Origin: a virus
Virus record (IMG/VR): IMGVR_UViG_3300047095_000666
Span: 1 to 64,000 of that record
Reading direction: 5' to 3' (one strand)
DNA length: 64,000 nucleotides
Shown: positions 1 through 64,000 of the stretch, one piece after another
Position numbering within the stretch: the first letter of the stretch is position 1
Layout: each line of letters begins with the position of its first letter
Made by a program: the position numbers and the translations under genes
Notes under the pieces: generated by a model
Told to the model about the DNA's origin: nothing
The model's database searches: none
The model's input: only the letters and a program-made list of their open reading frames with translations

Positions 1-23
1 TCCGCGACGACCTGACGGCATCG

Positions 24-521
24 GTGTTGGGCAGGATGAAAGACTGCCCTACGATGACGTGGGAGGAAGCTAGGAAGACTCCTCCTAAAGAGGTCGGAAT
101 CGATCTCCACAGACAACGAGAATCCTTGCAGCCGCCGCCGACTAAGTGCCATTGGGTGTCGTTAAAGCAAGAGTGGACGATGTACGGGGAGAAGTCGAAG
201 CCATACTACTACGCCGTCAACATTGCAGTCCAGCAACCGTCCAACAGGCCGATGGTCATGGAGAACCGGTTCCTACTGGACGTCATGAAGGTGGTGGTGG
301 ACGGAGAACCCTTCCCGAAGGACATGGACGTGGGGGAGCGGCGCAGGCTGCTCTACCTGCTGGACGAGTCGTTCGAGGAGGACCCGATGTACTTCAACCA
401 GTTCATGGTAGAGATCCACAACTACGAGCCACTTCTGAGGGAGATAGAAACGGTGGAGTTGTCCCTGTCGAAGACCCTGAACGCGATGCGTAAGGAGGCT
501 CTGAGGAGGAAGAAATCATGA
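24..521 (+). CDS. Hypothetical phage protein, probably truncated by the window start; paralog of 1804-2502
   Basis: Open frame; ATGA overlap with the next gene; shares the NRFLL block with 1804-2502. Confidence 0.65.
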   Translation: MLGRMKDCPTMTWEEARKTPPKEVGIDLHRQRESLQPPPTKCHWVSLKQEWTMYGEKSKPYYYAVNIAVQQPSNRPMVMENRFLLDVMKVVVDGEPFPKDMDVGERRRLLYLLDESFEEDPMYFNQFMVEIHNYEPLLREIETVELSLSKTLNAMRKEALRRKKS

Positions 522-712
522 ACGAAGACGATACGATAACCGACGCCGACCGTCTACTGTGGGCGATGACGTGCATGTGCGACCACAACTACCGGGAGTT
601 CTCGTCCCACGTACTCAGGGTGGGAGGGACCGGAGACCTGGACGACTGCAGGACGTTCGTCGATGGGAAGATACGAGAGTCGAGGCTGAAGAATGCCAAG
701 GCAGTGGTCTAG
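518..712 (+). CDS. Small hypothetical protein
   Basis: GAGGAG SD, ATGA overlap with the previous gene. Confidence 0.65.
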   Translation: MNEDDTITDADRLLWAMTCMCDHNYREFSSHVLRVGGTGDLDDCRTFVDGKIRESRLKNAKAVV

Positions 713-1076
713 GTTCTCCGACAACGGCTACGAGGTGTCCTCCAAGGGGGACACCCGGTTCAGCGCCCTGTACGCCAGACTCAGGGACGGCAGGACGATC
801 GAGCAGGCTTACCAGCTGGACGTGAAGGGCTACCGAGTCTGCACCGACGACTGGCGTCACGCCAAGGGGAAGCCGCCGCTGAGGGAGGGAGTCGATCTCT
901 GGGCGGAGTACAGGGGACTGTGGGAGCAGTGGGCGTCGGAGAACCCGAGGAAGATGGAAGTCCTCCGGAGGCTGTCGAGAGGGAAGACACTGACAGACAT
1001 GTTCGCCACCACAGACGTATCCCAAGCTAGGGCCTTGGCGGAGATCCTCGACGAAACGGAGGAAGAGGAGACCTGA
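693..1076 (+). CDS. Conserved phage protein, possible divergent NADAR-like ADP-ribosyl glycohydrolase
   Basis: RFSALY...RTIEQAYQ...K resembles the NADAR N-terminal FSNF/TVEHAYQxxK pattern; followed by a terminator. Confidence 0.5.
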   Translation: MPRQWSRFSDNGYEVSSKGDTRFSALYARLRDGRTIEQAYQLDVKGYRVCTDDWRHAKGKPPLREGVDLWAEYRGLWEQWASENPRKMEVLRRLSRGKTLTDMFATTDVSQARALAEILDETEEEET

Positions 1077-1087
1077 CACGGTCCAGG

Positions 1088-1125
1088 AAGAATATATCGG
1101 CTTCTCGTCGATATATTCTTTTTTT
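1088..1125 (+). terminator. Intrinsic terminator whose arms contain the early promoter motif GATATATTCT
   Basis: AAGAATATATCG (1088-1099) / CGATATATTCTT (1109-1120) perfect inverted repeat followed by a T run. Confidence 0.6.
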
Positions 1126-1153
1126 GATGGAATTTCATACGAAGGGGAAGAGA

Positions 1154-1837
1154 ATGAACCTACAAGAGGTCATGGACGCATCCAGACTTGATATACCACC
1201 AGCTAGGACGCAGATGGCGATGAGGGACGGCACCGAGGTGCTGGTCGTCCACTACCCTCTGCGGTCGTACGCCATGACCGCGAAGCCCTACGTCCACCAC
1301 GCCAACGCTCTGAGACAGTTCCTCCAGAAGAGGATCACCGAGGAGTGGATGAAGCTGGGTCTCGTCGACTCGGTAGTTGGAGCGACTGACGACGCAGATC
1401 ATCCGGCAGAGTCGAAGTGGGTACGCTTCCAAGCAAACAATTTCGGAGTGACCGGGGTAATCAGTCGGGATGGCCTCGGCAATTTCACTGGTAAGATCGG
1501 CGTGGAAGTGAGCGTATGGCTCAGAGCGCCTTGGCTCCACCGGATGATGCTCGATTTCCCGCTGTTCTCCGACATGCTGATGATCTCGGCGACCGGGGAC
1601 GAGTTCCCGGAGGGGACCAAGGAGGAAGACCGCAAGCCCATGCTGACGCTGGTCGCCAGTGAGCTCCTCGAAGACATCTCTTACATGGAAGAGTTCTGCA
1701 TCGACTTCTTCCACGAGTACAGCCTGTTCAGGCAGGCGACCAATGGGGCCGAGAAGGCCATCCAGTGGCACATCAACAAACTCATCAAGGAAAGGATGAA
1801 ACAATGTCATCGTACAAAGAGATCGTCAAGGCGCTAG
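1154..1837 (+). CDS. Hypothetical protein
   Basis: ORF with phage-like codon usage; GAAGGGG SD before ATG 1154. Confidence 0.75.
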   Translation: MNLQEVMDASRLDIPPARTQMAMRDGTEVLVVHYPLRSYAMTAKPYVHHANALRQFLQKRITEEWMKLGLVDSVVGATDDADHPAESKWVRFQANNFGVTGVISRDGLGNFTGKIGVEVSVWLRAPWLHRMMLDFPLFSDMLMISATGDEFPEGTKEEDRKPMLTLVASELLEDISYMEEFCIDFFHEYSLFRQATNGAEKAIQWHINKLIKERMKQCHRTKRSSRR

Positions 1838-2502
1838 GCTCCGACCCCAGCCTAGCGAATGCCGTGATGAACGCGATCCACATGCGCAGCGGCGGGACTT
1901 CTCCGACGATCAAGTTCAACTGCGACGTCGACGACATGAAGTACATCATGCTAGGCGACGACTTCCTAGTGGACAAGCAGCGGCTCTCCGAGCTGATTGA
2001 CCAGGGCCGGATCAAGGTCTTCGTGGAGGACGCCGTCTCCATGATCCTAGAGCAGCTGGAGGGAGAGAAGACCCTCCAGCCGGGGTACGTCTTCCCCCAC
2101 TACGACGACCCGGAGAACGACGAGCGTTCCGACATCGAGACCCAGAGTCCCTACGTCGTGGTCACCAGCGAGGTGTGGTACCCGCCCCCGGCACCGAGGC
2201 AGGCGGAGGTCCGCTGGGAGCACAAGTGCTTCTTCGACATCGACGACGACGCGTTCAAGAGGAACCGCTTTCTTCTCGAAGCGGTGGCCTGCTGCGTGGG
2301 GATGGACTTCTGCCCGGACAACTCGTGGGAGGACCGCCAGAGGATCCTGACCCTCTACGGCGGCGCGTTCAAGACTTCGAGGCTGACCGTCCTCGGTAGG
2401 GTGCTGGTCTCGTTCGAGCCCTTCAGGAGGGCGTTCGAGGCGATCAACCCCACGGTCAACAAGATCCTTGAAGAGATCAAGGAAAAGAAACTTTCTTACT
2501 GA
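1804..2502 (+). CDS. Hypothetical protein; paralog of 24-521
   Basis: AAGGA SD, ATG at 1804; NRFLL block. Confidence 0.75.
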   Translation: MSSYKEIVKALGSDPSLANAVMNAIHMRSGGTSPTIKFNCDVDDMKYIMLGDDFLVDKQRLSELIDQGRIKVFVEDAVSMILEQLEGEKTLQPGYVFPHYDDPENDERSDIETQSPYVVVTSEVWYPPPAPRQAEVRWEHKCFFDIDDDAFKRNRFLLEAVACCVGMDFCPDNSWEDRQRILTLYGGAFKTSRLTVLGRVLVSFEPFRRAFEAINPTVNKILEEIKEKKLSY

Positions 2503-2513
2503 GAGGAACCATA

Positions 2514-3890
2514 ATGAGCAAGAAGAACTTCACGGCAGTGCGCGAGGGCAACTCCCTCAAGGTCATGTGCGACGGTGTAGAGATCCTAGACACGACGTGC
2601 GACCGCTTCGGGATCGAGCTCAACACCTACGACATCGCGCTGATGACGACCAAAGTGGACCTCTCCCCGAAGGACGTCGCCGAGATGCTGAAGGTCATCA
2701 AGAACGTCTATGATCCGGGTAAGAAGGAGATCCCTCCTTACAAGGCATCGCTCTTCCGCAACGGGGAGCACGTCACTCACGTCAAGTCCGGAGACGTCTA
2801 CGTCGTAGTCGGCACTCCCTCCGACGGCTACATCATCGAGGAGACTCTGGAGCACGCCTACTGCTACAAGAAGCTCAAGCCAAAGAACATCGCCGAGATG
2901 AATCGCAAGTGGATCCGCTCCCAGACGAAGATGGAGGACGGTCGCTTCGTCTCCGGGTCCACCGAGAAGGCGCAAGAGGGCGTGTTGCAGGGCAACCCCT
3001 GTGGAGAAGTACTGATCCCGGCTTCTTCAGACCACCGGCTCATGAGCACGTCACCGATGGGCGTCGGAACTTACTCTCAGGAGCAGATCGACTCTCACAA
3101 TGCGTTAATGAAAAATTTACAGGAAAAAGCAATGAAAAGCGTTTGCGATACATCTTCGTTATCAGATCTGAAAAAGTTTCTCGATGATCACCTGACTGAA
3201 GCGATGTGCTTCGACCCGTTAATGATCTCTTCCGGCTATCCGGCTATCGAAGACTTCAACGAAGCTCTCATCCGTTCCAAGCTCGAAGATTTCTACCGGG
3301 TGGAGGGGGCGAAGCGGTTCGAAGTGAAAGAAATCTCATTCAACAACTTCGAGTATGACCGTTTGCAGAACCGAGTCCGCTTCCGCATCGTCATGTCTGT
3401 CCAGGGATTCGAGGACTTTTACTGCGACTTCGTGGTGAACAATCTACCTTCGAAGAAGAGCACTGGCGGCTCCACATTCGACGGAGTCCTGACCTCCAAC
3501 GAGATCGAGAGGGCCGCAGACAAGGCGATCGAGATGGGCTACGACGGCAAGGACCGGGAGATCGTCTTCAAGGCGGCGCACGCAGTCGGTCTGGGGAGCC
3601 TGATCCCCTCTCTGCTCAACGAGATGGGGAACGCCGTCCCGAACGTGGTCAGCATCCAGAGAGCAGCGGACCGGAAGCTGGAGGAGAAGAAGACTGCGCA
3701 GGTTTCCGGGGTTAGCGCCGCAGCCACCTCATCCGGCGACGGCGGGTCCATCTTCGGAGAAGTGCTGGAAGCCGTGGGCGACGTAGCGATGGGTGCGCTC
3801 GACTCGGTGGGCGACGTCTGCTCCGGGATCGGGGAGTGCGCCGGGGAGGTGGTGGGAGGCATCCTTTCCGGGATAGGCGACGGTCTTTGA
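2514..3890 (+). CDS. Multidomain hypothetical protein with a DUF1653-like SH3-fold segment and a Gly/acidic tail
   Basis: HVKSGDVYVVVG...YCYK...KWIRSQTKMEDGRF; GAGGA SD. Confidence 0.7.
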   Translation: MSKKNFTAVREGNSLKVMCDGVEILDTTCDRFGIELNTYDIALMTTKVDLSPKDVAEMLKVIKNVYDPGKKEIPPYKASLFRNGEHVTHVKSGDVYVVVGTPSDGYIIEETLEHAYCYKKLKPKNIAEMNRKWIRSQTKMEDGRFVSGSTEKAQEGVLQGNPCGEVLIPASSDHRLMSTSPMGVGTYSQEQIDSHNALMKNLQEKAMKSVCDTSSLSDLKKFLDDHLTEAMCFDPLMISSGYPAIEDFNEALIRSKLEDFYRVEGAKRFEVKEISFNNFEYDRLQNRVRFRIVMSVQGFEDFYCDFVVNNLPSKKSTGGSTFDGVLTSNEIERAADKAIEMGYDGKDREIVFKAAHAVGLGSLIPSLLNEMGNAVPNVVSIQRAADRKLEEKKTAQVSGVSAAATSSGDGGSIFGEVLEAVGDVAMGALDSVGDVCSGIGECAGEVVGGILSGIGDGL

Positions 3891-3901
3891 AGGAGACAGG
3901 T

Positions 3902-4093
3902 ATGGTAGACATGGGACAGGCCGACTCCGGCCTATACAGGAAGCCAGTATCGGAGCAGCATGTTATGTGCTGGACTAGGGCCTTGGGGCTTGCCGCCAAG
4001 GAGATGGGGTACGGATCCTACATGGATGTACCGGAGAGAGATGTCGATGCCCTGAAGGAGAGGGCTAGGGACATCCAGAGGGGTAAACAATGA
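3902..4093 (+). CDS. Small hypothetical protein
   Basis: AAGGAG SD; ATGA overlap with the next gene. Confidence 0.55.
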   Translation: MVDMGQADSGLYRKPVSEQHVMCWTRALGLAAKEMGYGSYMDVPERDVDALKERARDIQRGKQ

Positions 4094-4305
4094 GCTACGA
4101 GAAGCACACCGTCTGCCACACTGCCGAGGACCTGTTCGAGGCACTGAAGGAGATCCCTCAGGGGTACAGAGAGAAGATGGAGCTGCAGTTCGTGCCAGAC
4201 GAGGACGTTCCGGACGGAGAGGTACACGTCAACGCGTACTTCGTGGCTTCCTCCGAGACGGACACCGGGTACGAGTCCGGCCTGCAGATCTGCTCCAACT
4301 GCTGA
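4090..4305 (+). CDS. Small hypothetical protein
   Basis: GAGG SD; last gene before a hairpin. Confidence 0.65.
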   Translation: MSYEKHTVCHTAEDLFEALKEIPQGYREKMELQFVPDEDVPDGEVHVNAYFVASSETDTGYESGLQICSNC

Positions 4306-4309
4306 AGTG

Positions 4310-4364
4310 AGAATCCTAGGAGGGACGAAAAGGTGCCAAAACCAATTTTTCCCTCCAGGATTCT
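4310..4364. terminator. Long imperfect hairpin, terminator or regulatory
   Basis: AGAATCCT/AGGATTCT and GGAGGGA/TCCCTCC arms. Confidence 0.45.
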
Positions 4365-4453
4365 AGTTTAAAAAGTACCAAAATCGCCCTCACGGTTGCG
4401 GATCGCGCCTGCGAGCATACGATGGCCCCTTCTCGGGGCAGAAAGGAACTATC

Positions 4454-5206
4454 ATGGCATCAATCAAGGATTTACTGAAACGTAGGAAGCAGGAGCAGGC
4501 GCTGTCTGACGACGAGAAGCCGGAGTTCGACATAATGAACTACGACATCCGGGACCAGCTGTTCGACAGGATGGACGCGGTGCTGAAAGTCTCCCAGAAG
4601 TTGCTGATGCCGTACGCCAACGAAGAGATCCGATCTCTGGTGACGCGGTACGGCGCTGACATCCGGGACCAGAAGCCCATATTCACGGTCGAGGGGGACG
4701 CCCACGAGGGCGACCTCACCTCCGTGTACCCGAAGGCCCGTGACGCCCTGTCCAAGAGGATCTGGGCTGGTGCCTACGCCGTCCAACAGTACTCGCACAT
4801 CTCGGAGTTCCTCAAGACTGCGAAGCAGGCGTTCGAGCTGAAGTGCGGCCTACCCGTTCGCGGCTCTCTGGACCGGGTGGAGTTCTACATGGATGAAGAG
4901 GACCGCGACCACGAACCCGCGATCCCCGAGACGCTGGTCGTTCGTTACGAGGTCTTCTATCCCGAGGAGTTCGACATCCAGTGCCACGCCGTCATGAGCG
5001 AGCTGGACCTGTGCGCCAAGGAAGCCGGTTACTTGGTGGTCGGCTCCACAGACCACATGCAGACGCAGTACGGCACTCGGTACAAGCATCCTGACCATCC
5101 CGAAGAGGAGCTTGCGATAGAGCTGTTCTGCGGAGACGAATTCGACCCGAACGACCCGATACGGGTTAACGCGATCTGGGTCTCGTTCGAGATCGAGAAC
5201 GAATGA
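4454..5206 (+). CDS. Hypothetical protein; tandem paralog of 5203-5925
   Basis: GAAAGGAA SD; shared IQC-helix block. Confidence 0.8.
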   Translation: MASIKDLLKRRKQEQALSDDEKPEFDIMNYDIRDQLFDRMDAVLKVSQKLLMPYANEEIRSLVTRYGADIRDQKPIFTVEGDAHEGDLTSVYPKARDALSKRIWAGAYAVQQYSHISEFLKTAKQAFELKCGLPVRGSLDRVEFYMDEEDRDHEPAIPETLVVRYEVFYPEEFDIQCHAVMSELDLCAKEAGYLVVGSTDHMQTQYGTRYKHPDHPEEELAIELFCGDEFDPNDPIRVNAIWVSFEIENE

Positions 5207-5925
5207 GTCTGGCGCACGACATCGGCACCCCGGCATACATGGCTGTGGTGCTGTTCGACGACGATTACACCACCAACCTGAAGGATCCGTTCGAGGACCA
5301 CTCCCACCCCGACTGGAGGGGGAGCAACGTCGACACCCTCATGGGGATCATCGACCGTGGACTGAAGAACGACCGGATGAAGAAGATGGGCACCAACCCC
5401 GACCCGTTCATGGGAGGTGCCGACTCGGTGGTCGCGGACGTCTTCGGCAGGTCAGAGGACTACGTCGATCCGGGATGGAGCATGGACGTCTTCATCACTA
5501 CCGAAGAGGTGCCGGAGATCCACCAGTTCAAGAAGCGTTACTGCTTCGAGTCCTGGACCGAGATACAGTGCTGGATTGCTCTGGAGCGAATCGGTGAGCT
5601 GGCGCTGTCTATGGGGATGGAGCTGGTGACCGACGAGCGGAAGCCTGCCGAGAACCCCAAGGGAGAAGCGATCACTCGCGAGTACCGCGACGAGGCGCTC
5701 GGAGTCACCGCTGCGGTCGTCCTGAAGCTGGACGAGTACAGGGTCAGCGGGTGGCTGAGACAGTTCGACGTAGACAGCGAATCGGTACAGAACGAGATCG
5801 AGATCTACTGGAGGATCTCGATCGGCAGCGACTTCGGATTTTGCAAGCCGGTGCCGGAGGTTCTGAAGTCCAAGAAGATCAAAAACAAGCTGGCGCAAGC
5901 CCGATTAGAAAGGAAGAAAGTATGA
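5203..5925 (+). CDS. Hypothetical protein
   Basis: ATGA overlap; similarity to 4454-5206. Confidence 0.75.
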   Translation: MSLAHDIGTPAYMAVVLFDDDYTTNLKDPFEDHSHPDWRGSNVDTLMGIIDRGLKNDRMKKMGTNPDPFMGGADSVVADVFGRSEDYVDPGWSMDVFITTEEVPEIHQFKKRYCFESWTEIQCWIALERIGELALSMGMELVTDERKPAENPKGEAITREYRDEALGVTAAVVLKLDEYRVSGWLRQFDVDSESVQNEIEIYWRISIGSDFGFCKPVPEVLKSKKIKNKLAQARLERKKV

Positions 5926-6263
5926 GCTCTGATGACGGAAGGATCCCGCTGTTCGAGCGGGAAGGTTTCATAATCTGTTTCGAGGCTCTGGACGAGATGG
6001 ACTCCGTCCGAGACCACTTCAAGCGGACCGGGATGGAAAAGAAGCAGATCGACTCCCTCCAGCGGAAGCTCGGGAGCGGGAAGGCCGTCTGGTTCCAAGC
6101 GATCGTCTCCGCTTGGAAGGACGGGAGGCAGCTCGGAGAGGCTTCTCTGGGCGGGTGCTTCTACAGCTCCTTCGAGGAGTTCTACAAGACAGAGGGAGAC
6201 TACTTCGACGACCTCGCGAACCAAGCAATCGCAGAAGCAAAGGAGAAAGCATGTACAAAGTGA
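5922..6263 (+). CDS. Conserved-looking phage hypothetical protein
   Basis: GAAAGGAAGAAA SD, ATG at 5922; SLGGCFY motif. Confidence 0.75.
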   Translation: MSSDDGRIPLFEREGFIICFEALDEMDSVRDHFKRTGMEKKQIDSLQRKLGSGKAVWFQAIVSAWKDGRQLGEASLGGCFYSSFEEFYKTEGDYFDDLANQAIAEAKEKACTK

Positions 6264-6616
6264 CGATTGAGCAGCTGGCGAACGCCAAATTCCAAGAACC
6301 CCGCGACCTGTGGACGATCTGGGCCGGAGAGGGTAACGGAGTCCATGTGGCGTCGATGCACCCTTCCATGAAGACGCAGGAGCGCCGCGAGATGAGCAAG
6401 AAGGTGACCGACCTGATGAACGGGACGATCCAGCCGGTAGAAGGAGAGGTGTGGGCTTGGGTCTCCAACCACGCGCTGTCCCTGAACGGCGTCAAGAAGA
6501 TCGTGGTATCCACCCACCTCCCCTTGGACGTCCGAGACTGGCTGGTCAAGGAAATGCTCCGGAGGATGAACGCCAGCGTCAAGCAACTCTGCGGGCAGAT
6601 CCCTCCTGCTCTGTGA
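6251..6616 (+). CDS. Hypothetical protein
   Basis: AAGGAG SD, ATG at 6251. Confidence 0.7.
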   Translation: MYKVTIEQLANAKFQEPRDLWTIWAGEGNGVHVASMHPSMKTQERREMSKKVTDLMNGTIQPVEGEVWAWVSNHALSLNGVKKIVVSTHLPLDVRDWLVKEMLRRMNASVKQLCGQIPPAL

Positions 6617-6655
6617 TGTGTAAGCAGCCTAAGTAACTATGAAAGGAAACTGATC

Positions 6656-7042
6656 ATGGATGCACTACGCATCGAATTTCAACCAAAAGAAGGCCAAGCT
6701 GATATTCTATACCGTGGGAAGAACGGGTGGTCTAGCTGCAGAGGACTGGAAATCTGGGACTTCCAACACGACGCTTCCCAAGTGACCATCACTCCAATGA
6801 ACTCTCGCGGCATTACTGCTAGCTGTGAGATCAATCTTCCAAAGGATCCAACGATCCTGACTCAAATCGGGAATCATTTCCTTGCACTTGCTTCGGAGTC
6901 GTTGTCCGATGCAAGTCCTAAGTACAATCCAGTCGAACTTGGCGTCATACGGGGGTATCGTTCCTACACAAAGGACTACGAGTGCTCTGACGACGAAGCT
7001 CTGAAACGCTGCATTGAACTTCTGAATCAACAAAACGCATGA
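6656..7042 (+). CDS. Hypothetical protein
   Basis: GAAAGGAA SD. Confidence 0.75.
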   Translation: MDALRIEFQPKEGQADILYRGKNGWSSCRGLEIWDFQHDASQVTITPMNSRGITASCEINLPKDPTILTQIGNHFLALASESLSDASPKYNPVELGVIRGYRSYTKDYECSDDEALKRCIELLNQQNA

Positions 7043-7596
7043 CACCCATCCAAAAAGAGATCTTCGACTCCATCGGAAGGTTCATCGCCGAGACCGGAGC
7101 TACCTCCTGCAACGCGGCAGACTACACCTCGATTCCGGGCTTCGTCTGCTGCGCGTGGATGGACCTGCACGACGACATCGACTACGGTGTCACGAAGGAA
7201 AAGCCCCACTTCCATCTGAAGCCAGTTTGGTGGGACGAGGACGCACGTCTGCTTCACCAGTACAGGAGGAAGTGGCTCTCGACGCCGCTGTCGCCCGAGG
7301 TGGTCAGAATCAACGCCGCTAGAGCGCATGGCCTAGCGCCCAGCAAGATCGCCGACGAACTGGTCAGGTTGAACCACCCGAACTTTCCGGAGTTCAGAGA
7401 GTGGGAAGATCAAGCGACCTTCCGTGGGAGATCCTGGGACTCGGGAGATCCGATCAGGATCGTCTGGCTTTGGAACGACGTGAAGAAGGGAGAATTCTAC
7501 TCCAACGACAGCAGGTCTCCTCGCTTCAAGGACGAATCGGAAATTCTCAAATACATCAGAAAGGAGTTCAAGTGGCACATGGAACAATCGAGCTAG
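7039..7596 (+). CDS. Hypothetical protein
   Basis: ATGA overlap with the previous gene. Confidence 0.7.
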   Translation: MTPIQKEIFDSIGRFIAETGATSCNAADYTSIPGFVCCAWMDLHDDIDYGVTKEKPHFHLKPVWWDEDARLLHQYRRKWLSTPLSPEVVRINAARAHGLAPSKIADELVRLNHPNFPEFREWEDQATFRGRSWDSGDPIRIVWLWNDVKKGEFYSNDSRSPRFKDESEILKYIRKEFKWHMEQSS

Positions 7597-7817
7597 AATA
7601 CGAAGATCTGAAGAAGATAATCCAAGGTAAGGTAGTATTTCGCCGTTGTCCGGACTGCGATGGAACCGGCGTATTCTTCTACACCGAAGAGAGCGATGAA
7701 CCCGTATCTCAGAAGAAATACGAAGAAGCCGGTGGGGACAGCAACGTCGAGAACAGCACCGAGTGTTGCAACACCTGTAATGGACTCTGCTACGTTACCA
7801 ATGATATTAGGATTTAA
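7572..7817 (+). CDS. Small DnaJ-type zinc-finger protein
   Basis: AAGGAG SD, GTG at 7572; CPDCDGTG and CNTCNGLC. Confidence 0.65.
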   Translation: MAHGTIELEYEDLKKIIQGKVVFRRCPDCDGTGVFFYTEESDEPVSQKKYEEAGGDSNVENSTECCNTCNGLCYVTNDIRI

Positions 7818-7902
7818 GATCAAAAGATAAAGCAAGATGGTTTTATGAAGAAGGGAGTTTGTTCTCTCTCTTCTTTTTTTTTTCGGATCTGCTTCTTTAA
7901 TC

Positions 7903-7914
7903 GACATATATAAT
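7903..7914 (+). promoter_or_regulatory. Putative early phage promoter (ATATATAAT)
   Basis: Same motif recurs upstream of many transcription units. Confidence 0.5.
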
Positions 7915-7952
7915 TAGAATGTGTACAACCAGTTCCATTGAAAGGAAAGCAG

Positions 7953-8528
7953 ATGAGCAGCCAAGGAATCCAGAACCTCCTCAAACTGAAGGAGATGCAG
8001 CAGCTCGAACCGGCCTATGAAAAGCTGGAAGGAGCTTGGATCATCGCCGATGTAGACGGTGCCCTTGAGATCCAGCGACTTGACGAGCTGGACTCTTCGT
8101 CCGGGAAGAAACACGTAGACCGTCAGGCTTTCGACAAGTGCTTCTTCAGCGATTGGGAGGCCGTCGGGTACGTCTTCCTCCGCGCACTGGCGGGAGACGA
8201 GACGTGCCGAGATGCGATCGAGAAGTGCTACGGCACCTTGGTGCCAAACGCAAACAAGGTTGCCGAGAGCGCCGAGGGAGACCTGATCGTCGGAACTCCG
8301 GATAGCGACAGCTTCCACTTCCGGAAGAGCGAGATCTCCGAAAAGATCTTCTTGGGCAAGGTCCTGACCTTCGAGGAGTACGTCGAGGTCGCCAACCTTC
8401 TGGCTTCCAACCTCGAATGCGCCGTCGATGGCCCGGAGGGATTCGTCGAGATCGACAAGAGGAATTTCAACGACTCGTTCCACGACATGATCGAAGATCT
8501 GCGTGAAGATTATATTGGAGAGAAATAA
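7953..8528 (+). CDS. Hypothetical protein
   Basis: GAAAGGAA SD, ATG at 7953. Confidence 0.75.
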   Translation: MSSQGIQNLLKLKEMQQLEPAYEKLEGAWIIADVDGALEIQRLDELDSSSGKKHVDRQAFDKCFFSDWEAVGYVFLRALAGDETCRDAIEKCYGTLVPNANKVAESAEGDLIVGTPDSDSFHFRKSEISEKIFLGKVLTFEEYVEVANLLASNLECAVDGPEGFVEIDKRNFNDSFHDMIEDLREDYIGEK

Positions 8529-9691
8529 TGGATATTTACATCCCAACTACACTCGACGTTGATGGAGAAAAGATTTACCACTATGGCGCGTACGACAACG
8601 GAAACCTGTTGTCGGAGCACATGGTCGTCGACAAGGATAGGATAATCAAGCGACGTCTAAAAATGGGAGCTATAGGTCGCAAAGAAGCCGAAGCTCAGCA
8701 CAGTAAAGCAGTATATCGTATGAACAAGGCAACAAAATTCCTTATCAACCCAGAGGTGCTCTCATTTGTAGAGATGAATGCCGAGCATGACGCTATCAAA
8801 AAGATGTGTAGCATGTTCAGCGGAATGAATGTCAAAGGACTAAAGATGCCAAATCAAGAGGCCATCGGTTCGTTTCTAAGCAGTCAAATCCAGCTAATTG
8901 TCTCCGGAGCAGTTAAGGATACCTTTACCAAGAACTACATCAGATACTCTGATTTTCTCCAGTTGCCGTTTGATTCAGTTTTCTTTGAGAACCAAAACGT
9001 CGGATGCTTAATAGAAAAACACGAGACTAAACCAAACCTCTGGAAGGTATGGAGCTATCATCGACTCATCACTCCCAAGCAGTATTTTCTGATAGACCCC
9101 AAAACGGTTTTCAGAATGATTGGAAGTACAATCGAGCTAGAGAATCTTTCGATGTGTACTGCTCGTGACGATAAGGTGGTTATGTCTGTGACTGACGGGC
9201 ACGCCGTAGTCTACAAAAAGCCCTCTGTAACCTCTAGGCTTGCAGTAGATCCGAAGCATAGCGTGATAAAGAGAGAAGCGTTGGACGGTGAATTCATGAT
9301 GCGTGCTCAGATCAACGACGTCTGCAAACTACTAGTTGCAATCTTCCCATTGATCATGTTCGCCAACATGCATAATGTGTCGATTCACCGATATCAAATG
9401 AAACGAGGCGAGATCTCCAAAGCAATTCCAAACCCGATGCTTTCAAAATACGAGTATCGAGTGATCGACCTCTTCAGGGAGAAAACTGGGTTCGATAGTC
9501 TTGGTGAGATCAAGGAGTTCTTCCAGAATGCAAATAGGACGCTCGTTGATCGGAGAGCTCACATTGTTCGAGGACATTTCAAAGAAATTCGAGGAAAACT
9601 GTACTGGTGGAATTCGTTCATGCGAAACCACCACAACAGGGACACTCTTGGGTTCGTTGACAAGGGTTATGACATATCTGAAATCAAGTGA
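8528..9691 (+). CDS. Hypothetical protein with lower GC than its neighbours
   Basis: 387 aa ORF; TAATG overlap; C-terminal RRAHIVRGHFK motif. Confidence 0.8.
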   Translation: MDIYIPTTLDVDGEKIYHYGAYDNGNLLSEHMVVDKDRIIKRRLKMGAIGRKEAEAQHSKAVYRMNKATKFLINPEVLSFVEMNAEHDAIKKMCSMFSGMNVKGLKMPNQEAIGSFLSSQIQLIVSGAVKDTFTKNYIRYSDFLQLPFDSVFFENQNVGCLIEKHETKPNLWKVWSYHRLITPKQYFLIDPKTVFRMIGSTIELENLSMCTARDDKVVMSVTDGHAVVYKKPSVTSRLAVDPKHSVIKREALDGEFMMRAQINDVCKLLVAIFPLIMFANMHNVSIHRYQMKRGEISKAIPNPMLSKYEYRVIDLFREKTGFDSLGEIKEFFQNANRTLVDRRAHIVRGHFKEIRGKLYWWNSFMRNHHNRDTLGFVDKGYDISEIK

Positions 9692-9701
9692 GGAAATCCA
9701 A

Positions 9702-9968
9702 ATGACCATGAAAGAGAGACTCAAGACACTGGCGGTGACCTCCCAGTTCACCGTCAAGGACATCTACGTGCCGAGCAAGCACAGCGTCATGATGGCGACG
9801 ATTGTCATCGGCGGTCGAGAGATCCGCAACGTGGGGATCCCGTTCCCCAACCACCTGCCCGGAGAGTTCTCGATGGTGGGCTTTCCGGGTTTCTTTTCCG
9901 ACTGCTTCCGCCTGAATATCGTCAAGGCGGTCCAAGAAGCGATCGACAACCTAAAGGAAGACGAATGA
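9702..9968 (+). CDS. Hypothetical protein
   Basis: GAGGA SD, ATG at 9702. Confidence 0.65.
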   Translation: MTMKERLKTLAVTSQFTVKDIYVPSKHSVMMATIVIGGREIRNVGIPFPNHLPGEFSMVGFPGFFSDCFRLNIVKAVQEAIDNLKEDE

Positions 9969-10204
9969 AGAACCGTCCAAAGATCACCACCGTCGAGCAG
10001 ATCCGCCAGCAAGTACAGCGGATCGAGCCGGACCTGCCCCCGTTTGCCCTGAACTCCAAGGCCCTTGACGATCTGTATAAGCACGTCACCCGGACCGGGG
10101 ATCCCAAGGCGCTGATGCACCTGCGCCAGCAAGCGTGTCTCGCCAACGCGATGCAGGCCCTCCACGAGGGCTGGGACCTCGACTACCTCTACGAACTGAA
10201 CTGA
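9965..10204 (+). CDS. Hypothetical protein
   Basis: AAGGA SD, ATGA overlap. Confidence 0.7.
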   Translation: MKNRPKITTVEQIRQQVQRIEPDLPPFALNSKALDDLYKHVTRTGDPKALMHLRQQACLANAMQALHEGWDLDYLYELN

Positions 10205-10215
10205 AAGGAAGAAGC

Positions 10216-10608
10216 ATGAGCGAACAAGAAAAGACCTTCTCGGTCACGACCACCATCGAATCCCAGCGAATCGCCGACCTCGTGACCACTGCCTTCGAGG
10301 GAGGGAGCAACTACTGGATCGAGACCGTGTCAATCCTGAAGGTGCCTCCGAAGCCGGAGGGCGAGGACCACAGCTACCCGTGGTACTCGTTCAAGAACGT
10401 CTACGAGGACCCCGACTTCCAAGTCAAGATCAACGTGGAAGATGACGACCCGGTAATCTTCGATCACGCGTCCATCCAGCGCGGTCTGGACTACCTCTCC
10501 AAGAATTATCCTCGTCACATCAACGACATCCTGCAAGAGAACGATGACGCCGAGACCGCCGACGCGTTCCTGCAAGCATGCCTGTTCGGCGACATCGTCT
10601 ACGGCTGA
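10216..10608 (+). CDS. Conserved-looking phage hypothetical protein
   Basis: GAAAGGAAGAA SD; AFEGGSNYW and DAETADAFLQACLFGDIVYG. Confidence 0.8.
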   Translation: MSEQEKTFSVTTTIESQRIADLVTTAFEGGSNYWIETVSILKVPPKPEGEDHSYPWYSFKNVYEDPDFQVKINVEDDDPVIFDHASIQRGLDYLSKNYPRHINDILQENDDAETADAFLQACLFGDIVYG

Positions 10609-10619
10609 AAGGAGCCAAA

Positions 10620-11165
10620 GTGAAAGACATCCGAAACAAGTACGTCTCCGTGGTGAACAACGGGAATCTGACTCTCTGGACCGGCCCGAACCCGACCAAA
10701 GACGATGAAGCCATCGGCACTGCCTTGGCAACGGCGAACGCAATCAAGGAAGCATCGCCTGAAGCCACCGCATATCCGGTGATGGTAGTCCAGATCCTCC
10801 CCGGAGACGATCTGGCGAAGCTGCACGGCATCCACAAGAAGACCGGATACGTGGTCTGCGGATCGACCGGCTGCACCTGCTGCAAGAGCGAGAACTTCGT
10901 TGACGGTCTGTACGACGACGTCTCGGCGGCGATCGACAGCGCGTCCAGTCACAGCAAGCGCGGCACTGTCCGATCGCAGTACTCGAAAACCGGCATCTAC
11001 ACGGTGCGGGAGATCGTGTACGAGCAACTTCCGGATGGCCGGGTGATTGTCGGGAGCAGGGTCTTCGAGAGCTCTAGCTTCTGGGAGTCCGGCGAGGATG
11101 TCTACGACGCGTTCGCCTACGAGGGCAAGGAGGTCGGGAAGGAAGGCAGCTACTCCGAGCGGTGA
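10620..11165 (+). CDS. Hypothetical protein, Cys cluster
   Basis: AAGGAG SD, GTG at 10620; CGSTGCTCC. Confidence 0.7.
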   Translation: MKDIRNKYVSVVNNGNLTLWTGPNPTKDDEAIGTALATANAIKEASPEATAYPVMVVQILPGDDLAKLHGIHKKTGYVVCGSTGCTCCKSENFVDGLYDDVSAAIDSASSHSKRGTVRSQYSKTGIYTVREIVYEQLPDGRVIVGSRVFESSSFWESGEDVYDAFAYEGKEVGKEGSYSER

Positions 11166-11177
11166 TCCACCTTGATT

Positions 11178-11211
11178 AAAAGACGTTATCGAAAGGTAAC
11201 GTCTTTTTTTT
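11178..11211 (+). terminator. Intrinsic terminator
   Basis: AAAAGACGTTA-TCGAAAGG-TAACGTCTTTTTTTT. Confidence 0.8.
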
Positions 11212-11235
11212 CTTGATTACTGATGACAAAGTTCC

Positions 11236-11246
11236 AGATATATAAT
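11236..11246 (+). promoter_or_regulatory. Putative early phage promoter (AGATATATAAT)
   Basis: Recurrent motif, directly after a terminator. Confidence 0.5.
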
Positions 11247-11295
11247 GGGATTGATCGAAATACACGATTCACTGTCTCATTCTGAGGAGGGTAGT

Positions 11296-12561
11296 ATGGA
11301 AACGCAGCGATCAATCGAGACGGCAGTACTCCGTCAGATGTTCAACGAACAGCTGAATTTCAAGATGCATCACGCAGGGATAAGCGCAAGCAGCATCCTG
11401 CACGACAAGGAGGCCAGCGCCTTCCACAAGATCGTCGGCCTCCACGACACGATCTGGAACCACCTGAAGTCTTCCGACAGCAACGTCAAGGACCTGTTTT
11501 CTATGATCCTGATGCTGGCGGAGACCGACCTGACCCCGGCAGAAGTCGAGTACTACATCCGTCAGCTCTGCGGGCGTGGCGTGAACAGCGTGAACTCGGT
11601 GGCCGGTGCTTACCTGATTCTGGACTATGTGGGTCACGGGCTAGAGATGCCTGACGCTGCCAGATCGCTCGCAAAATCGCGGCGGTTCATGAATCCGGAA
11701 GAGTACACCGTAACTCTTCCGCCGTGTGCAAAGTCGTGTTTGACCTTCTTCACTTCTAACGTCCGGAACTCCGTCACGAAGCTGGTGAACAAGAAGGGCA
11801 AGTCCAAACTCGACGAGGTCCTGCTCATGTCGGACTCCGACTTCACTGGATGGAGAGAAAGTGCATGCAACAAAATCCTGGAGCATTCTTCTTTTGAAGA
11901 GTTGAAACAGATCTTCTCTAGCCCTGCGGTCTCTGTAAAGAAAAAGACCGCTCTCGCCAGAAAATTCATGCCATCGATAAACGGCGGGACAATCCAAATT
12001 CGCAGCTACGAACTCCCGGAGCAGTCCGTTCTGGAATTGATGTGGGACTGCTGCGCGATGAACTCTAAAAAGTCGGTGGCGCTGGCCGATACTGCTGTCA
12101 AGGTCTTAGACCACCGGCTGCAATACTACACTAGCCCGAAGGAGTTCATGCGAGTCCACAACAACTGGGGGTTCAAGAATGCCAGCAACTTCGACCCTCC
12201 CGTTCCGATCAAGCGCCAAGCACTTCAGGATTTCTTCATCTCGAAAGACAAATTCCTGGAGGCAATCTGTTACGCAGTCGAGTACGCATCCACCGAAAAG
12301 AAGACTCGGAACGGAGCTGCCGATCTGGCAAACATGCTGGAGAGCTTCGCAAGGGTTCACGATGAATGCAAGGTGAAAACCCGGAAGTGGCTGAGTCTCG
12401 AAGATGCAGAAAACTTCAGCAATGTACTCGTTGATGTCTTCGAATACAGACCGTGGAACAAGAACAATCACAACGGGAAAGCGAAGCCCGAGAAGCTGGA
12501 CTTCGTCGCCCGCTATCTTCCGGAAGACGACGCCAAGCGTCTGATTCTCATGTTTGGCTAA
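11296..12561 (+). CDS. Hypothetical protein; paralog of 13839-15032
   Basis: GAGGAGG SD; matching termini (QRSIETAV ... EDDAKRLILMFG). Confidence 0.8.
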   Translation: METQRSIETAVLRQMFNEQLNFKMHHAGISASSILHDKEASAFHKIVGLHDTIWNHLKSSDSNVKDLFSMILMLAETDLTPAEVEYYIRQLCGRGVNSVNSVAGAYLILDYVGHGLEMPDAARSLAKSRRFMNPEEYTVTLPPCAKSCLTFFTSNVRNSVTKLVNKKGKSKLDEVLLMSDSDFTGWRESACNKILEHSSFEELKQIFSSPAVSVKKKTALARKFMPSINGGTIQIRSYELPEQSVLELMWDCCAMNSKKSVALADTAVKVLDHRLQYYTSPKEFMRVHNNWGFKNASNFDPPVPIKRQALQDFFISKDKFLEAICYAVEYASTEKKTRNGAADLANMLESFARVHDECKVKTRKWLSLEDAENFSNVLVDVFEYRPWNKNNHNGKAKPEKLDFVARYLPEDDAKRLILMFG

Positions 12562-12575
12562 CTATAGGAAATGAA

Positions 12576-13028
12576 ATGGATAATTACTTAATTGCGTATC
12601 TCATTGTCGGATTGGCTCTTGGGGTCTGTCTGCTGTTGTGGGGTTACATCGATGAGTGGATCGTCCGGTACTACGAGCGTTTTCACATGCCGAAGTACTA
12701 CTACGAGAACGGGGAGTGGCGTACTCGTCCGGCGAGCGGAAAGAAGATACCGGTCTGGGTCTGGATGCGCTACAACTCTCCAGAGCGAGGAAAGCTCTGG
12801 GTTGTGTGGGTCTTCGCCGGTGCGGTAGCGATCCCAGTCGTGAACGTCATCGTCGGCGTATGGTTTCTGATCGGAGCAATCAAGGAGAAGCTGGCGCAGT
12901 GGGAACACGAGTCTCTCGAACGAGAGAAGAGAGAACGGCATGCCATGTGCAGACGGCTAGTCGAGGAGTACGAGCGTTCTCCGGCGGCAAGGAAAGCTTC
13001 TACCTCCAACGGGAGAAACTCGGTATGA
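12576..13028 (+). CDS. Membrane protein with two TM segments
   Basis: YLIAYLIVGLALGVCLLLW and VVWVFAGAVAIPVVNVIVGVWFLIG. Confidence 0.7.
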   Translation: MDNYLIAYLIVGLALGVCLLLWGYIDEWIVRYYERFHMPKYYYENGEWRTRPASGKKIPVWVWMRYNSPERGKLWVVWVFAGAVAIPVVNVIVGVWFLIGAIKEKLAQWEHESLEREKRERHAMCRRLVEEYERSPAARKASTSNGRNSV

Positions 13029-13477
13029 AGTATAACAAAGGGGATTTGCTATCTGTGACGAGCGGAGGAATCATTCACGGCTGTAACGCGCAAGGCGTGA
13101 TGAACTCCGGAGTCGCCAAAGATATCAGACAGAAGTGGGCGGTAGTTTACCAAGATTACAAAGCGGCTGAGGAGTGCCGTGGTCTGATCTTGGGAACTGC
13201 AGCCAGCTTCACTAACGTTGCCAAAGACCTGTGGGTCGTCAACTGCATCACGCAGAAGTACTACGGTTACGATAGAAAGAAGTACGCATCGTACGACGCT
13301 ATAGACAGCTCAGTCCGGGAAGCGGTACGCTTCCTAAGAGATAATCATTCGATCTCTGAGTTCCACGTCCCGAAGATCGGGGCTGGGAGAGGCGGTCTCG
13401 ACTGGAGAGTAGTCGAGACGGTCTTGAAGGTGATCGAGGAAGAAGAGCAAGTCACAATAGACGTCTGGTGGAAATAG
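13025..13477 (+). CDS. Macrodomain protein (Appr-1-p processing, T4 tk.4-like)
   Basis: KGDLL, IIHGCNAQGVMNSGVAK, PKIGAGRGGLDW. Confidence 0.9.
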   Translation: MKYNKGDLLSVTSGGIIHGCNAQGVMNSGVAKDIRQKWAVVYQDYKAAEECRGLILGTAASFTNVAKDLWVVNCITQKYYGYDRKKYASYDAIDSSVREAVRFLRDNHSISEFHVPKIGAGRGGLDWRVVETVLKVIEEEEQVTIDVWWK

Positions 13478-13562
13478 CCCCAAGCAGACACCTACAACTA
13501 ATAGCAAAGTCTCACCAAGACAGCGGGCGCAACAAGCTAGCCATCAACTGCTGAGGTGAATC

Positions 13563-13790
13563 ATGCTTAAAAAGAGATACGAGTACGTCGTAGAAGACGT
13601 CAGAGGGAATGCCTTTCGGGCGGTTCTCCGAGACAGATTTGGAATCGTTTTCGTTGTGGACGAGACGCTCGTCGACCACGGGTACATGAAGAATCGCTGC
13701 GACATGGCTGGCCTGACCAAGTTCCTGAACGAGGTTGGCATTTTGCCAGAGCACTACTCGATAAAGACGGTGGACATTCCACCAGCATAG
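13563..13790 (+). CDS. Small hypothetical protein
   Basis: GAGGTG SD. Confidence 0.65.
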   Translation: MLKKRYEYVVEDVRGNAFRAVLRDRFGIVFVVDETLVDHGYMKNRCDMAGLTKFLNEVGILPEHYSIKTVDIPPA

Positions 13791-13797
13791 TTAAACC

Positions 13798-13825
13798 AAA
13801 AAGGCCGGGAGTTCCCGGCCTTTTT
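13798..13825. terminator. Intrinsic terminator, bidirectional type
   Basis: AAAAAGGCCGGGA-GT-TCCCGGCCTTTTT. Confidence 0.8.
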
Positions 13826-13838
13826 CAAGGAGGTCGAT

Positions 13839-15032
13839 ATGGACCAACGTAGCATGGACAGAACTGTCGTATACGCCCTGATGAGGAACGAAGGCGGGGG
13901 CGTTACGCTTTACTACGACTCTGGCGAGCAAGAGATCTCAGAAGTAGACATGCGCGAGGTCGTCGACGATGAAACGATCTCGGAAGTGAACAAGGCCATC
14001 TTCTTCGGTACCCAGTTCCCGGACCTTATCCGGAAGAACACCAAGCTCCGAGACGAAGACTTCGAGTATGTCATGCGGAAGGTGTACAGAATATTCGAAG
14101 GACTCGGATTCGATGAGCACCGCCTCGAAAACGTCCTAGAGAAATTCTTCTACCGATTGTCGTACGGAGTGTCAAGCGAAAACTTCACCCCCTTCGTGGC
14201 ACTAAGGATGCTCCACGACGATCTTGGGAGACCGGAGTTAGCCAAGAAAATAGCCAGAGACAGATCGAACTTCACTCAGCCTCACACGTACAATGGCGTT
14301 GACGAAGCTCGTAAGGAAGTTATTCGCTCAGCGATGCACGTCTTCGATGCAAAGGCTCAGACCATCATAACGGAGTACATCGGTGGAAGGACGACCTTGA
14401 CCCTGATGGAGTACATGGTTTTGAAGAAGCCAACCGAGATTTTCTGGAGTAGTGAGTTGACCGGGATAATTTCTCATACGCCGTTAGAAGAGCTACGGGA
14501 AGTACTTCTGAGCTTGAAGGTGACAGCGCAGAAGAAGATCAAGTTTCTTGAAACCTTCGACTTCGATAACAGCTTCAATGCGGTAGGGAAGCTCCCGGCA
14601 AAGGATAAACTGAAGCTGCTGTGGGACATGGGAACGTCTGGTAGATCAGTATCACTTCTCCATGACTGTATGTCGAAGTTTCACAAGATCTTGCTGCAAG
14701 ACGGTGACCATCGTCGCCATTTCACCCAGTTCCTCAATGACAAAGAGAACTTCTTCCATCTGCTGCGATCCCTGCATCGCATCATCGGCAACAAGAAATT
14801 GGAAGACTTCGGGCAGTCAATCTGGGTTGCAGTCAAGAGCTATATTCCGATTAGCTGGAAATGGGAGGGAGGAAAGTCCCTTTCCAATTTCAGCCTGAAG
14901 ATCGACATCGACGAGTACACTGAGTTCAGGAGCATCCTGCAGTATGTCGAGAGCTACGACAAAGAAGACGAAGTCCTGTCGGTTATCATGAGCGAAGATG
15001 ACCGCAAGAAAGTAAAACTGATTTTTGGTTGA
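13839..15032 (+). CDS. Hypothetical protein; paralog of 11296-12561
   Basis: AAGGAGG SD; MDQRSMDRTV ... EDDRKKVKLIFG. Confidence 0.8.
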   Translation: MDQRSMDRTVVYALMRNEGGGVTLYYDSGEQEISEVDMREVVDDETISEVNKAIFFGTQFPDLIRKNTKLRDEDFEYVMRKVYRIFEGLGFDEHRLENVLEKFFYRLSYGVSSENFTPFVALRMLHDDLGRPELAKKIARDRSNFTQPHTYNGVDEARKEVIRSAMHVFDAKAQTIITEYIGGRTTLTLMEYMVLKKPTEIFWSSELTGIISHTPLEELREVLLSLKVTAQKKIKFLETFDFDNSFNAVGKLPAKDKLKLLWDMGTSGRSVSLLHDCMSKFHKILLQDGDHRRHFTQFLNDKENFFHLLRSLHRIIGNKKLEDFGQSIWVAVKSYIPISWKWEGGKSLSNFSLKIDIDEYTEFRSILQYVESYDKEDEVLSVIMSEDDRKKVKLIFG

Positions 15033-15052
15033 ACCACTGAAAGGAAAGAAGA

Positions 15053-15547
15053 ATGAAGAAGCAAGAGATCATCGACCGCGTGAAGAACGTGACCGCCCAC
15101 ATGCTGGGCTTCAACGCCAGCGACATCAACGAGGAAGATTCCTTCGTCGACAAGCTCGGTGCTGATTCTCTCGACCAGATCGAGATGGTCATGGCGATCG
15201 AGGAAGAGTTCGAGATCGAGATCGACGACGAGACTGCTGAGAAGTTCGAGACCGTTTCCGACGTCGTGAAGTACATCACCGTCCGGCTGAACGGGGCCGA
15301 CGAGATCCCTGACGTGGTGCGCTTCCAGCTCGTGGTGGACGTCGAATACGATCCCAACGGCGTTGACCCCGACGTCCTGCAGCACAACCTGACCCACATG
15401 GTTGACACCGCAGTCGGCAACGGCGCTCTGACCGGAGAAACTGCAGCAACCGTCGAGAACTGGCACTACAACGTCAGCCGCGTGGTCATCAACGACGCGA
15501 CCCTTGCCGCCGCCAAGGTCGAGGTCGCAGCAGAGGAGCACTTCTGA
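15053..15547 (+). CDS. acpP: Acyl carrier protein fused to an ~85 aa C-terminal domain
   Basis: LGADSLDQIEMVMAIEEEFEIEIDDETAEKFETVSDVVKYI with intact DSL phosphopantetheine site. Confidence 0.88.
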   Translation: MKKQEIIDRVKNVTAHMLGFNASDINEEDSFVDKLGADSLDQIEMVMAIEEEFEIEIDDETAEKFETVSDVVKYITVRLNGADEIPDVVRFQLVVDVEYDPNGVDPDVLQHNLTHMVDTAVGNGALTGETAATVENWHYNVSRVVINDATLAAAKVEVAAEEHF

Positions 15548-15885
15548 TGAACGCTCCTCTGAATCCCTCCACTATGGAGTCTACCGAGGAAGAGGAGCAA
15601 GCCTTCAAGGAGCTCGAAAAAAAGTGCTCGGTCTCGAAGTCTGACGACGATGACACCAGTCGAGTCCAGATGGTCGGGAACTTGATGATCGGTGGGGGCG
15701 AGATCCCGCTGTGCATGATCCGGGTGGGCGGTACCAAGTATTACCTTCCGGACACCGAACAGATGGTGTTCTACACCGGGAAACCCCACGGCGAGAACGG
15801 CAACGTCCACGTCTGCGCTCTCGGCACCGGCCAGACTTTCTACGTGGCGCACACGCGCCTCCGCAACGTCATCTCCCTGAAATGA
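15547..15885 (+). CDS. Hypothetical protein
   Basis: TGATG overlap with the ACP gene. Confidence 0.65.
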   Translation: MNAPLNPSTMESTEEEEQAFKELEKKCSVSKSDDDDTSRVQMVGNLMIGGGEIPLCMIRVGGTKYYLPDTEQMVFYTGKPHGENGNVHVCALGTGQTFYVAHTRLRNVISLK

Positions 15886-15890
15886 CGAAG

Positions 15891-15930
15891 AAGATCCATA
15901 CCCGTTCTGGGTATGGATCTTTTTTTTTTT
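15891..15930. terminator. Terminator between convergent genes
   Basis: AAGATCCATACCC-GTTCT-GGGTATGGATCTT plus T run. Confidence 0.85.
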
Positions 15931-16318
15931 ACTTGCAGAACATCCGTAGGAAATCCTCCGGCATCCTGAGCAGTACGGTGCTTCTTTCTGAGGTGTCAGC
16001 GTAAACCAACTCCTGCCCGAGCATCTTGGTTGTTGTCTGGTGGACTCTAAGTATCTTCTCAAGCCCGAGGACGTCTTCAGCGACCACGCCAAGGCGCGTA
16101 TTGCCGGAGCCGATTATGACGATGTACTGACCCTTTTTCGGGTCTTTGGCGATGACGTTGAGCATACCTCGCTCAGTACTCAACAATCCAAGATGGCCGG
16201 GAGGAGACCCCGGAATCGCAGTGATGTGGGCTGAATTGAAGCTGATGACGCGCTCCACTCCAAGATCCTCAACACCGTAGACGATTCCGTCTATGACAAA
16301 AGTTAGGAGTCTCATCAC
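15929..16318 (-). CDS. cheW: CheW-like coupling protein
   Basis: LLTFVIDGIVYGV..VERVI / ITAIPGSPPGHLGLLSTERGMLNVI / IVIIGSGNTRLGVVAEDVLGL follow the CheW strand pattern. Confidence 0.7.
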   Translation of the reverse strand: MMRLLTFVIDGIVYGVEDLGVERVISFNSAHITAIPGSPPGHLGLLSTERGMLNVIAKDPKKGQYIVIIGSGNTRLGVVAEDVLGLEKILRVHQTTTKMLGQELVYADTSERSTVLLRMPEDFLRMFCK

Positions 16319-16333
16319 GGGCGAAGGTTCCTC

Positions 16334-16825
16334 CTAGTTACACCAGCTGGCCCGTTGGCCCTTGCCGTCGTATGGGTGGGCATACCCCTTGTTTATCAGG
16401 ATCTCAGCCACGTTGAACTTCGTCCCAGTCGGCGAAATGATGATCAGATTGCCTAAGATTCGACCGCCGTACTTGTCCCACTTCGGGTTGGCGATGGTGA
16501 TCGTCTTGACCCCGGCGAGCATCTTCTCCAGTGCGTCTCTTGCCTCGTCGGCCTTGGCCGCTTCGGACGGGCAAGAAGCCTTGGTCCCGCGCTCAGGGGT
16601 GTCAATGCCAATGATGCGAAGACGCATCTTGTTGAGGGGTGCGGGAAGGATGTCGTACCGGATGTCCACCGTGTCTCCGTCGTAGACGCCTACCAGAGCG
16701 ACCTCGATCGAGTTGACTGCTTTGGTCGTCGCGGCATGCGCGGGGTGGCAGCTAGAGAGGGTGACCATCAGCAGGATCAGGAAGAAATACATCAAGCCGT
16801 CCAGTCGGCTGTATCTTTGGTGCAT
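16334..16825 (-). CDS. Thermonuclease (SNase family) with an N-terminal signal or TM segment
   Basis: VYDGDTV, RLRIIGIDTPE, DKYGGRILG, LINKGYA; GGAG SD before ATG 16825. Confidence 0.9.
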   Translation of the reverse strand: MHQRYSRLDGLMYFFLILLMVTLSSCHPAHAATTKAVNSIEVALVGVYDGDTVDIRYDILPAPLNKMRLRIIGIDTPERGTKASCPSEAAKADEARDALEKMLAGVKTITIANPKWDKYGGRILGNLIIISPTGTKFNVAEILINKGYAHPYDGKGQRASWCN

Positions 16826-16848
16826 TTGGATGCTCCGGTTGGTTGAAC

Positions 16849-16860
16849 TACCCATTTGTT
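16849..16860 (-). promoter_or_regulatory. Putative late promoter AACA-N6-TA
   Basis: AACA AATGGG TA on the minus strand upstream of the nuclease and CheW genes. Confidence 0.55.
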
Positions 16861-16899
16861 ACTTGACGACTTTTTGCCGTCACGAGACGGAGCATCGGG

Positions 16900-16911
16900 A
16901 ACAGTAAGGTA
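16900..16911 (+). promoter_or_regulatory. Putative late promoter AACA-N6-TA
   Basis: AACA GTAAGG TA upstream of the neck gene. Confidence 0.65.
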
Positions 16912-16938
16912 GTCAATTCCACTTTTGGATCATAGAAA

Positions 16939-17655
16939 ATGATTGCCGAACTCGTGAACAACATCAAGGCGCGTCTTGGCGCGTCGCACCGAAATCTAGA
17001 GCTAGACGACCGGGACATCGTCAACCTCCTACAGAATGAGACGCTGAAGACGGCCTCGATCTACAACCCCTTCTTCCTCGAATACCTGCTCGACCCGGAG
17101 ACCGAGCGGGTCGAAGGGATGGGCAACGTCTTCAACGTCCCGATGGAGATCGCCGGGTTCGAGACGATGGGCGTCGAGAAAGTCTTTGCCGCCCAGAACA
17201 CCGCGTCAATGTACGGATTCGTTCCATACGGGATCCTCGGCGGGGACATCGGGACCATCATGGGGAACTACCTCAATATGAAGCTGGCGAACGGGATCAC
17301 CGGCTTGATGCTCCCGCCCGACACTTTCCAGTACGTCCATCCGGGGATGCTGCGCATCTTCAACACGTACACCCAGAACAAGTACTTCGTCGTGCTTCGG
17401 ACCACTCACAAGAAGGACTTCAGCACCTTCCCCTACGGCCTCCGCGAGACGATCATGAAGCTGGCGCTGGCCGACGTCGCCAACGACCTGCTCGGCATCA
17501 GAACCTTCTTCCAGAACCTCGGCAGCACCTTTGCCGAGATCAACCTTAATACCGACATGCTCAACAACTGGGCTGACAAACGCGACGATCTCATTGAGAA
17601 CATGCGTAAAAACCAGTTGAAGAACGCCGGTGTCCGTAAAATCTACGTGGCATAA
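16939..17655 (+). CDS. Putative neck (head-tail connector) protein, T4 gp13-like
   Basis: IKARLGASHRNLELDDRDI resembles the gp13 N-terminus ILRRLGAPIINVELTPDQI; late promoter upstream. Confidence 0.55.
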   Translation: MIAELVNNIKARLGASHRNLELDDRDIVNLLQNETLKTASIYNPFFLEYLLDPETERVEGMGNVFNVPMEIAGFETMGVEKVFAAQNTASMYGFVPYGILGGDIGTIMGNYLNMKLANGITGLMLPPDTFQYVHPGMLRIFNTYTQNKYFVVLRTTHKKDFSTFPYGLRETIMKLALADVANDLLGIRTFFQNLGSTFAEINLNTDMLNNWADKRDDLIENMRKNQLKNAGVRKIYVA

Positions 17656-17666
17656 CTACGCCCCCT

Positions 17667-17678
17667 AACATAAGTGTA
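17667..17678 (+). promoter_or_regulatory. Putative late promoter AACA-N6-TA with no convincing downstream CDS
   Basis: AACA TAAGTG TA immediately upstream of the structured region. Confidence 0.6.
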
Positions 17679-17882
17679 GTAGTCGCGTTGCAGCGCCTCT
17701 GTGCTGTCCGATCGTTGAGCTGGCGAGTGTTTCTTCCTTTCTGCAGCCTACCGTCTCCGGTCCGACACGCCCATGCCATAGCCTCCGCTTCATTCTCCTC
17801 CCTGAAGCCGACGCAGATGGATGCGCGTAACCCGCACGACAATGGAATCCCCCTACGGCCTTTTAGGTCGTAGGGGGCTTTT
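17678..17882 (+). ncRNA. Candidate ~200 nt late non-coding RNA with a rod-like fold and two pyrimidine-rich loops
   Basis: Own promoter and terminator; nested helices GTCG/CGAC, GTTGC/GTAAC, GCGC/GCGC, TCTGTG/CGCAGA, TGGC/GCCA, GTGTT/GACAC; side hairpin GCTTCA/TGAAGC; G-U pairs favour the + strand. Confidence 0.6.
17849..17882 (+). terminator. Intrinsic terminator
   Basis: CCCCTACGGCCT-TTT-AGGTCGTAGGGG then GCTTTT. Confidence 0.75.
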
Positions 17883-17884
17883 CC

Positions 17885-18301
17885 TTACTGTCGTCTGCTC
17901 AGAACGGCGTATAGTGAGTTTGGTGAGAACCTCCAAGCGTCTTTATATCCTAATGCGTAGGCTACTGCCTCGGAACAAAAGTACTTGGAGCGGTCTTCTG
18001 GAAGTGGACTGAGAACGAAACCAAACAGACCGGCAAAGTCGTATTTGGCTCCATCGTGATTAACAAACCACTCGGCGGCAGCTGACTCGTCGTAGCCCTT
18101 AAGCTCTATGATGTCCCAATGTTCTGGGTCTAACTCTATTTCTTTTGTCCTGACGCCTCCATCGCGAGGAGAAGACGACGCACAGATTGTTTTCCCATCT
18201 TGATCAAACACTAATTCAAGATGGGAATATGACCCTTTAGTCCACCAAGAAATGGCGGCGTCAAGGAAGTGGGTTCTATCCTTGTAAAATGCAACTTTCA
18301 T
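17885..18301 (-). CDS. Permuted papain-like NlpC/P60 (YiiX-like) protein
   Basis: YSHLELVF (His) precedes KYFCSEAVA (Cys); GAKYDFAG. Confidence 0.75.
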   Translation of the reverse strand: MKVAFYKDRTHFLDAAISWWTKGSYSHLELVFDQDGKTICASSSPRDGGVRTKEIELDPEHWDIIELKGYDESAAAEWFVNHDGAKYDFAGLFGFVLSPLPEDRSKYFCSEAVAYALGYKDAWRFSPNSLYAVLSRRQ

Positions 18302-18324
18302 AGGAGAATCCTTTGAAAACTATC

Positions 18325-18336
18325 TAACTTTCTGTT
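18325..18336 (-). promoter_or_regulatory. Putative late promoter AACA-N6-TA
   Basis: AACA GAAAGT TA. Confidence 0.6.
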
Positions 18337-18342
18337 CTCGCA

Positions 18343-18381
18343 AAAAAAAAATCTCCATGTGTCGAAAGGCACATGGAGATT
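18343..18381 (-). terminator. Intrinsic terminator
   Basis: A run + ATCTCCATGTG-TCGAAAGG-CACATGGAGAT. Confidence 0.8.
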
Positions 18382-18393
18382 GTTTCCGGCAGC

Positions 18394-19053
18394 TTAGATT
18401 CCGTAAAGTCGCGCAGCCTTGTCTACTTCAGCAAGATACTTAGCATTGCGCTTCCCGGACCTATACCAACCCTCGCCGAGATTGAAGGCCATGATGGCGG
18501 CTCTCCGACTCTTGAGGCTTGAGTGTAGCTCTTTCAGGTACTCCACGCCTGCCCGGATGTTCTCCTCGGGGTTATAGAAGTCCTTTGGTGTACGGACCTT
18601 GTCCCGGTGGTAGAAACGGTTCATCTGCATGAGTCCCAAGCAGTTGACGTTCCTTGCCTTCGGGTCGAACCTCGATTCGATGGCGATGATCCCTATGATG
18701 TCCCTGTACTTCGGGAACACCGGATCCTCGTACTTCCGAGCTAACGCGACGATCTTCCACGCCGTCGTCTCAGGCACGTCGAGGGAATTGGCGATGTTAC
18801 TTGCCGCCCTCTGGGTTGACTGGATGTCGTCCTCCCCTCCTTGCTCTTCCGGCAGAGAGGTCTCCGCAGCTGCGACTGCCGCAACGGCAATCGGGGCTGA
18901 GGCTCTCTTCAGGATTTGCTTCTTGGGTTGGGCCTTCACATGCACCTTCTTAGGCGGCGCATGGCGGTGGTGCTTGGGAGCGGCTTCTGCTGCTCCGACG
19001 CACACCATAGAGGCTAGGACAACGGCGATAATGAAGATGATTTTTTGCTTCAT
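18394..19053 (-). CDS. Lytic transglycosylase (SLT domain) with signal peptide
   Basis: IIAIESRFDPKA, GLMQM, NPEENIRAGVEYL, AFNLGEG; hydrophobic N-terminus. Confidence 0.88.
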   Translation of the reverse strand: MKQKIIFIIAVVLASMVCVGAAEAAPKHHRHAPPKKVHVKAQPKKQILKRASAPIAVAAVAAAETSLPEEQGGEDDIQSTQRAASNIANSLDVPETTAWKIVALARKYEDPVFPKYRDIIGIIAIESRFDPKARNVNCLGLMQMNRFYHRDKVRTPKDFYNPEENIRAGVEYLKELHSSLKSRRAAIMAFNLGEGWYRSGKRNAKYLAEVDKAARLYGI

Positions 19054-19134
19054 AGGGGTCTCCTTATTGAGGCCGTCCAGTGATTCAGACGGACTCATTC
19101 ATGAGATCTCTACTTGTGCGACATGAAAGAATTA

Positions 19135-19890
19135 TCAATGCACAGAGATCGTTGGAGGGACTTCGTCGATTTCCTGATCTTGCAGGATGGCGACTGTTGC
19201 GTCCCGAGATGCTTTCTCCTTGAAAGCGAGGGTTAAAATTCTCTCGGATTCGTCTTCTTCGAAATTCTCTTGGAAGAACTTTCCGAGTTCCCGGTCGTAA
19301 GACAGCTCTTCTTTCACCTTCTCGAATGCGTCCGAGCGAGGATCCAGCAGCGCGGCGTAAGGGTATTTGTCACCCTTCGTTTTAGCCGTCATCTGGTGCT
19401 CGAATTCGGTGAGGTAATCACGCATGATCGAGTTGTAGGTCAAGAAGTAGATGCCGTACTCGTTACCGTCGATCGTCATTCGGAATTTATCCTTTCCAAC
19501 GACCGACACGTTTTCGATCTTTCTTTCTCCAGTGTTCAGCACAGCTGACGAGACTTTCTCCCTGAACTCATCGGCACTTTCGCCGGACTCAGTAGCAGGA
19601 TAGAAGATCGCAGCATTCACGCTCACCATCAGCTGAGCCTGTACGTGGTGGGCGAGCATCCCGAGGAGCGGGATTTCGTCGCAGATGTCAACCAGCAGTT
19701 TTACAAAGAAGAGCGGCACGTCGGTGCGAGACACGACGACCACGTCGGAGTTGTTCTTCTCCGAAAACTTCGTGGCGATTCGATTGACCATATCGTCAAA
19801 ATCGACGGCTTCCACCATGAAGTCGGATCTGTCTACTAGGCCAAACACTTTGTCCGGTATCGAGCTTTGCTTTGCTCGGCGTCTGAACAT
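19135..19890 (-). CDS. Hypothetical late protein
   Basis: 251 aa ORF; AACA-N6-TA at 19913-19924. Confidence 0.75.
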   Translation of the reverse strand: MFRRRAKQSSIPDKVFGLVDRSDFMVEAVDFDDMVNRIATKFSEKNNSDVVVVSRTDVPLFFVKLLVDICDEIPLLGMLAHHVQAQLMVSVNAAIFYPATESGESADEFREKVSSAVLNTGERKIENVSVVGKDKFRMTIDGNEYGIYFLTYNSIMRDYLTEFEHQMTAKTKGDKYPYAALLDPRSDAFEKVKEELSYDRELGKFFQENFEEDESERILTLAFKEKASRDATVAILQDQEIDEVPPTISVH

Positions 19891-19912
19891 AGATTCCCCT
19901 TCTAGTTGATTC

Positions 19913-19924
19913 TACAGAAATGTT
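19913..19924 (-). promoter_or_regulatory. Putative late promoter AACA-N6-TA
   Basis: AACA TTTCTG TA. Confidence 0.6.
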
Positions 19925-19961
19925 CCCTTTCCCCATGATTTGACTGGGGAAAGGGTTTTTG

Positions 19962-22016
19962 TTAGTACTCGAATGCTTCGTCGATGTCGCCCTTCTTCCG
20001 GGCGCTGTCGTTGATGCCGAGGATCTTGACCGCTTCTTCCTCGTTGATGATCTTGACTCCGAGGTCCAGCGCCTTCTTGTTCTTGACGGTTCCGGAGGAG
20101 GTATCGTTGGTGATGAGGAAGTCGGTCTTGCTGCTGATCGAAGAAGCCATCTTATGACCCCTCAGCTCGATGGCCGCTTTGAAGTCCTCCCGGCTGTACC
20201 CTTTCAGGTTGCCGGTGACGACGACGCTGTACTTCTGGCCCGATACTTGGTTCGCTTGGACTTGCTCGGAGAAGCTGACGACTTTCACGCCGCTCTCCTT
20301 GAAGGCTTTGAACACTCCTTCAGCCCGTTCCCGGCTCTTCAGGATAGTCTCGACAAGAGCCTTACCGACGCCATTGATCGCGACCAGCTTCTGCTCCAGC
20401 CGGTTGGGCTTCTCGCCGAACAGGGTCTCGATGCCAACGTGGCGGAGGATCATCTTGGCTCGGTCGCGGCTCAGGAACTCGATGTTCAGAGAACCCAGCA
20501 GCTCGTAGTCGTAGATGCCCTTGTCGGAGTAGATCCGGTCGTTCACGGCCTTGCAGATCTGCTTGGCGGAAGTCTTACCGAAGCCCTCCGTGCGGGCGAT
20601 GACTGCTTCTTTGGTGGAATCGAAGTCTAGGTAGTCCTCGATTCCTTCGATGATCCCGACGTCATACAGAGCCTTGATCGTGTTCCGCTTGATGCCCTTC
20701 ACGTTGAGCTTTTCGAGGAACTGCTGTAGGTGGCCGATCTTGACGAGATCGCACTCCTCGTTGACGCAGTACAGGAACACGCCGTCGTTGTGGAGTTTCG
20801 ACCCGCAGCAGGTGCATTCCGTCGGAGGGAGGAAACGCTTTGCAACGTTCGTCGGCTGACCGGGGATCTTGTCGACGTACCCGAGCACGTCGTTGTTCAG
20901 CGAGAAGAGCATCCTGTCGCCGTAGTGCAGCTTCAGGTCCATGAACCGACGATAGTTAGCCAGGGACACTTTTTGGTAGGTAGCACCGTTCATGATGACA
21001 GGCTCCAGCACAGCCACGGGGGTGTACGTTGCAGTGTTGCCATCCGTGTACCACTCCATGTCCAGCAGCTTCGTTTCCTTCTCCATGTAAGGGAGCTTGA
21101 AGGCGATAGCGAAGTTGGGACGGTTGTCGGTGTACCCCAGCTCCTCTCTGAGCTCTTGATCGGAAGTCTCGACCACGATGCCGTCGATCATGTAGTCTAG
21201 TTCGAGGCGAGTCTCGGCGATAGTCTTGTACATCTCTGCCAGCTCGTCTACCGACTCGACTGTCATGATCTCCATCTCGTCGAAACACTTGATCTTCCCG
21301 TTCAGGGAGGAAAGAGCTTCGAGCTCAACGAAGCGGGTGACGTGGCCTGCGGTGATTGCTCGGTACTTGAGCGGGATCAAGGTCAGGTACTTTGCCATCG
21401 GGACGCCGTCTTCCTTGATGATGCCGCCGATCGCCGAACGAGGGTTCTTGTAGGATGTCCCGAACTCCTCGTTCAGTTTTACGAGGTTCTTCCACGAGAT
21501 CACTGCCTCGAAGCCGAGAGCGAAATCTTCGATCTTCTCGTCGTCCACGTCCGGCATCTCGATCGGCTTGATGAACGAGCAGTCCCAAGCCTTCTTGAAG
21601 TACCCGGTGAGGTCCTTGCCCACGCCGTCTTGGCCGCGAGTCAGAGCCTTCTTCATCTTGTTCTTGACGAACTCGAAGTTGATCGAGTGACCGTCATACT
21701 TCAGCGAGACGAACAGCGGATTCTTCGCGCTGACCTTGATCCCCTTGGACTTGAGCCAAGCTTTGAACTCGTCGAGGGTGTTCACCTTGTCGAGTGTGCC
21801 CGCGAGGTTGTCGTAGCTATGGGATAGCGTCACGGTGCTGGAAACGTTCGGAGCCGCACCGATCTCGAATCGCTTTCCGGCGACCTTTTCCCAGGCATCC
21901 TTGAGGCTGTCAAAGTCCTCGTCGGACATGACCTTCGTCTCCGTGTTGTAGTACGCCAGAGAAGCTTCGCGGAGCTTCTTCTCGACTTCCTTCAGATTCT
22001 TCTTCGTCACTTCCAT
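19962..22016 (-). CDS. ligA: NAD-dependent DNA ligase
   Basis: YY..SDEDFD domain Ia, KYDG, LTRGQDGVG, NPR, DGIVV, AIAFK, Zn finger, BRCT (ISSKTDFLI). Confidence 0.95.
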   Translation of the reverse strand: MEVTKKNLKEVEKKLREASLAYYNTETKVMSDEDFDSLKDAWEKVAGKRFEIGAAPNVSSTVTLSHSYDNLAGTLDKVNTLDEFKAWLKSKGIKVSAKNPLFVSLKYDGHSINFEFVKNKMKKALTRGQDGVGKDLTGYFKKAWDCSFIKPIEMPDVDDEKIEDFALGFEAVISWKNLVKLNEEFGTSYKNPRSAIGGIIKEDGVPMAKYLTLIPLKYRAITAGHVTRFVELEALSSLNGKIKCFDEMEIMTVESVDELAEMYKTIAETRLELDYMIDGIVVETSDQELREELGYTDNRPNFAIAFKLPYMEKETKLLDMEWYTDGNTATYTPVAVLEPVIMNGATYQKVSLANYRRFMDLKLHYGDRMLFSLNNDVLGYVDKIPGQPTNVAKRFLPPTECTCCGSKLHNDGVFLYCVNEECDLVKIGHLQQFLEKLNVKGIKRNTIKALYDVGIIEGIEDYLDFDSTKEAVIARTEGFGKTSAKQICKAVNDRIYSDKGIYDYELLGSLNIEFLSRDRAKMILRHVGIETLFGEKPNRLEQKLVAINGVGKALVETILKSRERAEGVFKAFKESGVKVVSFSEQVQANQVSGQKYSVVVTGNLKGYSREDFKAAIELRGHKMASSISSKTDFLITNDTSSGTVKNKKALDLGVKIINEEEAVKILGINDSARKKGDIDEAFEY

Positions 22017-22025
22017 AGTGCCTCC

Positions 22026-22208
22026 TCAGAGTTTGGCTTTGTTGCTGAACCAGTTGGAGATGCGAGTGGTCAGATCCCCGGCATGCTTGTTGGCATTGTC
22101 GTTCGGGAATTGCTGGACTATCTCCCAGAATGCTTGAGCGTCCTGCTCGGTTTCGAGGGTCAGCGTGATGGGGCTGAATTTCGGTTTCGTTTGTTTGATA
22201 TCCATCAT
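22026..22208 (-). CDS. Small hypothetical protein
   Basis: AGGAGG SD; overlaps the end of the HD gene. Confidence 0.65.
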   Translation of the reverse strand: MMDIKQTKPKFSPITLTLETEQDAQAFWEIVQQFPNDNANKHAGDLTTRISNWFSNKAKL

Positions 22209-22774
22209 GCCTCCTGGAGTTGGATGTTGTACATTGCGGAGTGCCGCCTGAGCTGCGCGGTAGCGAGCTCGTGCAGAGTCCGGTTGCCACGACCGAGGAC
22301 TAGCAGGAGCATAGACTTCTCCATCAAGTACGTCGGAGCGAATTTGGGATCCTTCTCAGCGATGTCCTCGCCGTTGTCGATAAGATCGGCAAGCTTGATA
22401 GTCTGACCGTCGTCGGACGCTTCTGCAAGGTGCAGCCGGTCGATTTCCTTCCGGCGCTCTCGGTTCCCGTCTTGAGGGGTTGACACGTCCGAGACTTCGT
22501 CCACCAGATTGGCGATCCTCGTCCCGAAGTGTCTCGCGATGTCTTTCTTAGTTCGCTTCGTGTCTTCGATGACGTCGTGCATGAGAGTCGCGGCATGCAC
22601 TTCAGGATCGTCGTTCACGGTCTGGACAATCCTGAGAACTCTGATTGGGTGGATGATGTACGGCTCTCCGGAGTACTTTCGGACTTGGCCGATCTCGGCA
22701 TGAGCTTCGGAGGCGTAGAGCAGTGCTCTGCTGACGACTCCTAAGTCTGATTGCAGTGATAACAAAATCGTCAT
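22205..22774 (-). CDS. HD-domain hydrolase, Mesh1/SpoT-like small alarmone hydrolase
   Basis: EAH..QVRKYSGEPYIIHP, LMHDVIEDT, IKLADLIDN. Confidence 0.88.
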   Translation of the reverse strand: MTILLSLQSDLGVVSRALLYASEAHAEIGQVRKYSGEPYIIHPIRVLRIVQTVNDDPEVHAATLMHDVIEDTKRTKKDIARHFGTRIANLVDEVSDVSTPQDGNRERRKEIDRLHLAEASDDGQTIKLADLIDNGEDIAEKDPKFAPTYLMEKSMLLLVLGRGNRTLHELATAQLRRHSAMYNIQLQEA

Positions 22775-22801
22775 GAGTTGTTCCTGTTATTAGGCACGAC
22801 A

Positions 22802-22812
22802 ATAATATATTT
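22802..22812 (-). promoter_or_regulatory. Putative early promoter (AAATATATTAT)
   Basis: Recurrent motif upstream of the HD-ligase unit. Confidence 0.55.
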
Positions 22813-22824
22813 ACGTCTGGCAGC

Positions 22825-22995
22825 TTAGCGGTGACGCAGGATTGACAAGATCTGAGGGTTCACCTGCACGGACGAACCCCGGCGCGGAGACAGGGGTCTG
22901 CGAGACGCAGAGGCTTGAGGACCGCACTGTTTCCAAGCGGCTCCTCCGGGAACGTTCCAGAGGTTTATCGGTGGCAGTTTCAGTTCAGGCCACAT
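22825..22995 (-). CDS. Possible small peptide (MWPELKLPPINLW...)
   Basis: GGAG SD, 56 aa; lies between a terminator and a promoter. Confidence 0.4.
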   Translation of the reverse strand: MWPELKLPPINLWNVPGGAAWKQCGPQASASRRPLSPRRGSSVQVNPQILSILRHR

Positions 22996-23039
22996 AATGA
23001 CTCCATAAAAAAAAAAAGAGGGGGCATAACCCCCTCGTT

Positions 23040-23705
23040 TCACATGTACACTTGGACGCCTCGTTGCATTCGCTCCACGCTCTCTATGCTCTCTTCGACA
23101 GCTTTGATTTGCTGCTTGGTGAGTTCAAGAGACGTGTGGCAGTGGTCGCAGTATCGCATCCTGTCGGAAAGATCTCTGTTCGACTTGCCGGACTTGAATA
23201 GGACTTCCAGAGTGGTTGACAGGTCGCGCATGGTCTTGCTCAGTCTTTCGACCATAGAGCGGAGAGTTTCGATCTGCTTCTTGATCGAGGCTACCTCGGC
23301 AGTACCAGCTTGAACACCGAAGCGCCACCCAGAGATTGCCGCGTCCATTTTATTCTTGATTGCGGGGATCCACATCAAGAAGGACAGCCTCTTCCGCCAC
23401 TGCACCAATCGCAAGTGCTGCTCGATGGCTTCTTTGACTGGGAGCCCGGAAAGCTTTACCGAGAGCTCGTTCACGTTGCGGTCATACCTCTTCCAGTCAT
23501 CGATGCCTTCGTCGCAAACCTTGTTCAGGTCTATTTTTCCGGCGAAGTGCGCGGAGATGTAAGGAGTGACCCTCACATTATCCTCCGAGCTCATCTTCTC
23601 AAGAACGACCAGAACTTCGATCGGAATCGGGGAACGTCGCTCGCCGAGAACCCCCTGTTTGGGAGTCCTCGGCGCAGCCCCTTTGTCGAAGAGGGGCTTG
23701 ACCAC
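23040..23705 (-). CDS. Coiled-coil protein of the ter cluster
   Basis: GTG start just after the terD stop; heptad-rich C-terminal half; N-terminal KPLF as in the TelA ORF. Confidence 0.7.
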   Translation of the reverse strand: MVKPLFDKGAAPRTPKQGVLGERRSPIPIEVLVVLEKMSSEDNVRVTPYISAHFAGKIDLNKVCDEGIDDWKRYDRNVNELSVKLSGLPVKEAIEQHLRLVQWRKRLSFLMWIPAIKNKMDAAISGWRFGVQAGTAEVASIKKQIETLRSMVERLSKTMRDLSTTLEVLFKSGKSNRDLSDRMRYCDHCHTSLELTKQQIKAVEESIESVERMQRGVQVYM

Positions 23706-23706
23706 G

Positions 23707-24303
23707 TTAGTCTTCCTCGACTTCGCCGCCGTACTGAACCACGAAGTCGCCCAGACCGAGGTTGTACCCGGCACCGACCGCCTTGAAGTTCCAGCCGCCA
23801 TCCTTCAGGTACAGACTGCCGAACTGCACGGCGGTCTCCAGCGAGAAGTTCTCCTCCAAATCGTAGGAGGCGATCAGCTCGTTGGTCTCGTCGTCGAAGA
23901 GCTTGATGTCGCTCTTCGGTACCTGACCGAAGTTCTGACGGCGAACATCGGCGTCGTGGATCGTCACGATGAACGAGATCTCCACTGCGACCGGGTTCAT
24001 CTTCGGCAGGTCGATGAAGACGATCTCGTCCGGGCCAGGACCGTCGCCGGTCTTGTTGTCGCCCTTGTGGGTGACTGCGCCTTCCGGGGAAGTCTTGTTA
24101 CCGTAGAACACCATGTACTCGTCGGCGATGAGCTGGTTGTTCGGTTCACCTGCTTTCAGGATGAACACGCTGACGTCCAGATCGAACTTGGAGCCGGTGT
24201 TGGTCTTGTTGGGTTCCCACGACAGTTCTGCGCGGATGCGCTTCAGAGTCGGAGCTTCCTTGGCCAGATTGATACGGCCACCTTTCTTCAGGCTGATTGC
24301 CAT
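23707..24303 (-). CDS. terD: TerD family protein
   Basis: MAISLKKGGRINL, FDLDVSVF, VFYGN, H.GDNKTGDG.GPDE, QNFGQV, WNFKAVGAG. Confidence 0.95.
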   Translation of the reverse strand: MAISLKKGGRINLAKEAPTLKRIRAELSWEPNKTNTGSKFDLDVSVFILKAGEPNNQLIADEYMVFYGNKTSPEGAVTHKGDNKTGDGPGPDEIVFIDLPKMNPVAVEISFIVTIHDADVRRQNFGQVPKSDIKLFDDETNELIASYDLEENFSLETAVQFGSLYLKDGGWNFKAVGAGYNLGLGDFVVQYGGEVEED

Positions 24304-24307
24304 TTCT

Positions 24308-25372
24308 TTATCCTTTCAGTTTCTGAACGAGTTCTTCGCGGAGTTCACCAGCACGTTTGAAGGTCTGGCTCCGCTTCTGGATTGCGTCGTTGACGACGTT
24401 GTTGACATCGGTGATCGCGCCGATGAGTTCGTTCTGGGCGAATTCAAGGGTCTCGATCTCGACCACTTGGCGGTTTGCCACCCGAGCCACGTCTCCGGCG
24501 TTCTGGCGCAGCATGGATGCGTTTCGCTTGACCATCTCGTTGGTTGCGTCGTGTACCGTGTCAGCAACCTTGACTGCGGTCTGCTGCTCCATGTGCAGGA
24601 TCTGCAGTGAGAACTGCTTTTCCCACGCCGGGATGGTGACGTCAACCACGTCCCGGAAGGTGCCGATCATCTGGCGGGCCGACTCCTGCATCAGACGGAT
24701 CTGAGGTGCAGTCTGGAAGGCCATCGTCCGGTTGAGCTCGAAGTTGACGATCTTCTTCTCAAGGCGGTTGATCTCGGCCCGCTTGTCGGCGATTCGCTGA
24801 CCGTGGAACTCGTCGGTTGCTTCTTCCGCGACCAGAGCGTCGAGCTCAGCCTTGAGATCTTCCAGAGCAGCCTTGCACTGCTCCATCAGATCACCGAATG
24901 TCTGATAGTCCTGCTCGTTAGCCGCGTACATGGCATCCAGAGTCTTGATCTGGTCGTCCATCTTCTTGGCCTGACCTCGGACTTCCTCGACGACCTTCCC
25001 GATCTGCTCCTTGACGGTGCGGTGCTTGGCGAAGAATTGCTCCTTCTTGAGCTTGGCATTCGTCCAGAGCTTGCTCAGGAAGCCGCCTTCTTTCAGGTCC
25101 TTGGGATCGAGCTGCTTCGAGATCACGATGATCTCGGTGAGCCGCCCGCCAAGTTCCTGCAGCGAGGAAGTTTTAGTCATCTCCAGCAGGGAGTTGTTGA
25201 CGGAGGAAGTGCGCGTCACGACGTCCCGACCGAACCCGTCGATGTCGGACAGCACCGGATGCCGAGCGGCCTTCGGCTTGACGATCACAGCGTTTGCTTC
25301 GGCGTGAGGGTAGCTTGTCACGCGCTGCAGGGTTTTCTTCTTCTCGGCGAAGAGAGGCTTTGGTCCATTCAT
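24308..25372 (-). CDS. telA: Toxic anion resistance protein TelA/KlaA
   Basis: LDPKDL..GFLSKL, QTAPQIRLMQ, TIPAWEKQ, ATNEM; located between the ter genes. Confidence 0.88.
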   Translation of the reverse strand: MNGPKPLFAEKKKTLQRVTSYPHAEANAVIVKPKAARHPVLSDIDGFGRDVVTRTSSVNNSLLEMTKTSSLQELGGRLTEIIVISKQLDPKDLKEGGFLSKLWTNAKLKKEQFFAKHRTVKEQIGKVVEEVRGQAKKMDDQIKTLDAMYAANEQDYQTFGDLMEQCKAALEDLKAELDALVAEEATDEFHGQRIADKRAEINRLEKKIVNFELNRTMAFQTAPQIRLMQESARQMIGTFRDVVDVTIPAWEKQFSLQILHMEQQTAVKVADTVHDATNEMVKRNASMLRQNAGDVARVANRQVVEIETLEFAQNELIGAITDVNNVVNDAIQKRSQTFKRAGELREELVQKLKG

Positions 25373-25941
25373 CCCACCAGCTCCTTGAAGGTGCGACCGT
25401 TCTTGTACTCGCCGACAGCTTCGAACTCCCACACGTTACCAGTGCGAGTCACGGTTCCAACGACGATGCCGGTCTTGTCTACGCCACCGGCCATGTCGAA
25501 CTCTGCCAGAATCGCGCCACTCTCGTCGCGGATGTGGCAATATGCGGTCTGGATCTTGGAGAAGGTCTGACCACGGAAGCTGCTGATCGTGAAGGTCAGC
25601 TGGTCCACCGAGTCAGGCAGCTTCGTCAGATCGACCACGATGGTCTCGTCGTCGCCGTCTCCTTCCCCGGTCAGGTTATCGCCGGAGTGCTGGATGGCAC
25701 CGCCGAAGGCACGGAGGTTGCCGAAGTAGACTGCGTTGTTCTGGAAGCTGCCGTTCTGGCGGATCACGCAAGAAGCGTCGAGGTCAACTGCTTCCATGGA
25801 GGTGGACTTGAACATCCCGAAGATGCCGCCGGATTCTTTCTTGATCGGATCCCACGCAAGGCCGATCTTGACGACGCGTAGCCCGTTGCCGTCGCCCTTG
25901 GCAAGACTAATCTTGCCACCCTTTTTGAGTTTGATAGCCAT
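25369..25941 (-). CDS. terD: TerD/TerZ family protein
   Basis: IGLAWDP, VDLDASC, VYFGNL, HSGDNLTGEGDGDDETI. Confidence 0.92.
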   Translation of the reverse strand: MAIKLKKGGKISLAKGDGNGLRVVKIGLAWDPIKKESGGIFGMFKSTSMEAVDLDASCVIRQNGSFQNNAVYFGNLRAFGGAIQHSGDNLTGEGDGDDETIVVDLTKLPDSVDQLTFTISSFRGQTFSKIQTAYCHIRDESGAILAEFDMAGGVDKTGIVVGTVTRTGNVWEFEAVGEYKNGRTFKELVG

Positions 25942-25992
25942 TTTCTTTCTCCTGAAGAAACGAAGAGGGCCGAAGCCCTCCTTGGTTGATGA

Positions 25993-26691
25993 TTAAGCCG
26001 CTTCGCGCTTCGGCATGTGACGAGCAGCGAGAACGGCGAAGACGACGGCAGCGAAGCCGACGATCTTGTAGGACAGATGAGTCCAGTCGCCGGTCACATG
26101 ATGGACGCGAGCCATGTAGTCTGCCAGCAGCGGATCGGAGATCATCATCTCCGCACCGACCCAGCCGAGCAGCCCTGCACCGACCCAGATGATGATCGGG
26201 AACTTGTCCATCAGCTTCATGATGCCTTGAGCGCCGAACACGATGATCGGGATCGAGAGCACGATGCCAGCGATGGCGTAGGCGTTGCTGTGGGTACCGG
26301 CTGACTGCGCTGCACCTGCCACGGCGAGTACGTTGTCGAGAGACATCATGAAGTCAGCGATGATGATCGTCTTGACAGCACCCCAGATGTGCTGGGAGGA
26401 TGCGACCTCGTGCTCGTCGTCGTTCTCAGACAGGAGCTTGTAGCCGATCCAGAGCAGGTAGCCACCTGCAACCAGCTTGACTGCCGTGATGTCCATGAGA
26501 TAGGATGCGAAGACCAGCAGCACGGCTCGGAGGATCACAGCACCGGCGGTGCCGTAGATCACGGCGCGACTGCGAAGAGCAGCGGGGAGGGAGGCGCAGG
26601 CCAGAGCGATCACTACGGCGTTGTCAACGCCGAGCATGATGTCGATGCCGACGATCTTCAGGATCGCAGAAAAATCGATGGTGAAGTCCAT
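25993..26691 (-). CDS. terC: TerC family (YjbE-like) membrane protein
   Basis: IDIMLGVDNAVVIALAC, IIIADFMMSLDNVLAVAGAA, multiple TM segments. Confidence 0.95.
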   Translation of the reverse strand: MDFTIDFSAILKIVGIDIMLGVDNAVVIALACASLPAALRSRAVIYGTAGAVILRAVLLVFASYLMDITAVKLVAGGYLLWIGYKLLSENDDEHEVASSQHIWGAVKTIIIADFMMSLDNVLAVAGAAQSAGTHSNAYAIAGIVLSIPIIVFGAQGIMKLMDKFPIIIWVGAGLLGWVGAEMMISDPLLADYMARVHHVTGDWTHLSYKIVGFAAVVFAVLAARHMPKREAA

Positions 26692-26760
26692 TTGTGTTAC
26701 CTTTCGTTGCAGATAGAAATGAAACCCCCATGAGAGTTCTCATGGGGGATCGTGTTGACC

Positions 26761-27012
26761 TTAGCCTTGCTGGCTGTCGGTCGGGGCGGCAGGCGCTTCA
26801 GCGCCTTGGGGGGCTTCCGGAGCTTCCGGCGCAGCAGCGACGACGAAGGTCACTACGGTCATGGCACCGTTGGGAACGGGCTGAACCTTGGTGGCGACGT
26901 GTTGCACTTGCTGCGGTTGCAGACCGGAGACTTGAGCGTAACGCTCCAGCACCAGTTCAGCGATTTCTGCCTCGGTCAGAGAGAGGCTCTTGGTTTCGTA
27001 GAGTTGCGGCAT
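26761..27012 (-). CDS. Small hypothetical protein
   Basis: AAGGA SD; Ala/Pro-rich tail. Confidence 0.65.
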   Translation of the reverse strand: MPQLYETKSLSLTEAEIAELVLERYAQVSGLQPQQVQHVATKVQPVPNGAMTVVTFVVAAAPEAPEAPQGAEAPAAPTDSQQG

Positions 27013-27022
27013 TGCCTTTTCC

Positions 27023-27760
27023 TTAGTTGAAGAGTTCGAAACGGCAGCGCATCACACCTTCCGTCCACTTCTGGACGAGGTGGGGATGGATGGGCTTGAC
27101 GTTGTTGTGCTTTGCTACCTTCTTGTTTGCCGGGACAAGTTTGCCCTTTTCACGCTTCGGAGGTTGATGCTTGATGAAGAGATCGTCCAAGTCAATGTCG
27201 AAGCTTTCCTTCATGTACGCGATGACTTCGCGGGACATGTCGTGTCCGTTCTCCAGAACCAGCTTCTTGACCTTCTCGATGCGCTTCTCAAGGAGCTGGT
27301 CGTCGTTACTGAAGATCTCGATGGCCTCGTTGCGGAGCATGATCCGCTTGATCTGAGCCGTGACGTCCTCTTCGGATTCTTCGTTCTTCTCCTGCTTTTT
27401 CTTCTTCGGGGCGGGAGCAGTTTCTTCCTCCTCGTCGGCTTCCCAGAGGAGTTCCTTGATCTGGTGCTCTTCGTTCTGGAGGCTGACCGCGACTGCGCGG
27501 CCTTCCTCCGTGGTGGTCACGGTGATGTGCAGGAATTCGTCCACGAAGTTCTTCTTGAGGAAGTCTTCGTGGACGACGAGCACGGTGCCCTCACTCACCA
27601 AAACGTAGTCGCCGATGGAGACACGCTGCTTGGTATCATTGACCAAATACTCGTCACCTTTGTACTTCTTGCAGAGATTCTTCAGAACCTCATTTTCCTT
27701 CCAAGCGTCGGTGAACTGGTGTGCTTCGAAGGGGGTATTCATTCTCGCAAAGACTTGCAT
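27023..27760 (-). CDS. Hypothetical protein
   Basis: GAAAGGAA SD; early promoter motif at 27816-27827. Confidence 0.75.
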   Translation of the reverse strand: MQVFARMNTPFEAHQFTDAWKENEVLKNLCKKYKGDEYLVNDTKQRVSIGDYVLVSEGTVLVVHEDFLKKNFVDEFLHITVTTTEEGRAVAVSLQNEEHQIKELLWEADEEEETAPAPKKKKQEKNEESEEDVTAQIKRIMLRNEAIEIFSNDDQLLEKRIEKVKKLVLENGHDMSREVIAYMKESFDIDLDDLFIKHQPPKREKGKLVPANKKVAKHNNVKPIHPHLVQKWTEGVMRCRFELFN

Positions 27761-27815
27761 TGCCTTTTCCTTTCAACAGTGGATTCTACGGCGATATCAA
27801 TGTATCTCCAGTAAG

Positions 27816-27827
27816 ATAATATATCGA
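27816..27827 (-). promoter_or_regulatory. Putative early promoter (TCGATATATTAT)
   Basis: Recurrent motif following a terminator. Confidence 0.55.
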
Positions 27828-27898
27828 CGATTTTCTTGTGGTTTCGAAAAAAAAAAGAGGGAAGCTTTCGCCTCCCTCCTTCTCACGCTAAGACTCCG

Positions 27899-28633
27899 TC
27901 AGACAGAGAAGATGACTTCCATCGCCTTCTCGTAGACGCCATCAGCGGGGTCGATGATTCCCTCGATCGCCATACCGTTCTGTTCTACTGCCGCAAACTG
28001 TACGGCTTCGGAAGGCTCATTGATGTGCTCGATCGCGAGGCCGTTCTGGCGCACAGCAGTCAGCTGCACGTCTTCCGAGGGATCCTCGATGTGCTCGATC
28101 GCGAGACCATTCTGAGCGACAGCGGCGAGCTTCATTGCCTCGGAGGGATCCTCGATGTGCTCGATCGCTTCCCCGTCAGAGGTCAGAGCCAGCATGATGA
28201 GTTCCTCGCTCATGTGCTCTTCAGGAACGTGCTCGATCGCGAGGCCGTCAGTGGCGACGGCCAGCTGCGCCAGCTCGGCGTCCAAATCCTCCGAGTAGAG
28301 GTGCTGGATGACCGAAGGATCAGCCTTGATCGCGACCTCCAGAGCAGCGCGGGAGCGATTCTCTGCCACCTGAGTGATGCTGTAGGGGTTCTGCTCGGCG
28401 GCTGCGATCTGCACTGCCTCCGAAGGATCCTCGATGTACGAGATGGCGATGCCGTCCTTCCGGACAGCAGTCAGCTGCACGTCTTCCGAGGGATCCTCGA
28501 TGTGGAGGATTGCCTTCGGATCCTGCTCCACGGCAGCGAGCTGCACTGCCTCCGAAGGGTCTTCGATGAAGCGAATCGCGTTGCCGTTCTTTTTCACGGC
28601 TGCGAGCTTCTGCTTCTCTGTGATTTTGGCCAT
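27899..28633 (-). CDS. DUF4116-like tandem repeat protein
   Basis: About ten ~22 aa repeats of AIEHIEDPSEAVQLAAVxQNGL. Confidence 0.8.
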   Translation of the reverse strand: MAKITEKQKLAAVKKNGNAIRFIEDPSEAVQLAAVEQDPKAILHIEDPSEDVQLTAVRKDGIAISYIEDPSEAVQIAAAEQNPYSITQVAENRSRAALEVAIKADPSVIQHLYSEDLDAELAQLAVATDGLAIEHVPEEHMSEELIMLALTSDGEAIEHIEDPSEAMKLAAVAQNGLAIEHIEDPSEDVQLTAVRQNGLAIEHINEPSEAVQFAAVEQNGMAIEGIIDPADGVYEKAMEVIFSV

Positions 28634-28646
28634 TCGATTTCCTTTC

Positions 28647-31094
28647 TCAAATGTTGACCACGGTGATTGAGGAGATCTCGTCGTCCTCGTTCAGCTTCAT
28701 GATAGTCGAACCCTTGGCCTGACGACCGAGGGTTGCGACCTGCTCCGAGACGATCTTGATCGTCTTGTTGCTCTTGGCGGTGATGATCACCTGCTCGTTG
28801 GCACGGATTCCGACCGTCTTGCAGAGCTTGTCCTCGGGGTACAGCTTGATCGCGAGGAACGAAGCGCCTTGACCGGACTCCGTCTTCTTGTAGAGCAGAT
28901 CGGAGATCTTCACCATCTTGCCCTTGCCCTTGGTCGTGATGAACAGCACGAAGGAGCTGTCTTCTTCCGACACAGAGCTCGGGACTGCTGCCACGCAGCG
29001 TTCGCCCTTCTCCTTCAGGCGAATCATCTTCCGCCCCATCGAGGGACGGCGCTGCAGCGGAAGCTTAGACACGAGGATCTTGGACGCGTATCCCCGAGAA
29101 GTCGTCAGCACCACCACGTCGTTCTCTGGATCCTTTGCATGGACCACGGACACCAGCGTCTCGTCTCCTTCGAGAGCTACAACCAGAAGACCGTCTGCGG
29201 GCATGCGCTGCGGACGGCACTCTTCCAGCGGTACACGCTTGGTGAGAGACGAGGAGGTCACGAAGACCAGATCGCCCTTGTCGTCCGGGGTGACCGGGAC
29301 CAGCGAGGCGATGCGCTTGGAGCCGAGACCGTCGATCACGTTGCTCAGATGGACGTTGTTCACGTTCAGCTGGAAAGCGTGCGCGACGAAGAGCTTACCG
29401 TCCTCGGTGAACACGAAGAGCTTGTCGTGACTGTTGAGCACGACGGACTTCTCGACCACCTTGTTCCGCTTGCTGTCGATCAGTAGCTGGCCCTTGTTCC
29501 CCTTGTTGCCGTCCTTCAGCTCGTGGACAGGAGTCGAGAAGACGTAGCCGTCCGTGGTGATCGCCACCAGCAGGTCTTCTTCTTCGATCAGGTCGGTGAC
29601 CTCCATCTTGCCGACGTTCAGCAGCTTGGTCTTTCGCTTGACGTCGTGCTTCTTGACGAGGGTCTCCAGTTCGTCCTTGATGATCGCGTCGATCATCTCG
29701 GCATCCTTGAGGACTTCCTCGTAGTTGGAAGCTTCTTCCTGCTTCTCCTTCAGCTCCTTCTGGAGCTTGTCGATCTCCAGCCCGGAGAGCTTGTAGAGCT
29801 GCTGCTCGACGATGTAGGTGGCCTCCTTCTCGGCGAAGGCGTACTTCTTCATCAGAGCTTGCTTGGCACCTTCTTTGTCGCTGGACTTCTTGATCAGCGC
29901 GATGATTGCGTCGATGTCTTTGTTGGCCTTGATGAGTGCCTTCAGGATCGTGATGCGTTCGAGAGTCTTGCCGATCAGGTAGATGTACAGGCGGCGCACG
30001 GTGCGGCGGCGGTAGTCGATCCAGCCTTGGACGATGAAGTCGAGCGGGGCGTTCGAGGTGAACTTCCCGTCGGCCAGCACGTTCATCATGTACTTGTGGG
30101 AGTACGTCATGCTGGTGTTCTCGAAGATCAGGTTCTTCAGCACCGGCAAGGAGACGCCGCGCTTCGGGTACACCACGATCTCGACGTCCTTCTTCGCGGA
30201 GAAGTCCTTGATGTCGGAAACCTTGTCCTGCAACAGACCGGGCACCTTCTTCTTGCCCTCTTCCTTCTCCCGGCAGAGAGCGGTGATCTCTTCGACGATC
30301 TTGCCGGTGGTGAGCTTCGGAGGGATCTCCTTGATGATCAGGACTTCCTTGCCTTCGCGCTTGCCTTCCTCGATCACGCCACGGACCCGGATGACCCCGT
30401 TGCCCGCCTCGTAGATCTTCGGAAGGTCGGCGGCGTTGATGATCTCGCCACCGGTCGGGAAGTCAGGACCCTTCAGCACCTTGGCAAGAGCCTTGCTGTC
30501 CAGACTCGGATCGTCGATCTTGGCGATCGCGGTGCGGCAGATGTCGCTGACGGCGTGGATCGGGATGTCGGTGGCGTAGGCGGAGCCGATGCCCATCATC
30601 CCGGAGTTCAGGATCACAGGGAACTTCGAGGGCAGGGTGACGGCGATCTTCGCCGACTTGTCGTAGTTGTCTTCGTAGTCGACGATTTCCTTCTCGATGT
30701 TGTCGAACAGGGCGTCCTTCGAGAAGCTGGACAGTTTCAGTTCGAGGTACCGCTGGGCGGCGTAGGGCTTGCCCTGCAGGGTGCCGTTGTTGCCCTGAGC
30801 CTCGATGAAGTTGACTTGGTTCTTCCACCACTGGGACAGACCGACCATCGAGTCGTACAGAGACAGGTCGCCGTGAGGGTGGTACATGGACACCGTGACG
30901 CCGGTGTAGTACGCCGCCTTCTTGAAGCCGCTGATGTTCTCCTTGTGGAAGGTGTACAGGATGCGGCGGTTGACAGGGGTCAGCCCGTCTTCGAGAGAAG
31001 GGATTGCGCGGGAGATGAGGACCGATGCGCCATAGATGGAGTAGGCTTCCGAGAAAGCTTCTTCGATCGGACGGTCGATGATGACTTCAGCCAT
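28647..31094 (-). CDS. gyrA: DNA gyrase / type IIA topoisomerase subunit A
   Basis: SRAIPSLEDGLTPVNRRIL, YHPHGD, AAQRY (catalytic Tyr), GPDFPTGG, C-terminal pinwheel blades. Confidence 0.95.
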   Translation of the reverse strand: MAEVIIDRPIEEAFSEAYSIYGASVLISRAIPSLEDGLTPVNRRILYTFHKENISGFKKAAYYTGVTVSMYHPHGDLSLYDSMVGLSQWWKNQVNFIEAQGNNGTLQGKPYAAQRYLELKLSSFSKDALFDNIEKEIVDYEDNYDKSAKIAVTLPSKFPVILNSGMMGIGSAYATDIPIHAVSDICRTAIAKIDDPSLDSKALAKVLKGPDFPTGGEIINAADLPKIYEAGNGVIRVRGVIEEGKREGKEVLIIKEIPPKLTTGKIVEEITALCREKEEGKKKVPGLLQDKVSDIKDFSAKKDVEIVVYPKRGVSLPVLKNLIFENTSMTYSHKYMMNVLADGKFTSNAPLDFIVQGWIDYRRRTVRRLYIYLIGKTLERITILKALIKANKDIDAIIALIKKSSDKEGAKQALMKKYAFAEKEATYIVEQQLYKLSGLEIDKLQKELKEKQEEASNYEEVLKDAEMIDAIIKDELETLVKKHDVKRKTKLLNVGKMEVTDLIEEEDLLVAITTDGYVFSTPVHELKDGNKGNKGQLLIDSKRNKVVEKSVVLNSHDKLFVFTEDGKLFVAHAFQLNVNNVHLSNVIDGLGSKRIASLVPVTPDDKGDLVFVTSSSLTKRVPLEECRPQRMPADGLLVVALEGDETLVSVVHAKDPENDVVVLTTSRGYASKILVSKLPLQRRPSMGRKMIRLKEKGERCVAAVPSSVSEEDSSFVLFITTKGKGKMVKISDLLYKKTESGQGASFLAIKLYPEDKLCKTVGIRANEQVIITAKSNKTIKIVSEQVATLGRQAKGSTIMKLNEDDEISSITVVNI

Positions 31095-31115
31095 GTTTGC
31101 CTTTCGTTTTGAAAT

Positions 31116-31338
31116 TGGTGTCGCCCTTAGGGCTTTTTGTGAATTAGCCGTTGCAGACTAGATTGCTGTTCGGCCATGACTAAGATGGAATTTTTGCACG
31201 TTCTTAGCGTGAATCGGCACCACCGGCTCGTGACCGGGTAGGCAGATTTCCCTTACGCAATCGGCGGCGGTCGTCGTCGTTCGCGTCGTCTTCGGATTCT
31301 GTGTGACTCTTCATGGAACTCTCCTAATGAGGACACCA
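31116..31338 (-). ncRNA. Candidate structured RNA or 5' leader of gyrA
   Basis: Ends pair (TGGTGTC/GACACCA); internal helices CCATGA/TCATGG, GAATC/GATTC, CACG/CGTG, GCCC/GGGC; starts right after an early promoter motif. Confidence 0.4.
31204..31314 (-). CDS. Possible 36 aa leader peptide (MKSHTESEDDANDDDRRRLRKGNLPTRSRAGGADSR)
   Basis: AGGAG SD 6 nt before ATG; below the ORF-track size cutoff. Confidence 0.35.
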   Translation of the reverse strand: MKSHTESEDDANDDDRRRLRKGNLPTRSRAGGADSR

Positions 31339-31340
31339 GC

Positions 31341-31350
31341 ATAATATATT
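31341..31350 (-). promoter_or_regulatory. Putative early promoter (AATATATTAT)
   Basis: Recurrent motif. Confidence 0.55.
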
Positions 31351-31412
31351 CATAAACACAAGGATGAAAAAAGACCGAAACTAATATATAACTAAACCAT
31401 TCGGGTGCTATC

Positions 31413-31889
31413 ATGCCTGTGTTTCTTACCGAAAGAGAAAGAAGAGAGAAGAGCAAGCCGGTCAGACACCGGATAGAGGTTCTGGTGATGAAGGGCGGGA
31501 AAGTGCTCGTCGCCAAGTACCTCCGCCGAACCACCGGAGACGAGTTCTACTCTCTCCCCGGAGGAGGGATCGAGCACGGAGAGACCGAAGAGCAGGCAAT
31601 CCGAAGAGAGCTGTTGGAGGAGATCGGCGTCAAGGTCAGATCCATCAGGGATCTCAACGTGATGACCACATCCCCTCCACCGTACTTCATCCCCAACTAC
31701 AGATACAGTAAGGTCGTGACGTCGTGGTTCAGCGCAATCTACGACGGAGAAGACCTGTCCCGCTTCAACACGGCCAACGACGGGAGCACTGAGCGCCTGT
31801 GGCTCGACAAGAAGGACGCACTCCTCTATGTCAATGACAGTCTCTACGCCGAGGGCGCGATACGCGCAATCAACCGAGCGATGCAATGA
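31413..31889 (+). CDS. Nudix hydrolase
   Basis: LPGGGIEHGETEEQAIRRELLEEIG Nudix box. Confidence 0.93.
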   Translation: MPVFLTERERREKSKPVRHRIEVLVMKGGKVLVAKYLRRTTGDEFYSLPGGGIEHGETEEQAIRRELLEEIGVKVRSIRDLNVMTTSPPPYFIPNYRYSKVVTSWFSAIYDGEDLSRFNTANDGSTERLWLDKKDALLYVNDSLYAEGAIRAINRAMQ

Positions 31890-31939
31890 AAAAAAAAAGA
31901 GGTCGTATGGGAAATCCCCATACGACCTCTTCATGCCGC

Positions 31940-32236
31940 TCAGAGCGCGGCAAGCTCTTGTCTCAACGAACTTATACCTCCGTGGACGTACCTGAGCGTG
32001 ACTCCGTCGCTCATGTACTCCTTGAGGGTCTCTTGCGAGTTGTGAGAGATCCACTTCGTCATCAGAACGATGACGTCAGAGATCTTCGCCACCTTCTGTA
32101 GGCGGGCTGACCTGCAATCGCTCGACTCTACGTTCAATTCGAGCTTCTCACCGAACTCCTTCTCTATCATCTGTGCGTCCCGACCCTTACACAAGCCGAT
32201 GATCGAGACGCGGGGTTTGCGGACGGGCTTTTCCAT
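31940..32236 (-). CDS. DUF2325-like small protein
   Basis: DVIVLMTKWISH ... YVHGGISSL. Confidence 0.6.
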   Translation of the reverse strand: MEKPVRKPRVSIIGLCKGRDAQMIEKEFGEKLELNVESSDCRSARLQKVAKISDVIVLMTKWISHNSQETLKEYMSDGVTLRYVHGGISSLRQELAAL

Positions 32237-32269
32237 GAGGGTTGGCCGAGTTGCCCCGGCCAGTATCCA

Positions 32270-34654
32270 TCAGTAGCTCAGCTCTTCACGATCGAGACCG
32301 TCGAAGATCTCGTTCATGAATTCCTTGCGGAAGTCGACGCGGTTAGATGACATGAAGTTCGTTACGACAGTCTTTGCATCGGCCAGATCGTCCACTCCGA
32401 TGCGGACCAGCTCGCGGTTGTCGGGGCTGAGGGTGGTGTCCCAGAGTTCTTGAGAGTTCGCCTCGCCGAGTCCCTTGAAGCGAAGCACGGAGTACTGCTT
32501 GTTGAGCTGGCTGTTGATAGCCGCCATCCGACCGTAGATCGTGCTGGACGCAATATCCTTGCCGTCAACGCGGTGGATCTCGACTGTCGTGGCCAGATCG
32601 ACGTAGCTGCCCTCGTGCAGCCCGACGAGACTGCCGTAGAACTCTTCGGCGTTCTCGTTCACCACGGCGAGGAAGGTCTCCTCTGCGGTGTCGGAGTCTC
32701 GGTGGAAGCCGACGATGGAGATCTTGTCGTCGTCCACGTCCATCTTCACCTTCTTCTTGTCAAAGCCGAATTCGTAGGTCTCGTTGTCGAAGTTCTTCAG
32801 GAACGCCAGCTCGTAGATGTGCGGGTCCACACGGTACTTGCCAGCCGCCTGCTCCACCTCACGGCAGTACTGGCGGAGCCGACCGAACAGCTTGCGCTTC
32901 ACCTTAGAGGAGGTCACTTCCTTCCCGTCCACGAAGAACTTGAACGTCTTCTCGGCCTCTGCGAGGAAGAAGGCGTCGAGGTCGGCGGTGGTCTTCAGGT
33001 AGATCGGCTTCCGTCCGGCTGCGGTGACGCGGTAGAGCGGCGCTTGAGCGAAGTAGAGCTTCCCAGCTTGTACCAGCGGCTCGAAGAGCTCCAGATAGTT
33101 AGTCAGCATCAGGAGCTTGATGTGGTGTCCGTCGTCGTCGGCGTCGGCGGCGATGATCACCTTGTCGAACTTGCACTTCTCAGAGTCGATGGCTTCCTTG
33201 ACGCCGCAACGCATCACGGAGATCAGGTCTGCCAGCTCCTTATTCTTGTAGATCTTCTCAATGTCAAGACCGAGCGAGTTCAGGGGTTTGCCCTTCAGCT
33301 CGTACACGGCCTGGAAGTTCTTGTCACGACCGTCACAGATGGTGCCTGCTGCAGACGAACCCTCGACGATCCACAGCTCTGCCACGGACGGGTCATCCTT
33401 CAGGCAGTCGGAGAACTTGCTGATGCTGTTCAGGGAACTCAGGAAACCACCGGCTTCCTTCTTCACCGTGTCGAGCGCCCGCTTCGAGGCGATGCGAGCC
33501 TTGGCGGTCAGAGCAAAACGCTCCGCCAGACGCTTCATCTCCTTGGCGTTCTTATCCAGCCACTCGCGGATACCCTTGGAAGCCACGGCGAACACGCATC
33601 CGTTGACCTCGTTGTTGGTCAGCTTCTGCTTGGTCTGGGTGGCGTACTTCGGGTTCAGGACGAACACGGATACGATGGCCGAGAGGCCGTTGTACATGTC
33701 GTCGTTCTCGATGGCCTCCTTGCAGAGCTTGTTGGTCTTGACGTAGTCCGTGAAGTACTGGCTCACGGTGCGCTTGAAGCCGGTGACGTGGACACCACCC
33801 TCGCTAGTGCGGATCGTGTTGGTGAAGGAGTGGATGTCCTCGTCGCGGAAGTCGGTCGTCCAAGTGAAGGAGATCTCCACCTTGACATCCTTGTCGATGC
33901 CGCTGATCGTGATGGGCTTGACGATCTGCTTCTTCGGGTCTACGAACTCCTTGATGAACTCCTCGGTGCCGTGCTCGAACTTCCAGCGGTGGAGCTCGGA
34001 CGATGCCGCCAGCGACTCCTTGTAGGTGATCTCCAGACCGTTGTTGAGGTAGGCGGTCTCGCGGAGGAGCTTGATCACCTCGTCGTTGGCGACGTAGGAC
34101 TCGAACAGCGTCTCATCCAGAGCGAAGTTCACGCTGGTCCCGGACTTGTAACCCTTGACCGGCTTGGCGTTGTTGTCCACCTTGACAGTCTTCTTCAGGC
34201 CCTCGTTGAACTCGATGCGGCCCTCGGACTTATCACGTCGGGAGGTGACGATGAACTTGCTGGAGACGGCATTCACGCAGGACGCACCAACGCCATTCAG
34301 GCCGGTGGTGTACTCGGTCTTGTTCGCGTCGAAGTTGCGACCAGAGTGTAGCTCACCGAAGATCACCTCAAGAGCGTTCTTGCCAGATTCGTGGCGCTGA
34401 AAGGGAACACCGCGACCGTTGTCGGCGACGATGAACTCGTTTTCAGACACCCGAACTACGTTGATCATAGTGCAGTAACCGCGAAGGAACTCGTCCACAG
34501 AATTGTTGACGATCTCGCGGAGGCAGGTCAGGGAGCCGTACTCATCCAGATTCGACAAGTAAATTTGAGGCCGTTTCCGGACGCACTCTGGAAACGGTAA
34601 TTGTTTAATCGAGTCTGCATCATACGTCTCGTTCTTTTTGACTTTCGCGTTCAT
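32270..34654 (-). CDS. gyrB: DNA gyrase / type IIA topoisomerase subunit B
   Basis: YDADSIKQL, EIVNNSVDE, DNGRGVP, GLNGVGAS, VEGSSA, DADDDGHHI, RFKGLGE. Confidence 0.95.
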   Translation of the reverse strand: MNAKVKKNETYDADSIKQLPFPECVRKRPQIYLSNLDEYGSLTCLREIVNNSVDEFLRGYCTMINVVRVSENEFIVADNGRGVPFQRHESGKNALEVIFGELHSGRNFDANKTEYTTGLNGVGASCVNAVSSKFIVTSRRDKSEGRIEFNEGLKKTVKVDNNAKPVKGYKSGTSVNFALDETLFESYVANDEVIKLLRETAYLNNGLEITYKESLAASSELHRWKFEHGTEEFIKEFVDPKKQIVKPITISGIDKDVKVEISFTWTTDFRDEDIHSFTNTIRTSEGGVHVTGFKRTVSQYFTDYVKTNKLCKEAIENDDMYNGLSAIVSVFVLNPKYATQTKQKLTNNEVNGCVFAVASKGIREWLDKNAKEMKRLAERFALTAKARIASKRALDTVKKEAGGFLSSLNSISKFSDCLKDDPSVAELWIVEGSSAAGTICDGRDKNFQAVYELKGKPLNSLGLDIEKIYKNKELADLISVMRCGVKEAIDSEKCKFDKVIIAADADDDGHHIKLLMLTNYLELFEPLVQAGKLYFAQAPLYRVTAAGRKPIYLKTTADLDAFFLAEAEKTFKFFVDGKEVTSSKVKRKLFGRLRQYCREVEQAAGKYRVDPHIYELAFLKNFDNETYEFGFDKKKVKMDVDDDKISIVGFHRDSDTAEETFLAVVNENAEEFYGSLVGLHEGSYVDLATTVEIHRVDGKDIASSTIYGRMAAINSQLNKQYSVLRFKGLGEANSQELWDTTLSPDNRELVRIGVDDLADAKTVVTNFMSSNRVDFRKEFMNEIFDGLDREELSY

Positions 34655-35604
34655 TTTCTTCCTTTCACAAATTGGTCGATTACTTCTCGGATCCTTGTCA
34701 TGTGATCCTCAGTGTAGTCTATCCGGATTAACGTTATGCCGTTTTCTTGGCAAAACGCGTTCTTGATGGAATCTCTTTTAAGCTGGTCTTGCTGAGACTC
34801 TCTCCAGACAGAATTATTGGAAGCAAATTTCATTGGATCATGTTGACTCCCGTCATACTCAACTAAAATGAATTCATTGCCACCGGTATGTATTCCGAAA
34901 TCGAATGCTAATGGTTTTTTATTTCTACATTCATCAAATTTCACTTCTTCTTCAAAGTGTATTCCTTCCTTCAATAGAAAGTCTTTAATTTGAAGATGAG
35001 CTTTGGAGTGTTTTCGCAAAGAATTGCATTTAGGACAACGATCACCACATATGAATCGCATTGGTTTTACGTTGTACTCATGACTTTTACAGGTCTCACT
35101 GTTATGACGGATCAGTATTGGAGTAGCGTTGTTGACGTACTCACCAAGTACTTCGTACTCTCCGCCAGTCATGTTGCTGACTTCTTTAGCAAACACAAAG
35201 GTTGTTTTCTTTTGCCTCTTTGAGCAGATGGGACAAGTTCTTCCTGCGAGTATCTTTACCGGAGCAACTAGGTATGTGTGGCTGGAACCGTTTTCGTCCG
35301 TGTGTTCGACTTCAACTTTTTCTTTGTTATTCACATACCTTCCTATTACCCTGTAAGACTCTCCATGTAGATCTGAAACTTGCTGTACGAAATCCGAGTG
35401 TGTCTTCTTTGGAGTGCCAAAGCATTTAGGACAACGGTCTCCTCTCAGAAATCGTTTAAACGATGTACTAAAGACGTTTCCGCACACCGGATGAAACACT
35501 GAAAGTGTATCCACCGCACGGATATACTCTGAGCTTTTCAACTCATAGCCTTCCTGTGCTATGTAAATTCGCACTTCATCTAAAGTGTGCGGTTTCTTCC
35601 CCAT
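34651..35604 (-). mobile_element. Free-standing putative homing endonuclease (zinc-ribbon repeats plus PD-(D/E)XK/Vsr-like domain)
   Basis: Three CPxC repeats; KPLAFDFGI, VEYDGSQH, D.IKN.FC..NGITLIRI; markedly AT-richer than flanks. Confidence 0.75.
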
Positions 35605-35613
35605 TTCTTCCTT

Positions 35614-35940
35614 TCACTTGCAAAGCAATTTCTTGCGGTGGTCGTCGATGTCTCGGGAGAACCACTTGACGATCGACAGCATTTCCTTGAACGTGTTCTC
35701 CGACACCTCCTTGAAGGAGCTGCACTGCACCGATGGACTAGACCCATCACAGTAGAACACGTCATCCTCTTGGACGGTCCTGTGACCGTACCACTTAGAT
35801 AATATATCGTCGATCACCGTTTGGAGGAATTCCTCCGCCTCCTCCGTCTCGCAGGAGATCCGGACGATGATCGTGACGTTGCTGCTCGACTCGCCGTGAC
35901 CTTCGATGAGGGAGACGGCGTAGTGCTTGCGGATCTTCAT
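35614..35940 (-). CDS. Hypothetical protein; paralog of 35937-36263
   Basis: AVSLIEGHGE..EAEEFL..ID..LSKWYG. Confidence 0.7.
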   Translation of the reverse strand: MKIRKHYAVSLIEGHGESSSNVTIIVRISCETEEAEEFLQTVIDDILSKWYGHRTVQEDDVFYCDGSSPSVQCSSFKEVSENTFKEMLSIVKWFSRDIDDHRKKLLCK

Positions 35941-36263
35941 TCCATTAGCCTCGCTTTCCTCACCTCGTCGATGTCGTATATCTCAGTGTACATGAAACCC
36001 TTGAGGTCGTCGAACGTACTCTCCAGAATCTCCTTCTTGTTTTTCAGGTACACGAAGTAGGAGTCGTCGGACTTGCAGAACGAGTCTCCGTCCCGGTAGG
36101 TGCCGTCGCCGTACCAGTCTGACATGGTTCCATCGATCATCTCGTCGAGGAACTGTTCGGCCTCGAAGTCCTCGCAGGTCAGGTGGAAGAGCCGGAAGAG
36201 GCTCTCCTCGATGTCTCCGTGCGCCTCGGTGAACTTCACCGCGAAGTAGCGATCACGTTTCAT
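35937..36263 (-). CDS. Hypothetical protein; paralog of 35614-35940
   Basis: AVKFTEAHGD..EAEQFL..ID..MSDWYG; GGAG SD. Confidence 0.7.
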   Translation of the reverse strand: MKRDRYFAVKFTEAHGDIEESLFRLFHLTCEDFEAEQFLDEMIDGTMSDWYGDGTYRDGDSFCKSDDSYFVYLKNKKEILESTFDDLKGFMYTEIYDIDEVRKARLME

Positions 36264-36672
36264 TTGGGTGCTCCCAGAGAGGGACAAAGAGCTTCTTACC
36301 TTCCAGCGGAGTTATCGCGTTCAGCATCTTGAACGTGAACTCGGCGTAGAAGAATGGGTGGAAGTGGCCAAGACGCAGCATGACATCTGGGTCCGTACAT
36401 CGCCCGACTTGGATGCTGGCGTCCAAGACGAGACGCTTGTTCTTCAGCGTGATCAGCTCGGTGCTGATCTTGTGGAGCATAGAAGCCGTCTCCATCTTGC
36501 TGGTCGTCAGCCCGTTCATCTGCTCGAATATGATCTTCCCGATCAGCTTGGCATAGATGAAGTCGATGTCCTCCTCGTGGACACGGTTTTTGTTGACGCG
36601 TATGATTTTGACGTAGTTCTCCAACACGGCTGTCAAGTCGCACAGCGGTGGACTGAAGTTAGGTCTCTCCAT
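36253..36672 (-). CDS. Hypothetical protein
   Basis: GAAAGGAA SD before ATG 36672; early motif at ~36748-36759. Confidence 0.7.
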   Translation of the reverse strand: MERPNFSPPLCDLTAVLENYVKIIRVNKNRVHEEDIDFIYAKLIGKIIFEQMNGLTTSKMETASMLHKISTELITLKNKRLVLDASIQVGRCTDPDVMLRLGHFHPFFYAEFTFKMLNAITPLEGKKLFVPLWEHPNET

Positions 36673-36821
36673 TTCGTTTCCTTTCGTGAACTTTCTTACT
36701 GCTGTTGAGTTAGCCCCCTCGCGCGAATAATACTTATATTCTTTTATATTATATATAAGGGAACTTCGTTTCACCCTTACAAAAAAAGTGAGGGATCATG
36801 TAGAACGATCCCTCACGCGAA

Positions 36822-37229
36822 TCACAAGGACTCGCAGTACTTCGGAAGAGCGATGCCGTAAAGATCTTCAGCCATCGTGATGATGAGGTTGAGCTTCAAC
36901 CAACTCACTCTGCCTCCCTGGATGAGCTTGTCATCCTTGATCACAGACTCCATGAAAGCAGTCATACCGTGAAGTTCCTCCAGAGCCTTGTACGCCTGAT
37001 CCGGGTCTCGACAGGTCTTCTCCTCCATCTCTCGCTCGATCATGGAGTAGAAGTTGTCTAGGACGTCGTACTGGCTCTCAAGCTCGGAAAGAACCATGTC
37101 GAGGTTCTTTCGGTTGTTCCCAACCATCAAGTCGAGACTACCGAAGCCCATCTTGCCGACGATCCCTCTCTGGCTCTTCAGCGCATCCACGTACTTTTGG
37201 ATGTCCTGATCTAGCTTCTGGAGATGCAT
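36822..37229 (-). CDS. Hypothetical protein (MHLQKLDQ...)
   Basis: GGAGG SD, TGATG overlap with the vWA gene stop. Confidence 0.7.
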   Translation of the reverse strand: MHLQKLDQDIQKYVDALKSQRGIVGKMGFGSLDLMVGNNRKNLDMVLSELESQYDVLDNFYSMIEREMEEKTCRDPDQAYKALEELHGMTAFMESVIKDDKLIQGGRVSWLKLNLIITMAEDLYGIALPKYCESL

Positions 37230-38485
37230 CACTTGTCCTCCGGGATGTAAACCACCACGTCTCCAAACGGGAACTTCTCCGGGTCGAGACAACCCTTCGG
37301 AGTCACCCAGATCACGTCGAAGTCCGGAGGCACTTCGGGGAATGCTCCCCATCCATCCGTGCAGTACACCATCACCTTGACGTCCGGCTTGTTCTCCTGT
37401 ACCCACCGGATTGCCGGGATGAACGAGGTGCCTCCGCCTCCGGTACCCTTCGGGATGTTGTCTTGGAAGGACTCGCCAAAGGAGTAGTTGTACACGGCAT
37501 CCACGTTGCAGTCGGCCTCGATCAGGGTGAGGTCGTAGCTGTCGAAAGCCTCGAAGATGTGTTGCAGTTCTCCGTAGATTTCCGGGAGGTAGCTGAGCAT
37601 GGACCCGGAGGTGTCCACCGCTAGGGCGACGTCGATGTGCTCTCCTTGAACCGACGGCATGACCATGTTCAGGTGGAAGAACCGCTTGTTCGGCGGGTTC
37701 AGCTGGTACACCGACTTGTACATGTTCATGACGTAGTTGTTGAGCGTCTCGCGCCAATCGACTTTTTCCTCGGTGCTGATCAGCGATTCGAGACACTTTA
37801 CCGCGCCGGAGATGTCGCCGCGCTGCTTCGCAGAGATGATCTCTTTTTCAAGTCGGTTCTTCCACTGACCTTCAAGGTTCTTGGCTTCGGCATCTCCGAC
37901 CATCGTCTTCAGCAGTTCGCCGGGGATGTGGTCATCGACGAGAGTCTTGCCTCCGGGGATCATCGGCATGGAGCCAGCGCCGCTGCCTCCGGGGATTGGA
38001 ACCTGTTGCCAGTTCTTGCTCTCTTGGGCCAGCTCGGAGTATACGACCTCGACCGTCTTGCCGAAGTACTTGGCGTCGTACAGGGCCTGTTTCGGCATCC
38101 GCATGAAGCACTTCTTGCTAGCTTTCGCCGCCTCGTCGATCACCGCTTGGATCAGGTAGTTCACCACGTAGTCGCAGGCGACATTCCACAGGGTGATCCG
38201 GTTGCCCATAGAATCGACGACGATGATGTTGCGGCCACCCTGACGGTACGGGTTAGCGTGGCCGAGAGCTGCATGGAGCACCTCGTGAGCGACGATGAAG
38301 GTCAGCTCTTCCTCTGGGAGAGTCTTGACGAACTCGTCGTTGTAGTACATTTTCTTGGCGTCAGTCGCCATCGTCGGAATCGTCTTGGACTCGACTCGCT
38401 GGAGGGAGCAAGCGAGGTTGCCGAACATCCGGTAGCTGAACAGCATCCGGAAGATCGACTTCTTGATCATTTCATCTGATTTCAT
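37229..38485 (-). CDS. DUF2201-type metallopeptidase-vWA protein
   Basis: TMATD, AHEVLH (HExxH), VDTSGSM (MIDAS), GGGGTSF, YCTDGW. Confidence 0.9.
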   Translation of the reverse strand: MKSDEMIKKSIFRMLFSYRMFGNLACSLQRVESKTIPTMATDAKKMYYNDEFVKTLPEEELTFIVAHEVLHAALGHANPYRQGGRNIIVVDSMGNRITLWNVACDYVVNYLIQAVIDEAAKASKKCFMRMPKQALYDAKYFGKTVEVVYSELAQESKNWQQVPIPGGSGAGSMPMIPGGKTLVDDHIPGELLKTMVGDAEAKNLEGQWKNRLEKEIISAKQRGDISGAVKCLESLISTEEKVDWRETLNNYVMNMYKSVYQLNPPNKRFFHLNMVMPSVQGEHIDVALAVDTSGSMLSYLPEIYGELQHIFEAFDSYDLTLIEADCNVDAVYNYSFGESFQDNIPKGTGGGGTSFIPAIRWVQENKPDVKVMVYCTDGWGAFPEVPPDFDVIWVTPKGCLDPEKFPFGDVVVYIPEDK

Positions 38486-39816
38486 AGCTTACTCCTCAAT
38501 AGGTAGTGGTGGGTGTTGAGCAGCCTGAGAACGGCATCGCCGTGTACTGCGTCGAATTTCGTGGAGTATGACCTGATTGCGAATTGGAACCTTGCAGCAA
38601 TGCACTCGTCCAGTTTCCGCACCAGTCTGTCTCTCTCGGTCCAGTCTCCGGCGAGCGCCTTTTTGACTATCTCCTCCAACTTTTCCTTCATCGAGCTGGT
38701 CGCGTTGTACGAAGGAGACTCAGTGGAGCAGACGTCTAGGACGTACTGAATCGGGTCTGAGCTGATCTCGGCGATCAGCAGCTGGAGCATCTCTCTCACC
38801 GAGGAAAGACAAGTATTGTGCGAGACCTTCGGTCCGATAGCCATGATCTGCTCCTTGGCGTATGAGTCCAGCTCCGCCTTCTTGGAGAGGTACTTTAGCG
38901 CACTCGTGAGCATCTTGGTCGTGCCAGATTCGTCTCCGCTGAAGGAGTACGGAGTCGCGCTCCCCCACCAGATCGTGTTCTGGAGGATCTTCTGGATGAT
39001 TCGGGCGACTGTCGACGTCATGTGCCGAATGTGACTCGGGTCGTTTCCAAGGACGCTTATCGAGTGAGTAAGGATCTTGTTTGCCACCTGACGGAGCGTG
39101 ATGTCTCTGACATCGATGTCATTCGGGTTCTGACCGAAGTACTTGCCATCGATGTATGATAGAGTCCACTCCGCAATCCTCTCGATAGTGCCTGCCCTCT
39201 GGATGTTGCCGAGCGCAATCCCGAAGAAGAAAGAGTACGACGGGTCATGACGCTGGAAGGTCTTGACAGCTTTCACCTTGCTGCGCTTACGCTGTTTGGT
39301 GAAGTACGAGTGGTACTCAAAGGAGCAACCGATAGAATCCTCCGTGGAGTACTCCGAGCAGAGTTTTAGAAGATGAATTCGAGTCTCGTCTTCTATGTCG
39401 AACCGGATCCTCTGGATGAAGTTCCTGTTGTCGATGTCGCTTGTCTCGTGCCACAGCACCGTACTCATGGTGCTCTCGTAGAACTCGGACAGCATCCCCG
39501 GAGCGGTGATGTACTTGACGCTGTACTTGCTCTTGTCGAGATCCCCGACGTCGACATTGCCGACGCGTAGGAGCAGGTTGCTTACCAGCAGGTTCTCCTT
39601 GTAAAAGTTGAGATCGACCGGCTTGCTGGCTGAGTTCTTGATCGGGTTCTGGAGGAATCCGATCTTGTTGATCGAGCGCAGCACGTTGTTCACGGTCAGC
39701 CTCTCTCCGTGCATGCGCTTGAGCAGCGTATAGATCTTGTTGAAATCGTTGCTGAGAGTGAAGTCCAGATCCTGGAGCATAGAAATTCTCGCAACGTCTT
39801 CGATGATTCCTTCCAT
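38482..39816 (-). CDS. Hypothetical protein between the MoxR and vWA genes
   Basis: 444 aa ORF; ATGA overlap with the vWA gene. Confidence 0.8.
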   Translation of the reverse strand: MEGIIEDVARISMLQDLDFTLSNDFNKIYTLLKRMHGERLTVNNVLRSINKIGFLQNPIKNSASKPVDLNFYKENLLVSNLLLRVGNVDVGDLDKSKYSVKYITAPGMLSEFYESTMSTVLWHETSDIDNRNFIQRIRFDIEDETRIHLLKLCSEYSTEDSIGCSFEYHSYFTKQRKRSKVKAVKTFQRHDPSYSFFFGIALGNIQRAGTIERIAEWTLSYIDGKYFGQNPNDIDVRDITLRQVANKILTHSISVLGNDPSHIRHMTSTVARIIQKILQNTIWWGSATPYSFSGDESGTTKMLTSALKYLSKKAELDSYAKEQIMAIGPKVSHNTCLSSVREMLQLLIAEISSDPIQYVLDVCSTESPSYNATSSMKEKLEEIVKKALAGDWTERDRLVRKLDECIAARFQFAIRSYSTKFDAVHGDAVLRLLNTHHYLLRSKL

Positions 39817-39872
39817 TTTTCATCCTTCAAAAAAAGTCGAGAACGCCGCTAGGACGCTCTCGGTTCGTTACA

Positions 39873-40961
39873 TCAGCTTGCCAGAGGGATCAGGTGCTTG
39901 ACGCGGTCGTAGAAGACCTCGAAACGCTTCTTCACCTTCTCGGACTTGCTGCCGATGATGGGCAGCTTGTTGCCGGTGAACTCCTTGAACGCGGCGACGC
40001 GCAGCTCGTCTTGCGGGATCTTCTCCAGATAGCGGTACACTGCGAGGAGCATGTCCTCGGTCGGCGGCTTCTTGAGACTCTGGAAGTGATACACCAGAGC
40101 TGTGTTGATGCCGTAGATGGCCGAAGTGTCTTCCGGCAGGTCGTAGTTCTTGTTCATGTCGAGGACGGTGGCGGTGTCCACGACACCGTTCAGCAGCTCC
40201 ATGTAAGCCCAGAAGTCCAGACCGGCACCCTCGCCTACGGTGCCGAAGATCGTCTCGCGCTTCTCTGCGTCGGGCAGGTTGAAGTCGAGGATCTTAGACA
40301 CGTACTCCCAGGTCCGGGGGCTCGGGAAAGCCTTGGACTTGGAAGCGGGGTCGAACTTGTGCAGCAGGTCTTCGCGGAAGCCGAGGAAGCCGAGGATGGA
40401 TTTGTCCATCTTGTTCTCGTAAGCCCACGGCTTCCACTTCTCGAAGGAGACCTCCAGTTCAAGGTGGATCATCCGGTTGGCGAGCGGAGCCGCCATCTTA
40501 AAGACAATGCCTTTGTCGTTCTCACGGTTACCAGCACCGATGATCGAAGCACCTTCCGGGAGGACGTAGTCGCCGATGCGGCGGTCGAGGATGAGCTGGT
40601 AAGCAGCAGCTTGGATCAGCGGAGGAGCAGAGGACAGCTCGTCGAGCATGATCACGCCCATCCAGTCCGGATCGGTCGGCAGCATCGCCGGGGTCAGCCA
40701 GACCGCTTGTTGGGTCTTCGGATTCGGGTACAGGATGCCGCGCAGGTCGCTCGGCTCCAGCTGGGACAGTCGGATGTCGATGTGCTCGAACTTCTGACCT
40801 TCGTAGTCTTCGCCCAGCTCCTTCTTGATATCTTCTGTCATCTCGTCGGCGATCTGACGCACGATCGAGCTCTTGCCAGCGCCAGCCGGACCCCACACCA
40901 TCACGGGAAGCTTGTTCAGGATGATCTCTTTCAGGGTCGTCTTGAGGCTATCAACAAACAT
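39873..40961 (-). CDS. MoxR-like AAA+ ATPase
   Basis: WGPAGAGKS, DIRLSQLEPSDLRG, MLDEL, GAGNR, PLANR, FPSPRTWE. Confidence 0.9.
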   Translation of the reverse strand: MFVDSLKTTLKEIILNKLPVMVWGPAGAGKSSIVRQIADEMTEDIKKELGEDYEGQKFEHIDIRLSQLEPSDLRGILYPNPKTQQAVWLTPAMLPTDPDWMGVIMLDELSSAPPLIQAAAYQLILDRRIGDYVLPEGASIIGAGNRENDKGIVFKMAAPLANRMIHLELEVSFEKWKPWAYENKMDKSILGFLGFREDLLHKFDPASKSKAFPSPRTWEYVSKILDFNLPDAEKRETIFGTVGEGAGLDFWAYMELLNGVVDTATVLDMNKNYDLPEDTSAIYGINTALVYHFQSLKKPPTEDMLLAVYRYLEKIPQDELRVAAFKEFTGNKLPIIGSKSEKVKKRFEVFYDRVKHLIPLAS

Positions 40962-41068
40962 ATTCGTTCACCTTTCATTGTCGAGTTTACGATGACAGAC
41001 GGATGTCTTCATCAATTATATCATATATTTGCGACCTTCGCTTTGGAATTTTTGGCCAGCCCAGCCCC

Positions 41069-41080
41069 AACAGCTAATTA
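41069..41080 (+). promoter_or_regulatory. Putative late promoter AACA-N6-TA
   Basis: AACA GCTAAT TA at the head of the tail-fibre block. Confidence 0.65.
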
Positions 41081-41099
41081 ATTTCTTTAGTCTTTCCGG

Positions 41100-41564
41100 A
41101 TGACGATACAAATGGGAAAGTTTTATCACACTGTATCTCAATCGTCGACGGGTAGCACAGCAACCGGGACGAACACAGCGGACCCGATCATCGAACTCAA
41201 TGGCGACGTGCTCGGCTACGGCCCAGCATCAGAGGTGTTGACATCGATTGCTCCCACTGGAGTTGTACCCGGCATCTATTCTGCCGTCGAGGTAAATGAG
41301 AAAGGACAAGTCGTAAAGGGGTACACGGCGGAGGTCAACATGGGCCTTGCCATACGGAAATTCAATTTCGTCTACCCCGCTCAGAGATGGAGAGTTGTTC
41401 ACAACCTGGGAACGACAGATTTCACAGAATCCATCAAAAACAGCGAAGGGCTGAAGCTTTTCGCAAACATCAGAATAGTTGATAGCAACGAATTCTGGGT
41501 CGAACTAACGGAACCGGAAGTCGGATCGGTTGTTGTGACATTCGACTTGTCGTCTGCGGCATGA
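41100..41564 (+). CDS. Tail-fibre-associated structural protein
   Basis: GIYSAVEVNEKGQV fibre motif; WRVVHNLGT module. Confidence 0.7.
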   Translation: MTIQMGKFYHTVSQSSTGSTATGTNTADPIIELNGDVLGYGPASEVLTSIAPTGVVPGIYSAVEVNEKGQVVKGYTAEVNMGLAIRKFNFVYPAQRWRVVHNLGTTDFTESIKNSEGLKLFANIRIVDSNEFWVELTEPEVGSVVVTFDLSSAA

Positions 41565-41607
41565 TCGCAGCTGTCAATGACGTTCCCTAACCTAAAAAGG
41601 ATCCATC

Positions 41608-43416
41608 ATGGCATTTCCGAAGTTTCATGGCATTACCCTTGCCAATAACAGCTGGATCGAGAATGCTCACTTTGAGCGCCTCGCAGCTGACCCCGTGCCT
41701 GCCGCTGCTGGCCGTGTCTGGTTCAACACTACCGAGAAGAAGCTGAAGTTCTCCAGCCTCGACGCCTCCGGCGCCGTGGTTACTTATGCCTTCACGAACA
41801 CTGTTGAGCTGGCCGCTGCTCTGGCAGAAGCCAAGGCTTACTCCGACCAGATCAAGCAAGAACTGCTCGGCGGTATCCCGCCCGAGACGCTGGACACGAT
41901 CACTGAGATCGCAGGTGCTCTCCAAAACAATCCCGACATCGTCAACGTCCTGAAGCAATTCTCGACGGATGCCGTTGAAGCCGCCAAGCAAGCCATCCGT
42001 GGCGAAGTTTCCGGTGCCTTCGACACTCTGGAAGAGATCGAAGTTGCGCTGAACCGCATCGATGGTGCTGACACCGTCGAAGGTTCCTTCCGCAAGGCCG
42101 TTCTGGACGAAGCGAATGCTCGCTCCTCCGGCGACCAGAACCTTCAGAACCAGATCGGCGCACCGGTCTCCCTGACCACCGACGCCAAGGGCAACCTCGT
42201 TGCCGCGATCAACGAACTCGACGCTCACGTCGATGCTGAAGTTGCTCGTGCTACCGCTGCTGAAACCGCTCTGGATGACCGTGTTACCACGGTCGAAGGT
42301 CAAGTCAACGGCAAGATCGGCGACCTGACCACCCTGCACACCGACGAGAAGGGCACCATCGTTGGCGCTCTGAACGAAGTGCAGGACGAGCTGGACGCTG
42401 AAGTCGCTGCCCGCACTTCCGCTGTCGCTGCCGAGAAGACTCGCGCTGAAGCTGCTGAAGCTCAGCTGACCACCGATCTGGCTGCTGAAGTTGCTCGTGC
42501 TACCGCTGCCGAGCAACAACTGACCTCCGATCTGGCCACTGAAGTCGCTGCCCGCACTTCCGCTGTCGCTGCCGAGAAGACTCGCGCTGAAGCTGCTGAA
42601 GCTCAGCTGACCACCGATCTGGCTGCTGAAGTTGCTCGTGCTACCGCTGCCGAGCAGGCCGAAGCTGCTCGTGCCCAGTCCGCTGAGCAAACCCTGACCA
42701 CCAACCTCGCCGCCGAGGTTTCCCGTGCTCAGGCTGCGGAACAGACCCTCACGACCAATCTGGCCGCTGAAGTCTCCCGCGCACAAGCTGCCGAGCAGGC
42801 CGAAGCCACCCGCGCTCAGTCTGCCGAAGCTCAGCTGACCACCGATCTGGCTGCTGAAGTCTCCAACCGTATCGCCGCTGTCGCTGCCGAGAAGACCCGC
42901 GCTGAAACCGCCGAGTCCGCTCTGCAAGCTGCCATCACCGCCGAAGCCAACCGTGCTCAAGGCGTCGAAGGCTCCCTGACCGCGCTGACCACGACTGCGA
43001 AGACCTCTCTGGTCGAGGCAATCAACGAGCTGGATTCCGATCTGGCGGCTGAAGTCTCTGCTCGCACCGCTGCGGTGGCCGCTGAGAAGACTCGTGCTGA
43101 AGCTGCTGAAGCTCAGCTCACGTCCGATCTGTCTGCCGAAGCTGCTGCTCGCGCTGCTGCCGACTCCGCTCTGAAGTCCGCGATCAACGGCCAGCACTTC
43201 ACCTTCACCTCGCCGACTGCTGCTCTGTCGCACGTCATCAACCACGGCCTGAACTCCGAACACCTGCTGTTCTCCGTTCTCGTGGAAGGTGCCGACGGCA
43301 AGTTCCGCAACGACATCGTGCCGGTGGAAGAGATCGACTACAACAACTTCCGTATCGATCTGGCTGAAGCTCGCCGCGTCAAGGTCTCCGTCAAGTCCAT
43401 GACTGCACTGGCCTGA
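41608..43416 (+). CDS. Coiled-coil tail fibre or whisker-like protein
   Basis: PETLDTITEIA motif; 11/18-residue Ala/Glu repeats; C-terminal VINHGLNS module. Confidence 0.8.
   Translation: MAFPKFHGITLANNSWIENAHFERLAADPVPAAAGRVWFNTTEKKLKFSSLDASGAVVTYAFTNTVELAAALAEAKAYSDQIKQELLGGIPPETLDTITEIAGALQNNPDIVNVLKQFSTDAVEAAKQAIRGEVSGAFDTLEEIEVALNRIDGADTVEGSFRKAVLDEANARSSGDQNLQNQIGAPVSLTTDAKGNLVAAINELDAHVDAEVARATAAETALDDRVTTVEGQVNGKIGDLTTLHTDEKGTIVGALNEVQDELDAEVAARTSAVAAEKTRAEAAEAQLTTDLAAEVARATAAEQQLTSDLATEVAARTSAVAAEKTRAEAAEAQLTTDLAAEVARATAAEQAEAARAQSAEQTLTTNLAAEVSRAQAAEQTLTTNLAAEVSRAQAAEQAEATRAQSAEAQLTTDLAAEVSNRIAAVAAEKTRAETAESALQAAITAEANRAQGVEGSLTALTTTAKTSLVEAINELDSDLAAEVSARTAAVAAEKTRAEAAEAQLTSDLSAEAAARAAADSALKSAINGQHFTFTSPTAALSHVINHGLNSEHLLFSVLVEGADGKFRNDIVPVEEIDYNNFRIDLAEARRVKVSVKSMTALA
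42398..42656 (+). repeat. 118 bp exact direct repeat (42398-42515 and 42539-42656) within a coding region
   Basis: Identical copies 141 bp (47 codons) apart. Confidence 0.85.
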
Positions 43417-43543
43417 TGAATGAAAGGAGGATGGATCGCAAAGATCCATCCTCCCTTTCTGATTGAGCGCATACGCTGTTCGTGCCTAGAGCGTTATCGG
43501 TTCTCTAGAACTCTTTTATAGAGTATTTCACAGGACCGAGCAA

Positions 43544-43840
43544 ATGCAAGATAACTATCTTGTGGTCTCAAACAAAGACCCGATGATGATCGAGTCGTTC
43601 GAGCAAGTCATTGCGGAGATCGAGGGGAGCCTCTTCAACATGAGGTTTCTTTCGTCCGAGACGAATTTCGACGACCCAGATCAGAAAAAACGCTTCAAGG
43701 ACAACGTAGTTCACCTGAAAAGGTTCTACGAGCGAGCAGAAAGGTTAGCACTCAATGAGCAGACGAATACACCCGGCACAAATGGAAGCCTGGATGCGAA
43801 AGCTCCAAAAAAGAATGTCAAAGTTCTTAAGAAACGCTAA
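43544..43840 (+). CDS. Hypothetical late protein
   Basis: AGGA SD; AACT-N6-TA at 43509-43520. Confidence 0.65.
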   Translation: MQDNYLVVSNKDPMMIESFEQVIAEIEGSLFNMRFLSSETNFDDPDQKKRFKDNVVHLKRFYERAERLALNEQTNTPGTNGSLDAKAPKKNVKVLKKR

Positions 43841-43985
43841 TGCCTCCAACGAGGAAAAGCTGGAGTTCATCCGGCTTCAGTACGGCCTTCTAGATATCGT
43901 CGTCAAGGCTCTCGACGGAAAGGTGTATTTCGTTGGATGCTCTCAGCCATCGCATCACGACGACAACTGACTTTAGGATCCAATC

Positions 43986-46748
43986 ATGGCAGAAATTTCC
44001 ATTCTCAGTAATGCGAGAATCGTAGGTGCCTTGCAGTTCGATAAGGACTTCTCCGAGTTCCCCTCGAACCCCAAGGTGGGCACCCTTGTCATCAAGAACA
44101 AGTGTCTCTACGGTTACATCAAGATCGGCGACCTCGAAACGTGGTATCCGTTTGCGTCTCGCACCAATCACTACATCCACGCCCAAGGCGCGGCCTCCGT
44201 CACTTGGACCGTCAACCACGGTCTGAACTCAGAAGACATCTGGTATCAGGTGAAGGACGCATCCGGAATGATCGTGTCCCCCGCTGGCTTCCAAGTCATC
44301 GACGGTAACACTTTGCAGTTCACCTTCACCGAAGCGATCACCGGCACGGTTCTTGTCGTGTCTACCTCTTCGATGGACGTCCCGAGCCTGCGCACTTCCC
44401 TGCTGGAAATCGGCTCCGACGTGCGCATCGACACTGGCGGAATGACGATCTCTGGCGAGCGCGTGCTGACTCGTGCCACTATGACGATCGGCGATGGTTC
44501 TATCGCTCGCTTCACGGTGAACGACCTCCAGCGCCTGAACCTCGTTTCCGGCGTTGGCGTTAGCCTCGACTTCAATGCTGAGGCCAAGTCGATCACCTTC
44601 AACGCGCCGGGTCTTAGCGTCACTCCTGAGTACGTCGCGAACGAGATCTCCGGCGTCAAGGGCGGCGTCAACACTAGCCTGAACACTCTGGCGAAGATTG
44701 CTGCTGCGATCAACAACGATGCCAGCTTCGGCGCTAACGTCGAAGCCGAGATCGCGACGAAGCTGAACGCTTCCGAGGTGGTCAGCAGCGTCCTGCCCAG
44801 CAAGGTCTTGCGCCTCGACGCCACCGGCAAGTTGCCTGCCGACATCACCGGCAACGCGGCGTCTGCAACTTCCGTCAACTGGTCGGGCGTACAGAATCGT
44901 CCGACGACTCTTGGCGGTTACGGTATCACTGACGCCTTCCCCGCCGCCGGTCTGCAATCCGGAACGGTCAACGTTGGAACCATCGTTGTCAATGGTGCGA
45001 TTCTCCCGAATCCCACTAGCTCCATCGACATTGGTTCCCCGACCGCTCGTTTCAAGACGATCTTCGTCGACGAAGCCAAGCTGAGCACGAACACCCTGTA
45101 CATCGGTGACACTCCGATTCTGGGCACGTCTCAGGACACCATCAACATCAAGGCCGACCCCGGTCAGTCGATCAACATGCAGACTCGCGGCACCGGCTCC
45201 ACGCTGGTGACCTCCGAGAAGGGCGTGACTGTTTCGACCAGCGGTATGAACGCCGACGTCGTGATCCAAGCCACCGGCAGCGGATCCAAGGTTCGCTTCG
45301 GCGCTCCTCAGACGATCGACTTCACCGCACCCGAGGTAGTGACTTATGGCAACAGCACCGTCAGCGGAAACCATACCGTTGGCGGCACCCTGACCGTTAC
45401 CGGCAACCTCGTGGTGAACGGTGCTCAGACCACCATCAACGCTACCACCGTCACGACGAAGGACAACATCATCGTCGTGAACTCTGGTGAACTCGGCACC
45501 GGCGTCACTTCCGGTAAGGCGGGTATCCAAGTTGACCGTGGCGACGAAGCTGATTACCAGATCATCTTCGACGAGACTGACGACATGTTCAAGGTCGGCA
45601 TGGTCGGCCAGCTGGAAGTCATTGCGTCTCGTCCTTGGGCGAACAGCACCTTCTCGGCTCTCGGCCACGGACACGTTGACGCCAACGGCTCCAGCTCCGG
45701 CTTCATGAGCGCAGCCAACTTCACGAAGCTGGCTGGCATTGAGAACAACGCAAACTACTACGTTCATCCGACTGGCGACGGCAACCTGCACGTACCGGCG
45801 ACTGGCACCACCAACAACGGTAAGGTGCTGAAGTCCGGCATGACTGCTGGTTCCGCTGCTTGGGCGTTCGTAGACTGGTCCGAGATCACCTCGAAGCCGT
45901 CCACTTTTGCGCCTTCTGCCCACCAGCATGGGGATGCAGACATCACCGACGTAGCGTGGACGAAGGTCACCGGCAAGCCCACGACTCTGGCGGGCTACGG
46001 CATCACCGATGCTGTGAACGTGTCGGAAGTTGTCACGGCAGCTACGCCCAACAAGATCCTCAAGCTGAACTCGGTCGGCAAGCTCGGCACCGGCATCACT
46101 GGTGATGCTGACGGCAACGCCGGGACCGCAACGAAGCTACTGAACGCTCGTACCATTTCCGTCTCCGGAGATGCTACTGGCTCGGCGTCTTTCGACGGCT
46201 CTGCTAACAGCAACATCGCAATCGCTCTGGCGAACGTCGTCACGGCTGGTACTGGTACGAAGGTCACCTACAACGCCAAGGGTCTTGTCACTGGTTCGAC
46301 TTCTCTCGCAGCATCCGACATCCCGTCTCTGGACTGGACGAAGATTACTACCGGCAAGCCGACCACTCTGGCAGGCTACGGCATCACCGACGCGCTGAAC
46401 ACCTCCAGCAATTCCGTGCTGCCTTTGGCGAACGCAGACATTACGAGCGCGTCCCTGACGACCTCCACCACGACTGCTAACCAAGTCGTTGACAGCTTCA
46501 GCTCTACTGCCTACCGTACCGCAAAGTACCTGATTCAGGCCACTTCCGGTACTTCCTACCACGCCTGCGAGGCTCTGGTCATCCACAACGGGACCACCGC
46601 TTCTCTGGTCGTGTACGGCGACGTCATGACTGGCTCCAGTCTGATGACCGTCGATGCCGACGTTTCTGGCGGCAACGTGCGTCTTCTCGCCACTCCGGCG
46701 AACGCGGCAACCACGATCAAGGTCGTGCGTACGTCCATCGACGCGTAA
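43986..46748 (+). CDS. Long tail fibre protein
   Basis: Three PTTLxGYGITDA repeats, LNTLAKIAAAINND, GNLVVNG..TTIN, DITGNA motifs. Confidence 0.9.
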   Translation: MAEISILSNARIVGALQFDKDFSEFPSNPKVGTLVIKNKCLYGYIKIGDLETWYPFASRTNHYIHAQGAASVTWTVNHGLNSEDIWYQVKDASGMIVSPAGFQVIDGNTLQFTFTEAITGTVLVVSTSSMDVPSLRTSLLEIGSDVRIDTGGMTISGERVLTRATMTIGDGSIARFTVNDLQRLNLVSGVGVSLDFNAEAKSITFNAPGLSVTPEYVANEISGVKGGVNTSLNTLAKIAAAINNDASFGANVEAEIATKLNASEVVSSVLPSKVLRLDATGKLPADITGNAASATSVNWSGVQNRPTTLGGYGITDAFPAAGLQSGTVNVGTIVVNGAILPNPTSSIDIGSPTARFKTIFVDEAKLSTNTLYIGDTPILGTSQDTINIKADPGQSINMQTRGTGSTLVTSEKGVTVSTSGMNADVVIQATGSGSKVRFGAPQTIDFTAPEVVTYGNSTVSGNHTVGGTLTVTGNLVVNGAQTTINATTVTTKDNIIVVNSGELGTGVTSGKAGIQVDRGDEADYQIIFDETDDMFKVGMVGQLEVIASRPWANSTFSALGHGHVDANGSSSGFMSAANFTKLAGIENNANYYVHPTGDGNLHVPATGTTNNGKVLKSGMTAGSAAWAFVDWSEITSKPSTFAPSAHQHGDADITDVAWTKVTGKPTTLAGYGITDAVNVSEVVTAATPNKILKLNSVGKLGTGITGDADGNAGTATKLLNARTISVSGDATGSASFDGSANSNIAIALANVVTAGTGTKVTYNAKGLVTGSTSLAASDIPSLDWTKITTGKPTTLAGYGITDALNTSSNSVLPLANADITSASLTTSTTTANQVVDSFSSTAYRTAKYLIQATSGTSYHACEALVIHNGTTASLVVYGDVMTGSSLMTVDADVSGGNVRLLATPANAATTIKVVRTSIDA

Positions 46749-46818
46749 AACTGAGCGGGCGGAATCTTCGGGTTCCGCCCCTCTTTCATTTCTGTAACTG
46801 CCTAGAGGATAGTGAATC

Positions 46819-48567
46819 ATGGCGACTCAAACCCGTTTCGTGGCCAAGAACGGCCTCGACAACAACAGCAAGACGATCACGAGCGTGGCCGATCCGGTCA
46901 ACGCCCAAGACGCGTCCACCAAGAATTTCTCCAGTAACGCCGACAACCTGACTGCAGGCACCGTTGCTGCCGCCCGCATGCCCGCCTTTACCGGCGATGC
47001 TACTTCTTCCGCTGGTTCCACCGCCCTGACCCTCGCCAACGTGGTCACTGCCGGTACCGGCATAAAGATCACCTTCAACGCCAAGGGTCTGGTGACTGGC
47101 TCCGCGTCTCTTGCTGCTGCGGACATCCCGTCTCTGGACTGGAGTAAGATCACCTCCGGCAAGCCGACCACACTCTCCGGCTACGGCATCACCGATGCTC
47201 AAACTCTGATCGCTGCAGGCACCACCGCTCAGTACTATCGTGGCGACAAGTCGTGGGCAACTCTCGACAAAGCTGCTGTCGGTTTGGGTAACGTCGAGAA
47301 CACCGCCCTCTCCACTTGGGCTGGCTCCTCCAACCTGACCACTGCTGGTAACTTGACTGCGGCTTCGCTGTCTGTCACCGGCAACCTGACCGTCAATGGT
47401 ACGACCACGACCGTCAACAGCACGACCGTCACCCTCGACGATCCAGTCATCACCCTCGGCGGCGACACCGCTCCGACGACTGACGACAACAAAGATCGCG
47501 GCGTTGAGTTCCGTTGGCACAACGGCAGTGCTGCAAAGGTAGGCTTCTTCGGCTTCGACGACTCCACCGGCAAGCTGACGTTCATCCCGGACGCCACTAA
47601 CACCAACGAAGTCTTCAGCGGCTCCAAGGGTACCATCGATGCGTACATCGCGTGGTCTGATGTCACCAGCAAGCCAACGACTCGTGATGGTTATGGGATC
47701 ACCGACGTTCCCAAGACTGACGGCACAGGTGCTTCTGGATCGTGGAATATCAGTGTCACCGGCACGGCAAGTTCTACGCCGCAGCACACTGTCGTTGACC
47801 GCGATCGTACTCTGGCTGCTACTTTGCCGAACTCCTTCGGCCAATCGGTTCGGTTCGACTTTGCGAATGCGTCTGCGACTGGCACTGGAGGCAATTACTC
47901 CGGCGTGATGACTTTTGCTCCTTACACCGGAACTACCGCATCTACTGGTGACGCTTCGTATCAGATTGCGTTCGGCAGTACCGCCGTGAACGGAGGCGGC
48001 AATCCGCAGCTCCGTATCCGGAAGGGCATTGACACAACGTGGAACGGTTGGGTTGACGTACTGACGAGTGTCAATTACAATAGCTACTCCCCGACTCTGA
48101 CTGGCACTGGCGCTTCTGGCAGCTGGGGCATCAACGTCACTGGCACTGCCGGTGGTCTATCTGGCGGTGATTCCACGTTCTACGGTCTGCTGTACAATAC
48201 CTCAACTGCCGATCTCAATACTTTCAATGCTCCCGGTATTGTCAGCGCCGAGTACACTGGCTCCACCAACCGTCCTGTGGCCTCCACGGGTCACATGTTC
48301 CAGATTTCTGATGCTGGCGGCACTGACGTCAAAACTCAGTGGTACTTTGAAAGCACTGGTGTCACTCCCTACGTGCGTCTGCAATGGGGCAATGGGACGT
48401 GGAAACCTTGGCAGGCCGTCCTTACCAGCAGCAACTTCTCCACGTATGCGACTCCGGCAGCACACGCTGGCGACGCCAACATCCACATCACCGCAGCTCA
48501 GAACACGTTCCTTGACGCGTTTGTCACAGGCGGCGATGTGATCCTTGACGCAAACGCTACGTTCTGA
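46819..48567 (+). CDS. Tail fibre protein
   Basis: VADPVNAQDASTK, KPTTLSGYGITDA, VGLGNVEN, gp37-like distal domains (W.GW, WKPW). Confidence 0.9.
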   Translation: MATQTRFVAKNGLDNNSKTITSVADPVNAQDASTKNFSSNADNLTAGTVAAARMPAFTGDATSSAGSTALTLANVVTAGTGIKITFNAKGLVTGSASLAAADIPSLDWSKITSGKPTTLSGYGITDAQTLIAAGTTAQYYRGDKSWATLDKAAVGLGNVENTALSTWAGSSNLTTAGNLTAASLSVTGNLTVNGTTTTVNSTTVTLDDPVITLGGDTAPTTDDNKDRGVEFRWHNGSAAKVGFFGFDDSTGKLTFIPDATNTNEVFSGSKGTIDAYIAWSDVTSKPTTRDGYGITDVPKTDGTGASGSWNISVTGTASSTPQHTVVDRDRTLAATLPNSFGQSVRFDFANASATGTGGNYSGVMTFAPYTGTTASTGDASYQIAFGSTAVNGGGNPQLRIRKGIDTTWNGWVDVLTSVNYNSYSPTLTGTGASGSWGINVTGTAGGLSGGDSTFYGLLYNTSTADLNTFNAPGIVSAEYTGSTNRPVASTGHMFQISDAGGTDVKTQWYFESTGVTPYVRLQWGNGTWKPWQAVLTSSNFSTYATPAAHAGDANIHITAAQNTFLDAFVTGGDVILDANATF

Positions 48568-48594
48568 TGAAGAACCACGCTAGCTTTATCGTGT

Positions 48595-48606
48595 AACAAT
48601 GGTTTA
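48595..48606 (+). promoter_or_regulatory. Putative late promoter AACA-N6-TA
   Basis: AACA ATGGTT TA. Confidence 0.65.
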
Positions 48607-48666
48607 GTTAGCGTGTCTCTCAACAGTGATTGGCACGAATCCTTTTTCTCATTAAGGAAGAAACAA

Positions 48667-49815
48667 ATGGCAAGAATCATCATGAAACCCTTGCAGCTCA
48701 ACGGGCTGAGCGATGCTCAATCCCGTCTGCAAGATGGTGAGATCGGCTTTGACACCCGTTTCGGTACTTTCTTCGGCAAGTACAACGGAACTGTGGTGAG
48801 CTCGGCTGCCGGTCCCTCCAACTGGAAGCCTCTTTCTACTCCGGTACGCGTATATGGCGCAGAAGTCATCGGAGCTCCTTTTGCGGACTATAACAACGGT
48901 CGTAGCAACATCGGCCCGAACGCGGTTGATACGAACCCCGTTGTATGGAGCAACGAGTTCGGTTGTTACATCCCGGCCTCGTCCATCAATAAGAACCCGT
49001 TCAAGGCGTACGGCGCAAAGAACGAGTTCATCTACAAAGAATACTCTCTGCACGAGACCGTAGTCGGAGCTGCCGGTTTCGCACTCGGATCCGCGTTCGC
49101 TCCGGTGAAACGTCGTCGCGACACCAAGACGTCGCTGTCGTTCCAGAACAATGCATCCGGCACTCCGGTGACCGACTACTATCGTTGCTACTACGACATT
49201 CCGATCGAGAATTTCTTCTGCAACGGGCCTAGCCGAGATCTCAATGCAAGTCATACGACTGCAAACGCAACCGCATACCTGATCATGACCGGTTCGGTCT
49301 GCGGCGGTCCCGACCAGTATTCCCGCACTTTTGCCACGGTTGGGCATGGCGCAAACGGTAGTCACTCCGGCTACTACAACTACAATCGAATCCTTGCTCC
49401 GGACGTCAACGGCGGTCAACCGGACTATCCTGACGGCACCAACACCACGCAGTACAACTTCACTCAACGCCGCATGTACAACGGTGCGAACACGTACTAC
49501 TGCGGCGATCCTGAAGTCGGTGACGCTCAGTACACTACCGGCCTGTGCGCGATCCAGGGTCAAGACTACAGCTCCGGTGGCAATGGAATGTACAGCAGCT
49601 ACCGCAATGACTTCCCTGATGGCTACCCGGCTGTCGGAACCGACCCGGTTCCGCGGCAGAATGCAGGGTTCAACTCGTACAAGGCTTCGTGGATCATCCC
49701 CATCGGATACATCGGTGGTAGCATGAACACACTGCGTCTCTACAACTGGGGCTTTGCTGACCTCATCATCGAAGGCTATGGCATCGCTTACATGTCCAAG
49801 CCCCGTCTGGCATAA
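48667..49815 (+). CDS. Putative fibre-tip or receptor-binding protein; paralog of 50204-51304
   Basis: Gly/Tyr/Asn-rich; AAGGAAG SD; located in the fibre block. Confidence 0.7.
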   Translation: MARIIMKPLQLNGLSDAQSRLQDGEIGFDTRFGTFFGKYNGTVVSSAAGPSNWKPLSTPVRVYGAEVIGAPFADYNNGRSNIGPNAVDTNPVVWSNEFGCYIPASSINKNPFKAYGAKNEFIYKEYSLHETVVGAAGFALGSAFAPVKRRRDTKTSLSFQNNASGTPVTDYYRCYYDIPIENFFCNGPSRDLNASHTTANATAYLIMTGSVCGGPDQYSRTFATVGHGANGSHSGYYNYNRILAPDVNGGQPDYPDGTNTTQYNFTQRRMYNGANTYYCGDPEVGDAQYTTGLCAIQGQDYSSGGNGMYSSYRNDFPDGYPAVGTDPVPRQNAGFNSYKASWIIPIGYIGGSMNTLRLYNWGFADLIIEGYGIAYMSKPRLA

Positions 49816-49829
49816 GAAGGAGTAAACAA

Positions 49830-50132
49830 ATGTACGTCACTCGTAATGATACCGGCGAAGAAATCTTCCGTGGCAGTCTGACCGACGCCAAGCGCATCTT
49901 CGGCACCGGCTCTACTCTGATGGACCACGTTTCCGACCCGGAAACCGGCGAAGTTCTGCAAGCTGGCAAGGTAGTCGAAATGTCGGTAGTGTATGAGCTT
50001 ACCGCCGAAGAACAGCGTGCATACCTCGCCGATACCGACTGGTATATCACCCGTCAGCAAGAAACTGGTCGCGAAGTCCCGCAAGCCGTTCTCGACAAGC
50101 GAGCCGCTGCCCGAGCTTTCCTGAATCAGTGA
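49830..50132 (+). CDS. Tail fibre assembly chaperone-like protein
   Basis: RAYLADTDWYITR...R..AR. Confidence 0.65.
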   Translation: MYVTRNDTGEEIFRGSLTDAKRIFGTGSTLMDHVSDPETGEVLQAGKVVEMSVVYELTAEEQRAYLADTDWYITRQQETGREVPQAVLDKRAAARAFLNQ

Positions 50133-50203
50133 TAACTCGGTGAGATCAGGGTAAGACGGATGCCCGTCTTACCCTTCTCGTAGCCGCACCCAAAGGAAAT
50201 CAA

Positions 50204-51304
50204 ATGTCAAGAATCGCTTTCAAACCTCTTAGAATCGAAGGATCGACGTCTTTTGCAGACGGCGAGTTCGGCTTCGAAAGCCGTTTTGGTAATTACGGCA
50301 TCAAAAAGAACGGTGTCATCTCTGTTAAGGGTCGTGGCCCGTCTACTTGGAAGAACTTGGATGCGCCGGTTCGCATCTACGGCGCTGAGGTCATTGGCGC
50401 TCCCTTTCATGATGACGGTTCCACTGCCAGTTCCACTGCCGGTCTTGCTGCCAACCCGGTTGCGTATGATCGCACCTTCGGGATGTATATTCCGGCACCT
50501 TCCATCAATAAGAATCCGTTCAAGGCATACGGTGCCAATGACGAATTCATCTACAACAACTACTCGTCTCATGAGACTGTCGCTGGCGCTGCAGGCACCG
50601 GCGTAGGCTCGGCATACGCTCCTGTGAAACGTAATCGAGCCTCCAAGGCGGTGCTTACTTTCCAGAACACCGATGCCCAGGGTGCCGCGTTCACGGATTA
50701 CTACCGCTGCTACTATGACATCGGTATCGAGAACTTCTTCACGGATTCTCCATACCGTGACATGGACGCATCGTACGCCACCGCGTATTCTACGGCGTAC
50801 CTCATTCTCACTGGTTCTGTCGTCGGCGGTCCTGCCGGTCAGCGGACTTTTGTGAATGTGGGTCGCAACTCCAACGGCGCGTACTGGGGTCTCCACAACT
50901 ACTCTCGCGTCGATACGAACAACGACGGTATCGCCGACACCACGGCTGTGAACTTCGCTCAACGTTATCTCGCAGGCGTTGGTTATGCCGGATTCCCGGA
51001 ATCCGGCAGTGCTCAATACACATCCGGTCTGGTCGCAGCAGAGGGCGTTGGATATTCTGGATCTTCATCGAATCTGCAATACCAGATGTACAAGAACATG
51101 TACCTTGACGACGCTAGCCTCGGGAGTGGAGTCGCTCCGATTCCGAGACGCGAAGCTTTTGTCAACCAGTACAAGGCGTCTTGGCTGGTTCCGGTTTCAA
51201 GCGTTGGCGGGAACAACAACACATTCCGCATCTACAACTGGGGCTTTGCTGACCTCATCATTGAAGGCTTTGGCATCGTCTACATGAACAAGCCGAATCT
51301 GTAA
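50204..51304 (+). CDS. Putative fibre-tip or receptor-binding protein; paralog of 48667-49815
   Basis: Shares YGAEVIGAPF, SINKNPFKAYGA, TDYYRCYYDI, YNWGFADLIIEG. Confidence 0.7.
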   Translation: MSRIAFKPLRIEGSTSFADGEFGFESRFGNYGIKKNGVISVKGRGPSTWKNLDAPVRIYGAEVIGAPFHDDGSTASSTAGLAANPVAYDRTFGMYIPAPSINKNPFKAYGANDEFIYNNYSSHETVAGAAGTGVGSAYAPVKRNRASKAVLTFQNTDAQGAAFTDYYRCYYDIGIENFFTDSPYRDMDASYATAYSTAYLILTGSVVGGPAGQRTFVNVGRNSNGAYWGLHNYSRVDTNNDGIADTTAVNFAQRYLAGVGYAGFPESGSAQYTSGLVAAEGVGYSGSSSNLQYQMYKNMYLDDASLGSGVAPIPRREAFVNQYKASWLVPVSSVGGNNNTFRIYNWGFADLIIEGFGIVYMNKPNL

Positions 51305-51377
51305 CAAAATTGAATGGTCTATGGTCCGCCATAGACCATTCAATACAGCCTATTCGCTTCATATGGGAAACTGCTAG

Positions 51378-51389
51378 AACAAGCAATTA
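51378..51389 (+). promoter_or_regulatory. Putative late promoter AACA-N6-TA
   Basis: AACA AGCAAT TA. Confidence 0.65.
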
Positions 51390-51419
51390 GTAGTCTCCTA
51401 TCATCCTGGAAGGATTGAA

Positions 51420-53228
51420 ATGTCAACCTCTGTTTTCAATGTTAACGGGAAGCTCTACAAGGAAGTAATCCAAAATGGAAAACTGACCTTGGTTGAGACT
51501 TCCCAGACCGAAGTAGACGCCATTCGGAAGGTTCCACTTTCTACGATGGGTCAACTCGTTGAAGAAAAAATCTCCGGTTTCGAGAGCCGCGTAGACTCCA
51601 TCACCGAAGAAGTGACCGCGTCAGTCGCCCCGAAACTTGCAAACCTTTCAGCTCAGAGCGAAACCGTCGAGCTTCACGACGCAAGCGTGTTCGAGTACGA
51701 AGCTGAGAAGTGGCGCTGGATGGGGCAGTCCGGCCTGATCGGCACCCGTCAGTACACTTACGGCGGCACCAAGGCATACCATCGTCCATTCGACATTGCG
51801 TATGCTCCGATGAACATCCATACCCACGCAGACTTTATGGGTCTGCAGGGCATGGCCGAGATCGTCTTGTCGATGAACGGGTACTACATCCGCACCCGTC
51901 ATAACGATTACCGCGATTACCGCCCTCACAGTACGTCTAGTGCGTATCAGGCGACTGAGCGCCTGCCGCGCCCGAGCCTGCCGCCTTTGTCCGGCGACGC
52001 TGCAGCGCAACGGACTACGATGCAGGATTTCTACACCCGTCTGTACAATACCCTCCAAGAGAACGCCGGTACCAAACTGACTACCGCCGAGAAGCAGCTT
52101 GTTCGTTGGGACATGGCCTATGCGGAGTGCTGGTGGGAAGAAATCTCCAACGGCGCAGTGGACGATCCGGGTAACAATACTCGCCACAAGAATGCGTCGG
52201 ACGACGTTCGCACCATGATTCGTGACGCACAGTATTACAACTACGGCGGCCACAAGGACAATCTGGAGAACACCAGCTACTGGGTGGCAGCAGTCAAAGA
52301 GGTCAACAACGACGGCACTCCCTCGTTCGCGATGCTGAAGTTCCGCATCTTGATGATGCCTGTCGCTACCCTCGCGGACTACACTCCAAGTCAGCTCTTC
52401 GACGGTGTGAAAGACTACAGAAGTCTGATGCGCTTCGGGTACTCTGACTTCACCGCCCTCCAGAACTCCCTCCACGGTCGCTTCCGTGTCAAGGAAACGA
52501 GAGACAACTACGGTCTACTCGACACTCTGGTAAACAAGATCCCCGGTCTAGACGGCGGTGCTGCGAGCATTACCGAGGCATACACTCAGTATGGCTCGAC
52601 TGAGACTATCTTCAACATGACCAACAGCGCAGTCAACAACGCTGCACGTTACTTCCGTTACGCATACATCAATACTGATGCTTCCGGTCGTAATTCCGAA
52701 CGTCGCGGGTTCAATGACCCGTATTTGTTCGTGGCCATGAACACTCAAGAGAAGTGTAAGAAGTATGACATTAATGGTCGTTCGTATCGCTTCTCTTACA
52801 TGATTCCGCTTGAGATGGTGCTTCGTCATCCTCTCGAATCGTGGAACCCCTACAGCATCCCGGAAGTCACCAGCGTGACCGGCAGCGGTACCGCCGCCGA
52901 TCCTTTCTCCGGTAACACCGAGAACCTCCATTGGTATCGCACTCCTGCGTCGTTCTTCGATGCTCGGCAGATCTCTGACGCTGCGGATACCGTGAAGACT
53001 GGTCGCTTCTACAAGGGTGGGGATGGAAACGCCTACGCTACCGCTGCGTCTGGCACGTACATCTTCCTTCCGGCCATCAAGAACTCTGCTGGCACCGTCC
53101 TTGTTCCCGAAGGCGGGATCCGGATGCGTTGGCCGATTTACCCGTGTTTCCACGAGGGATCTTATGCCTTCGGCGAAGTCCAGGCTCTGCGCGACTACAT
53201 CGCTGCAGGGAAGACCGTGACCGCTTGA
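51420..53228 (+). CDS. Putative virion protein, function unknown
   Basis: 602 aa; late promoter; His-containing motifs NIHTH and RTRHNDY. Confidence 0.75.
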   Translation: MSTSVFNVNGKLYKEVIQNGKLTLVETSQTEVDAIRKVPLSTMGQLVEEKISGFESRVDSITEEVTASVAPKLANLSAQSETVELHDASVFEYEAEKWRWMGQSGLIGTRQYTYGGTKAYHRPFDIAYAPMNIHTHADFMGLQGMAEIVLSMNGYYIRTRHNDYRDYRPHSTSSAYQATERLPRPSLPPLSGDAAAQRTTMQDFYTRLYNTLQENAGTKLTTAEKQLVRWDMAYAECWWEEISNGAVDDPGNNTRHKNASDDVRTMIRDAQYYNYGGHKDNLENTSYWVAAVKEVNNDGTPSFAMLKFRILMMPVATLADYTPSQLFDGVKDYRSLMRFGYSDFTALQNSLHGRFRVKETRDNYGLLDTLVNKIPGLDGGAASITEAYTQYGSTETIFNMTNSAVNNAARYFRYAYINTDASGRNSERRGFNDPYLFVAMNTQEKCKKYDINGRSYRFSYMIPLEMVLRHPLESWNPYSIPEVTSVTGSGTAADPFSGNTENLHWYRTPASFFDARQISDAADTVKTGRFYKGGDGNAYATAASGTYIFLPAIKNSAGTVLVPEGGIRMRWPIYPCFHEGSYAFGEVQALRDYIAAGKTVTA

Positions 53229-53241
53229 TAGGAGTGTTTCC

Positions 53242-53538
53242 ATGAAGTTCATCAATGTGGTGAAGTTCGTGGAGAAAGTGATCCCCTACGATAAGGCACT
53301 GCACTTCATCGTAGGGGACCTTACTTTCGTCCCGATCATTTTTCTGATGAAGCTGTTCCACATGAACACCTTCCAGATTACCATCTACGGGCTGGCGATC
53401 ATCACCGGCCTTGCGGTGGCGAAAGAGGTCTACGACAAGGAGTCCCACAAAGGAACTCCTGACGCCAACGACATCGTGTACACGCTTCTCGGCGCTATTT
53501 CTACGCTCATAGCGTATCTGATAGGAGCCGTAATGTGA
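53242..53538 (+). CDS. Small membrane protein (VanZ/YfiM-like)
   Basis: DKALHF, AKEVYD, D..DIVYTLLG; three TM segments. Confidence 0.7.
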   Translation: MKFINVVKFVEKVIPYDKALHFIVGDLTFVPIIFLMKLFHMNTFQITIYGLAIITGLAVAKEVYDKESHKGTPDANDIVYTLLGAISTLIAYLIGAVM

Positions 53539-53867
53539 GCAGATACGAACTCAGCGTCCTACAGCTCCAAGTCAACATGTGGAAGATCGAGACTTGGATG
53601 CAAGAAAGAATCTCCCACTGTCAGATGAGTTTCTTCATCATCGGATGCGTACTCTCCTTCACCTGCCTTTTCATCCTGAAGATGATTGGACTAGGCACGG
53701 TGGAGTGTGCTCTTGCTACCCTAGCTGTGGTTGTCGTCATGACGATCCTGGCAGGGGTGATGCGTCAGAAGAAATCCGTCATCATCTACATACACGGCGA
53801 GTCGATCGTGAGCTTCATCGGAGCGATCCTCTGCGTACTCGCCTTCCTCATGGGAGCGATCAAGTGA
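53535..53867 (+). CDS. Small membrane protein with three TM segments
   Basis: Hydrophobic segments; AGGAG SD. Confidence 0.6.
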   Translation: MSRYELSVLQLQVNMWKIETWMQERISHCQMSFFIIGCVLSFTCLFILKMIGLGTVECALATLAVVVVMTILAGVMRQKKSVIIYIHGESIVSFIGAILCVLAFLMGAIK

Positions 53868-54280
53868 AGAACGTAGAATTCCGGAAGATTTTCGGATTTA
53901 TCCCAGTCCCAATATTCTGGACTGAAAAGACGCTTAAAGACTGGCAGGGTGGCTACTCTGTGGGCTTTTTCTGCGTCATCAGACCGAAATACCGGGATCG
54001 CGGCGACGAGGGGATCGTGCAGCACGAGCTGACCCACTGCAAGCAGTTCTACAAGCGGTTCCCGCTTCATGGTCTGCTGTACCGCTTCAACGACACGTAC
54101 CGGCTGAATGCCGAGTGCGAGGCGTACGCGGTGCAACTGAAGAGCTACCCCGACCGGGCGGCTAACTTCGGCTGGATGGTGGATGCTATGGCTACGAAGT
54201 ACAACCTCAAGTTCAGCAGAGACTTCATTGAGATCGAGTTCCGTCGGCATTGCTCCGACGTCGGCATCGATGTGGTCTAA
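53864..54280 (+). CDS. Small HExxH metallopeptidase-like protein
   Basis: GTG start overlapping the previous stop; QHELTHCKQ ... ECEAY. Confidence 0.7.
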   Translation: MKNVEFRKIFGFIPVPIFWTEKTLKDWQGGYSVGFFCVIRPKYRDRGDEGIVQHELTHCKQFYKRFPLHGLLYRFNDTYRLNAECEAYAVQLKSYPDRAANFGWMVDAMATKYNLKFSRDFIEIEFRRHCSDVGIDVV

Positions 54281-54319
54281 AAAAAAATCACCCTATGGCG
54301 CTTTGCCATAGGGTGATTT

Positions 54320-54457
54320 CTATTTCTTCTCAATCAGGTCTCGAAGGAGCTTTATCTGCTCTTCGTTTTTCTTTGTATTTTTCTTGGCGAAGTAGACATG
54401 CATCGCTCCCAAGAAGACGAAGAACCCGATGTGGATCCAGAGCGAATACTCCGTCAT
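54320..54457 (-). CDS. 45 aa single-TM peptide (MTEYSLWIHIGFFVFLGAMHVYFAKK...)
   Basis: AAGGAG SD; fills the gap up to the terminator; absent from the ORF track. Confidence 0.6.
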   Translation of the reverse strand: MTEYSLWIHIGFFVFLGAMHVYFAKKNTKKNEEQIKLLRDLIEKK

Positions 54458-54458
54458 G

Positions 54459-55046
54459 TCAGACTCCTTTCAGTCTTGCCTTGAGCTGAGACTCTAGCTT
54501 TCCGGTGACTTCCTGCAGTTTGGCAATTCCGGGCGTATGGTCGAATCGAACCTCGATGCCGTATCTTGCGGTTTTCGTCTCCCCCGAATCCAGAGTGGCA
54601 ACCACGTCGAAGTACTTCTTGACGTTGCCGGGGACTGGCGGGTGGTACTCAAACAACCCCTTCACTGACGGCAGCTCAGTTTCAATCGTCTCCCACGACT
54701 TGTACTCTTTGATGGTTCCATCCCACATGTTGACCTTCATCGTGAGCTTGCCGTCAAAGAATCCGAAGAGATTGGGAGCCGAGACAATTGCGCTGGCAGG
54801 TGACCCTTGGAAGATCACCTGCTGCGGGAACTCGTCCGAAAAGACGAATGAGTATCCTATGACAGTCGGGAGAGTGGCCCCTCCGGCTGCGGCGTCCGGA
54901 GAGTCCGGCGTGGATCCGCCTACAGATCCACCGTCGCTCTCGTCCGGAGTGTAGATTATTGATGTCGCGGAAAGAGGTTGGTTCTCAAACTGAGCGACTA
55001 TGATCCCCTCCGGCAGTGACGCCGGATCGGGGCTCCATGTTCCCAT
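54459..55046 (-). CDS. Hypothetical protein, possibly structural
   Basis: AAAGGAA SD; 195 aa. Confidence 0.7.
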   Translation of the reverse strand: MGTWSPDPASLPEGIIVAQFENQPLSATSIIYTPDESDGGSVGGSTPDSPDAAAGGATLPTVIGYSFVFSDEFPQQVIFQGSPASAIVSAPNLFGFFDGKLTMKVNMWDGTIKEYKSWETIETELPSVKGLFEYHPPVPGNVKKYFDVVATLDSGETKTARYGIEVRFDHTPGIAKLQEVTGKLESQLKARLKGV

Positions 55047-55059
55047 GCGGTTTTCCTTT

Positions 55060-56241
55060 TCAGTACCAGCCGTCCGGATCTCGGACGACGATCAATTTCT
55101 CCTCAGCGCGAGTGACAGCGGTGTACAGCCAGCGGCGATGGAAGATCTTGTCTCCAAAGCACTCCTCGATGACGATCGGCTTACGGTATGACGAACCTTG
55201 GCTCTTGTGGCAAGTGATGGAGTAGGCAAAATCCATCTTGACGAAGCCACCCTTCTTGAGGAAGAACCTCTCCTCGTTGACGGTCTCGAAGTTCTTGGCC
55301 CCGTCGAAGTAGGGCTTGACGATCGTCGGGTACTTGTGACCGGGTTGGGTGTCGATCTCTCGGAGGAATCGATGCGACACGCCAAGGCAATCGGAGAGGC
55401 TCTTGTCGTTGTTGTCCTCGTCGCTGGTGATCACCAGTCCGTTGAACAACCCGAGTTCCTTGTAGTTCTCAAGGATGATCATCGGCTCGCCGGGTGCCGG
55501 GAAGTTGCCCGGAGCATACCCCTTGAGCTTCCGAAGCTTGCGGTTGTAAGCCTTCCGAGTATTGTTCTTCCCGACGATTAGCTGGTCAGATTGAAGCAGA
55601 AGCTTGTCCGTCAGCTCGTCGTCCTCGATCACCCAGACGCCGTCGCCGTACTTCCCGAATCCGAACTTTCGTCCCATCCGTATGTCCATCGACAGTCGGA
55701 TGATCGGAGAGTCTTTCGCCTGACGGTGGACCTCGGTCAGAGCAGACTCCGCCTCGGCCATGAACTTACCGCTCTTGTCTACTGGATCGTTCCCGATCGG
55801 GGGAAGCTGGGCCTCGTCTCCGACGAACAGGATCGGGATGCCGAAGCTCAGCAGGTCTTCTCTCATGGCCTTTGAGACCATACTTGCTTCGTCAACGATC
55901 AAGAAGGAGTACAGAGACTTCATCTCCTCCTTGGACCGGCGAGTGAAGATCAGGTCGCCGTTCGGCATCTCTTCGACCTTGTAGGCGAGACTGTGGATCG
56001 TCTTGGCGTCGGGGATGCCCTTCTTGCGGAGCACAGAAGCTGCCTTGTGGGTGAATGCAATCACCCCGATCTGCTTGTTGGTCCGGAAGTCGTCGCACTG
56101 AAGGATGAACTTCATCAAAGACGTCTTGCCAGTGCCAGCGTAGCCCTTCAGTCGCCAGAAGGGCTGCATCTTGTCGACGAACCACGTTCGAATCTCGAAG
56201 AGGGCTCTCGTCTGCTCATCGGTTAGGATGATTTCGCTCAT
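55060..56241 (-). CDS. Dda/RecD-like SF1B helicase
   Basis: GYAGTGKT, TIHS, IVDEASMV, GDEAQLPP, EVHRQ, YSITCHKSQGS, LYTAVTRA. Confidence 0.93.
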   Translation of the reverse strand: MSEIILTDEQTRALFEIRTWFVDKMQPFWRLKGYAGTGKTSLMKFILQCDDFRTNKQIGVIAFTHKAASVLRKKGIPDAKTIHSLAYKVEEMPNGDLIFTRRSKEEMKSLYSFLIVDEASMVSKAMREDLLSFGIPILFVGDEAQLPPIGNDPVDKSGKFMAEAESALTEVHRQAKDSPIIRLSMDIRMGRKFGFGKYGDGVWVIEDDELTDKLLLQSDQLIVGKNNTRKAYNRKLRKLKGYAPGNFPAPGEPMIILENYKELGLFNGLVITSDEDNNDKSLSDCLGVSHRFLREIDTQPGHKYPTIVKPYFDGAKNFETVNEERFFLKKGGFVKMDFAYSITCHKSQGSSYRKPIVIEECFGDKIFHRRWLYTAVTRAEEKLIVVRDPDGWY

Positions 56242-56528
56242 TGTTTCTCCTGTGAAGAAGGCGGAAGGCCGTCAAAGGACACCTCCAGCCGCATTGGGTT
56301 TTCCTGAGATGGACTAATGTCGTACAGTCCAAATCTCCATAGGTTTTCAAGACAGAATTCGACTACAAAAGAGAACTGCTCGTCACACTCGATGACCACG
56401 ATGTCTCTCTCGTTGTCGTAGAACACCGATATCTGAGTAGTGTTCCTTCCCGGATGTTTAGGACACTCGGCAACCAAGAAAGAATTCAGCCAGAGGATCC
56501 ATTCGATGGCCTCTTCGAATCGGCTCAT
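56238..56528 (-). CDS. Hypothetical protein
   Basis: ATG 56528 overlaps the previous stop. Confidence 0.6.
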   Translation of the reverse strand: MSRFEEAIEWILWLNSFLVAECPKHPGRNTTQISVFYDNERDIVVIECDEQFSFVVEFCLENLWRFGLYDISPSQENPMRLEVSFDGLPPSSQEKQ

Positions 56529-56887
56529 AAGAACTTCACTAGGAACCCGGACACTCCTTGGAAGCAAGGTTCCGGGTCATCTGTAATCTCGTCAATTCCG
56601 AGGTGCCAGAGATTGAGTTCGAATTCTTCCTTCAAGAAGTCCACGACTGCTTTGGAGTTGACATCGTTTCCGTAGCTGCGGATATCTGGGAAGATCCTCA
56701 CCAGCAAGTCGTTGGATATCTTCTTCCTCTTGATCTTGACGTACTTCTCCAGATTCCACCGGCTGAGCGTCCAGTTGTCTTTGAAACCTTTTGACTTGAT
56801 CAGTTCTGTAATCTTTTCGTAGATGTAATCTTCTACTTGCTTCTTCTTGAGGAGCGTCTCGTGCTTCCGCAGAGATCCCTTGGACAT
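56525..56887 (-). CDS. Hypothetical protein
   Basis: AAGGAG SD; early motif TGATATATAAT at 56920-56930 on the minus strand. Confidence 0.7.
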   Translation of the reverse strand: MSKGSLRKHETLLKKKQVEDYIYEKITELIKSKGFKDNWTLSRWNLEKYVKIKRKKISNDLLVRIFPDIRSYGNDVNSKAVVDFLKEEFELNLWHLGIDEITDDPEPCFQGVSGFLVKFL

Positions 56888-56992
56888 CGGATTTCTCCTT
56901 TCATTATATACTCATTTTTATTATATATCACCGTTTGCCCGTTCTGTATTCGGGGAACTAGAGGATAGCTGAATCAACTTTAGGACACGAAA

Positions 56993-57811
56993 ATGAGTTC
57001 GTCTTTGAAGTCTGTCAATGAGATATCGAGAGAGGGGCTGATGCGAGGAGTCGTCGTCAGCAACGAAGACCCTAGCATGGAGGGACGAGTGGCTTTGAAC
57101 GTGCCGAAGCTCGTCACCAAGCATGACCCGAAGAAGGTGATGCCGATCAAGTCGAAGGAGAGCATCGACACCTCCAACTGCAGGAACGAGGAGATCAAGG
57201 ACGCAATCAGCGCCAGCGTCGAGACCTGCAACTACATCTGGTTCCGTCCGGTGTTCAACAACTGTTTCCTCGTTCCCTATGTCGGACAAGTCGTCTACTG
57301 CTTCCTTGAAGACGGGGACATCCGCAAGGCTTACTACCTGCCGCAGTCGGCCACCCTGAACGGGGAAGTGACGCCGATGGACCGTCTCAAGGCTACCGCC
57401 GACAAGTTCGACGCGGCCACGAAGCCGAAGATCCACGTCATCCAAGAATACCACGACGGGACAATCATCTACCACAACGAGAACGCGCCGAACAAGCGGC
57501 TTGCGATCACGTTCAAGAATAACCACTCGATTTCCATCAACGAGAACCCGGAAGAGAACAGCATCGAGCTGATCACCGAGAGTAAGCACAAGATCGTTCT
57601 CGACCAGCGAAACAAGCAGATTCTCATCAAGACTAGCGGTGGCCATACCATCCTCATGGACGACTTGGCACCGAAGATCCTGCTGAACACCACTGCGGGT
57701 CACAAGATCCTGATGGACGACCAACCGGGTCACATTACGGTCCAAGCTTCATCCGGTGGGGTGATCAAGATGGGCGGCGGATCTGGCGGCGGCACAGTAA
57801 ATATCAACTGA
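56993..57811 (+). CDS. Baseplate spike/hub protein, gp5/gpV-like (OB-fold plus beta-helix)
   Basis: RGVVVSNEDPSMEGRV; VPYVGQVVYCFLEDGD; repeats of T.SGH.I.MDD; AACT-N6-TA at 56956-56967. Confidence 0.8.
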   Translation: MSSSLKSVNEISREGLMRGVVVSNEDPSMEGRVALNVPKLVTKHDPKKVMPIKSKESIDTSNCRNEEIKDAISASVETCNYIWFRPVFNNCFLVPYVGQVVYCFLEDGDIRKAYYLPQSATLNGEVTPMDRLKATADKFDAATKPKIHVIQEYHDGTIIYHNENAPNKRLAITFKNNHSISINENPEENSIELITESKHKIVLDQRNKQILIKTSGGHTILMDDLAPKILLNTTAGHKILMDDQPGHITVQASSGGVIKMGGGSGGGTVNIN

Positions 57812-57859
57812 AAAAAAAGAAGACCATAGACGCGAACGTCTATGGTCTCTTACTTGCGA

Positions 57860-58621
57860 TTAGGCCGCGAATTTTTCCTTCAGAGCAATCAGCTTGTCAG
57901 CCTGCACGGTCGGCTTGCCGAAGTATTCTTCCGGGAAGTTGACGTACTCAACCTTCTTGAAGGTCGAGAGGATGCCGCGCAGCAGGTCGCTTTCGAGGTT
58001 GCTGCAGAATTGCAGAACAACGTTCTTCGCTTGCAGACCCTCCAGCTCCTTCAGGAACACCCAGTACTTGAACATCGAGAGAGCCTTGCGGCGCTCGACG
58101 TGGGGGATGTCCGCTTTCGGGTCGGTGGCATGGATCACGAACTGCGGCAGGCGGATCTTCTCCTTTTCCGAGAAGACAGAGATCGAGACTGCGTTCTCGA
58201 CTTCCATCGTCGCATGCTTGGCGAAGACATGGATGGTGCCTTGGGCGAGATTGCTCTCGGAGTCCTCCAGCAGCGGCCAACGGGCTGCATCGAAGTTGTG
58301 GTGAACGACATTCATCTCTGGCAGGATCTTGCGGATCTGACCCAGCAGGTAGCTGCCGATCATGCCGCCGTTCTCGATGACGAAGTTCTTGGCGTCGGTG
58401 GCTGCAAGCAGGGACTCGATGCGGATCACAGACTCGTACCATTTGAGGGCACGCTGGATCTGGATCGCAGTGAGTTTGTTTTCACCTTCCTTGGGCGGAA
58501 GGGTAGAAGCAACGAATGCCGGGAGTACGACATTTTCCTTCTTCTTCGGCGCACTGATTACCGCTTGTGCAGCTTCGATGTTTGCGTTGGCGGCGGCTTT
58601 GAAGGTGGCAACAATCTTCAT
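57860..58621 (-). CDS. Hypothetical protein
   Basis: AAGGAAG SD; early motif at 58696-58707. Confidence 0.75.
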   Translation of the reverse strand: MKIVATFKAAANANIEAAQAVISAPKKKENVVLPAFVASTLPPKEGENKLTAIQIQRALKWYESVIRIESLLAATDAKNFVIENGGMIGSYLLGQIRKILPEMNVVHHNFDAARWPLLEDSESNLAQGTIHVFAKHATMEVENAVSISVFSEKEKIRLPQFVIHATDPKADIPHVERRKALSMFKYWVFLKELEGLQAKNVVLQFCSNLESDLLRGILSTFKKVEYVNFPEEYFGKPTVQADKLIALKEKFAA

Positions 58622-58789
58622 GATGTTCTTCCTTTTCTTAAGGCTAGGTTTCTGAGGTTACGACCCCTCTAGCTAATTCTAGCAGGGATCAATTAAAGAA
58701 TATATCAGCAAATATCTCGTTGCAACGGTACCTGCCATGGAGGATACCTCCATAACTGGTATATAGCTGATCAATTATTTGTTACTGTC

Positions 58790-59524
58790 ATGGCAAAGAA
58801 AAGCAAAACCAAACCAGAGACGATCGACATGGAGACGAGCGAAGCCGCTCCTCCTTGGGAGGACGGTTCCGAACAACCTCCAAGCTCCGTCGAGCTCGAA
58901 GTAGAGAATATCGAAGCGCCCGATGACAATCTAGAGATCATCGGCAAGAACCAAGAGTACTCTCTCACGATGTACCTGGACCCGAACACGGATCCCAAGG
59001 TATTCATCCGATTCATCAAGAAAGTAGAGCGACTGGTCAGGGGAAATCCGGACTACAAAGACTACATCGAGAATCTGAGAGACGAGGAAGGGCTAGACAC
59101 ATGTGCGTACTTTGGGAAGGTGGACGTCAACAAGGCTGAGATTCACCTGCACCATTGCATCAGCAACCTCTACACGATCTGCATCACCGTGTGCAGCCGC
59201 CTGATGGCGGAGGGGAAGCGGGTGTCGTCCTTCATTCTGGCCGACGAGGTCGTCAAGCTCCATCTGAGCAACAAAATCGGTCTGGTGCCGCTCACGGCTA
59301 CCATGCACGAGCTTGCTCACGCCGGAAAGATCAAGATCCCGAGATCCGTCGTCTTCGGAGACTACGAGGCTTACTACGAGCAGCACAAGGAGTACATGGA
59401 CGAGTACGAGCTAAAGCTCTACGAGGATCTGAAGACCTTCGAGCACATCCAGCGCAACGACTTACCGCTACTCACCAACCAGACTGCGACTCCCAAGAAG
59501 GAGATCGAGGAGGAAGAGGAATGA
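58790..59524 (+). CDS. HNH-like fold protein; paralog of 59814-60509
   Basis: C..IHLHH...LVPLTATMHELAH. Confidence 0.65.
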   Translation: MAKKSKTKPETIDMETSEAAPPWEDGSEQPPSSVELEVENIEAPDDNLEIIGKNQEYSLTMYLDPNTDPKVFIRFIKKVERLVRGNPDYKDYIENLRDEEGLDTCAYFGKVDVNKAEIHLHHCISNLYTICITVCSRLMAEGKRVSSFILADEVVKLHLSNKIGLVPLTATMHELAHAGKIKIPRSVVFGDYEAYYEQHKEYMDEYELKLYEDLKTFEHIQRNDLPLLTNQTATPKKEIEEEEE

Positions 59525-59817
59525 AATCCGTACAAGATTACATGCTGCACTTTCTCGACGAGAAGGCATCCGAGTTCAAGACCCTCAAGAAGTACCAAAA
59601 GCCCCTCACCGACGAGGAGCACAAGAAGGTCATGGACGCCGAGGCCGTGTGGCACAATGGCATAGGCGGGAAGACCGTCCCTGCGGTGTGGAAGTCGGTT
59701 CACCCGGAATCCGGGAAGGCGACCTACGTCTGTAACACCCACCGTGCCTACAACACCGCTCCGACGGTCGAGGGTGCGATCGGTCGTTTCCACAAGTTCA
59801 TCAAGGGGACGGCATGA
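59521..59817 (+). CDS. Hypothetical protein
   Basis: ATGA overlaps at both ends. Confidence 0.7.
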   Translation: MKSVQDYMLHFLDEKASEFKTLKKYQKPLTDEEHKKVMDAEAVWHNGIGGKTVPAVWKSVHPESGKATYVCNTHRAYNTAPTVEGAIGRFHKFIKGTA

Positions 59818-60509
59818 GATCGTTAGGAAGCAAGCAGAAAGAAGAGAAGCTGCCGAAGAGCAGAGAGACCAATGCGTACTCGCTCTACGGCAAACCGGCC
59901 TTCTACGCAATCTTCAACCTCGAAGAGAACGAGAAGAACAAGACGAAGTTCATCCAGACGGTCGAGGGGATGGTCAGGACGTCTCACGAGTACAGGAACT
60001 TCCTCAACTACCTGAAGCAGGAGGCGCAGCTGACCTACTGTTCCATCCTGAACGGGCTGAAGGACGAGGATCTGAAGGACATCTCGCTGGAGATCCATCA
60101 CTACCCGTACACTCTGTACGACATCACGGAAGCGGTCATCAACCGCCACCTGATGAACCAGTTAGACTTCACCCGGCTGAGCATCGCCAATGAGGTCATG
60201 AATCTTCACTACATGCTCCAAGTTGGACTCGTGCCGCTGACGCTGACGATGCACCAAATGGCCCACACCGGGAACATCCTCATCGACATGGAGCACGTCT
60301 TCGGAGACTACAAGCAGTTCTCCAAGGACTACGATCTGTATCTGTCCGAGGACGCCAAAGGCCGGTACATGCACTACTTCACGAGGAACAAGAACAAGGA
60401 ACTCATCAAACAATACAACATGGACAAGCTGACGATCAACCCGAAGCTGTTCCAGCTCGAAGACAGGACAGAAGAGGAGCCGAACGATGAGCTTGAAGAA
60501 GATTTTTGA
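59814..60509 (+). CDS. HNH-like fold protein; paralog of 58790-59524
   Basis: C..LEIHH...LVPLTLTMHQMAH. Confidence 0.65.
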   Translation: MRSLGSKQKEEKLPKSRETNAYSLYGKPAFYAIFNLEENEKNKTKFIQTVEGMVRTSHEYRNFLNYLKQEAQLTYCSILNGLKDEDLKDISLEIHHYPYTLYDITEAVINRHLMNQLDFTRLSIANEVMNLHYMLQVGLVPLTLTMHQMAHTGNILIDMEHVFGDYKQFSKDYDLYLSEDAKGRYMHYFTRNKNKELIKQYNMDKLTINPKLFQLEDRTEEEPNDELEEDF

Positions 60510-60852
60510 CGCCATTTTCTCTGTGTTCCGGAGAAAGCCAGCACCCCCGCCGTCGCTGATTGCAGTGAACTTCGAAAAGGACATGGAATGTCTGTTTTCG
60601 ATCATTTCCACCTACATCGAGAACGAGCGGTTTAAGATCACCATCTCGCAGAAAAAGGTGCTGTCCGACAGCGACCTTCTGGAGGTGTGCAACTCGGTGA
60701 CTGCCAAGACCGTGACCGTGATCTCCGACGACTACAAGCGAGTCCTCGCCAAGTACTTCCGTGAGGAAGAAATGATCGAGTTCATATCGGAGATCGTTGT
60801 CCGCAACGTCGTCCAGCTCGGCCTTGAGATCAACAGGAAGACTCTTTCCTAA
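60487..60852 (+). CDS. Hypothetical protein
   Basis: GAGGAG SD; followed by a terminator. Confidence 0.7.
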   Translation: MSLKKIFDAIFSVFRRKPAPPPSLIAVNFEKDMECLFSIISTYIENERFKITISQKKVLSDSDLLEVCNSVTAKTVTVISDDYKRVLAKYFREEEMIEFISEIVVRNVVQLGLEINRKTLS

Positions 60853-60893
60853 AAAAAAGAACCCATACCCGCAAAGGTATGGGTTCTTTCATG

Positions 60894-61388
60894 TCACTTG
60901 ATGAGCTCTATGCTAATCAGTTCTTCGGTGACAGGGTCAAAGGTGAATTTGACGTTCGGCTTACCGGCTCCCCCGAAATTGATGGAGTGACCGTTCTTGT
61001 AGTTGACCTCAGAAAGCTGAATGCATCTGTTCAACACAATGTCCGGTGTCTTCGGAGGTTTGAAGTAGTTAACCATCCGACCACCGGCAGTGTCGGTGAG
61101 CACCTTCAGGTCGCCACGCCAGAAACGCATGGACTTCTCTTTCTGGAGGAGTTCGTGGAGCTCGTTCGGGATCCGAACTCCGATCGGTTTGTCACGCAGA
61201 GGGCGACTGTACTCGTCCGGAACCTCGCCTTTCGGCTGACGATCCCAATACTCCTTGACATACTTCGTGCATTCCTCTTCAGAGACGTGGATCGAGGTGC
61301 CGTCAGGTCGAGATCCCCAGCCTCTTTCCGACTCTTCCCAATCCAAGAGGTACGCGATGTGAACTTTGTCGTCAAAAGTGATGCTCAT
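60894..61388 (-). CDS. Hypothetical protein
   Basis: AAGGAG SD; WEESERGWGSRPDG motif. Confidence 0.75.
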   Translation of the reverse strand: MSITFDDKVHIAYLLDWEESERGWGSRPDGTSIHVSEEECTKYVKEYWDRQPKGEVPDEYSRPLRDKPIGVRIPNELHELLQKEKSMRFWRGDLKVLTDTAGGRMVNYFKPPKTPDIVLNRCIQLSEVNYKNGHSINFGGAGKPNVKFTFDPVTEELISIELIK

Positions 61389-61401
61389 GATTTCTCCTTT
61401 A

Positions 61402-62172
61402 TCAAAGCATGATCTTCATCATCGGCATGATGATGTGTTGGTAGTTGCTCTCGATGTGCAGCTCGTCGATCATGTCGTCGTTTACCACATCGAGATAAAC
61501 ATGGTGGCCCATCATTTCCTTCTGAAGCTTATAGGAATTGACAGCGTTGAGCTCTCGGTAGTACGTGTGAGACAGCTCCCTAGTCACGTACGCTTGTCTC
61601 AGATCCCGGAGGTACTCGAAGATGAAGCGTTTCGGCTTGTACTCGCCGAACTCCATCAACTTTCTTATCTCCTCGATCAGGGTGTCCCGAATGTCGATCT
61701 CCGAGTCGAGACCCTTGAACCAGAATCTTCCGGTCTTCGAGTTCAGGAAGAATTCCTTCTTCTCAAGGAGCATGTACGACGTGGCCTCTTCTCGCAGAGT
61801 GAACTCGACGTGTTCGCCGAACCTCGTCTGCTCGATCGGGCTGTTGTAGAGGGTGATCGAGTCCTTCTTCACGCTCAGAACCTTGTCGTCCTCGACTAGA
61901 TTCTCTTCCCGGAACATCGTCACGTACTTCCGGAAACCCTCGAAGAGCTCCTTGGTGAACTCTTTGTGCTCTCCTGCGTACTTGCCGATCTCGATGTGTC
62001 GGCGCTTCTTGTCCAGGGTCTTTAGATATCTTAAGAATTTCGTCGGCAGCAGGCCCTCGTTACGAGAGATCGAGTACCCGCCTTCAACGATATCGTACTC
62101 GCAGATCCTTTTGTTCCGCAGGTACAAAACGTCCTCGTTGAGGTACGTCAGATCGCCTAGTTTCTTTGCCAT
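61402..62172 (-). CDS. Small divergent DNA-polymerase-palm-like protein
   Basis: ICEYDI (motif A-like) and SVKKDSI (motif C-like); no exonuclease domain. Confidence 0.5.
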   Translation of the reverse strand: MAKKLGDLTYLNEDVLYLRNKRICEYDIVEGGYSISRNEGLLPTKFLRYLKTLDKKRRHIEIGKYAGEHKEFTKELFEGFRKYVTMFREENLVEDDKVLSVKKDSITLYNSPIEQTRFGEHVEFTLREEATSYMLLEKKEFFLNSKTGRFWFKGLDSEIDIRDTLIEEIRKLMEFGEYKPKRFIFEYLRDLRQAYVTRELSHTYYRELNAVNSYKLQKEMMGHHVYLDVVNDDMIDELHIESNYQHIIMPMMKIML

Positions 62173-62287
62173 CGTCGCTTTCGCCGATATATGATTTTCG
62201 TGTTATAATACGCTGTATCGCGTACTATCATCAGGTTCATGATATATGCTTCATCGAACCGTCGAAACGCCGATACAGAGAATGGGG

Positions 62288-62300
62288 TAACAGCATGTTA
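62288..62300. promoter_or_regulatory. Near-palindromic site reading AACA-N6-TA on both strands
   Basis: TAACAGCATGTTA between divergent genes. Confidence 0.5.
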
Positions 62301-62335
62301 TACGCGGCTCTTTTGAACGACAAGAAAGGAAAGAA

Positions 62336-63694
62336 ATGCTGAAAGTCAGACCACGCGACATCCAGAGTGACTTCAACGAGAAGGCGCTCGTGACCAGTCA
62401 CGAAGCCATCGACAACGACTCTCGCTTCACGCAGAACGGCGTGTTCTCCGAGAAGATCTTCGGTTCCCTCTCCAACGGGATCGACTACGCCTGCGACTGC
62501 GGGAAGTACCAAGGCGCGTTCAACCTCGGCTACAAGTGCGAGTGCTGCGGCTCGAAGGTGGTGTTCAAGGGTCTGCAGCTGGCCAAGGAGGGCTGGATCG
62601 ACCTCCGCCACACCATCATCCATCCTGTGTTTTACCGCTATCTGAAGAAGATCATCGGCGGCACGACGCTTCAGGAGATCCTCAACTACCGGGTCAAGAT
62701 CCACGTCAACGGCACCCCGATCGAGCCTCCGATGGAAGCTCCGTTCAAGGGAATCGGCATGGTCCGGTTCATCGAGAACATGGACGACGTCGTGGACTTC
62801 TTCATCAATCGCAAGAAGGACACGGCAAAGTCGAAGAAGAAGGACTGGCAGTTCTTCCTCGCCAACGCCGACATTGCTTTCATCGACAAGTTCCCGATCA
62901 TCAACAGCCGTCTGCGCCCCGGCAGCGTGATCAACGGCGAGTTCCAGTTCGACGAGATCAACAACCTGTACAACGCGCTGATCCGCAACTCGAACACTCT
63001 GGAGAGCATGACGGAGATCGAGGCCACGGACGCCAACAACCTGCCTCTGATCTACAAGAACCAGATGCTGGCAAACGAGGTCTTCGACACCATCCTCGAA
63101 ACACTATCCAACAAGGAAGGCTTCATCCGGAACAGCCTGATCGGCTCCCGCCTGAACCTCTCTGCGCGGAACGTGATCACGCCGCTCTCCGGCAAGTACA
63201 GCATGGACGACTGCGTCATGCCCTACAAGACGGCGATCGAGCTGATGAAACCGCTGATCATCCGCAAGCTCTGCAAGATCAAGCGGATCACGGTCCATCA
63301 GGCGCTCAAGGTCTGGTTCGACGCCACGCTGAAGTACAACAAGCTCGTCCACACGATCATGCGGGACATCGCCAAGAACGAGAACGTCAAGGTGCTCCTG
63401 AACCGCAACCCGACGATCAACGTCGGATCGATCCTCCTCCTGAACATCGCCGATGTGAAGGAAGACGTCACGGACGTAACGTTCTCCATCTCCAACTTGG
63501 TGCTGCCTTGCCTCGCAGCTGACTACGACGGCGACGTTCTCAACATCGTCCTTATCGTCTCGAAGCGGTTCGTGGACATGTTCGAGCCCTTCCAGCCCAG
63601 CAATCTCGTCATCGATTGCGACAGCGGGGAGTTCAACTCTTCCTTCACGCCGTTCAAGGACATCCAAGTCGGCATTCAGTCTCTGCTGAACTGA
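62336..63694 (+). CDS. rpoC: Phage multisubunit RNA polymerase beta' N-terminal/catalytic subunit
   Basis: GVFSEKIFG, CDCG..CECC Zn finger, GWIDL, SARNVITP, LLNRNPTI, ADYDGDVL. Confidence 0.92.
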   Translation: MLKVRPRDIQSDFNEKALVTSHEAIDNDSRFTQNGVFSEKIFGSLSNGIDYACDCGKYQGAFNLGYKCECCGSKVVFKGLQLAKEGWIDLRHTIIHPVFYRYLKKIIGGTTLQEILNYRVKIHVNGTPIEPPMEAPFKGIGMVRFIENMDDVVDFFINRKKDTAKSKKKDWQFFLANADIAFIDKFPIINSRLRPGSVINGEFQFDEINNLYNALIRNSNTLESMTEIEATDANNLPLIYKNQMLANEVFDTILETLSNKEGFIRNSLIGSRLNLSARNVITPLSGKYSMDDCVMPYKTAIELMKPLIIRKLCKIKRITVHQALKVWFDATLKYNKLVHTIMRDIAKNENVKVLLNRNPTINVGSILLLNIADVKEDVTDVTFSISNLVLPCLAADYDGDVLNIVLIVSKRFVDMFEPFQPSNLVIDCDSGEFNSSFTPFKDIQVGIQSLLN

Positions 63695-63699
63695 GACGC

Positions 63700-63741
63700 A
63701 AAGACCGCTATGGGAATTGATCCCATAGCGGCTTTTTTTTT
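63700..63741. terminator. Terminator between convergent genes
   Basis: CCGCTATGGGA-ATTGA-TCCCATAGCGG plus T run. Confidence 0.85.
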
Positions 63742-64000
63742 CACTTCCCGATGAAGTTTCTGAGCGATCCACGGAACTCGTACTTCAAGAATCGGTTGCG
63801 CTTGTAGTCGTCGGGAGAGGGGATGAACCCTCTCTTGAAGAGATTTACGTTTGCGAAACTGAAGATCTCGGAGACGAACGTACTGCAGATGTACTCTTTT
63901 TCAGAGTCCTCGTCGTTCGAGAAGACTTTCGTGTTGAAGAGACGGTTCATCGTCACTCGCAAGAGCGTGAGCTTCGAGTAAACGAAAGAGCTCTTGTGCT
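63741..64000 (-). CDS. C-terminal part of a permuted NlpC/P60-like protein, truncated by the window end
   Basis: EYICSTFVSEIF ... IPSPDD. Confidence 0.45.
   Translation of the reverse strand, partial: HKSSFVYSKLTLLRVTMNRLFNTKVFSNDEDSEKEYICSTFVSEIFSFANVNLFKRGFIPSPDDYKRNRFLKYEFRGSLRNFIGK

Follow-up and report, generated by a model that had tools for sequence, protein, structure and literature searches.

A predicted late non-coding RNA with pyrimidine tracts complementary to ribosome-binding regions in an uncultured AR9-like jumbo phage

Genomic context of the locus

The DNA analysed here (the window) is a stretch of 64,000 nucleotides that forms the first 64 kb of a 97,885-bp IMG/VR contig (IMGVR_UViG_3300047095_000666), which is estimated to represent approximately 37% of a jumbo-phage genome. 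Its source is an uncultured freshwater giant phage of the AR9/phiR1-37-like jumbo group, and genes identified in the window include those of a multisubunit RNA polymerase beta subunit, both topoisomerase II subunits and an NAD-dependent ligase. Gene starts, as well as the early and late classes used below, were obtained with a simple caller of our own and are approximate.

The locus under study is a 229-nt gap between two convergent genes, 16939-17655 (+) and 17885-18301 (-). The first of these, directly 5' of the candidate RNA, encodes a virion structural protein whose relatives in GenBank were found only in Yersinia phage phiR1-37 (41% identity), the AR9/PBS1 group and Staphylococcus jumbo phages. 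The second possesses a GC3 of 0.46. A low GC3 was also found for the gene at 34651-35604 (-), which adjoins gyrB and encodes a DUF2726 domain (0.40, against 0.75-0.85 in typical genes).

Transcription signals and predicted transcript

The late promoter of phage AR9 has been described as AACA-N6-T(A/G), the final base of which is the transcription start (PMC5312081). Fifty-eight copies of this motif were identified in the contig, with 21/58 being intergenic where intergenic DNA makes up 9.1% of the contig (binomial p=1.6e-8). These intergenic copies are mostly located 20-65 nt 5' of gene starts and are followed by G (AACA-N6-TAG). An AR9-like early motif, ATATATNAT-N6-G, was found before the replication and nucleotide-metabolism clusters. 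One copy of the late motif, AACATAAGTGTA (17667-17678, +, AACA-N6-TA), lies within the gap 12 nt past the stop codon of the virion-protein gene, with the 5.2 kb that follow being free of plus-strand genes. It matches the extended AACA-N6-TAG(T) form found before genes and predicts a transcription start at A17678.

At the other end of the gap is an intrinsic terminator (17849-17884, stem called at 17849-17877), consisting of a 13-bp stem with nine GC pairs and the tail CUUUUCC, which the terminator scan reported on the plus strand only. Similar terminator-like hairpins were found at 70061-70091 of the contig and in a relative of the phage (G002, described below). No sigma-70-like promoter, tRNA, tmRNA or Rfam family at gathering score was detected in the gap, nor did any Rfam family reach its gathering score elsewhere in the window. 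With the cut-off relaxed to E values of up to 10, the locus gave only sub-threshold matches to CcsR1, anti-hemB and two lncRNA models. Given the late promoter, the plus-strand terminator and the lack of a conserved ORF (see below), a late plus-strand RNA of approximately 205 nt is predicted (17678-17884). The gap is thus best read as encoding a late, independently transcribed non-coding RNA, and on these sequence features we consider it probable that this RNA exists.

Contigs assembled from public sequencing data cover 17689-17813 in four runs, which belong to three studies and comprise wastewater cDNA libraries and one metatranscriptome each from a river and from freshwater; these are assembled contigs, from which transcript ends, strand and level are not readable and whose uncovered parts carry no meaning. 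The contig over this region has a word depth of 331 in a wastewater cDNA run, against 2-26 in the other listed contigs of the phage, a comparison that cannot rank expression and comes from a library that may hold DNA. The corresponding depth in the river metatranscriptome is 10.3 against 2-8, to which the same limits apply.

Coding potential and strain variation

Two small ORFs are present in the gap, one of 61 amino acids on the plus strand starting from a TTG at 17688 and one of 42 amino acids on the minus strand starting from an ATG at 17793, behind GGGAGGAGA. In one variant lineage, which has 17 differences in 1504 nt of the neighbouring gene (99% identity), there are eight clustered changed positions within 17760-17781 as well as a +1 insertion. 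From this indel onwards the protein sequences of both small ORFs are changed completely, and because it breaks both of them the RNA region is taken to be non-coding.

Past 17813 the variant contigs diverge. One of them joins 17813 directly to 18391 and so is without the terminator, the gene at 17885-18301 and the promoter of that gene; the 577-nt block between these positions looks, in the window, like an inserted extra gene (moron), in keeping with the GC3 of 0.46 of its gene. In the variant represented by the contigs of X3 and X15, the outer stem of a hairpin at 17767-17828 has been replaced on both arms with pairing kept (CCAU:AUGG to CUAUC:GAUAG), the variant hairpin having been rebuilt from an incomplete table of listed changes and the 30 letters visible past 17813. 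No change is listed in the loop of this hairpin (UUCUCCUCCC) in the variant contigs of X3, X4 and X15, nor in its inner stem in X3 and X15. The retention of pairing through replacement of both arms is suggestive only, as a single event in one lineage. A second pyrimidine-rich stretch of the RNA (tract 1, below) likewise has no listed change in the variants, which carries little weight at approximately 1% divergence.

Predicted structure of the RNA

The predicted fold, a three-way junction, consists of a closing stem pairing 17682-17688 with 17834-17840, a 5' hairpin, a weak central hairpin and a long imperfect hairpin. The 5' hairpin (17690-17707, GCAGCGC-CUCU-GUGCUGU) is present in both the minimum free energy and centroid folds, and the long imperfect hairpin (17767-17828) was recovered in all folds. 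Two pyrimidine tracts are displayed by this structure. Tract 1 (UUUCUUCCUUUCU, 17730-17742) is antisense to the consensus ribosome-binding region of the phage and lies in the central hairpin, which is weak and poorly defined. Tract 2 (UUCUCCUCCC, 17793-17802) forms the 10-nt apical loop of the long hairpin and contains the anti-Shine-Dalgarno (anti-SD) core CCUCC.

The first-pass annotation had described these tracts as two loops, giving an apical segment TTTCTTCCTTTC at 17730-17741 and a second loop TTCTCCTCCC at 17793-17802, and both strings are found exactly at these positions. Tract 2 is always predicted to be unpaired (probability 1.00 at every base). Tract 1 is mostly unpaired (0.54-1.00) but does not form a clean apical loop. 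The folding energy of the whole region including the terminator lies well below that of shuffled sequences (z=-4.06), and that of the RNA body without the terminator is no better than shuffles (z=-1.01); because the body alone scores z=-1.0, the signal of the whole region derives mostly from the terminator.

Complementarity to ribosome-binding sites

The complement of the apical segment, the 12-mer GAAAGGAAGAAA, had been reported to coincide with several ribosome-binding sites (RBSs) of the phage. It was found exactly at 5908-5919 (+), 34655-34666 (-) and 35604-35615 (-), with an 11/12 copy at 10203-10214 (+). The first of these is the predicted target in the RBS of early gene 5922-6263, located 2 nt before the ATG at 5922 and extending to 13 nt of complementarity. 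The second abuts the ATG (34654) of the topoisomerase II/gyrB-like gene at 32270-34654, and the third precedes the inserted low-GC3 gene at 34651-35604, its last A being the A of the ATG. The copy at 10203-10214 lies in the RBS of gene 10216-10608 and, with 11 nt, gives the best duplex energy (-22.2 kcal/mol). Since the RBSs of gyrB and of the gene starting at 35604 share 13 nt before the ATG (GTGAAAGGAAGAA) and represent one duplicated site, the exact 12-mer targets amount to two independent sites rather than three. A counter-example that had been raised at the outset, late gene 48667, is indeed present, with a 12-nt match AAGGAAGAAACA at 48654-48665 (+).

Allowing up to one mismatch, the 12-mer has six matches against 0.33 expected. 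For tract 2, the 7-nt AGGAGAA is common to its complement and to the starts of genes 6251, 25941, 56241, 56887 and 61388, as had been proposed, and also occurs at starts 75828, 85992 and 97700 beyond the window; GGGAGGAGAA is not enriched, with ten matches against 6.4 expected. The use of AGGAT or AGGAC by late genes 41608, 43986, 46819 and 56993 was confirmed.

A weight matrix was built from 84 start regions of the phage aligned on their GG core, giving the consensus CTGAAAGGAAAAAAAA, or (T)GAAAGGA with an A-rich spacer after it. On this matrix, the complement of tract 1 (CAGAAAGGAAGAAACA) has a score of 16.3 bits, higher than 97.6% of the real start regions, and among 3558 random 168-nt windows containing no gene start only one reached it. 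The complement of tract 2 scores 11.0 bits and is the second-best site in the complement of the RNA. It had been cautioned that purine tracts match easily by chance, and simple counts are indeed unimpressive: exact 12-mer antisense matches to some start region arise at approximately 4e-4 per base and strand genome-wide, and pyrimidine runs of at least 10 nt at 1.1 per kb and strand. The matrix test gives a much stronger result (1/3558). The complementarity of tract 1 to RBSs is more than chance, and judged from its sequence the tract mirrors a ribosome-binding region that is close to ideal for this phage. As a gene start of the minus strand, the complement of tract 1 was rejected, no ATG, GTG or TTG being found downstream before the end of the gap.

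Shine-Dalgarno strength in early and late genes

The phage had been suggested to use two Shine-Dalgarno (SD) variants, each complementary to one loop. This division did not hold, as a single continuum, (T)GAAAGGA(A/G) with an A-rich spacer, describes the start regions. The textbook sequence of the 16S rRNA 3' tail is CCUCCUUUCU, which may not be that of this host. Both tracts would pair with different registers of the SD continuum, as the 16S tail would.

Start regions were assigned as early (n=61) or late (n=33) according to the nearest upstream promoter motif on the strand of the gene. Predicted duplexes with loop 1 are stronger for early than for late start regions (-11.5 versus -8.7 kcal/mol, p=0.0013), as are those with loop 2 (-7.85 versus -6.35 kcal/mol, p=0.013) and those with the 16S anti-SD sequence CACCUCCUUUCU (-8.26 versus -6.30 kcal/mol, p=0.0005). 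Early and late genes therefore truly differ in SD strength. When the anti-SD energy was regressed out of the loop energies, no early/late difference remained for either loop (p=0.24 and 0.47). Long exact matches to each loop comprise six early start regions and one late, at a base rate of 65% early. The early preference of the tracts thus shows no demonstrable class specificity beyond SD strength, because it is fully explained by the stronger SDs of early genes. The earlier idea of a late small RNA (sRNA) directed at early messages by SD class consequently survives in part: the late promoter, the terminator, the lack of a conserved ORF, the accessible tracts and the stronger predicted pairing with early starts all stand, but the specificity for an SD class does not, as the early/late difference vanishes once SD strength is controlled for.

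Searches for analogous units in other phages

A complete 249-kb IMG/VR genome (G001, 35% GC) encodes a virion protein 46% identical to that adjacent to the RNA and also has the ligase in common, with almost no shared gene order. Its syntenic gap is only 44 nt in length, and blastn of the RNA against this genome returned only a promoter-like 14-mer match. All gaps of G001 of at least 130 nt were screened for a late motif followed by pyrimidine runs on the same strand, and two of them stood out. The first, RNA1 (111751-111960), is a 210-nt unit predicted to start from AACATAAGTATAG, compared with AACATAAGTGTAG in the window, and has a textbook terminator at its end. Positions +46 to +59 of this unit hold UCUCCUUUCUCCUU, and an apical loop displays UUCCUCCUUU at +100 to +109; the tracts of the window RNA lie at +53 to +65 and +116 to +126 from its predicted start. 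The second, RNA2 (217121-217232), is shorter and possesses UCCUUUCCU at +52. The tracts of both RNAs are predicted to be 0.67-0.93 unpaired.

Both G001 RNAs have a 5' hairpin and sequence blocks similar to 17690-17707 of the window RNA. The blocks common to all three are AACAT.AG..TAG, GCGG, UUCUG.UC, and GGC..G.. followed by CCUUUC. Searching for the late motif followed by UCCUUUC within approximately 110 nt selects the three units and one coding-region match in the window contig, where 0.4-0.7 matches are expected per genome. On the start matrix of G001 itself, the best complements score 10.7 and 9.6 bits, which places them near the 99th and 97th percentiles of control windows. No match of at least 10 nt to gene starts of their own genome was found for the G001 RNAs. 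A MAFFT alignment of the whole window and G001 RNAs was not trustworthy. Any homology between them rests on the short blocks and the layout, and the three may represent a small family or at least a repeated design.

A closer relative, G002 (76% identity in the RNA polymerase beta subunit), is a fragment without the syntenic locus and contained terminator look-alikes only, with no unit of promoter and UCCUUUC. Blastn of the locus against 50,697 GenBank phages gave no match, the exact loop-2 hairpin pattern was not found in IMG/VR or in JGI metagenomes, and a protein-anchored search of metagenome contigs was also negative. Joint patterns derived from the three RNAs, which are circular for their source sequences, selected no further IMG/VR contig. 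In AR9, BpSp, two Staphylococcus jumbo phages and phiR1-37, the combination of promoter and UCCUUUC gave three matches, apparently coding, against two in the control, which is the level of chance. In the Staphylococcus phages, large gaps follow the virion-protein homologue; these are rich in AT and lack such tracts.

Proposed function

A model can be drawn in which the non-virion RNA polymerase of the phage would transcribe the RNA of approximately 205 nt late in infection, from its own AACA-N6-TA promoter to the intrinsic terminator. The RNA would expose two pyrimidine tracts mimicking the 16S rRNA 3' tail, and these may pair in trans with the SD region and A-rich spacer of mRNAs and so exclude ribosomes. 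With pairing strength tracking SD strength, messages with strong SDs would be hit hardest. The main victims would be early genes of the phage (gyrB, 5922 and 10216) and probably host mRNAs, with the weak-SD late structural messages being largely spared. Production of the RNA, its abundance, binding and repression are all inferred here, and to outcompete ribosomes on many mRNAs a lone sRNA would have to reach very high levels. Of the readings considered, the most likely is that a late trans-acting RNA occludes the strong RBSs of early and probably host messages, which we propose only tentatively, as possible rather than probable.

A broader conjecture is that AR9-like and other jumbo phages possess a class of late anti-RBS RNAs acting as a global translational timer. 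Such RNAs would silence strong-SD host and early messages and leave the weak-SD late messages to the ribosomes, with the early/late split in SD strength (p=0.0005) being the other half of the same device. We regard this generalisation as unlikely on present grounds.

Alternative explanations

The region may instead hold no RNA gene and represent the 3' untranslated tail of the virion-protein mRNA, in which case the promoter copy would be fortuitous and the tracts incidental or the remains of an old inverted gene start. A late promoter of its own precedes the gene at 16939-17655, at 16900, and as there is no terminator before 17849, read-through from this gene must cover the region. The ordinary stability of the RNA body, the commonness of pyrimidine runs, the length of the syntenic gap in G001 (44 nt) and the differences between strains in the 3' part of the region are all in keeping with such a tail. 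It does not readily account for a promoter copy that fits the extended AACA-N6-TAG(T) form, for tract 1 as a 3-in-10,000 event, for a hairpin that survives changes on both arms, or for two units of promoter, tract and terminator with a like layout elsewhere in G001. We judge this explanation to be unlikely, though it retains some weight.

It could also be that the RNA is real and serves as a decoy or sponge. The protein or enzyme bound would be one that reads the anti-SD end of 16S rRNA or single-stranded pyrimidine-rich stretches, for which ribosomal protein S1, RNA chaperones, translational regulators of the phage and host nucleases attacking the 3' end of 16S rRNA are candidates. This decoy reading appears rather improbable. 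The tracts are each closer to the 16S tail itself (UCCUUUCU and CCUCC) than to any single target, and the element common to the three RNAs of the window contig and G001 is UCCUUUC. The lack of specificity beyond SD strength and of long target matches in G001 would also suit a decoy. Tract 1, however, reaches into the complement of the A-rich spacer, which is absent from 16S rRNA and fits pairing with mRNA better.

That the region encodes a small protein, of 42 amino acids (-, ATG at 17793) or 61 amino acids (+, TTG at 17688), is very improbable. Both ORFs are present, the minus-strand ATG is located behind a strong SD, and a 31-amino-acid minus-strand ORF in G001 RNA1 has, by eye, a like SD and 3-nt spacer. 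However, the gap between SD (GGAGG) and ATG on the minus strand is 3 nt, against approximately 7 nt in this phage, and that strand is without a promoter motif and would have to be read past a hairpin. The plus-strand ORF has no SD and crosses the terminator stem, and the +1 indel in the strain with the 99% identical neighbour gene scrambles both ORFs downstream. The weakest alternative, a 6S-like RNA binding an RNA polymerase, draws on a similar size (approximately 200 nt) and the closing stem 17682-17688/17834-17840, but a three-way junction is predicted rather than a rod with a central bubble and no 6S model matched at E values of up to 10, leaving it hardly credible.

Comparison with known systems

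In lytic phages, the switch from early to late gene expression is mainly transcriptional, and to our knowledge trans-acting sRNAs of virulent phages are few. A full-text search of the literature returned no description of a virulent-phage sRNA with general anti-SD pairing. Were the proposed anti-RBS function correct, jumbo phages would gain an RNA-only means of translational control for host shut-off and the silencing of early genes, a control that would go together with early and late genes differing measurably in SD strength. Were the RNA a decoy of the 16S tail instead, a factor of the host or phage that recognises this tail would be implied.

The transcription units of AR9 have been described as possessing AACA-N6-TA/G late promoters and ATATAT-rich early promoters followed by N6-G, with short monocistronic late units that end in strong terminators (PMC5312081). 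The window phage shares this promoter grammar, both late and early. The words 'noncoding', 'sRNA' and 'small RNA' do not occur in the main text of the AR9 paper (PMC5312081). In phage phiR1-37, misc_4 was detected by RNA-seq as an ORF-free intergenic sRNA between g099 and g100 (PMC4848604), and among cultured phages of this broad group it is the only such sRNA detected by RNA-seq. It lies at another locus and, by eye, shows no similarity to the window RNA, no AACA-N6-TA and no comparable tracts.

The cuckoo/alpha-r14 sRNAs of the Alphaproteobacteria (CcsR1-4, NfeR1) are trans-acting RNAs of two to four hairpins with variable stems that present an unpaired anti-SD motif, CCUCCUCCC, and act on many mRNAs by occlusion of the RBS (PMC4615179, PMC10746234). 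Like these, the phage RNA displays anti-SD tracts in predicted open regions, and its loop 2 (UCUCCUCCC) matches eight of the nine bases of CCUCCUCCC. CcsR1 (RF02791) was the sole Rfam model to span both tracts, with a score of 12.9 bits (E=3.1) where 65.3 would be required. Unlike the members of this group, the phage RNA has UUUCUUCCUUUC as tract 1, in a weak hairpin, and does not repeat the motif; it is also phage-encoded, lies behind a late promoter of the jumbo-phage type, and possesses a 5' hairpin as well as an enclosing stem. Membership in the cuckoo/CcsR/alpha-r14 group was rejected, as the score is below the CcsR1 threshold and only one of the two tracts resembles the motif.

The C-rich-loop sRNAs of the Firmicutes, such as RNAIII of S. 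aureus and RsaE/RoxS, are host-encoded regulators of metabolism or virulence whose pyrimidine- or C-rich apical loops block the SD. The principle of a pyrimidine-rich loop is common to these and the phage RNA, which has no similarity to them in sequence or structure and no Rfam match. We propose that, if it acts as modelled, the RNA at 17678-17884 would follow the same working principle as the cuckoo/alpha-r14 and Firmicutes C-rich-loop sRNAs, in a phage-encoded form.

Shine-Dalgarno sequences and gene starts

Genes were classed as early or late by the nearest upstream promoter motif on their own strand. Over the entire 97,885-bp contig, Shine-Dalgarno (SD) sequences are clearly stronger in early-unit than in late-unit genes, with anti-SD duplex energies of -8.3 and -6.3 kcal/mol, respectively (p = 0.0005). 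AGGAT or AGGAC is a frequent SD form among the late structural genes of this contig.

The gyrB-like gene is directly preceded by an inserted DUF2726-domain gene of low GC3 (0.40; 34651-35615 including its RBS, minus strand), which overlaps the gyrB start at ATGA. The 13-nt RBS of gyrB, GTGAAAGGAAGAA, is present as a copy at the DUF2726 gene, which looks like a putative mobile endonuclease gene whose target’s RBS was either duplicated or brought along. A 113-aa gene (5922-6263, plus strand), starting with the ATG at 5922 and missed by a longest-ORF caller, shares its first bases with the end of 5203-5925 and its last with the beginning of 6251-6616; its perfect RBS speaks for it.

The predicted late RNA, its flanks and similar RNAs

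In a 99%-identical strain, the contig joins 17813 to 18391 and is without block 17814-18390. This block carries the 3' part of the predicted late non-coding RNA (17678-17884, plus strand), its terminator, gene 17885-18301 (GC3 0.46) and the late promoter of that gene at 18336. The gene belongs to PHROG 1128 (‘enoyl-CoA hydratase-like’), while Pfam gave no match for it. The block varies between strains and looks like an inserted extra gene (moron). The terminator hairpin CCCCCTACGGCC...GGTCGTAGGGGG (17849-17877) is repeated, at 82-91% identity, at 70061-70091 of the contig and at 47124-47162 and 124-155 of a genome fragment from a relative, and appears to be a terminator module common to both phages.

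Two paralogous orphan RNAs with late promoters are predicted in a complete 249-kb relative (IMGVR_UViG_3300046507_000667; 111751-111960 and 217121-217232), sharing GUUGG(G)CAUGAU...CCUUUC. These two and the predicted RNA of the window all possess UUCAU-N3-(U)CCU(C/U)(C/U), which is antisense to an SD that is followed, after a 3-nt spacer, by AUG.

Comparison with other jumbo phages

In Staphylococcus phages SA1 (1203-1616) and Madawaska (1203-1572), the homologous virion-protein gene is followed by an AT-rich stretch of 370-414 nt in which no gene is annotated; a terminator lies right behind the virion-protein gene, and the stretch contains a sigma-70-like TTGACA...TATAAT region. These gaps bear no resemblance to the predicted late RNA.

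The early promoter consensus in the window, (G)ATATATNAT-N6-G (1111, 7906, 11238, 22810, 27824, 31349, 35807, 36756, 41028, 56928, 58705, 62187 and 62247), is a very near match to the AR9 early promoter, AAATATATATTAT-N6-G. Some genes, namely 31094 and that of RNAP beta at 62336, possess early and late motifs together, resembling the ‘continuously expressed’ class of AR9.
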